Of a stretch of 39,416 nucleotides of DNA, positions 1 through 39,416 are shown one piece after another (position 1 is the first letter of the stretch; every line of letters begins with the position of its first letter). The notes below the pieces were generated by a model. It was not told the origin of the DNA, did not search any database, and saw only the letters and a program-made list of their open reading frames with translations. This DNA is from Octopus sinensis (Eukaryota): positions 1 through 39,416 of the forward strand of contig NW_021835552.1 of assembly GCF_006345805.1 (NCBI RefSeq), in the 5' to 3' direction. The position numbers and the translations under genes were made by a program.

Positions 1-820
1 CAAGCCGTCACTCAATCATGGAATCTTTTCAGATATTGTTTTGCCGTTTGCGGCTACAGAGACAGAAATTATACAGCTCATAATAATGTCGAATAGAGAT
101 ATGTTTTTAAAAATCGTTGCTCAGAGCTTTATATTTTATAAAATTTTTTGCACAGGAGCAATTTGCCCCTAACCTAGAACTTGTCCACATCAATGGACCC
201 AGAAAGAAAGTCGGTGTTACATCAAAGTTTTCGGTCGGGTTCATTTTTAGTATTCTCGTTTGTGAATACTAAACAAATAAACAGTCGAGTTTATTTCAGA
301 TATTTTCATTTTAAACATCGTCTCTGGCTAATCTTTGAGAGGATGTTGGTGTTACCTTGGCGGAGGTTTCCGCTCTCTGAGTGCTCCTGTTTATTAATAT
401 TATGTGACAGAATCGTTAACCTCGCCGTGCTAAATGCTTAGCGTCATTTCGTCCAGTTTCACGTTCTGGGTTTAAATTCTGCGGATGTCGGTTCTCCCTT
501 TCATTCTAACCAGTAAGAAGACCATTCGATGCGTTTGTGCTGGATAAATATTCTCTCTGTAGACAAAACAGTGTAAACACACCAGCTCAGTCCGGAGCGC
601 TTTTTATTCAGATAGATAACTATATAATACGTAGCATTGCTTCCGATTTCCTTCGCTCCGGTGGGTATAGAAGAAGACAATTATCCAGGGTCCCATGCAG
701 TAACACTGAATCATTTTCAAATCCTTCTTCGAATCCGGTGGGAGAGAATCGCCTCACAAATGTACGAAACTTCTACACGGAGTTGCGTAAGTAACCACGT
801 AGCATGATAAAACATTTTTA

Positions 821-1060
821 AAAGATCCTTCTCGAGTCATAAAAACTCACAGAATTTGTTTTCCGGTTTCCTTGGCGCATACATTCCACCTCGGGCCGAA
901 AGTCGGATAATTACTCAATTTTGCTAGCTGAGTGCACTGTAGCAACGTGAAATGAAGTGATTTGTTCAAGAAGAAAGATCGCATCGCCCGCTCGAGGAAT
1001 CGAAACCACACAATATACGATCATGAGTCCAATATCTTAACTAATAAGCCACGCGCTTCC
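821..1060 (-). mobile_element. Old tRNA-derived SINE
   Basis: The minus strand begins GGAAGCGCGTGGCTTATTAGTTAAG (A-box-like) and contains GGTTTCGATTCC (B-box-like). Its 3' tail is shared with the element at 24723-25014. Confidence 0.65.
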
Positions 1061-1399
1061 GCTATCATAACAGAGAGGAACAATCGAATGTCTAAAACCA
1101 GTGTAAGAATGAGAACAAAAGGAAAGAAATAAGGGAGAAATAATTTAAGATTCTAGTGTAAAATTGGTAAGAAATCTAAAAGAAGCCTCACAGTTTACAG
1201 ACGAGTGAACATATAATAAGGCTGGAGACCTGAACAGCAAGTATGTCTACCGATTGAAAGAACAGCCTGAAGTTCTGAAAATATTATTGCTGCATCTTAC
1301 AGTTGACCAATTTCTTCATTATGGTAATAAATCTCTATTATTTCGTAGACTAGACAACCACTGTTATGCTGTCGCCTCCTCAGGCTGATGTGTTGCTTG

Positions 1400-1941
1400 T
1401 GTTGGGTGGGAAGTCCGTTTGTGTATTCGTGTGTGTGTGTGTGAAGTTTGGGGGAAGTTGGTTGTGTAGGAATGTGTGAATAGTGTGGCCTGCGTGTTTG
1501 TGTTTATGTGTTTCTGTATTTCTGTTGGTGCTTGTGATTATATGTGTGTGTATGTAGTTGCATGTGAAGTGCGTGGTTGTATTTCTATTTGAACGTATGT
1601 GTGTACGTGCGTGTGTTTCTCATTATGTATACTAAACTTGTTTGTGCGTATTATGTAGGAATCTTCCATGTATGTGTGTGTGTATTTGAGCGTATATGTG
1701 TGTATATCAGTGCGTGGGAGCGTTTGTATGTATGCATATTTGTGTTTGCATAAGGTTCTGTATTGCAAATGGTATTTTCTGCAAGTAATATACGTACTTC
1801 TGTATATGTATGTGTGTGTGTGTTTTTGTAAAGATGCGTGTGTAAGTATGTGGGTTTGTTTTACATGTGCGGAGTAAATGTGTTTGTACGAAGAAGATTG
1901 CTGTGTGTGCATTTATGTATGTGAATCTATATGAAAACGCA

Positions 1942-2024
<83 letters not shown>

Positions 2025-2340
2025 GCTTACATGCAGTGAACGCCCTTAAACGAGTAACGTACGTTCTTTTGTGTGTAAGGAACAATGTGAATTCCCTTGC
2101 ATGCTGCGAATGTGTTTGTTCGAGTAATATGAAGAGGTATATACTTCTCAATGTGTGTAACAATCTGGCTGTGTATACCTTAGTGTATTCTCTAGTGTAG
2201 TAATATATTTGCATGAGAAATGTGTGCATTGCATCTGTATTTCTGTGTATATACAACTATCAACATGTGGCTTTCTATACATCCGTGTGTGCGTAATATT
2301 GTCGGTGTAGCCGTATGCTTGCTTGTGTGACCCAATGTGT
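1400..2340. repeat. GT-rich low-complexity tract with a pure (GT)n core at ~1945-2015
   Basis: Direct reading. Confidence 0.9.
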
Positions 2341-2376
2341 TTGTGCTAATGATACGGGTTCTTCAGATTAGATCGC

Positions 2377-2677
2377 GGCGCTCCGTCGGTTACAACGACG
2401 AGGGTTCCATTTGATCCGATCAACGGAACTGCCTGCTCTTGAAATTAACGTGTAAGTTGCTGAACACTCCACAGACACGTGTACCCTTAACGTAAGATCT
2501 CGAAGAGATTCAGGATGACAAGGCTGGCCCTTTGAAATACAAGTATAACAGAAACAGGAAGAAAGAGTGAGAGAAAGTTGTCAGTAAAGAGTACAGCAGG
2601 GTTCGTCACTGCCCTCTGTTGGTGCCTCGTGGAGCTTTAAGTATTTTCACTGAATAATCACTCACAATACCCGGTCT
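2377..2677 (-). mobile_element. tRNA-derived SINE, family C (head missing)
   Basis: Body and tail are collinear with the copy at 35221-35500 (…GCACGTTAATTTCA…CCGTTGATCGGATCAA…GTAACCGACG). It is truncated against a GT microsatellite just downstream of the B box. Confidence 0.85.
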
Positions 2678-2850
2678 TGTGTGTATGTGTGTGTGTGTGT
2701 TGGTGTGTGTGTGTGTGTGTAAGTGTGTGTAAGTGTGTGTGTGTGTGTGTGTGTAAGTGTGTGTAAGTGTGTGTGTGTGTGTGTGTGCATATAATAGGGT
2801 CTATTTATCTGGGCACACACTTGTACAACGTTGGACTTGCGAACATAACA

Positions 2851-3248
2851 TCTTTATATATAAAAGTGAAGTTGTGTGCTGTCTTCTCCTACGATTTAGA
2901 TTCCTAACTACTCCACATTTTTGCGGTGCATTTAACCCAAACCGGGTATCTTATAGTCGTGATTCATATCGAGCCCTTCTGGGTATTAGCGCGCGTCTAC
3001 GATGAGTCTACGATTTAAAAAAAAATTTACCATCATTTTTTTCCATTTTAATGCATTTTTTCGATATTATATAAGGGAAGTAACTCTCTAAAAATGTCTA
3101 CGATGAGTCAACAATTTAAAAAAAAAATTTACCATAGTTTTTTTCCATTTTTAATGCATTTTTTGCTATTTTTTGGCTATAACTCTCTAAAAATGCTTAT
3201 ATAGTTATTTCCCTTACAAACCCGAGCAACGCCGGGCGATACTGCTAG
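2851..3248 (+). mobile_element. Non-autonomous Helitron, 398 bp
   Basis: 5' A|TCTTTATATATAAAAG and 3' CTAG|T (3245-3248). Subterminal hairpin CCCG-AGCAACGC-CGGG (3221-3236). Inserted between A2850 and T3249 with no TSD. Internal ~101-bp tandem duplication (2995-3095, 3096-3195). Confidence 0.8.
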
Positions 3249-3639
3249 TCACATATAAATGTAGGAGAGAGAGTGGGTTTGATAGAATGAGAAGGTTACA
3301 TACTCCATGAAATAAAGGGGGTCGTGTTTACGCATCAATCTTGTGCGCTTGTTCGAGAGATTAAGTTATAAGATATATAGGAGACGGAGAGGCATATGAT
3401 CGTCGGATGCAGTGAGGGCATTGGTGCACGTGACGTTCTGTGCAGTGATGAAAGACATGCTGGGAATACATTAGCAGGAATGCACAAAGATGAGCAAGCA
3501 TATGCATATTTGGCAAAATATGGCAATACTAAAGCACATGCACTCACAAAACCACGCACACGCGCACAAGCACCTACACATATGAATACATACACACACG
3601 CACACAGAGTTAAACATAGAGGTATATGTATATTCATAT

Positions 3640-3869
3640 GTATATACATATATATATAGAGAGAGATGTATATATATATATACATATGCTGATATATACA
3701 GATATATATATACGTATGTATACATGTATGTGTATATGTAGTTAATGTATATGTATACATGAATATTATATATATATATATTATATAATATATATATATA
3801 CAGATAGATATATAGATAGATTCATAGATAGATATAGATATAAATATGATAGATATACATAGACACACA

Positions 3870-3902
<33 letters not shown>

Positions 3903-4335
3903 CATACAACACAACCACACACATACACACACATATATATATATATATATAATATATATTCACATAATCATATTGAAACGCCGTGCCCATAGTTACGCAT
4001 CCGTGTGATTTCAAGATAAATACATCAACGTAGACATGCCTGTGCTTACAGTATCAACTACAGAATAAGCTAAGCTGATATGAACTTACATACAAAACGC
4101 TTACCGTCCCCAAACATATAAACAGCCATCTAAAATCATATAATAATTTATATACAATCATACATGCATTCATATATACATATATATACATATATGTATA
4201 TACAAACTTGTGTGCTTATATATATGCGTGCGTGTGAATGCGTGTATGAGTGTACGAGTGTGTGAGTCATTGTGTGTGTACGACGGTGACTGAGCCTCGC
4301 TTGTGCATTTTCTGACAATACTCATTATAACCACA

Positions 4336-4380
<45 letters not shown>

Positions 4381-4547
4381 ATATATAACATACACACACA
4401 CACAAACACATATATATATATATACATATATATATATACATACATACATACATATATTATATATATATATACATACACACACACACACACAAACACATAT
4501 ATATATATTATATATAAATATATATATTACTAATACATACATAGATA

Positions 4548-4585
<38 letters not shown>

Positions 4586-4770
4586 AGAGAGAGATTTGTT
4601 AGAGATATATGCATATATATATATATATATATATATTAGAACTGATGGAAACTCGAAGTCATAGTCAACACAACCACACAAACACACACACACACACACA
4701 TATACATACATATGCACACACACATACACACACACACACATATATATATATGTATACTTAAATTATTGCC
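3640..4770. repeat. Compound (TA)n/(GATA)n/(CA)n microsatellite field with short unique interruptions
   Basis: Direct reading. Confidence 0.9.
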
Positions 4771-5750
4771 AGTATATGTGTGCCCGTGTGCGTATGAGTG
4801 AATATATGTGTGTGTATGCGTATGAATATATTTGTGTATGTGTGCGTGTGAGTATGTATGTGTGTGTATGCAATTATGCACGCATGTCGCATGTGTGTCG
4901 ATGTATTTTCTGAACGCGCCATGACCCGTAGAATACGTGTTACCGCACATGCGCACATCACGGCAGCATATCGTCTTCCAAGCAGACTTTGGCAATATAA
5001 TGTCTACTCGATTTGTTTCGTAAATTTATCTCTTCCATTTATGGTCAACGAATAATCATATGTTATGAGATTATATTGTTCTGTTTCAACGAGCCATTCA
5101 ATATATATATATATCTCCATTCTCGCTCAAACACACGCCACGCAACACATAGAAACTCACAAACACATATTTACACTTCTGTGAACACTTTCACACATGC
5201 ATTCACGCTCACACACACATACACACATCAACACACATGCATGGATATATATATATATATATATACTCTCATACGTATTTATGCACTGACACTGAAGCAG
5301 AACGTAAATGCTTTCACGCAGACACAACGGAGCACATATTAACATATTCATATATATAACATCATTCGTGTAGATTCTCTTTCATTTTCGTATGATCGAG
5401 CAGCAGACACGCGTATCTACTCACACGCATATATATACGTGCAGAGATACTTACATACAAACAGACAGACATGCATGCAATCTATGTGAGACATACAGAC
5501 ATGTTCACATAATCTATGTGAGACGAGGTGATGGCGATAGAGGCGTAAGATCAGTCCAAGCAGGCTCTCAATGTCGCATTGTAGCGCTCAGACAACACCG
5601 GCTGAAGAGTAAAGGAAGAAATGTGTAGGTTCCATGCATGCACAGAAGTGAGAGCAACGATATCGTCAGACCTTGAGAGGAACTACAGTGCAGGTACTCT
5701 GAGAATGCAACTGTTTCATGCGACCCAAAGCAGGAGAGGCAGGTTTCATA

Positions 5751-5966
5751 GGCGGTGAGCTGGCAGAAGCTTTAGCACGCCGGGCGAAATGCGTAGTCGT
5801 ATTTCGTCTACCGTTAGGCTCTGAGTTCAAATTCCGCCGAGGTCGACTTAGCCTTTCATACTTTCCGGGTCGATAAATTAAGTACCAGTTACGTACTGGG
5901 GCCGATGTAATCGACTTAATCCGTTTGTCTGTCCTTGTTTGTCCTCTCTGTGGGTAGTCAAGAAAT
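5751..5966 (+). mobile_element. tRNA-derived SINE, family A, monomer with TSD
   Basis: A-box-like TGGCAGAAGCTTTAG, B-box GAGTTCAAATTCC, central TTTCATACTTTCCGGGTCGATAAATTAAGTACCAG. Flanking 10-bp repeat AGGTTTCATA (5741-5750) / AGGTTTTATA (5967-5976). Confidence 0.9.
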
Positions 5967-6166
5967 AGGTTTTATACAAGCAAAAAGCTAAACATGGGGA
6001 CAGAGTGGAACAACAGTATTGACAGGAAGAGTAGCCTCTCCTGCACCTGCGATGGATATCTATAAGTGAATATTTATCATCTGAAAATTTTCAGTCTTTG
6101 CTTCCTCCAAATTTGCATGTATATATATGTATGTCAAACCCAAGTAGTTTTATTTGTTTACTAGGA

Positions 6167-6167
<1 letters not shown>

Positions 6168-6236
<69 letters not shown>

Positions 6237-6310
6237 CTCTATCTCTATCTCCCTCTCTCCCTCTCTCTCTCCCTCTCTCTCTCCTCTCTCTCTCTCTTTC
6301 TCTCTCTCTC
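6168..6310. repeat. (CT)n microsatellite
   Basis: Direct reading. Confidence 0.95.
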
Positions 6311-6710
6311 CCGCACATACACAGCAACACACTTTATCTTTCTAGCAATAGAAATGAAACTATAGCCTTATGAAAAGTGTAACTATTATACTGCTAAAAA
6401 AAAATCAAAAGTGAGTTATAAGGGGGTCTACATCCCTATATATGAGCAATGGCCAAGATTTGACCCTCCCCCTTCTTTCCTAGAACCTTCCCCGTGTAAG
6501 GTAAAACGTATATTTCCTTACTACCCATAAAGGGCTAAACACAGTGAAGCGAAAATGGAAACACGGTAGAGAAAAGCAAAAACGAACGAAAGTTCAACAA
6601 AGAGTATACATGTTACGGTGTTGTCTACCGTGTTCCATCTTCGGTGACAAATTATCACCAGGATATGTGTGTCTATGTAAACATATACCTATCATATACA
6701 CATATGCATG

Positions 6711-7092
6711 TAAGGCGACGAGCTGGCAGAAACGTTAGCACGCCGGGCGAAGTGCGTAGCCGTATTTTGTCTGCCGTTACATTCTGAGTTCAAATTCCGC
6801 CGAGGTCAACTTTGCTTTTCATCCTTTCGGGGTCGATAAATTAAGTACCAGTTACGCACTGGGGTCGATATCGACTTAATCCGTTTGTCTGTCCTTGTTT
6901 GTCCTCTCTGTGTTTAGCCCCTTGTGGGAAGTAAGGAAATAGATATCTCTTCTGGCTTTACAGTCTGGGTTCAAATTGCGCTGAGGTCGACCTTATCTTC
7001 CATACTTTCGGGGTTCCTGAAATAAGTTATCAGTAGAGAACTGGTGTCGATGTAATCGACTAGGTCCCTACCATAAAATTCCAGGCCTTATG
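6711..7092 (+). mobile_element. SINE family A dimer (full unit 6711-6942 with tail 1; headless diverged unit 6943-7092 with tail 2)
   Basis: Two B boxes and two central domains. The second unit ends …AAATTCCAGGCCTTATG (tail 2). Confidence 0.85.
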
Positions 7093-7096
7093 ACTG

Positions 7097-7348
7097 TTAC
7101 TTGTTTCAGTCATTTGACTGTGGCCATACTGGTGCACCGCCTTTCGTCGAGCAAATCGACCCCAGGACTTATTCTTTGTAAGCCTAGTACTTATTCTATC
7201 GGTTTCTTTTGCCGAACCGCTAAGTTACAGGGACGTAAACACACCGGCACCGATTGTCAAGCGATGTTGGAGGGACAAACACAGACACACAAACACACAC
7301 ACACACATACCATATATATATATATAGATACACATACATACATTATAT

Positions 7349-7395
<47 letters not shown>

Positions 7396-7562
7396 TAATT
7401 ATACTATACACGAACAGGATTCTTTCAGTTTTCGTCTACCAAATCCACTCACAAGGCTTTGGTCGGCCCGAGGCTATAGTAGAAGACACTTGCCCAAGTG
7501 GGACTGAACTCGGAATCATGTGACTGGTAAGCAAGCTACTTACCACACAGCCGCTCCTACCT
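7097..7562 (-). mobile_element. tRNA-derived SINE, family B (CORE-like), with internal microsatellite
   Basis: tRNA-like head, CTTGGGCAAGTGTCTTCTACTATAGCCTCGGG (resembles the start of the CORE domain), TA/CA microsatellite, and 3' tail …CAGTCAAATGACTGAAACAAGTAA. Confidence 0.9.
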
Positions 7563-8084
7563 GTTATAGAATAAACTATTATACTATACTTCGATACACA
7601 GCAGTACTCCGCAGACTTCTACATACAGCTTCTCGACACTTCATTGCAATATGCGATAGCATGAGACACTCTAGCAAAATAAAACAAACATATTTTTAAA
7701 AAAACGAAACGTCTTAAAATTATTTAAGTGAAGAAGAAAGATAACTCTCTTCTGAAATATATTCTATCTTTTTGAAGTTATTTCCCTTGGGAATTCGTTA
7801 AACAATATGGAATTCACCCATGGGAGAGAATAACTTAGAAAGTAGATTTCGTTAATTTACAATGAGAGTTCAATAATCAATAAGAGAAACAGCTGCGTTT
7901 TAATACTTAATAATCTACGGTGCAGCATCGCACCATCGCACCTTCCCAAGACACCATATGCTGTAATCAGTGGAATAATTGAATACTTGTGCAACTGACG
8001 ATTGCTTCGTAGAATCATTGTAGTTTCGATATGGGAAATGTTGTTGATGTTGTTTGGGTTGTTATGTTTTCTTATACTTTTGTT

Positions 8085-8520
8085 TCTTCTTCCTTTTCTT
8101 CTTTTACGTCTTCTTCTTCCTTTTCTTCTTTTTCATCTTCTTCTTCCTTTTCTTCTTTTTCATTTTCTTCCTTTTCTTCTTTTTCACCTTCTTCCTTTTC
8201 TTCTTTTCCATCTTCTTCTTCCTTTTCTTCTTATTTTCATTCTTCTTCTTTTCTTCTTCTTCTCCTCCTTATTTTTCTTCCTTTTCTTCTTCTTCTCCTC
8301 CTTATTTTTTTCCTTTTCTTCTTCTTCTCCTCCTTATTTTTCTTCCTTTTCTTCCTTTTCTTCTTCCTTTTCTTCTTCCTTTTCTTCTTCCTTTTCTTCT
8401 TCTTCTTCTACTTCTTCTTCTTCCTTTTCTTCTTTTTCTTCTTCTTATTATTTTTATTCTCCCTCTTCCTCTTCGTCTTTTTTTCTTATTTTTCTTCTCC
8501 CTATTTTTCTTCTTCTTCTC
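8085..8520. repeat. ~435-bp near-pure polypyrimidine tract built from CTT/CTTTT units
   Basis: Recurring TTCTTCTTCCTTTTCTTC-type units. Confidence 0.95.
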
Positions 8521-8574
8521 TATCGTTATATGCATGCATAGTTCTAACGGTCATGCCAGCCCGCCGATTTGCAC

Positions 8575-8644
8575 ACAGACAGACAGACAGGTAGGTAGGT
8601 AGGTAGGTAGGTAGGTAGGTAGGTAAGTGGTAGACGGACAGACG

Positions 8645-8683
<39 letters not shown>

Positions 8684-8861
8684 TGATTGATAGACAGACC
8701 GACAGACAGACAGATAGATAGATAGGTAGGTAGGTAGGTATATATATATATATATACACACATATACATACATATACATACATATATATTAATATATATA
8801 TATGTATATACATACATACATAATACATACATATATATTATATATATATATATGTATATAC

Positions 8862-8900
<39 letters not shown>
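8575..8900. repeat. Compound (GACA)/(GGTA)/(GATA)/(TA) microsatellite
   Basis: Direct reading. Confidence 0.95.
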
Positions 8901-8901
<1 letters not shown>

Positions 8902-10144
8902 GACGGCCATATTTCAGGTGCAGTCTACGAAATCCATTCACAAGCATTTGGGGTCGTGACGATGTCATAGCTAAAGGGCCCACGCAGTGGGACTGAACCC
9001 AGAACCAAGTAGATGGGAAGACAGTAGCTTGCCACCCATCCTTATCAACTTGGTTTAATGATTTAAATATGTATACGAATCAGGCCAAGGACTTCATTGT
9101 ATTGTATATGCATGTCAGTGTATGTTATTGTGTCTGTGTATATGTATGTATTTGTGAATGAGAGACATTGGAAGCTTTCAAAAGCTGAAAATGTTGACAG
9201 CTGTTTCGAACAGCTGATATATATACATTCATTTAAATTCATTCATTTTATTGGCAAAGTCCTTCCTACTTTTCAGTCATGCTATTCGCCTCGTTTGAAC
9301 TACGTGTACTCATTTGCATATATGGATGCGTGCATTTACCCATGTGCGTATGTGTGTGTGTACGTGGGGGAAGGGTGAGAGACAGAAAGAGTGATAAAGA
9401 CATTGACAGACAGAAAAATAGATAGATGTGTATATCGTTTGGCTAGAAAGAGCAGCAATATCTAACTGAAGTCTACCGAAACTCGATTCAATGTAATTAT
9501 ACGAGAAAACAACTCTGGAAACAACTATTCATTAACGCTTAATGAGTTTTGCGTTATAATTACTCCTCCATATGTATGGTAGCTTGTAATTTCAGTGCCT
9601 CTAATGTGGAAGCTTACATCGATCCATATTATATTTTACAAATGTTAAGCATAGAAAATTTGGCTAATTAGTGGACGATTTGTTTAGGTAATAATCTACA
9701 TCTGTATGGCGTTGTAAAATTATTTATGAAAATATGGAGTGAATTAAAATTCGCTGAAAAGATGGAATAAGTCCGGAAGATATCAGAGTTATTCCCCATA
9801 CTGCTAAACTTCGAACTCACTTTCGTCTCCTTGCGATTGATAATTTCGCGTGTTTTTTTATTAATAATAAATCATTTTGTAGAGTGAGGGATGTCAAAAG
9901 ATGTTTCACTGGAGTTTGAACACAGAACGTAGCGATTCGCGACAAATGTATGAATGCATTCTACCCGATGCTCTTATGAATCTGCCATTATACTGTCAGA
10001 AGTGAAATGGGAAAGAATTTTAATTTTCAATTTAATTTATTTAACGTTAATTTAATTCATAATAGGTTCTTCGTTGGTTTCGAGGATGAGCATTCAAGTT
10101 GGGCGGCCATTTGATTTCTTACTCGTGAAATTAAAGTTGAAGTG

Positions 10145-10357
10145 GCTGACGACCATGCTGGGGCACTACCTTGAAGAATATTTAATTGAATGAATCAATC
10201 AAATTACATTTTTTAAACCTTGCCGGACCGCTATGTTATGGCAACATAAATGCATTATTAATATCGGTTGTCAAGCGTAAGTCGGAGACAAACACAGACA
10301 CAAAGACACACACACACACACACATATATACATAATATATATATATATATATATGCG

Positions 10358-10398
<41 letters not shown>

Positions 10399-10575
10399 CG
10401 GCTTCTTTCGGTTTCCATCTATCAAAACATATATATATATATATCAAAACATATATATACATATATAAATATTCACAAGGCTTTGGTGGGCCCGAGTCTG
10501 TAGTAGAAAATCCTTGCCCAAGGTGCCACGTAGCAGCACTGAACCAAGCTTATTGCCACACAGACGAGTATACCT
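10145..10575 (-). mobile_element. Old, diverged SINE family B copy
   Basis: GACCATGCTGGGGCACTACCTT tail, internal microsatellite, and CACAAGGCTTTGG…CTTGCCCAAGGTGCCACG core, all in reverse orientation. Confidence 0.75.
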
Positions 10576-11260
10576 AGCTTAAAAGTCAAGCTTTAACATA
10601 ACATGATATGTGACAACGGTTGACGTTTGAATGCCAAGTTCAGTCTTCAGAGAGGCGGGGAAGAGGTAGGTGAGTGGGAAAGAGAGAATAGGAGAAAGAG
10701 TGAGTGAGATGCAAACAAACAGACAGACAAGGAGACAGAAAAATAGCGAGAGTGAGTGACTGAGACACAGACAGACACATATAGAATGTATGGGAGAGAG
10801 AGAGAGAGTTTAGGATCAACTCTAGTATTGGAGAGGTACTTTATTTCTTTAATAGTGCATGTTGGTTTCAAGTTTTGGTACAAGGCCAGCAATTTCGTGC
10901 TGGGGATGCGCTTTAAGTAGATTACATTGACACGTGCTCAGCTAGTACATATTTTAACCCCCCTGAAAAGATAAAAGACACGGTTGACCTCGGCTCGTGG
11001 ACCGCTGAGCCAAATGCCCCGAAAAGCAAGGAGACTATATAGAAAAATGGCGTAGTTGTTTATCTTCTGCTTCTGTATAAATACATTGAAAAAACAAGAG
11101 AGCTTATAATTTTTGACTCACCTTCGTATGATCCTAGCCCTCTTCATTAATGGGTTGTTGTTGTTTTTTGTTTTTTGTTTTCTAGACGTATGTATCGAAT
11201 TGGTAGGTGTTGGACTGTCTGTCAGCATGCTTATTGTGTGGTGATTATTTGTTTATAATG

Positions 11261-11345
11261 AAGGCCCGTGTCTTAGTGGTTAGTATTTTCGACTCACGAC
11301 CTTAATGTCGTGAGTTCAATTCCCGGCAACGCGCTGTGTACTCAC
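11261..11345 (+). mobile_element. Decayed tRNA-like SINE head
   Basis: GTGTCTTAGTGGTTAG (A-box-like) and GAGTTCAATTCCC (B-box-like); resembles the head of 821-1060. Confidence 0.55.
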
Positions 11346-11513
11346 AAGGAAAAACACATTAAAAAAAAAACGAAACTTGCAGCAGACCTTACCAAGTAAA
11401 CAAAGACAGATTGTGGAATTTATGATTAAAAAGAACAAGTCTGAGATTAACACAAATATCGTTTAAAATAATTTATTTATTTGCCTCATCACATACATTT
11501 TCTATTATTTCTT

Positions 11514-11964
11514 TAAGAAGAATCCGTGATGGAATTTGTAAATATTTTAACGCATTGCTACGTTCCTTTCAACATGTCACATTTTTTTGACGATCAAAGT
11601 TTGTAATCCTGAGATGATTACAGTGTAAACCGTAATATCCATGGACGTCGAGTGGATCTTAGTTCATGCGTTCATTCCATCAGGCGATATGGCATTAAAG
11701 TTGTAAGCAACGAATGTGTAACTGAAAGAAAATATATTTCAGATATACATTTATTGTCTCCAAATTTAATGCCATAATGAGAACCCCTGATGAGATGAAC
11801 GCCTGCACTAAGTTCCACCCGACGTCCATAAATATTAATGGTTATACTGTAATCAACAGTCTACCCAGGAATACGGACTTTGATCGTAAGAAACACGTGA
11901 CATGTGGAAACGCGCGTAGCGACGCATTAAAATATTTAAAAATTCCACCCAAGGATTATTTTTA
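11514..11964. repeat. ~450-bp imperfect palindrome (foldback/MITE-like), centre ~11735
   Basis: 11641-11684 is the reverse complement of 11786-11829 at 38/44 positions. Similarity continues outward to ~11514/11964 and inward to the centre. Confidence 0.85.
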
Positions 11965-12099
11965 TTATTATTTCTATATTTGTCCTGTATTGTACCGACA
12001 CTGCTCGGGGCAACCCCCAAAACACTGCTCTTGCGAATTGGTATCATTAGGCTGTTGCTAGCATAATAATACATGCTTTAAAACGTTATTTGTACCTAT

Positions 12100-12394
12100 C
12101 ATATATATATTATATATATATAAATTATATTATATATATAATATACACATATGTATGTATTATATATTGATATGTTTCTGTATCTAATGTAGTATGTATA
12201 TATGTATGTACGTACGAGATATATATATATATATATAATATATATATATATGTATATATATTATTCAAAGAAATTCCAACTCTGTTTTTAATATTTTATT
12301 TATATTCTTTATAACATTAATGTAGAATATAGAATATATAGTATACATAATATATATTAGTAAAATATATCCCTCTATACACAATCATACAAAC

Positions 12395-12428
<34 letters not shown>

Positions 12429-12693
12429 ATATATATATATATAGAATATGTTCATTGAATACACTTTAATATATTTAGAGTTAGAATATTCAACTGAGAA
12501 TTGTAATATAATAGGTAAAATAATCATATATCTTTCCATAGTTTAATAGATTGAGTGATAGATAGATAGATAAACACAAATAGATAGATAGAGATATATA
12601 AATAGATAGATAGATAGATATGATATAATAGATATAGATAGATAGATATATAGATAAATATAAATAGATTGATAGATAGATAGATAGATATAA

Positions 12694-12773
<80 letters not shown>

Positions 12774-12899
12774 GTAGGTAGGTAGGTAGACAGGTAGGTA
12801 GGTATCACAGAATAAATTTATGAAATTTATACAGTATTATATATTCCAAAGAGTAATAATATTACGATATGCTAATAATCAGCGCAGTGTAGTGATATA

Positions 12900-12931
<32 letters not shown>

Positions 12932-13251
12932 CGGTAAAGAAATTTGAGAAATTTGAAAAGAAAATAGGAAACCGGTTATTTTTTCCCAAAAAAAAGACAC
13001 GTTACTTTACACAAACTTTTATAACATTTTCCTATCATAACGATTTAAATATATTCTTTAACCATATAACACAAGTCTTCTGCAGTGTTTTCACTCTATT
13101 TTGTCTTGTATACATCCGACCTCGTGCTTTCACACACATACATACACACACACACATGTGTATATATACTATAATATATATAATATATATATATATATAT
13201 AGATAATATATATTATATATAATATAATATATATATATATATACATATATC

Positions 13252-13305
<54 letters not shown>

Positions 13306-13347
13306 ATATATATATATATATATATATAGTATGTATATATATATATG

Positions 13348-13391
<44 letters not shown>

Positions 13392-13815
13392 TAGATAGAT
13401 AGATGATAGATAGATAGATAGATAGATATTATTAAATTATATAAAGCACACGGAAACAATATATTATGGAAAGTAGCAATATATAAGATGGTACAAACAT
13501 ACGCACCTGTACACAGGTAAGCATATATATATATATATTGTATAATATTAAGAAAACAGCACACTATTCCAGAAAAGTTGAATATTTATGTGTGTGTCTG
13601 AGGGTTTGAGAGACAGACAGACAGGGAAAATGAGTGTGTGTCTCTGAATCTTTGTTGGGCTTTCTGTCCGTGGGTGTGTCCGAGAATGGTGAGTTATTTG
13701 CGTTTTTATGTGCAATATAGAAGAAAAAATATATATCTTATTTTAAGAAGATGTGCATAAAGTATTAAGGTATGTGATAAACGTAACAGTATATGCATAG
13801 AATAAAAAACACGTG

Positions 13816-13895
<80 letters not shown>

Positions 13896-14276
13896 TGGAA
13901 CTATCTATCTATATATATATATATATAGACATATATATGTACATATATATATAGATATATATATATATGGGGGGGGGCTCTCTGCGTTTGAAGTGAACGT
14001 CAAATTGGGGGAGATAAAGAGAAGGAGCAAGAGAGACAGGCAGACAGACAGATATATGGTAATATCTGGTTATGGATATATAGATATATATGTATACAAA
14101 ACATATGCATGCATATATTTAATTAGATACACACATACACATACACGCATACATATATGTGTATGTTTATGTGTGTGCTTGTGCGTGTGTATTTATACTC
14201 AGATATTGTAATATATATATATATATATATATACATATATTTATAGATTGATAGATAGATAGATGAATAGATAGAT

Positions 14277-14349
<73 letters not shown>

Positions 14350-14539
14350 CTTATATGTATATATCATATGTACTTCAGAGCAAAATTGTGCGCAGAGAAT
14401 ATGTGTCTCAACCTAATTCCGGCATAACCAAATTCTCGTATTTATTGTCGCATTTCGATTAGTATTTTTCGGTTTTTACAGCATCCTTCAGGTAATATTC
14501 AGGTAGCAACGATAACTACAATCAAGTGGGGTTGATTTT

Positions 14540-14583
<44 letters not shown>

Positions 14584-14633
14584 AGTGTTTATAAAGTCGG
14601 TGCATAGGTATATATTCAAATATAAATATATAA

Positions 14634-14673
<40 letters not shown>

Positions 14674-14763
14674 TGTGTAAGTTCATATATATAGATATTT
14701 ATATTATGCATATATATATTATATATATATCTATATATATACATACATATTACTATATATATA

Positions 14764-14797
<34 letters not shown>

Positions 14798-14912
14798 TGT
14801 ATTATATTGATATGCTTTATAATAATATTTTCCATCATATAACTACCAGTCTATTAAATATGTGTGTTTGTATATAATATTATATATATATATTATATAT
14901 ATATATATATAA

Positions 14913-14966
<54 letters not shown>

Positions 14967-14969
14967 CGT

Positions 14970-15011
<42 letters not shown>

Positions 15012-15140
15012 ATGTATGATGTATGTATGTATGTATGTATGTATGTATGTATGCTTGTATGTATATGTATGTATGTATGTATGTACGATGATATTAGATA
15101 ATAGGTATATATATATATATATATATATATTTATAATATA
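12100..15140. repeat. Extended field of (TA)n, (GATA)n, (GT)n and (TATG)n microsatellites separated by short unique spacers
   Basis: Direct reading; explains the many YI/LSIY/CV ORFs in the track. Confidence 0.9.
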
Positions 15141-16103
15141 TATGTATTATTGTGTGCATTCAGAAAGGCACGTGAGAGAGTATTAACCAATCGGCGTTCA
15201 CCATTAGTGCCCAAGCACTTAAAAGAGACAGCTTGTATGTGAGCAAATATACCATTTCATGCATGTATGTATATAAATTGATAGGCATGCATAAATTCAA
15301 GCATATGTCTATGTATGTGTATATATGTTGTATAAAGTGTAATAAAACTTCAGCATAATATATATTTATGCGTCGTGCATGAGTACATTATACATGTATG
15401 GCTCAGAATAATTTTATTGAAGATTATAACAATATTTATACGTATATATTATTAAAAAAAAAGAAGTATATTTCATAATGGAGTATCATACTATATTATA
15501 TTGATATCGTGTACAATAATATTTTCCATAATATAAATACCAGTTTATTAGATAAAATATAGATATATTTTAGCGTAGATATTGGAAAATAATGCTTTAG
15601 TTTAAATACACTTCGCATGCAATTGTATTCGACAACCTGTGTAAGATATTTACATGTAGATCTGTGTGTGCATTTATGTATGTATGTATATATATATACA
15701 TGTGTGTGTGTATGTGTGCATTTATATATATCCCCATATATTCATTGCGCTCTATTGTAATTTCATTGAAGTGTTGACGTGACAATATAGGTATTGTCAC
15801 TTCAATAAAGAAATGTTGTATAAATAATAGATGTATGTCTATATCTCCACATATACGTATACATATATATATATTAATCTCTCTATCTATCTATCTTTAT
15901 ACGTATTCGAATTTGTATTGATATGCATGAGTTTGTGTGTATGTGTTCATATTTAAGTATATGCATGCACACGTATGTATATATATGTACATTCCTCTTC
16001 TTTCTGTGTACCTCTTCTCTCTAACTATTTTTCTAATCAGTCGCCATGCATGACCGCTAAATCCACATTTTTTTTTCATTCTCTCTCTGTTTATATTCTC
16101 GTG

Positions 16104-16190
16104 TTCCTTTCTGCTGAAGAGCGTAGGCTCGAAATGTAACAGACTTTTTCATTTTCCCGAGCGTCTAACTAATATACCTGTTTGTTGCTC
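16104..16190 (+). mobile_element. Penelope-like-element-type relic with minimal hammerhead-like motif
   Basis: CTGCTGA-A-GAGC-GTAG-GCTC-GAAATGTA matches the CUGANGA-A-stemII-GAAAC-GUH layout of PLE hammerheads, with deviations. Confidence 0.5.
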
Positions 16191-16519
16191 ATATATCTGT
16201 CTATGCATATATGTATGTATTATTTTCTTTTTTTGTGTGTGTTTCAATCAAAAGTCTGGAAATACGGAGCACCACCTTTCCGATGACCATTCATATGAAG
16301 GAGAAAGTTCGATATTGCCGCACTCTTTTCCATTTCTTGTCGTGATGTAGGTTCATCTGAGGCCTTGGACATCTGGAGGTTAAATATCTGCCCTTAATTC
16401 ATGTACATGTCTCAGATGTTTTGACAAGGTATTAAATATCCATGGTAAACATGAATACCAAGCTTTGGCTGTTCATGGACCTCACACTAAATGGGATACC
16501 TGAGAACTTTGCAAAATTT

Positions 16520-16740
16520 GTATGTATGTATGTATGTATGTATGTATGTATGTATGTATGTATGTATGTATGTACGTATGTATGTATGTATGTATGTTGT
16601 ATGTATGTATGTATGTATGTATGTATGTACTGTGTCTGTATGTATGTATGTATGATGTATGTATGTATGTATGTTGTACGTATGTACGTATGTATGTATA
16701 TGTATGTATGTATGTATGTAGTATGTATGTATGTATGGGA
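16520..16740. repeat. (TATG)n microsatellite
   Basis: Direct reading. Confidence 0.95.
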
Positions 16741-17229
16741 TGTATGTGTAGGGGAATCTTTTTCTACCGTTTTAATTGCTAGGTGCTGAAAGGCATAAGG
16801 CAGATGTGAGTTGCAATCATTAGCAATTTCTATTGAATTGCTAGATTAAAATAAATATAATTTTAATGCGGAGAGAAGGAATATTTCCTAACTACTCTGG
16901 AACATAAGAAAAGACTCTGGGCTCTAGGATATTTTATGGACCCCGAAATGACGAAAAGGTAGAGCTGGACTCCGCTGCATTTGAACTGGGAGTGTGAAGA
17001 GCTACGAGAATATAGTTATAAAATAAATAACAACCGACACCACTAAACACAGTTACTACTTCATGTCCCAAAAACTATGAAGTGAAATATTGCCAGGAGA
17101 AAAAGAAGTATAACCAACAACAACAATAATTGCAGCCGCAGCTGCAGAAATAGAAGCAATAAGACATCTATCTGCATCATTGCATCATCATAGAATCCAA
17201 TAATCCTGTAAGTGTATATACGTACGCGC

Positions 17230-17373
17230 TCTAACACACACACAAACACACACACACACACGCACACATGCACACACATATGCACACTTGTACACTGCCA
17301 TATATATATATATATGTGTGTGTATATGCACGTGTAAGTGTGTATGTAAATATGTAAACTTACCTATCTCTCC

Positions 17374-17406
<33 letters not shown>

Positions 17407-17508
17407 AACATATCTATATCTATATATATATATATATATATACAAACATATATATACATATGTGTGTATGTATTTGTTGGTAAGTACGCATAGATTGACA
17501 GACAGACG

Positions 17509-17548
<40 letters not shown>

Positions 17549-17550
17549 AT

Positions 17551-17588
<38 letters not shown>

Positions 17589-17660
17589 TAGATAGATATA
17601 GATAGATAGATAGATAGATAGATAGAGATAGATAGATAGATAGATAGATAGATTAGATAG

Positions 17661-17691
<31 letters not shown>

Positions 17692-17710
17692 AATAAATAA
17701 ATAGATAGAC
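17230..17710. repeat. Compound (CA)/(TA)/(GATA) microsatellite downstream of the TRIM gene
   Basis: Direct reading. Confidence 0.9.
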
Positions 17711-17834
17711 CGGCACATAAGATAATTATCTAGTGGATAATTATCTGCGTTATGCAACCGTTTCTTCAGACAAAAGTGTGCATTCGTATGTGTCGATATA
17801 CTTACATATGTATATACAGCCATATATACATACG

Positions 17835-17840
17835 TTTATT
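17835..17840 (-). promoter_or_regulatory. Candidate polyadenylation signal AATAAA for the TRIM-NHL mRNA
   Basis: TTTATT on + lies ~260 nt past the stop codon and is the first such hexamer I see. The AT-rich context makes a chance match possible. Confidence 0.3.
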
Positions 17841-18097
17841 TATATATACATATACGTGAGTATATATCTGTAAGTTCCACTGTATGTGTTTTTTTTTGTG
17901 TGTGTGTGTGTTTGTCCATGTTAATGAGCAACAAATTAACTGCACTTTTTGTGGACGTCTGAAAAATTAAGCCTTTCTCTCATTGTGTTTTGCATCTCGC
18001 TGATCACAATCCCCTTCAGTTTCCAGGTTTGCGTTAGTCTTTGTATCACTGCGTCATAAAAGCCTTCACATCATCCAATACATATTGGTCCATCATA

Positions 18098-21088
18098 TTA
18101 CGTTTCTACCGTTACTTTCTTACGTAACACTTTCACGATACCGGAATCAGATTCGGAGAGATAAAACGTCATTCCGTCTGGAGACATGTCAAGGCCACGT
18201 GGTAGCGTGAGGCCGTCGCTGGCGTCGTACATAATCTTATCAAACAAACCGTTTCCGTTAAGTCTGTAGATTTTGTTGGCTTCGCTGTCGGCAAGATAGA
18301 TAAAGCCGTTGTCATCCACGCAAACCCCGCTCGGCTTCATTAGAGAGTGCTCCACGCTGCCTGTGTACAAGAACTTTACATCTCCTTCTATATTACAACA
18401 GATTAAAGCTGAGCGTTTACAGTCAGATATCAAAAAATAGCCATCTTCGGCGACCTTTGCTAAATAACGAGGCTCAATCAGACGCCCGTATTCTTCTCTC
18501 AGAGTTGAAAGAGTCTGAAGAATTTCTCCGTTCAAGCTCAGTAAATCAACAGCGTTGTCCCTCGAGCAGATGAGCCGTTTCGAATCCATCTTGGCCACGC
18601 CGATATATTGGTTTTCGACGACGACTTTAGTGGAGATAGCTAAGAAATTGCTGCGTGTGTCTCTCATGAGGAAACATATAGATTTCGACCAAGGTAGTAC
18701 ACAGACGACCATGTATTCGGATATCGCGCAAATTCCTGTCGGAGATCCTTCCACGGAGCAACACGCCAGAAGGTGTCCCTCCTTATTGAATTCTTTTATG
18801 TTCTTGTGGTGAAAATCCGAGACCACAATTCGATCGTCGTTTAGAAATAAAACATCAAAGAGTAAAATCGGTTTGTTGACCTCTGACACTTCATTGACCG
18901 ATCCCAGAAAAGCATATGCCAGAGGACTTGAACCGGAAGGAAAAAGTCGTGACCCCACATTTGTCTTGTCTTTGTCTGCTCGCGCTGGCACGAGAGCGTT
19001 GGGGTTGTCCACTTCTGACTGGCTTTTACTGTCGATATCACTGGCTAAGGTTTCTGTTGAAGTAGCAGGTTCCAAGGGAGAGGCGTCCCCTATTTCACCA
19101 ATCAAAAGTCCATTAGTCGGCATCGTGTCATCAGGAAAGTTCTGAACGAGATCTGCATTTGGGAACTGTTTCAACCTTTCAAAAAAGGCCGAGATTTCGT
19201 TGTTGTACCTCAGGAATATTCTGGTTACAACGTTACTACTCAGTGGCTCAGTCATTTCTTTAAACTGAAGCGTTTTATTGATGTCGTGGAAGATATTTAT
19301 CATCTGGTCATCGTGGGCCTCATCCAGGGCAACATCCATACATAGAAACGACTGATTCAATATCTCAATCTGCATTTCCGTTTGTTGGATTTCGCTTCGT
19401 AATTTTTCCTCCTCAACAGAAACCATCTGACCGACTTCCACATGCAGTTTCACCAAAGCCTCCGTCTGTAGTTTCAATACAATTTCGTTAATAGTCGAAT
19501 CAACATCACGAATTAGAGAAGCTTTCTTTGTTTTAAGACCGTTCAATCGCTTCTGCAGTTCCTGAATCACCGATAATTTGTTTTCTTTTCTCGATGCGAG
19601 CGTCCTCAGAATCCCCTCTCCTTCTCGCCGTTTCTCGCTTGCAATATCAGACAGTAACATCGGTTGCTGTCCATCGCTTGCGTGCTTCTCTCTGTAATGT
19701 TGGGAACTGCACTGCAGACACAACGGGATCCGACAACTGCTGCAGTAAACGGAAAAATAATCTAAATGCTTCTCACAGATCGATGATATACCCAGGAGTT
19801 TTTGATGCTTGTTTTTCGAAATATCGAATATATTGTGTGATCTAAACGGATCGAACCCCTTATGAAGGTCTGTACACATGTGACAGTATCCTTGCCCACA
19901 TTGTATGCACCAGGTTATTGCAATCTTTATAATATTCCGTTTGAAGCAAGACGTACATTTCTGCTCTTCGCGGCTTCGTCGGTCGGCTTTGAGTAGATAT
20001 TCCACGAAATCGTTTATTGGGAATTTATTCATAACTATTTCTTTGATGGCACTGTTCTGAACAATTGGTTCCGTCACTGGAATTTCTACATTCAGTTTGA
20101 TTTCGATTTTGCATTTGGGACACCAAATCCTAGTTGCCACGCACAAAAGATCGTTGTCTGTATAATCGGGTTTCACAGCAAATGCCATAAAGTTTTCTCT
20201 GTCGTACATCGACAGAGCCAAACTGTCGTGTACACTTCCGCTATCTCCGACAAGGGACTCGGCTTTACTAACTGACCTCAATGATCTTTCTGACTTCATT
20301 GATCGCTCAGACTTCACGGATCTTTCTGATCTAACAGATCTCATTGATTCCCGACGGCTCTCACTTCTTGCTCCAGTCGGGGTCTTGGGGATCTCCACGT
20401 CATTGGCTATATTCTTTTTGCTGGCCTTTTCTTCGGGTTTCTCTTTCTTTGCTCCTTCTTCATCACTATCTTCAAACGGGTTATAATTTTTATTCGGGGG
20501 TTGCCCATCGTTAGCCTCTTCGTTATTTTCGCCACTATTAACCACTTCCTCTTTCTTTTCTTCCTCATTCTTCTTATCGTTTTCATTGTTTTCTTTCTCA
20601 TCGTCTTTCTTCTTTTTCTCTTCTTTCTTAGCGAGATTCTTCGCTGACCTTCGACTTGAAAAGAAAAATGAGAACCGGCTGCGCACTGGAGGTTTCTCCG
20701 GGGGCTCTTCTTCCTCGGGCGGTTTATCTGAAGTAGGTGTATCCGCAGCCGGTTCATCAGTCTCTACTGCTTCGTCTTCGGTGGTATTGGCTTTACTCAC
20801 CGATGACTTCCTTGATATTATCGCTGTTGAACAGGTACTGTCAATACTGCTTCGCTTACTCAACGTTGCCGTTGATGCGACGCTCGCTTTTTCCAGATCC
20901 ATTTCTCTTCGTGCCAACAGGGCGTCTTTCCGTCGCACGATAGACTCGATGGCCCGCACCAAAATCCGATGAGTCAAACATCGTTCACAAAACGTATGCA
21001 AACAAGGGAATCGCCGTGGCGGTGTGGTGAATCTATTTTCGCATAGATTGCAAGTTAATATGTTTTTGTAAGACATTTTGATCCTCAT
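18098..21088 (-). CDS. TRIM-NHL (RBCC-NHL) family protein, putative E3 ubiquitin ligase, 996 aa, single uninterrupted ORF; start may be M5 (ATG at 21076)
   Basis: RING ligands C13,C16,C29,H31,C34,C37 then C323,C326 (WCPKC). B-box1 from C378 (CTSC...CIQC...CHMC...H...H). B-box2 from C438 (CEKH...CSSC...CLQC...H...H). Heptad-rich coiled coil ~aa 480-610. NHL blades ~aa 740-990 (PTGICA, PRYLA, PSGVCVDDNGFIYLADSEANKI, PRGLDMSPDG). The 3-kb stop-free ORF is richer in GC than its flanks. M5 has AAA-ATG context. The orthologue cannot be named from sequence alone. Confidence 0.95.
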   Translation of the reverse strand: MRIKMSYKNILTCNLCENRFTTPPRRFPCLHTFCERCLTHRILVRAIESIVRRKDALLARREMDLEKASVASTATLSKRSSIDSTCSTAIISRKSSVSKANTTEDEAVETDEPAADTPTSDKPPEEEEPPEKPPVRSRFSFFFSSRRSAKNLAKKEEKKKKDDEKENNENDKKNEEEKKEEVVNSGENNEEANDGQPPNKNYNPFEDSDEEGAKKEKPEEKASKKNIANDVEIPKTPTGARSESRRESMRSVRSERSVKSERSMKSERSLRSVSKAESLVGDSGSVHDSLALSMYDRENFMAFAVKPDYTDNDLLCVATRIWCPKCKIEIKLNVEIPVTEPIVQNSAIKEIVMNKFPINDFVEYLLKADRRSREEQKCTSCFKRNIIKIAITWCIQCGQGYCHMCTDLHKGFDPFRSHNIFDISKNKHQKLLGISSICEKHLDYFSVYCSSCRIPLCLQCSSQHYREKHASDGQQPMLLSDIASEKRREGEGILRTLASRKENKLSVIQELQKRLNGLKTKKASLIRDVDSTINEIVLKLQTEALVKLHVEVGQMVSVEEEKLRSEIQQTEMQIEILNQSFLCMDVALDEAHDDQMINIFHDINKTLQFKEMTEPLSSNVVTRIFLRYNNEISAFFERLKQFPNADLVQNFPDDTMPTNGLLIGEIGDASPLEPATSTETLASDIDSKSQSEVDNPNALVPARADKDKTNVGSRLFPSGSSPLAYAFLGSVNEVSEVNKPILLFDVLFLNDDRIVVSDFHHKNIKEFNKEGHLLACCSVEGSPTGICAISEYMVVCVLPWSKSICFLMRDTRSNFLAISTKVVVENQYIGVAKMDSKRLICSRDNAVDLLSLNGEILQTLSTLREEYGRLIEPRYLAKVAEDGYFLISDCKRSALICCNIEGDVKFLYTGSVEHSLMKPSGVCVDDNGFIYLADSEANKIYRLNGNGLFDKIMYDASDGLTLPRGLDMSPDGMTFYLSESDSGIVKVLRKKVTVET

Positions 21089-21139
21089 AGAAGCATTACA
21101 GACGGACCATTTCGAATAAATGTGAAATTATACACTTAC

Positions 21140-21286
21140 GTAGAGGCACATATAGAATTAAGAAGACATAGTTAGAAGATTGTATGGAGACTCTGTTGCC
21201 TTATCTGCATCAAGCCTTCGGTCAGGACCAAATGAACAGTTGTCACCGATATGAAGTCTTCGAGGGACCCACGTCACGAATGCGAC
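21140..21286 (-). other. Probable 5'-UTR exon segment of the TRIM-NHL gene (acceptor at 21287/21286; possible donor at 21140/21139)
   Basis: The minus strand reads tatttcttttccag|GTCGCA at 21287/21286 and CTAC|gtaagt at 21140/21139. All three frames of the 147-nt segment contain stops, so it is non-coding if exonic. Confidence 0.5.
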
Positions 21287-21349
21287 CTGGAAAAGAAATA
21301 TTAGAACATATGTAGATAAACAAATAAATATACATATTTAGTTATACAT

Positions 21350-21350
21350 G

Positions 21351-21386
<36 letters not shown>

Positions 21387-21499
21387 GCAAGTACAAAAAC
21401 AGCCTTGTGCAGGTAATTACATATATACATACAAATATACATATATATATATATAAATCTATATACATATTCTATCTCTATAATACAGATTCTATCCCC

Positions 21500-21543
<44 letters not shown>

Positions 21544-21559
21544 ATATGTATATATATAT

Positions 21560-21630
<71 letters not shown>
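21350..21630. repeat. (TA)n, (CT)n and (GATA)n microsatellites just upstream of the splice acceptor
   Basis: Direct reading. Confidence 0.9.
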
Positions 21631-22233
21631 TTGTTACGTGTTAAATAACCACCTAAGGGATATCAAATATCTAAAGAATTTACTGGCTTTTTACCGATAT
21701 GAATAACAATTTTATGAACTATCGCTCATAACAAATAGGTAAATAAATAAAGAAAATATGCATACAGTTTATCAATATAGTAATATAAATTATTGTGTTG
21801 GGGCATAATTATTGTGGTTGTTTTTCAAGGAATTCTAATCGGCAAAAACAATAACAATATATAACAAAAATATCTTTCATTTTCTCTACACACACACATG
21901 CACGCATTTGCACAAACACATAATAACATAAGTTTATTCATCCAGAATAGATAACATCGAGTAGCGCGTTATACTTATCTGAGAAGAGTTCATTTCTAAA
22001 AAAACAATGAATCTATTGCAAACTATCTAACTTTTCGATCCGAGACGTTTTATAAATACCACCACTTCAAGAAGCACCTACTACAAACCTGGAGGTTCAC
22101 AACATGACCTAATTGAACAAACCAAATTAAATCTTTCCCAGGAAGGATCAAATGTTCACTCTATATTTCTCTGCTGTTTTAACACACTAATGAGCCCCGT
22201 TGATCTTCCTATACAACAATAACAGATATAGTA

Positions 22234-22697
22234 GGCGCATGAATGACCGTGTGATAGGAAGCTAGCTTACCAATAACATGGTTCTGAGTTCAGTCCCAGT
22301 GCGTGACACCTTGGGCAAGTCTCTTCTACTATAGACTTAGGCGGTCTAAAGCCTTGTGAGTGGATTTGGTAGACGAAAATGAAAGAAGCCATTCGTATAT
22401 GTATACATATGTATGTGTGTATGTCTGTGTATGTGCGTGTATGTGTGTATGTCTGTGTATGTGAGTGTATGTGTGTATGTCTGTGTATGTGTGTGTATGT
22501 GTGCGTGTGTGTTTTCCCCACCATCGCTTGACAACCGACGTTTACGTGTTTACGTTCCAGAAACTGAGCGGCTCGGTAAGAGAGACCGATAGAATAAATA
22601 TTAGGCTTACAAAGAATAAGTCCTGGGGTCGAGAGTAAAGGCGGTGCTCCAGCATGGCCGCAGTCAAATGACTGAAACAAATAAAACAATAAAAGAA
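22234..22697 (+). mobile_element. SINE family B, full length
   Basis: Head GGCGCA…GAGTTCAGTCCC, CORE-like ACCTTGGGCAAGT, internal (GTGTAT)n, tail GGCGGTGCTCCAGCATGGCCGCAGTCAAATGACTGAAAC. Confidence 0.9.
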
Positions 22698-22977
22698 AAT
22701 AGTCTCTCTTTCTTCTGTTCACTTTCCATTTTTCTATTCTTATTTCCATGTAGCAAAATGGATCAATTCCTAACAATATCGTTTTATGCTCCAAATCAAA
22801 TCTACAAAGAAATAATTGTCCTGATTCCATTTCAAATTCTATTCTCAATTCCATGCAGCAGGATGTTTATTTCGCCATTTCCATCCATATTTTATTCATT
22901 TTTCTTCTTTTTCATTCTATTATTTGTTTCACTCATGTGACTCCGGTCATGTTTGAGAAGCGCCTCTAGTCCAACAA

Positions 22978-23120
22978 GCCGACCCCAGGACTTCGTAAGC
23001 CTAGTACTTATTGTATCGGTCACTTTTGCCGAAGCGCTAAGTTACGTGACGTAAACACACCAACATAGGCTGTCAAGCGATAGTGGGGCACAAGCACAAA
23101 TATATACTTATACATACACA

Positions 23121-23155
<35 letters not shown>

Positions 23156-23290
23156 TCTCACACCGTATCCGATGAAGGGATATAATTAATAAATATCCTA
23201 GATAGAAACAGCTTGTAGGACCTTCTATCCTGGTTTTTTTATCTTATTACGCAAATAAATTCATAAAGATATATATATTATATATATATA

Positions 23291-23343
<53 letters not shown>

Positions 23344-23530
23344 ATATATACATATATTCATGTATTCGACGGGCTTCTTTCAGTTTCCGTCTGCCAAATC
23401 CACTCACAAGGCTATGGTCTGCCCGAGGCTATAGCATAAGACATTTGCTCATGGCGCCACGTAGTCGAACTGAACCCGGAACAATGTGGTTGGTAAGCAA
23501 ACTACTTACCACACAGCCACTTTTGCGCCT
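22978..23530 (-). mobile_element. SINE family B lacking its 3' tail, interrupted by a 115-bp insert
   Basis: Reverse-oriented body (22978-23100) and head/core (23370-23530) flank the TA microsatellite that holds the insert. Confidence 0.8.
23154..23268 (+). mobile_element. Short insert with Penelope-type hammerhead-like motif, flanked by (TA)n
   Basis: CCGATGA-A-GGGATAT-aattaataa-ATATCCT-agata-GAAACAGCTTGTA (23169-23217). Confidence 0.55.
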
Positions 23531-24199
23531 GTCCTACCAATATTTTGCGTTCTTGAAATTCCTTTCTACATGGTAAGGGAAATAATTCGCGTACAAAACT
23601 TTGAATACAGAAAACTATAAAGTAACAAGTAATATATCATTTACAAGGTACAGTCATTGAAATGCGACCATGCTGGGGCACCACCTTGAAGGGTTAAATG
23701 GAACAAACCAACCCCGATACTTACTTTGAGTCTTTAAGTCTTCTATCGAGATGCGTTACGTAAAGACAATATTGCGGAGGGAGTAAACTAATCAACAAGA
23801 ATTGCCAAGCGGTAAGTCTATGCGACAAGCACCAACACCGGCCGCCAAGCGGAGGAGGGGGACAAGCACAAAAACAGCGAAACATACACACACACACAAA
23901 ACACTGTAAATAATATTCTTGATAAAGAATAAGATATATATATGTATATATATTAGTATATAAAAATATGTATATATTTATTATATATTATATATATTTA
24001 TACTTACACATTTATATACATATATATAAATATGTGTGTATATATATAAGTATACAAATGCGTATATATACATATATATATGCGTTATTTTTTATGTATG
24101 TATAAATGGATAAATAGATAGATATACATTCATACATATCAATAGACACGCAACATATATACATATATATTATATATATATATATATATACATACATAC

Positions 24200-24230
<31 letters not shown>

Positions 24231-24722
24231 TACCTGCGTACAAATACTTACTGACATATGAATGTATAAACATATACATTTAGATACAAATAATGTAAGC
24301 GTACGAGCATGCATAATGCATGCAAGTCCTCATCGCGTTTCAAAATTGGAGGTGACATCTTGAAAATAATATAATAAAAGACAAAAAAACAGAATAATTA
24401 TAGAAATCAATCAATAAAAAAATGATTGCATTTTCAGACATTGGTTTGTCTCTGACCGATTTCAATGATGTTATTTCTAAAAGCATGACGACTCTCTATC
24501 TGTCTCTATGTAATTTACCGTCGTCTTCTTCTCATCTGTTCTTCGCTATCCTGTTTCTTAAACTTTTTATCAATCGACATCTTTTGAATTAGCAGACCCC
24601 TTTTGCCTTCTTTGTAGTTCCTTACATTATGGTGACTTCAAGCCTTATTTGGGACCAAATCGCATAAAATAAATAACAATCTAATCTCTCTTCTTTGATT
24701 CTTTACAGAACAGAATTGAAGA

Positions 24723-25014
24723 CTGTTTGTTCCTTCTCGAGCCACGCCTGGCTCATAAGAGCCGGTTTCCCGGTTTCCTTGGCGTATAGGTTTCCCCACC
24801 TGAACGGGACGCCGCTAAGCTGCAAGATGCAGGAGGAAAGAGTGAGAGAAAGTTGTGGCGAAAGTATCTGCAGACGTTCGCCATTACCTTCCGCCGGAGC
24901 CGCGTGGTGCTTTGGTGTTTCGTTCATAAAGACACACATCGCCCGGTCTGAGATTCGAACCCGCGATCCCTCGACCGCGAGTCCGCTGCTCTAACCACTA
25001 CGCCTTGTGCCTCT
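24723..25014 (-). mobile_element. tRNA-derived SINE: family C head and body with an alternative 3' tail
   Basis: tRNA-like head at ~24940-25014 and body similar to 2530-2677. The tail CCGGTTTCCTTGGCGTATA…CCTTCTCGAG is shared with 825-880. Confidence 0.85.
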
Positions 25015-25499
25015 ACGAATTGAAGACTAGTTAGAAATTACTTTCACCGGTCCTTACCAGTGCATCATTAGTACTTAATTCATTTAAAACGGAGAGAGAG
25101 AGAAATAAAGAGCGAAAGAGACAACGCTTAAACAACATCTGCTGTATGAGCGCAATATGAACAATCGGTTTTGTTTTTGCATATTAGTGAATCAATACTC
25201 TCGTTGTAGCTAGGGATTAATTGACTCAAGTAGCGAGACGACTTGTTTCTACATCAGTTTATAAACAATTTTCTATGAGGACGTTTAATAAACTTACATG
25301 TAATTTAGTTGTACAAATTGACTTTCTACAATTTGTCTTTCGACCATGGCCAGCTCTCTGTGGAAATCAGTGTGACTAAAAAAGCTTCATAAGTTTTCCA
25401 ATCGTCGTCAGTTCATCAAGTTTTCGACTGATGCAATGGCTGTTGCTCGCTGCAACTTATAGAAGCAAATCTAAATGTTTCCACTCTCGTTCATTCCCT

Positions 25500-25542
25500 C
25501 TTTTTCACCCACGCATATAATCTCTCTTTTTCTCTCTCTTTC

Positions 25543-25573
<31 letters not shown>

Positions 25574-25972
25574 CTATCTCCCCGTGTCCTTTCTCTATCT
25601 CTGTGTCCTCTCTCTTCCTCTCTCAGTCACTCTCTTCCCACGTCCTCTCTCTCTCCGCTCTCTCTCTCTCTCTCTCTCCTCTCTCTGCTCTCTCTGCTCT
25701 CTTTTTCTCTCTGATCTCTCTCTCTCTATCTCTCTCCGTACTCTCTCATTCTCTGCTCTCTTTTTCTCTTTCCTCTCTCTCTCTCTGCTCTCTTTTTCTC
25801 TTTCCTCTCTCTCTCTCTTCTCTCTGTCTCTCTCCCTTCTCTCTGTCTCTCGCTCTCTTCTCTTTATCTCTCTCTTTCTCTTTCCTCTCTCTCTCTTTTC
25901 TCTTTTTCTCTTTCCTCTCTCTCTCTCTTACCTTTCTCTCTCTCTCTCTTTCTCTCTTTCTTTCTCTCTCTT
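25500..25972. repeat. ~470-bp degenerate (CT)n polypyrimidine tract
   Basis: Direct reading. Confidence 0.95.
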
Positions 25973-26302
25973 AATTACATAGACTAAACCTGCTTTATCC
26001 TCTGACCGTGAGGCTTGTCTCTATAGCGTGCACCAATCTCTTTTCCCCTTCGAGAACAAAGCTAACATTCCGGACAAAACCGATTGCTAAGAACGACGGC
26101 AGAACAGCAACGAAATCCTAAAAGTATTTCTTTTTGCAGTCATTTGAACCGGAAATCCCAATCCGATATTGGCAACATCGACAAATGATCCGTTTAATAA
26201 TAAATTTTCGTATATTCCATCTTCCATCTTGCCTTTGCCATATACATAACAATCTCTGTGTAAATGACCAGGCTTTACCAGTAAACCACTCAGTTTATTA
26301 TC

Positions 26303-26340
<38 letters not shown>

Positions 26341-26343
26341 ATA

Positions 26344-26762
26344 GGCGCAGGAGTGCCTGTGTGGTAAGTAGCTTGTTTACCAACCACATGGTTCTGGGTT
26401 CAGTCCCACTGCGTGGCACCTTGGGCAAGTGTCTTCTACTATAGCCTCGGGCCGACCAAAGCCTTGTGAGTGGATTTGGCAGACGGAAACCGAAAGAAGC
26501 CCGTCGTATATATGTATATATATATATGCGTGTGTGTGTTTGTGTGTCTGTGTTTGTCCCCCCCCCCTACATCACTTGACAACCGATGCTGGTGTGTTTA
26601 CGTCCCCGTCACTTAGCGGTTCGGTAAAAAGAGACCGATAGAATAAGCACTGGGCTTACAAAAGAATAAGTCCCGGGATCGAGTTGCTCGATTAAAGGCG
26701 GTGCTCCAGCATGGCCGCAGTCAAATGACTGAAACAAGTAAAAGAGTAAAAGAGTAAAAGAG
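26344..26762 (+). mobile_element. SINE family B, full length, young-looking
   Basis: Close match to 34244-34638; ends in tandem (GTAAAAGA)x3. Confidence 0.93.
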
Positions 26763-26879
26763 ATACATATACACATAAACCCACACATAAATACATAAAA
26801 TTTAGATATGTTGCGACCAAAGATTGGCGCAGGCCATGTATGCATATCCATACATACATATATATTCTCATTCCCAGGT

Positions 26880-27000
26880 TCGAAATTTCCCCAAGACACC
26901 TGAAGAAGGCTGGAGGGTATATCAGCGGAACTGCTGTGTTAACAACAAACACGATGAGGACAAATATCCGTCAAATGTAAATAACGTAAATTATGTACAG
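26880..27000 (+). mobile_element. Penelope-like-element-type relic with decayed minimal hammerhead
   Basis: GACAC-CTGAAGA-A-GGCTG-gagggtatat-CAGCG-GAAC-tgct-GTGTT (26895-26940). Confidence 0.55.
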
Positions 27001-27689
27001 AATTCCTTATCTTAAATATAGAACTGAACAACAAAAACAACTATGAAAGATACATTGGATAATGTGATCAAAGATGACTGTAAAAAGATGGTAATATCAT
27101 CACTGGAACTTCTTTGATTACCGATCTGCTTGGTTTAGTTGACCTGGGGTTAAACATCGACTTGGGGAATCACATTGGATAATACATAGATAGGTCCACG
27201 GCAGGAATGCGTTTGTTAACAGAAGTTCCAAATCAAGATAGGTGAAAAAAAAATAGCAGCAATGTGGAATGACACCGTGGATAATGTAATAACAAGTAGT
27301 TACAGGATGGCGGGATCGTCATGGCTAGAACGCCATTTATTACAGATTTGAATTAGAACTTTTGACCTGGGGCTAGACGACATGAGAAAACAACAACACA
27401 AACAACTACAACAACAACAGCCTTCTTATATTTCTAGCAGTTTCTTTTCTCGAAGGTTAAACCTCGACCATAATATAATTGTCATAATTACTTTTTTACT
27501 ATAAAAGCTGTGAATAAATCGGTTAATTATTTAATCAATTAATTTAAATTAGACTAATTGGATATAACTATTGAAAATGAATACCTTTCAGTCCACATCT
27601 ATTTTGTTGTTGTTCCCTCGGGTTTATTGCACTTATATGGTTTGACGAGTTGTGTTTAGAATAAGTCCAAAATCCATATCTCCAACAAA

Positions 27690-28290
27690 CAATATTCAAA
27701 TTCCTGGTCAGTTTTATTCTAATACGCCATTATTCCTAACAGTTTCCGAAATAACTCCGGTTATTTGCTGAAGACCAATAAATACTCTTACAGGTAACAT
27801 ACGACATTCGAATTTTCTCCAGCTCTGTAGCATTGGCAGTACTATAAAATTCATATCACAAAGGTATGGTCTTCAGCTTCTCTGCAACGGTTTCTCTATG
27901 TCTGGCATGCAGCTCAACTGGACATCGTGTCCGAAATATTTCCAGCTATTTGCTTGAGTCCAACATTCTTACTAACACCATCCGACATCCAAATTTCTCC
28001 AGCTATTTAGGAGTACCAGTAATCTAAAATTCATACCACAAAAAAAGCACGATCTCTGAATTGTCTGCAAAGATTTTCCAAAGTCCAGAATTCATCTCAA
28101 CTGCATATCACGACCGAAGCGCCTCAAGCTCTTTACCAATCGCCTGGAGTATTGTAAATCGGAATTTTCTCTGGGTATTTGTGAATGTCCGAAATTCATA
28201 CCAGCTTTTTTTATGCAGCAAATTACGGTCAAGCTGTTTATTATTCACAACAGTCATACAATCTTCGGTCTCAATCCAAATTCCTCTCCA
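27690..28290. repeat. Highly diverged tandem repeat, ~60-bp subunit with ~180-bp higher-order period
   Basis: TTCTCCAGCT occurs at 27815 and 27995; AAATTCATAyCACAAA at ~27847 and ~28027; TCCGAAAT…CCAGC-like motifs recur about every 60 bp. Confidence 0.55.
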
Positions 28291-28734
28291 ATTTCTTTAG
28301 CCATTGTTTAAAACCATGATTCCGTTGACTAACCAAAGTTTCTGCCAGTTTGCTTTCTCTATTTTTTCTTCTTTTCGACGCAAAACTAAGTCAAAACTCA
28401 ATACACTTTTCAGCTACATGTTATTATTTTTTTCATCATTATTTTTTTTTCCGCCGTTTTATCATGAAACCATTTCCTAAATGAGAGTTATATATGATAG
28501 ACAGTTCGACATCTCTCTAATGAAGTTTCACTAATTATTCAGAACACCGATCGATAACGAGTTGTGACAACATATAGCTGTATGTACGAATGTGGGGCAT
28601 GTGCGCTGGTTGGTCGTTGGTTCTCTCTAAAAGTGTGCCAGTCGCCTGTGAAAAGGAGAATGTTTTGTTAATGTGATTGTGCTTACTGCTACGTATGCCT
28701 GCGCGCGCGTGTGTGTGTTGTGTGTGTGTGTGTG

Positions 28735-28767
<33 letters not shown>

Positions 28768-29232
28768 AAGTGTAATGAATGTATTAGACACTGAAAATTT
28801 TTTGATATTAATTCAATAAAAACTAGTTAAATATTAGGCAATGTGCTTCATTTAATTATTCATGGAACATATGTGGACACACGTACGCATACGTTTATAC
28901 GCAGTCACACACACACACACACACGCACACACAAACACATGTATATAAATATGATTATATATTAATGAGGATTTACACTTAGACATACATAAATATATAC
29001 ACCCACACAGAATTCTGCAGATAGATAGATAGATAGATAGATACATACATACATACATTGATGGATAGATAGAGAGCAGTTTTTTTTGTTTTTGCAGCTT
29101 TAGAAAAAGTATAAATATATGTGCATGTGTGTGTGTGGTGTGTGTACATGTATATATATGTATGTGTTTGTGTGTGGTGTGTTTATAAATATATATATAT
29201 TTTTATATACATACATGTATGTATTATATATA

Positions 29233-29274
<42 letters not shown>

Positions 29275-29555
29275 ATATATATTTTATATATTTATGTATG
29301 TATACATATATATATACACACACATACACACACACTACACACACAATGAAATGAAAATTCAAGGAGCCTGGTGTTGCTCCTCAAAGTAAAATTGTTTAAT
29401 TTTGTAGCTTCGACAAAAATATTTCCGTGTGAAGGTATGTCTATACATATTTAAGTACATAGAACCATACACACTGGCGGTGCCCCAGCCTGGCCACAGC
29501 CTCAGGGCTGAAACTTACAAATGGATAAAAGAATATATATATATATATATATATA

Positions 29556-30078
29556 TTGGGTTATCCCTAAAAGCAGGTAATAATATTATCTTGTCTTTAT
29601 TCTTAAGTACAAGTTTTGAAGACTGCGGTTCGATTTTAACAGTTATTTTTTCAAAGCTAGAATGGAATTGACAAAAGATCATATTCGGCATATTTTGTTT
29701 TATGAGTTCAATAGAGGCAACAACGCAGCGGAAAGTGCGAGGAATATTAATACAGTGTATGGGGATCGTACAATAAGCGTATGCTGGGAGGATCTGTAGA
29801 TCTCGACGAGGACATCCTGCAAACCCCGGTGGAACAAAATCCCATTGTAACTGTTGAGGGACCAGCAGAGAAGCTTGGATTTGGTCATTCAACCATTCTC
29901 CGATATCTGCGTGCCATCGAAAAAGTCAGCAAATTGAGTCAATGGGTTCCTCACAAACTGTCTGAGTTTAATCACGCCGTACAGAGAGTGAATGTGTGCC
30001 CTTCTTTTCTGTCGCGTCTCACGAATGAAACTTTCTGGGATCGAATAGTGACCGGTGACGAGAAATTGGTTCTCCTAA
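29556..30078 (+). pseudogene. Mariner transposase relic 1 (5' end, internal deletion, 3' truncated)
   Basis: TA|TTGGGTTATCC TIR-like start. ATG at 29662 gives MELTKDHIRHILFYEFNRGNNAAESARNINTVYG (mariner HTH). After a frameshift come WVPHKL and FWDRIVTGDEKLV (first catalytic Asp region). The relic ends in (TA)n. Confidence 0.9.
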
Positions 30079-31213
30079 TATATATATATATATACACAAG
30101 TTTTCCCGCAATTTCCGTTCACAGAATTCTATCACAAGACATTGGTCTAGCCAAGCAATATCATAAGATACTTGCTCAAACAAGGTGCTGCACAATGGGA
30201 TTGAACTTGAAGCTCCATCGCTGCAAACGCCGAACACATGATCTCAGTATAAACAGCTGTTTGAAAATGTCACTGCGACACAATGAAACTAAATGCATGA
30301 TATCATATGTAAAACACCATAAAATGCAATTTGCAGAATTCAAAATGAATTCAAATTAGCAGAGAGCATGTATGTACAGGGTATCAATAGGAATAAGCTA
30401 TTAATCTAGCGTCAAGTTTAACGTGGATATATTCTCACTGACTACGCTTTATTAAGACAAGAAACCGATCCGCTAAGTGCTGCAGTTTCTGTCCACAGAG
30501 TTATAAAACCAGTGGTAAAACCATTTTATTTACTATTCATTTTGAAGTTAAAACTCTATGTTTATTCAAAAGCATACTTTGAATTAGAAATTATTCAAAG
30601 CACGGTGTGTGCTGGGCTATGGACGAATAAATAAATCGATGCTGCTAACGTATACAATGTTATGCAAATGAAACTAATCGATTTGGATGACTCATAGTTT
30701 TAACATAAGGGGAATAGCTATAAGCTAATAGACTCTTAGTGTGCAATTGAAAACTGTAAATTTAGCAATACAGGTATCGATGGGAACTTGAACTGTCAAG
30801 GGTGATCTTGTCTCAGTACGTGTGGCCGCAGCCCTGGGTTGATTATTGTGGTAGACTGGCTGTTCTTTACTCATGAAAGTATTACTCATCCTCACTGTTG
30901 ATGTTTATCCAATAAAATTTCAAAGAGTTGAACTGATGGAGCCCCGCATCAGTGATGCTGGAAATCTTTGTCTGATGGCAAATTGACGGAACAAACTCAG
31001 TATTGAATCTTGCAGAACCTTCTCACACTGTTCTGCCAATCCAGTGACTTGTACTTTGTATTTATTTTATCGACCCCGAAAAGGAAGTCACAGCAAAATT
31101 AAGCTCAGAGGGATTTAGACTCAGAATACAGGGCATTATGATATATACCACTAGGTATATCTAATGAATCTGCTGATATGCAACACGGGAACTGAGAGCA
31201 TATATATGTATAT

Positions 31214-32017
31214 GGAACTCTTGCGAAGTGATGCCATTTAACGCGTCCCGTTAAGGCGGCGAGCTGGCAGAAACGTTAGCACGCCGGGCGAAATGCGTAG
31301 CGGTATTTCGTCTGTCGTTACGTTCCGAGTTCAAATTCCGCCGAGGTCGACTTTGCCTTTCATCCTCTCGGGGTCGATAAATTAAGTACCAGTTACGCAC
31401 TGGGTTCGATATAATCGACTTAATCCCTTTGTCTGTCCTTGTTTGTCCCCTCTGTGTTTAGCCCCTTGTGGGTAGTAAAGAAATATTTAACGCGTCCCGT
31501 CGTTATTTTCTTCACTTCTTCCACATCTGCGAATTACGCAGCACCAGCTTCCGTCACCAGTGAGAAAATGTCCGGATCAATTTGTAAATGTTTTATCAGT
31601 TCACAACACGCATCCACTTGTCAATGCTTTTGATATTCCGTGAGCAATCGAAGCACAAATTTCACTGCAACTCTTTTCATTCACAACCCATCGCTCAAAA
31701 TTCGTTGGCAGCAGCTCCAGAACACATTAGCCGTATCATCAAGTTTGTCTCTTGTTCGGTAACTGTTCCTCCAAGATCAGTTCATGAATCTTCATGATGT
31801 TTCCATTCGTGCGGGAACTCAACAGAGGCCCTGAATGAGGTTGGTCCTCAAGCGACAAGTGACCATTCGTAAAACGAGGAAAACGCACGTAAACTTGTAT
31901 TTTGCTCATGGCAGCGTCCTTGCAGTCTGTTTGAAGTATGACAACTGGTTCGGCTGCCGCTTTCCCCAGCGGAAAACAGAATTTCATTGAATCACGCTGT
32001 TCCTTCGTTTCAGCTAT
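31214..32017 (-). pseudogene. Mariner transposase relic 2 (different subfamily; stops, internal deletion, SINE insertion)
   Basis: (I)AETKEQRDSMKFCF…LSLEDQPHSG, MKRVAVKFVLRLLT, TGDGSWC, FADVEEVKK…GITSQEF. The apparent start codon is mutated to ATA (32015-32017). Confidence 0.88.
31252..31484 (+). mobile_element. SINE family A monomer, young, with perfect 16-bp TSD
   Basis: ATTTAACGCGTCCCGT at 31236-31251 and 31485-31500. Confidence 0.95.
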
Positions 32018-32145
32018 CGCAAAAGTCGACGAACAGGGGAGAAACACTGCAAAACAAAGACGCACCACGTGGCAGTACGGCTACACGCGACGACGCCGCC
32101 GTTCGTCTGACTGATGCCCGAGGGTCGCATCAAGTGGCTTCTAGT

Positions 32146-32552
32146 CTTATTTAATTTTTTATTGCCCACAGGGGGCTAAACATAGGACAGTCAAAGGCAC
32201 TAAGTCGATTACATCGACCCTAGTGCGTAACTGGTACTTAGTTAATCGACCCCGAAAGGATGAAAGACAAAGTCGACCTCGGCGGAATTTGAACTCAGGA
32301 CGTAACGGCAGACACAATACCTATTTCTTTACTACCCACAAGGGGCTAAACACAGAGTGGTCGAATACGGAAAAACAAACGGATTAAGTCGATTATATGG
32401 ACCCCAGTGCGTAACTGGTACTTATTTAATCGACCCCGAAAGGATGAAAGGCAAAGTCGACCTCGGCAGGAATTGAACTCAGAACGTAGCGGCTGACGAA
32501 ATACCGCTAAGCATTTCGCCCGGCGTGCTAACGTTTCTGCCAGCTCGCCGCC
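32146..32552 (-). mobile_element. SINE family A dimer (full unit 32321-32552 plus headless unit 32146-32320)
   Basis: Two bodies joined at AAAGAAATAG|GTATT. Flanking GGCTTCTAGT (32136-32145) / GGCTTCTGGT (32553-32562). Confidence 0.9.
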
Positions 32553-32602
32553 GGCTTCTGGTGGCAGAACCCGAACTATATATAATACAATAGAGAAAGT
32601 TT

Positions 32603-33097
32603 CGTGTGTGTGTGTGTGTATGTGTGTATGTGTGTGTGTTGTGTGTGGTGTGTGTGTGTGCGTGTGTGTGTGTGTGTGTGTGCGTGTGTGTGTGTTTGTG
32701 TGTTGTGCGGGTGTTGTGTGGTGTGTGTGTGTGGTGTGTGTGCGTTGTGTGGAGTGCGTGTGTGGTGTGTGTGGTGTGTGTGCGTGTGTGTGTGTGTGTG
32801 GTGCGCGTGTGTGTGTGTGTGTGTTGTGTGTGTGTGTGCACGCGTGTGGTGTGTGTGTGTGTGGCGTGTGTGTGTGGTGTGTGTGTGCGTGGGTGTGTGT
32901 GTGCGTGTGTGTGCGTTTGTGTTGCGTGTGTGTGTGTGTGTGTGCGTGTGTGTGTGTGTGTGTGCGCGATGTGTGCGGTGTGTGTGTGTGTGTGTGTGTG
33001 TGTGCACGCGTGTTGTGTGTGTGTGTTGTGTGAGGTGTGTGTGTGTGTGGTGCGTTGTGTTGTGTGTGTGTGTGTGTGTATTTGTGTGTGTGTGTGT
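32603..33097. repeat. ~500-bp degenerate (GT)n/(GC) tract
   Basis: Direct reading. Confidence 0.95.
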
Positions 33098-33397
33098 GGC
33101 CTCTTGAAAGTCACATAGGAATGAGTGCATGAACGATATTAAATTATGCAAATACATGCAGAATGTATCGATTTAACATCTATCGAACGTTTGTGCTGCG
33201 TATCTGGAGTGAAATTAGCATACATCGAAAACAAGCACACATACTCATTCATACACACACACACACACGCACTTGCTTACACACGTACGCTCAGACACAC
33301 TCACACACAGGCAAAGGTGCACATACACACAATTGAACAACCATACACACATGGAGTTTCATACACGAATACGCGCACTCTCACATGCATAGATCCG

Positions 33398-33438
<41 letters not shown>

Positions 33439-33520
33439 TATTGTGTGTATTTGTGAGTACGTGTGTGTGTGTGTATGTGTGTGCGTGTGTGCATGTTTGT
33501 GTATGTGTAGATCTATATAT

Positions 33521-33725
33521 TCTTTTATTTCTTAATTGTTTCAGTCATTTGAGTGCGGCCATGCTGAAGCACCGCCTTTAGTCGAGAAAATCGACCCCAG
33601 AACTTATTCTTTGTAAGCCCAGTACGTATTCTATCGGTCTCTTTTGCCGAACCGCTAAGTGGGACTGATCCCGGAATCATGTGGTTGGTAAGCAAGCTAC
33701 TTACCACACAGCCACTCCTGCGCCT
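33521..33725 (-). mobile_element. SINE family B with core and microsatellite deleted
   Basis: The tail half is joined directly to the head at CCGCTAAG|TGGGACTG (~33659). Confidence 0.85.
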
Positions 33726-33823
33726 ATATATATATATAATATTATATTATATATATATATGTCTCCTCTATGTGTATCTCCACAGTGGGCAATAAAGAAA
33801 TACAGATAGACAGACAGATAGAC

Positions 33824-33906
<83 letters not shown>

Positions 33907-34243
33907 TACACATATATATCTATACATATGTATGTATAGATATGTGGGGTGGTGGGCATGTATGTATACACACACGACACGTTTCCATACAACTTCGCTC
34001 ACAAGTAATCGTTCGGCTCGGGGTTATCGTAAAGTCTCTCCCCAAACATTACACGGGACTGAAGAGCGACTGAGTCTGAAACCACTTGCCTCAACCCTTA
34101 TATCTGTGATTTGTAACATGGGGCTTGGAGAAATTGTGGTGGGGCATGTGATTCAAAGATTTTTCCCTTTTTAGTGGAACGTGGAATTGTGAAAATGTGT
34201 CGTTGTTTTTCTCTTTAGTCAAGAATGTGCTTTGCTTTTGTAC

Positions 34244-34404
34244 TGGCTGTGTGGTAAGTAGCTTGCTAACCAACCACATGGTTCCAGGTTCAGTCCCACT
34301 GCGTGGCATCTTGGGCAAGTGTCTTCTGCTATAGCCCCGGGCCGACCAATGCCTTGTGAGTGGATTTGGTAGACGGAAACTGAAAGAAGCCTGTCGTATA
34401 TATG

Positions 34405-34435
<31 letters not shown>

Positions 34436-34638
34436 GTTTGTGTGTCTGTGTTTGTCCCCCTAGCATTGCTTGACAACCGATGCTGGTGTGTTTACGTCCC
34501 CGTCACTTAGCGGTTCGGCAAAAGAGACCGATAGAATAAGTACTGGGCTTATAAAGAATAAGTCCCGGGGTCGATTTGCTCGACTAAAGGCGGTGCTCCA
34601 GCATGACCGCAGTCAAATGACTGAAACAAGTAAAAGAG
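34244..34638 (+). mobile_element. SINE family B, near full length
   Basis: Head, CORE-like segment, microsatellite and tail as in 26344-26762. Confidence 0.93.
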
Positions 34639-35220
34639 AGCCCTTAATAAAAGAGTTAATTAATGAAAGAGATACCGGTAGATTCTTTCATATTAAATAA
34701 TTGTGTTAAAATATTAAAAGAAAGTTTGGGCTTTTTTTCCATCCACCAGTGGAGTAGGCCTATACATGTTTCTTGAAAGCTACGGTGGCGCTCGGGGAAG
34801 AAACAGGTTGGGAAAAATGTTTAATACATTTAGATAGCGTAAAGGATAGAAGTCTCTGAAAAATGCTTTTAGCCATTCGATCGCATGTCTGTCAGATATT
34901 CACAGAGAAAATAGATTATGACGATAGCAAGAAAGTAAATTCGCGTTTCAAAAACTGCACAAAATAGTGAACAAGGCCAGGGAAAATATTAATAATATTT
35001 CAATGACCCTCGTGTTTAAACAAAACGTTGACATGTCGCTTTGATGAGCAAATCAATAGTATTTAGTCGAAGCAGTTAATGCTGCATGAATCGTTATACA
35101 ATGTATCATAGCTGGTCATAACAACTAGGTCACAACTAATTACTATATTCGGAGGAGTATCATTGTAAACGTTTGATTGTAATAACAAATGTTACCTATG
35201 AGGTATAATAGCCGAAATGA

Positions 35221-35500
35221 GGAGGTGCAATGGCCCAGTGGTTAGGGCAGCGGACTCGCGATCGTAGGATCGCGGTTTCGATTCTCAGACCGGGCGTTGT
35301 GAGTGTTTATTGAGCGAAAACACCTAAAGTTCCACGAGCCTTGTCACACACTTTATCGCACTGAATCTCTCTCAAGAACTATCTTAAGTGTACACGTGTC
35401 TGTGGAATGCTCAGCCACTTGCACGTTAATTTCATGAGCAGGCTGTTCCGTTGATCGGATCAAGTGGAATCCTCATCGTCGTAACCGACGTAGTACCACG
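35221..35500 (+). mobile_element. SINE family C (tRNA-like head, possibly Arg-derived), internally deleted, with 12-bp TSD
   Basis: GGAGGTGCAATGGCCCAGTGGTTAGGGCAGCGGAC…GGTTTCGATTC. AATAGCCGAAAT at 35207-35218 and 35501-35512. Confidence 0.92.
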
Positions 35501-35599
35501 AATAGCCGAAATAAAAAATAGATGATTGTGAAAACTGGCCGTTTTCTGTTTGGTGTGCAAATTTGTTTGGCTTTACATAGTATCAAATTTTGACAAAAT

Positions 35600-35885
35600 G
35601 CCAGCAGGGGATAAGTCAATAACATCGACTCCAGTAAGCAACTGGTACTTATTTTATCGATACCCAAAACATAATACGCTAAGTCGACTTCGGCGAAATT
35701 TGAAGTCAGAATGTAAAGACGGACAAAATACGGCCGTATTTCTACTGGCCTGCTCAAGATTCTGCCACCTCGTCACCTTGTCTGATATTCCTTTCGATGT
35801 GCAAAGTGGACCTCGGCAGAATTTGAACTCCGAACGTAGCGACGGGTGAAATATCGTGCAGTTAACGATCCTGCCACCTCGCTGT
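35600..35885 (-). mobile_element. Two old SINE family A fragments
   Basis: Reverse-oriented CTGGTACTTATTTTATCGA…AAGTCGACTTCGGCGAAATTTGAA and GACCTCGGCAGAATTTGAACTC. Confidence 0.7.
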
Positions 35886-36035
35886 TAATAATAATAAGCA
35901 TCCGTCGGTCTCGAAAGACCATGGGTCTGCACCTGGAGAATTTGTGTCAGCTGCTGATGGTTCAGCGGCTGCTGTTACACTATAGGCTCACACGGGTGTG
36001 GCATCTTGTACACAACGAGAGCATTTGAAGAGACT

Positions 36036-36560
36036 TAGCCGTATTTCGTCGGCCATTACGTTCTGAGTTCAAATTCCGCCGAGGTCGACTTTGCCTTTCA
36101 TCCTTTCGGGGTCGATTAAATAAGTACCAGTTACGCACTGAGGTCGATGTAATCGACTTAATCCATTTATCTGTCCTCGTTTGTCCCCTCTATGTTTAGC
36201 CCCTTGTGGGTAGTAAAGAAATAGGTATTTCGAGTCTTTACGTTCTGAGTTCAAATTCCGCCGAGGTCGACTTTGTCTTTCATCCTTTCGGAGTCGATAA
36301 ATTAAGTAATAGTTACGCACTGGGGTCGATGCAATCGACTTAATCCCCTTGTCTGTCCTTGTTTGTTCCCTCTGTTTTTAGCCCCTTGTGAGTAGTAAAG
36401 AAATAGGTATTTCGAGTTCAAATTCCGCCGAGGTAAATTTTACCTTTCCCCCTTTCGAGGTCAATAATTTAATTACCGGTTGCGTACTGAGGTCGATCTA
36501 ATCGACTAGCCCCCTCTCCCGCCAAATTTCGGGCCTTGTGCCAAGAGTAGAACGTAATAT
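36036..36560 (+). mobile_element. SINE family A trimer (tail1, tail1, tail2), 5' head missing
   Basis: Units start at 36036, 36225 and 36407; junctions read AAAGAAATAG|GTATTTCG. Confidence 0.9.
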
Positions 36561-36802
36561 ATTAGTTCAGATACACAAATTGCTAATTCTCATTCATGGG
36601 AGGTTACTCTTGAACAACACTAGTGAGTTATGTCCCATGCAAATAATCCCTACCACCTTTACTTCACTTAACGCTGCGTACCATTTGATAGTAAACCTAT
36701 TCAATACATGCAGCTTATTGTTGTATGCGCATGCGGCACATTTCTCTATGCTGCTGTTGTGTATTCTCCCTATCTTCTTTCTTCTCTCCCCGTCTGTGTG
36801 AA

Positions 36803-37195
36803 CAGCTGGCTGAAGCGTTAGGACGCTGGGCGAAATGTTACGCGGTATTTCTTCTGCCGTTACGTTTTGAGTTCAAATTCCGCCGAGGTCGACTTTGCTT
36901 ATCATCCTTTCGGGGTCGATAAATTAAGTACCAGTTACGCACTGGGGTCGATGTAATCGACTTAATACCTATGTCTGTCTTTGTTTGTCCCCTCTATGTT
37001 TAGCCCCTTGTGGGTAATAAAGAAATAGAAATAGGTATTTCGTCTGACGTTACGTAAAGAGTTCAAATTCCGTCGAGTTCGACTTTGCATTTCTTCTTTC
37101 GGTGTCGTTAAATTAAGTACCAGTTGCGTACTGGTGTCGATCTAATTGACTGGTCCCCACTCCAAAAAATTTCGGGCCTTGTGCCTAGAGAAGAA
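36803..37195 (+). mobile_element. SINE family A dimer (tail1 + tail2)
   Basis: The second unit starts at 37035 after GAAATAG and ends TTCGGGCCTTGTGCCTAGAG. Confidence 0.9.
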
Positions 37196-37220
37196 CAAAT
37201 ATATATATATTTATTTATAA

Positions 37221-37634
37221 AAGCGGCGAACTGGCAGAAACGTTAGCACGCCGGGAGAAATGCGTAGCCGTATTTCGTCGGCCATTACGTTCTGAGTTCA
37301 AATTCTGCCGAAGTCGAATTTGCCTTTCATCCTTTCGGGTTCGATAAATAAGTACCAGTTACGCACTGGGTTGATGTATCGACTTAATCCGTTTGTCTGT
37401 CCTTGTTTGTCCCCTCTGTTTTAGCCCTGTGGGTAGCAAAGAAATAGGTATTTTCGTCTGCTGTTAAGTTCTGAGTTCAAATTTCGCCGAGGTCGACTAT
37501 GCCTTTCATTCTTTCGAGGTCGATAACATAAGTACCAGTTATTCACTGGAATCGATGAAATTGATCTAATTCGTTTGTCTAACCTTGTTTGCCCCCTCTA
37601 TGTTTAGCCCCCTGTGGGCAATAAAGAAATAAAT
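37221..37634 (+). mobile_element. SINE family A dimer (tail1 + tail1 variant)
   Basis: The second unit starts at 37448 and ends TATGTTTAGCCCCCTGTGGGCAATAAAGAAAT. Confidence 0.9.
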
Positions 37635-37699
37635 ATATATTCATGTGGTTGGTGAGCAAGTTACTTACACCACAGCCACTCCTGCGCCTATATCTATGT

Positions 37700-37836
37700 G
37701 TGTGTGTGTATGTATACATATTTATATATATATATGTATATATGCATGTATGTATGTATGTATGTATGTTTGTATATATGTATGTATGTATGCATGCATG
37801 CATGTATGTATGTATGTATGTATGCATGCATGCATG

Positions 37837-37867
<31 letters not shown>

Positions 37868-38117
37868 GCATGTTCTCACAATTCGTATTGTCTTTATAAC
37901 AGTGCATTTTTGATTTGGCCAAATATACAAAGACCTAACACAGTGATGTGTGTGTATGTGTGCTGATGTGTGTGCATGTTTTAGTAATACATTTATGAAT
38001 ATGATTCTTAATATAAATATTTCATATGCGTGACAAATGTTTGCTGCTCCAATACTCCGTCTCTGTACCTAGCCTCTGTGTATGTTTATATATACGTGTC
38101 AGGAAGTATGTATGTGT

Positions 38118-38150
<33 letters not shown>

Positions 38151-38498
38151 TAAATACATAAATACATACATACATACATACATACATACATACATGCATA
38201 AATATACCTGTGTGTGTATGTATGTCTTCATGTGTGCGTGTGAAATATAAATATAAATATATTATGTATGTATGTATATATATATATATATTATATATAT
38301 ATATAGATATATACCTCTCTCTCTTTTCCTCCCCGTCTCTCTTTATTTATTTCTCACTCTCTTTATATACGCACACATATAATACACACTCACATATATT
38401 TATATATACACACTTACATATATTTATATATATATAGTATATATATAATTATATATATATATATATAATATATACATATATATATATGATATATATAT

Positions 38499-38530
<32 letters not shown>

Positions 38531-38545
38531 CATACACATACATAT
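37700..38545. repeat. (TATG)n, (CATA)n and (TA)n microsatellite field
   Basis: Direct reading. Confidence 0.9.
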
Positions 38546-38645
38546 ATACACATATCTTATTCTATTATTCATATACTTGTTTCAGGCATTTGTCTCGGGG
38601 CCATGTAGCACCTCCTTTTAGCGAACAAATCGAACATAGGACTTA

Positions 38646-38700
38646 TTTTTTGAAAGCTTATTGCTTTTTTGAAAGCTTATTGCTTTTTTGAAAGCTTATT
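38646..38700. repeat. 19-bp unit TTTTTTGAAAGCTTATTGC, ~3 copies, inside a decayed SINE B tail
   Basis: Copies at 38646, 38665 and 38684 (last one partial). Confidence 0.9.
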
Positions 38701-39021
38701 CTATAAGGTAAAGTATACTAGCCATCTCAATATGGCTAATAACTAAGGGTGGGTGTTACTGTAGCTTTTAGTCCCAGGAGATCATCGTCTCCAGCTGGCT
38801 TTAGGCACACTTTCTGTGCTCTTATGGTATTTGCAAAGGGAGGTCATCCCTCTCTCGTAAACCTAAGTGATACGCACGGACTGCAGTTTCGAGGTATTTG
38901 CCTCTGTCAACGTACGGCAATCACCGGTTTTCGATGAGGGGACCTGTTTGCAAATATCTATATATGTTTTCCCGGTTGCTGTTTACATCTCGTTCAGAGA
39001 TTTATTATTATTCATTAAGGT

Positions 39022-39135
39022 TTTTTGGCAAGCCGATAAGTTACGAGGACGTAAACAAATTAACATCGGTGGTCAAGCGATATGGGACGACAAACATAGA
39101 CACACACACAATTACTGACATATAGATACATATAC

Positions 39136-39194
<59 letters not shown>

Positions 39195-39223
39195 GTATAT
39201 ATGTGTGTGTGCGTGCGTATACA

Positions 39224-39259
<36 letters not shown>

Positions 39260-39409
39260 CGTGCTTCTTTCAAGTTTTCTCTTTCAAATCCACTCAGAAG
39301 GCTTTGGTCGGCCCGGGGCTTCAGTAGAAGATACTTGCCCAATGTGCTACGCAGTGGGCTGAACTCTGAACCATGTGGTTGGGAAGCAAGCTCCTTACCA
39401 CACAGCCAC
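39022..39409 (-). mobile_element. SINE family B
   Basis: Reverse-oriented body, TA microsatellite, AAATCCACTCAGAAGGCTTTGGTCGGCCCGGGG core and head. Confidence 0.85.
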
Positions 39410-39416
39410 GGAGAAA

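What the first reader, a model, noticed from the sequence alone, without database searches (positions are those of the whole stretch)
20111..21052. RING finger split by 285 residues between zinc ligands 6 and 7
Seen: C13-x2-C16-x12-C29-x-H31-x2-C34-x2-C37 is a textbook C3HC4 start, but the closing pair C323-x2-C326 (IWCPKC) comes 285 residues later. It is followed by a typical TRIM post-RING segment (FPINDFVEYLL). The spacer is in frame, stop-free, and rich in E/K/S/P. Established: this RING loop is normally tens of residues at most, and the x-P-x-C element forms part of the E2-binding surface. Inference: either a RING that closes around a huge disordered loop, making a ligase with an embedded regulatory/adaptor module, or a RING-dead TRIM repurposed as a scaffold. 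This is the best candidate for novel biology in the window.
Basis: partly seen in the sequence, partly recalled or inferred. Interest (0 to 1): 0.82.

Follow-up and report, generated by a model that had tools for sequence, protein, structure and literature searches.

The report
Octopus TRIM-NHL RING with giant loop
An intronless octopus TRIM-NHL ubiquitin-ligase-type gene has a RING zinc finger whose last zinc-binding pair lies 285 residues downstream, after a translated, conserved, mostly disordered loop; this is an extreme case of a layout already present in the TRIM9/TRIM67 family, not a new kind of domain.

Summary
One 996-aa ORF (18098-21088) encodes C13-x2-C16-x12-C29-x-H31-x2-C34-x2-C37, then 285 residues, then C323-P-K-C326. 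The rest is a complete TRIM-NHL protein: two B-boxes, coiled coil, NHL propeller.

The spacer is coding, not an intron or artefact. It stays open in four independent cephalopod assemblies, including Argonauta, where synonymous sites are saturated. All indels are in frame. dN/dS is 0.19-0.32, and about 0-0.05 at the two ends.

C323, P324 and C326 are invariant in a 35-protein alignment. With the spacer removed in silico, Pfam's RING model matches end to end, and the AlphaFold model superposes on the TRIM2 and TRIM32 RINGs. In the native model both halves are confident and residues 96-306 are disordered.

Loop length rises across relatives: 12-34 in most, 59 in a mussel, 144 in the closest non-octopod relative, 273-285 in octopods.

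There is a precedent. In 102 TRIM9/TRIM67 proteins the same loop is 64-150 residues.

Verdict: an intact RING around an unusually large disordered loop carrying conserved short motifs. It is a new variant of a known kind. Ligase activity is untested.

The parts
18098..21088 (-). Single-exon CDS of a TRIM-NHL protein (996 aa from M1; stop codon at 18098-18100). The conserved start is probably M5, at 21074-21076.
   Evidence: ORF list. Orthologous CDSs are single uninterrupted ranges in O. bimaculoides, Argonauta and the P0005 locus. In Argonauta the upstream ATG is followed by a stop, so M5 is the shared start.
20978..21052 (-). RING N-terminal half: zinc ligands 1-6 (C13, C16, C29, H31, C34, C37).
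   Evidence: Pfam RING models match aa 13-41 only (profile positions 1-29 of 40). 52% identical to the TRIM2 RING at rmsd 1.2 A over 33 columns. pLDDT 91-93.
20123..20977 (-). 285-aa insertion in RING loop 2, between ligands 6 and 7 (aa 38-322).
   Evidence: Stop-free, with 0 of 5000 shuffles stop-free. dN/dS 0.19-0.32 with p<1e-6, and all indels in frame. No Pfam family matches. pLDDT below 50 for aa 96-306.
20846..20977 (-). Insert head (aa 38-81): predicted long helix that continues the central RING helix alpha2.
   Evidence: AF2 helix 35-81, with 10-residue block means of 86-95 for aa 41-70. aa 38-65 have dN/dS 0.05 and are almost invariant in four octopods.
20684..20803 (-). Acidic, Pro-containing block (aa 96-135), evolving nearly neutrally.
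   Evidence: dN/dS 0.7-1.5, not different from 1. Indel-rich against Argonauta.
20648..20683 (-). Conserved basic/aromatic/Ser cluster RSRFSF(F/L)FSSRR (aa 136-147).
   Evidence: R136-F139, F141 and F143-R146 are invariant in four octopods inside a variable region. Function is inferred only; the resemblance to a MARCKS-type effector segment is from memory.
20489..20647 (-). K/E/N-rich low-complexity block (aa 148-200), partly made of short tandem DNA repeats.
   Evidence: TRF arrays at 20569-20629 with periods 9-25. AF2 gives a weak helix at 147-167.
20456..20482 (-). NPFEDSDEE (aa 203-211): an NPF motif followed by an acidic cluster; candidate EH-domain (EHD-type) docking site.
   Evidence: N203, P204, F205, E206, S208, D209 and E211 are invariant in four octopods. 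It is the only NPF in the insert. C-terminal EHD proteins prefer NPF followed by acidic residues, e.g. MICAL-L1 NPFEEEEED (PMC13282721). Binding is not tested.
20261..20371 (-). Arg/Ser-rich SERSxK repeats (aa 240-276); likely phosphorylation-rich segment.
   Evidence: TRF period 18 nt x 3.2 copies at 20272-20329. dN/dS 0.18-0.36. Argonauta lacks one 6-codon unit.
20123..20260 (-). Insert tail (aa 277-322): strongly conserved, aromatic-rich segment leading into the strand before the closing Cys pair.
   Evidence: dN/dS 0.0 between the window and O. bimaculoides. aa 287-314 are almost invariant. Not confidently modelled until about aa 310.
20108..20122 (-). RING closing element C323-P324-K325-C326 (zinc ligands 7 and 8) plus K327 at the linchpin position.
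   Evidence: C323, P324 and C326 are invariant in 35 aligned TRIM-NHL proteins. pLDDT 93 for aa 321-330, at the turn of hairpin E315-322/E329-337. TRIM2 equivalents P61 (E2 contact) and R64 (linchpin) are from PMC9732051.
19967..20068 (-). Post-RING helices (aa 341-374), including FPINDFVEYLL, the counterpart of TRIM2 helix alpha3.
   Evidence: AF2 helices 341-355 and 360-374. The consensus FPxNxxxxxL is shared by relatives. F356 aligns with TRIM2 F81.
19835..19957 (-). B-box 1 (C378, C381, C394, C397, C402, C405, H409, H418).
   Evidence: Ligand pattern. Pfam B-box models score below their cut-offs. The AF2 model matches TRIM28 B-box1 at TMt 0.81, rmsd 1.9 A.
19682..19777 (-). B-box 2 (C438, H441, C449, C452, C457, C460, H464, H469).
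   Evidence: Ligand pattern. PF00643 scores 17.5 bits, below its cut-off. Nearly invariant columns in the 35-protein alignment.
19109..19678 (-). Coiled-coil region (aa ~471-660).
   Evidence: Inferred from TRIM architecture and a weak sequence match of aa 369-543 to the TRIM28 RBCC structure (E 0.002). Not modelled here.
18101..18913 (-). C-terminal NHL-repeat beta-propeller (aa ~726-996).
   Evidence: PF01436 scores 31.6 bits against a cut-off of 20. TRIM2, TRIM3, TRIM71 and Thin NHL structures match at E 1e-7 to 1e-10.

Best explanation
This is an intact cross-brace C3HC4 RING finger at the N-terminus of a mollusc-specific, intronless TRIM-NHL protein. The variable loop between zinc ligands 6 and 7 has been expanded to 285 translated residues. 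The chain leaves the RING core as a long extension of the central helix (aa 38 to about 80). It then runs through about 210 disordered, low-complexity residues and returns through a conserved 45-residue tail into the beta-hairpin that carries C323-P-K-C326. That pair completes the second zinc site with C29 and H31. The RING therefore closes around the loop, as it must also do in TRIM9/TRIM67. The loop grew stepwise in the cephalopod lineage, partly by slippage of short repeats. Selection keeps its two ends and a few short islands: an NPF-acidic motif, a basic/aromatic/Ser cluster and Arg/Ser repeats. These most likely act as docking and phosphorylation sites placed next to the catalytic RING. 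What is shown: the sequence pattern, translation-level constraint, conservation of the closing pair, the graded loop lengths, and that the two halves can form a RING fold. What is inferred: that the two halves meet in the native protein, that the domain is an active E3, and what the motifs bind.
For: The closing pair is conserved. C13, C16, C29, H31, C34, C37, C323, P324 and C326 are the invariant RING columns in a 35-protein alignment of TRIM-NHL relatives.

The spacer is coding. It is open in the window, O. bimaculoides, an SRA-derived octopod contig and Argonauta. All 3-10 indel events per species pair are in frame. dN/dS is 0.19-0.32 (p 1e-7 to 1e-16) for the whole insert, 0.05 for the head and 0.0 for the tail.

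The two halves are competent to form a RING. With the insert removed in silico, PF00097 matches profile positions 1-40 of 40 at 25.9 bits, above the cut-off of 21. The AF2 model of that construct (pLDDT 83) superposes on the TRIM2 RING (TMt 0.73) and the TRIM32 RING (TMt 0.79, rmsd 2.1 A).

In the native AF2 model of aa 1-480, pLDDT is 91-95 for aa 11-70, 93 for aa 321-330 and below 50 for aa 96-306.

Loop lengths rise at the same site across relatives. They are 12-34 (median about 19) in most, 59 in Potamilus, 144 in P0005 (39% identical and also single-exon), and 273-285 in octopods.

There is a precedent. The TRIM9/TRIM67 loop is 64-150 aa, median 83, in 102 proteins, and TRIM9 is treated in the literature as a substrate-ubiquitinating E3 (PMC13591260).

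Several catalytic positions are kept by alignment to TRIM2 (PMC9732051): L15 for I25, P324 for P61, K327 for linchpin R64, and F356 for F81.
Against: Convergence of the halves is inferred from confidence values and homology.

No transcript evidence was obtained. The only short contig found (SRR11869394) is genomic, with TA microsatellites at both ends.

Only four sequences carry the full insert, so AF2 has little information there.

Features that may impair ligase activity: only 8 residues precede C13 from the conserved start, whereas TRIM2 needs its N-terminal helix alpha1 for the four-helix-bundle dimer and for activity. TRIM2 E2 contacts Y50 and V62 are replaced by R41 and K325.

The motif assignments rest on conservation in four related species. 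About 17 motif patterns were screened, so a chance match is possible.
Confidence: 0.75

Rival explanations
1. Pseudoligase or scaffold. The RING folds and binds zinc but does not activate E2~Ub. Possible reasons are failure to dimerise, blockage of the E2 surface by the long helix or loop, or changed E2-contact residues. The protein would then work as an NHL-based adaptor whose RING loop is merely a docking platform.
For: The conserved start leaves only MSYKNILT before C13. In TRIM2, helix alpha1 residues V12, I16 and F20 build the dimer, and the V12E change abolishes activity. TRIM3, whose N-terminal segment is unfolded, is monomeric and inactive (PMC9732051). TRIM2 E2 contacts Y50 and V62 correspond to R41 and K325. 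RING pseudoligases are documented in the TRIM family (PMC11992055).
Against: All eight zinc ligands, the hydrophobic residue after ligand 1 (L15), the CPxC proline, a positively charged linchpin (K327) and F356 are retained and invariant in octopods. The RING halves have the lowest dN/dS in the protein. That fits a maintained catalytic or at least structural role. TRIM9 tolerates a 94-aa loop at this site.
Confidence: 0.2
2. All or most of the spacer is an in-frame intron or exitron that is removed from the main mRNA, leaving an ordinary short-loop RING.
For: The spacer length is a multiple of three. Removing it restores a canonical RING. No transcript data could be examined here.
Against: The frame stays open over about 850 nt in four species although synonymous sites against Argonauta are saturated (dS>2). 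dN/dS is well below 1 and every indel is in frame. A crude consensus scan finds no in-frame pair of a good donor with a pyrimidine-tract/YAG acceptor, and the coding strand is 62% purine. The gene calls for O. bimaculoides LOC106870183 and for Argonauta keep the spacer as coding sequence.
Confidence: 0.04
3. Assembly or annotation artefact: two unrelated pieces were joined, or a frameshifted pseudogene is being read as one ORF.
For: None found.
Against: The same colinear architecture occurs in four independent assemblies. The 2991-nt ORF has no stops, and the whole protein is under purifying selection (non-insert dN/dS 0.08).
Confidence: 0.01

Closest known systems
TRIM9 / TRIM67 (class I TRIMs; C. 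elegans MADD-2 and Drosophila Trim9 are the invertebrate orthologues, the latter two named from memory)
   Same: A C3HC4 TRIM RING interrupted at exactly the same place, between ligand 6 and the closing CPxC. The interrupting loop is long, low-complexity and Ser/acidic-rich: 94 aa in mammalian TRIM9 and 64-150 aa across 102 family members, including arthropod and priapulid sequences.
   Different: These are a different TRIM class, with COS-FN3-SPRY C-termini rather than NHL. No sequence similarity between the loops was found. The octopod loop is about twice the family maximum and begins with a conserved roughly 45-residue helical extension. The insertions are independent events.
Human TRIM2 / TRIM3 (class VII TRIM-NHL; RING structures 8A38, 7ZJ3, 8AMS, 8AMR)
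   Same: These are the best solved-structure matches for both the RING (PCLHTFCERCL is identical; E 2e-6) and the NHL propeller (E 1e-10). The order RING, B-box, coiled coil, NHL is the same. E2-contact Pro, linchpin basic residue and alpha3 Phe are conserved.
   Different: TRIM2 loop 2 is 13 residues. TRIM2/3 have a filamin domain (PF00630) and one B-box, whereas the octopus protein has no filamin hit and two B-boxes. The octopus N-terminal helix alpha1 is truncated. It is not an orthologue.
Bivalve 'TRIM2-like / TRIM56-like / TRIM45-like' proteins (e.g. Pecten maximus XP_033759177.1, Potamilus streckersoni KAK3611357.1) and the unnamed protein P0005 (ENA ERZ21867824)
   Same: Apart from P0005, these bivalve proteins are the closest full-length TRIM-NHL relatives found outside octopods. 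They share RING, two B-boxes, coiled coil and NHL without filamin, and their loop 2 is already acidic/Ser-rich and longer than usual: 31-59 aa in bivalves, 144 aa in P0005.
   Different: Identity is 23-39%. They lack the helical head, the NPF motif, the RSRFSF cluster, the RS repeats and the conserved tail of the octopod insert. The bivalve proteins instead carry a long Ser/Pro-rich linker before the NHL domain.

Membership tests
C3HC4 RING finger (PF00097; cross-brace double zinc site) | Eight zinc ligands in the order C-C-C-H-C-C-C-C with C-x2-C, C-x-H, C-x2-C and C-x2-C pairs | tested here: met
   C13, C16, C29, H31, C34, C37, C323 and C326. All are invariant in the 35-protein alignment.
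C3HC4 RING finger (PF00097; cross-brace double zinc site) | Loop between ligands 6 and 7 within the canonical range (4-48 residues in the classical pattern, recalled from memory) | tested here: not met
   The loop is 285 residues. Relatives have 12-59. On the native sequence Pfam aligns only profile positions 1-29 of 40.
C3HC4 RING finger (PF00097; cross-brace double zinc site) | End-to-end match to the family profile above the curated cut-off | tested here: met
   The native protein scores 22.4 bits against a cut-off of 21, but only as a partial match. With aa 49-311 removed in silico it scores 25.9 bits over profile positions 1-40 of 40.
C3HC4 RING finger (PF00097; cross-brace double zinc site) | RING fold with both zinc sites formed | tested here: inconclusive
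   The excised construct models as a TRIM RING (TMt 0.73-0.79 to 8A38 and 5FEY). In the native model both halves have pLDDT above 90.
C3HC4 RING finger (PF00097; cross-brace double zinc site) | E2~Ub activation (ubiquitin ligase activity) | not testable with these tools
   Only residue comparison was possible. L15, P324, K327 and F356 are kept; R41 and K325 differ from TRIM2 Y50 and V62.
TRIM / RBCC | RING followed by B-box(es) and a coiled coil, in that order | tested here: met
   The B-box1 and B-box2 ligand patterns are complete. Pfam B-box hits fall below their cut-offs (17.5-18 bits). The AF2 model matches TRIM28 B-box1 (TMt 0.81) and tandem B-boxes. aa 369-543 match the TRIM28 RBCC structure (E 0.002).
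TRIM-NHL (class VII-like) | C-terminal NHL-repeat beta-propeller | tested here: met
   PF01436 scores 31.6 bits against a cut-off of 20. TRIM2, TRIM3, TRIM71 and Thin NHL structures match.
TRIM2/TRIM3 orthologue group | Filamin/ABP280 repeat between the coiled coil and NHL | tested here: not met
   PF00630 gives no hit in the window protein. True TRIM2/3-like proteins found in the same session (P0162-P0166) carry PF00630.
TRIM9/TRIM67 (class I) | Long loop between RING ligands 6 and 7 | tested here: met
   64-150 aa in TRIM9/67 against 285 aa here. The position is the same.
TRIM9/TRIM67 (class I) | COS box, FN3 and SPRY C-terminal domains, and sequence homology to TRIM9 | tested here: not met
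   The C-terminus is NHL. The best sequence matches are TRIM2/3, not TRIM9.

The most novel reading that the evidence does not exclude
The loop may be a functional module built into the catalytic domain rather than a passive spacer. In this reading the conserved helical head and aromatic tail form a small structured collar beside the E2-binding face. The NPF-acidic motif and the basic/aromatic/Ser cluster would tether the RING to EHD-coated endosomal membranes. Phosphorylation of the Arg/Ser repeats would switch E2 access or RING self-association, making up for the missing alpha1 dimerisation helix. That would be a ligase whose regulation and targeting are encoded inside the RING finger itself.
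Probability: 0.15. Interest if true: 0.55.

Novelty: new variant of a known kind. Interest (0 to 1): 0.3.

Why it matters
The case shows how far the ligand 6-7 loop of a RING can be stretched while selection still maintains the closing zinc pair. At 273-285 residues in octopods it is about twice the largest loop I found in TRIM9/TRIM67.

It also offers a natural graded series (about 19, 34, 59, 144 and 285 residues) for asking whether such loops are neutral expansions or acquire docking and regulatory functions next to the E2 site.

Practically, domain annotators see only a partial RING match here, and one precomputed entry lists only NHL. Similar split RINGs are therefore likely under-counted in invertebrate genomes. 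None of this changes the understanding of RING mechanism unless the loop proves to regulate activity.

Tried and rejected
1. The plus-strand reading of the given coordinates gives only stops.

2. A word-indexed search with the whole protein found only three orthologues and one weak hit. A second search with a loop-trimmed profile added only filamin-containing TRIM2/3-like proteins and did not recover P0005 or the bivalve relatives.

3. I hoped the 3.6-kb SRA contig (L004) was a transcript. It ends in TA microsatellites on both sides and is colinear with the genomic flanks, so it is genomic and says nothing about splicing.

4. A Foldseek search with the native 480-aa model aligned only the N-terminal RING half (33 columns), because a local alignment cannot span a 285-residue gap. 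Model coordinates are not exposed, so zinc-site distances could not be computed.

5. The insert alone has no Pfam match at E<=1. No protein outside the orthologues matched it, so I found no donor gene or domain for the insert.

6. Literature searches for an explicit description of very long RING loop insertions found none. The PDB holds no TRIM9 or TRIM67 RING. The TRIM9/67 precedent was therefore established directly from sequences.

7. The organism behind P0005 (ENA ERZ21867824) could not be identified, so the 144-aa stage cannot be placed on the tree.

8. Rfam, tRNA and Pfam scans of the rest of the window gave nothing.
Full report
**Observation.** The coordinates are right but the frame is on the minus strand. 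The plus-strand translation of 20111-21052 is full of stops. A single 996-aa ORF runs from 21088 to 18098 on the minus strand. Within it, C13 (21050-21052), C16, C29, H31, C34 and C37 form the first six RING ligands. Residues 38-322 (20123-20977) are the 285-residue spacer. C323-P-K-C326 (20111-20122) follows, and the DNA reads ATT TGG TGT CCC AAA TGC AAA. The spacer has no stop in frame, against 11 and 29 stops in its other two frames, and none of 5000 shuffles of its DNA was stop-free. It is rich in E, S, K, R, A and D; proline makes up only 5%.

**What the gene is.** Pfam finds a RING at aa 13-41 that covers only profile positions 1-29 of 40. It also finds two sub-threshold B-box hits (aa 378-419 and 436-469) and an NHL repeat above its cut-off. 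The zinc-ligand patterns of both B-boxes are complete. The best solved-structure matches are the TRIM2 and TRIM3 RINGs (E 2e-6; PCLHTFCERCL is identical) and the TRIM2/3/71/Thin NHL propellers (E down to 1e-10). No filamin domain is present, so this is a TRIM-NHL protein but not a TRIM2/3 orthologue. Apart from microsatellites, it is the only substantial ORF in the repeat-rich 39-kb window.

**The spacer is coding sequence.** Three close orthologues were found: O. bimaculoides LOC106870183 (92% identity), an octopod contig from SRR11869394 (88%) and Argonauta hians (73%). All keep the spacer (273-277 aa) and the WCPKC element.
- In O. bimaculoides and Argonauta the CDS is one uninterrupted range in a chromosome-scale sequence.
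- Nei-Gojobori dN/dS for the whole spacer is 0.19-0.32 among the three Octopus-level sequences (p 1e-7 to 1e-16 for dN<dS), against 0.08 for the rest of the protein.
- The first 28 residues of the spacer score 0.05 and the last 46 score 0.0, as constrained as the RING itself. Only the acidic block aa 96-135 looks neutral, at 0.7-1.5.
- Against Argonauta, synonymous sites are saturated (dS>2), yet the frame stays open and all 7-10 indel events in the spacer are whole codons.
- A crude consensus scan finds no in-frame pairing of a good donor with a pyrimidine-tract/YAG acceptor, and the coding strand is 62% purine.
- I could not obtain transcript evidence. The SRA contig is genomic.

**The closing pair belongs to the RING.** In a 35-protein alignment of TRIM-NHL relatives, the invariant RING columns are C13, C16, C29, H31, C34, C37, C323, P324 and C326; P23 is the only other invariant column. 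With aa 49-311 removed in silico, PF00097 matches positions 1-40 of 40 at 25.9 bits, above the cut-off of 21. An AlphaFold2 model of that 114-residue construct (mean pLDDT 83) superposes on the TRIM2 RING (TMt 0.73) and the TRIM32 RING (TMt 0.79, rmsd 2.1 A).

The native aa 1-480 model gives pLDDT 91-95 for aa 11-70, including a helix from 35 to 81 that extends the central RING helix. pLDDT is below 50 for aa 96-306 and 93 for aa 321-330, where CPKC sits at the turn of a hairpin. I therefore could not measure whether C323 and C326 reach C29 and H31. That step remains an inference.

**Origin of the loop.** An exhaustive HMMER search with aa 297-996 followed by a RING scan gave these loop-2 lengths:

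| Relatives | Loop 2 (aa) |
|---|---|
| Most TRIM-NHL relatives (about 30) | 12-28, median about 19 |
| Pecten 'TRIM2-like' protein; P0015 (source not identified) | 34; 31 |
| Potamilus (freshwater mussel) protein | 59 |
| P0005 (39% identical, E 4e-116, single-exon, unidentified ENA assembly) | 144 |
| Octopods | 273-285 |

The intermediate loops are also acidic and Ser-rich. Short tandem DNA repeats lie in the RS block (18-nt period, 20272-20329) and in the K/E block (20569-20629). This points to slippage as one mode of growth.

**Conserved islands in the loop.**
- The helical head, aa 38-65.
- RSRFSF(F/L)FSSRR, aa 136-147.
- NPFEDSDEE, aa 203-211.
- SERSxK repeats, aa 240-276.
- The aromatic tail, aa 277-322.

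NPF followed by acidic residues is the preferred ligand of C-terminal EHD proteins, as in MICAL-L1 NPFEEEEED (PMC13282721). The motif is therefore a candidate endocytic-recycling docking site. This rests on conservation in four related species and on a screen of about 17 patterns, so it is a lead and not a result.

**Is it likely to be an active ligase?** The comparison is by alignment to TRIM2 (PMC9732051).
- Kept: L15 for I25, P324 for P61, K327 for linchpin R64, and F356 for F81.
- Changed: R41 for Y50 and K325 for V62.
- In Argonauta the upstream ATG is followed by a stop, so the shared start is M5 and only eight residues precede C13.
- TRIM2 needs its N-terminal helix for the four-helix-bundle dimer and for activity. 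TRIM3, which lacks a folded N-terminal helix, is inactive alone.

A pseudoligase reading therefore stays open at about 0.2, with precedents in PMC11992055.

**Comparison with what is known.** I recalled that TRIM9 has a long loop at this position and tested it. The recalled N-terminus matched proteins named TRIM9 at 98-99% identity. In 102 TRIM9/TRIM67-family proteins, including arthropod and priapulid sequences, the distance from ligand 6 to CPxC is 64-150 residues (median 83; 94 in mammals). One further apparent value of 210 came from a motif mis-hit and was discarded. TRIM9 is treated as a substrate-ubiquitinating E3 in the literature (PMC13591260). A long disordered loop at this site is thus an established, if rarely remarked, RING layout that is compatible with activity. 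The octopod case is an independent and roughly two-fold more extreme instance in a different TRIM class.

**Verdict.** The claim of novel biology is weakened by the TRIM9/67 precedent. Novelty: a new variant of a known kind. Interest: 0.3. The most novel reading still open is that the loop is a regulatory and targeting module built into the catalytic domain (probability about 0.15).

Noticed in passing
window 21074-21088 (-); L001 5985-6003: The first ATG of the ORF (MRIK-M) is probably not the start. In Argonauta the equivalent upstream ATG reads MRLK and then a stop, and two orthologue models start at MSYKN. That leaves only 8 residues before the first RING cysteine.
   Followed up: yes
window 20123-20260 (-), aa 277-322: The last 46 residues of the insert have no non-synonymous change between the window and O. 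bimaculoides and are rich in aromatics, yet AlphaFold gives them low confidence until about aa 310. This is a strongly constrained segment with no assigned structure or partner.
   Followed up: partly
window 29781-30359 (+): A 192-aa ORF whose sequence (…HSTILRYLRAIEKVSKLSQWVPHKLSE…WDRIVTGDEK…) looks, from memory, like the N-terminal part of a mariner/Tc1-type transposase. Pfam gave no hit at E<=0.01, so it is at best a degraded remnant.
   Followed up: partly
window 36056-36417: Two tandem copies of a 182-bp unit (91% matches) that looks like a dispersed-repeat element. There was no Rfam family and no tRNA-like gene by ARAGORN.
   Followed up: partly
window 12001-16000: A 4-kb stretch with only 22-27% G+C, made largely of (TA)n and (ATAG)n microsatellites. 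Across the window, simple repeats produce many spurious long ORFs, e.g. 8002-8602 and 32479-33157.
   Followed up: no
window 16700-17310 (roughly) vs L002 9660-10280 (roughly): About 0.8-1.4 kb downstream of the stop codon, a 626-nt block is 87% identical between the window and O. bimaculoides. That is as conserved as synonymous sites in the CDS; it may be 3'UTR or another conserved non-coding element.
   Followed up: no
Its source species, and hence the age of the loop expansion, is unknown.
   Followed up: partly
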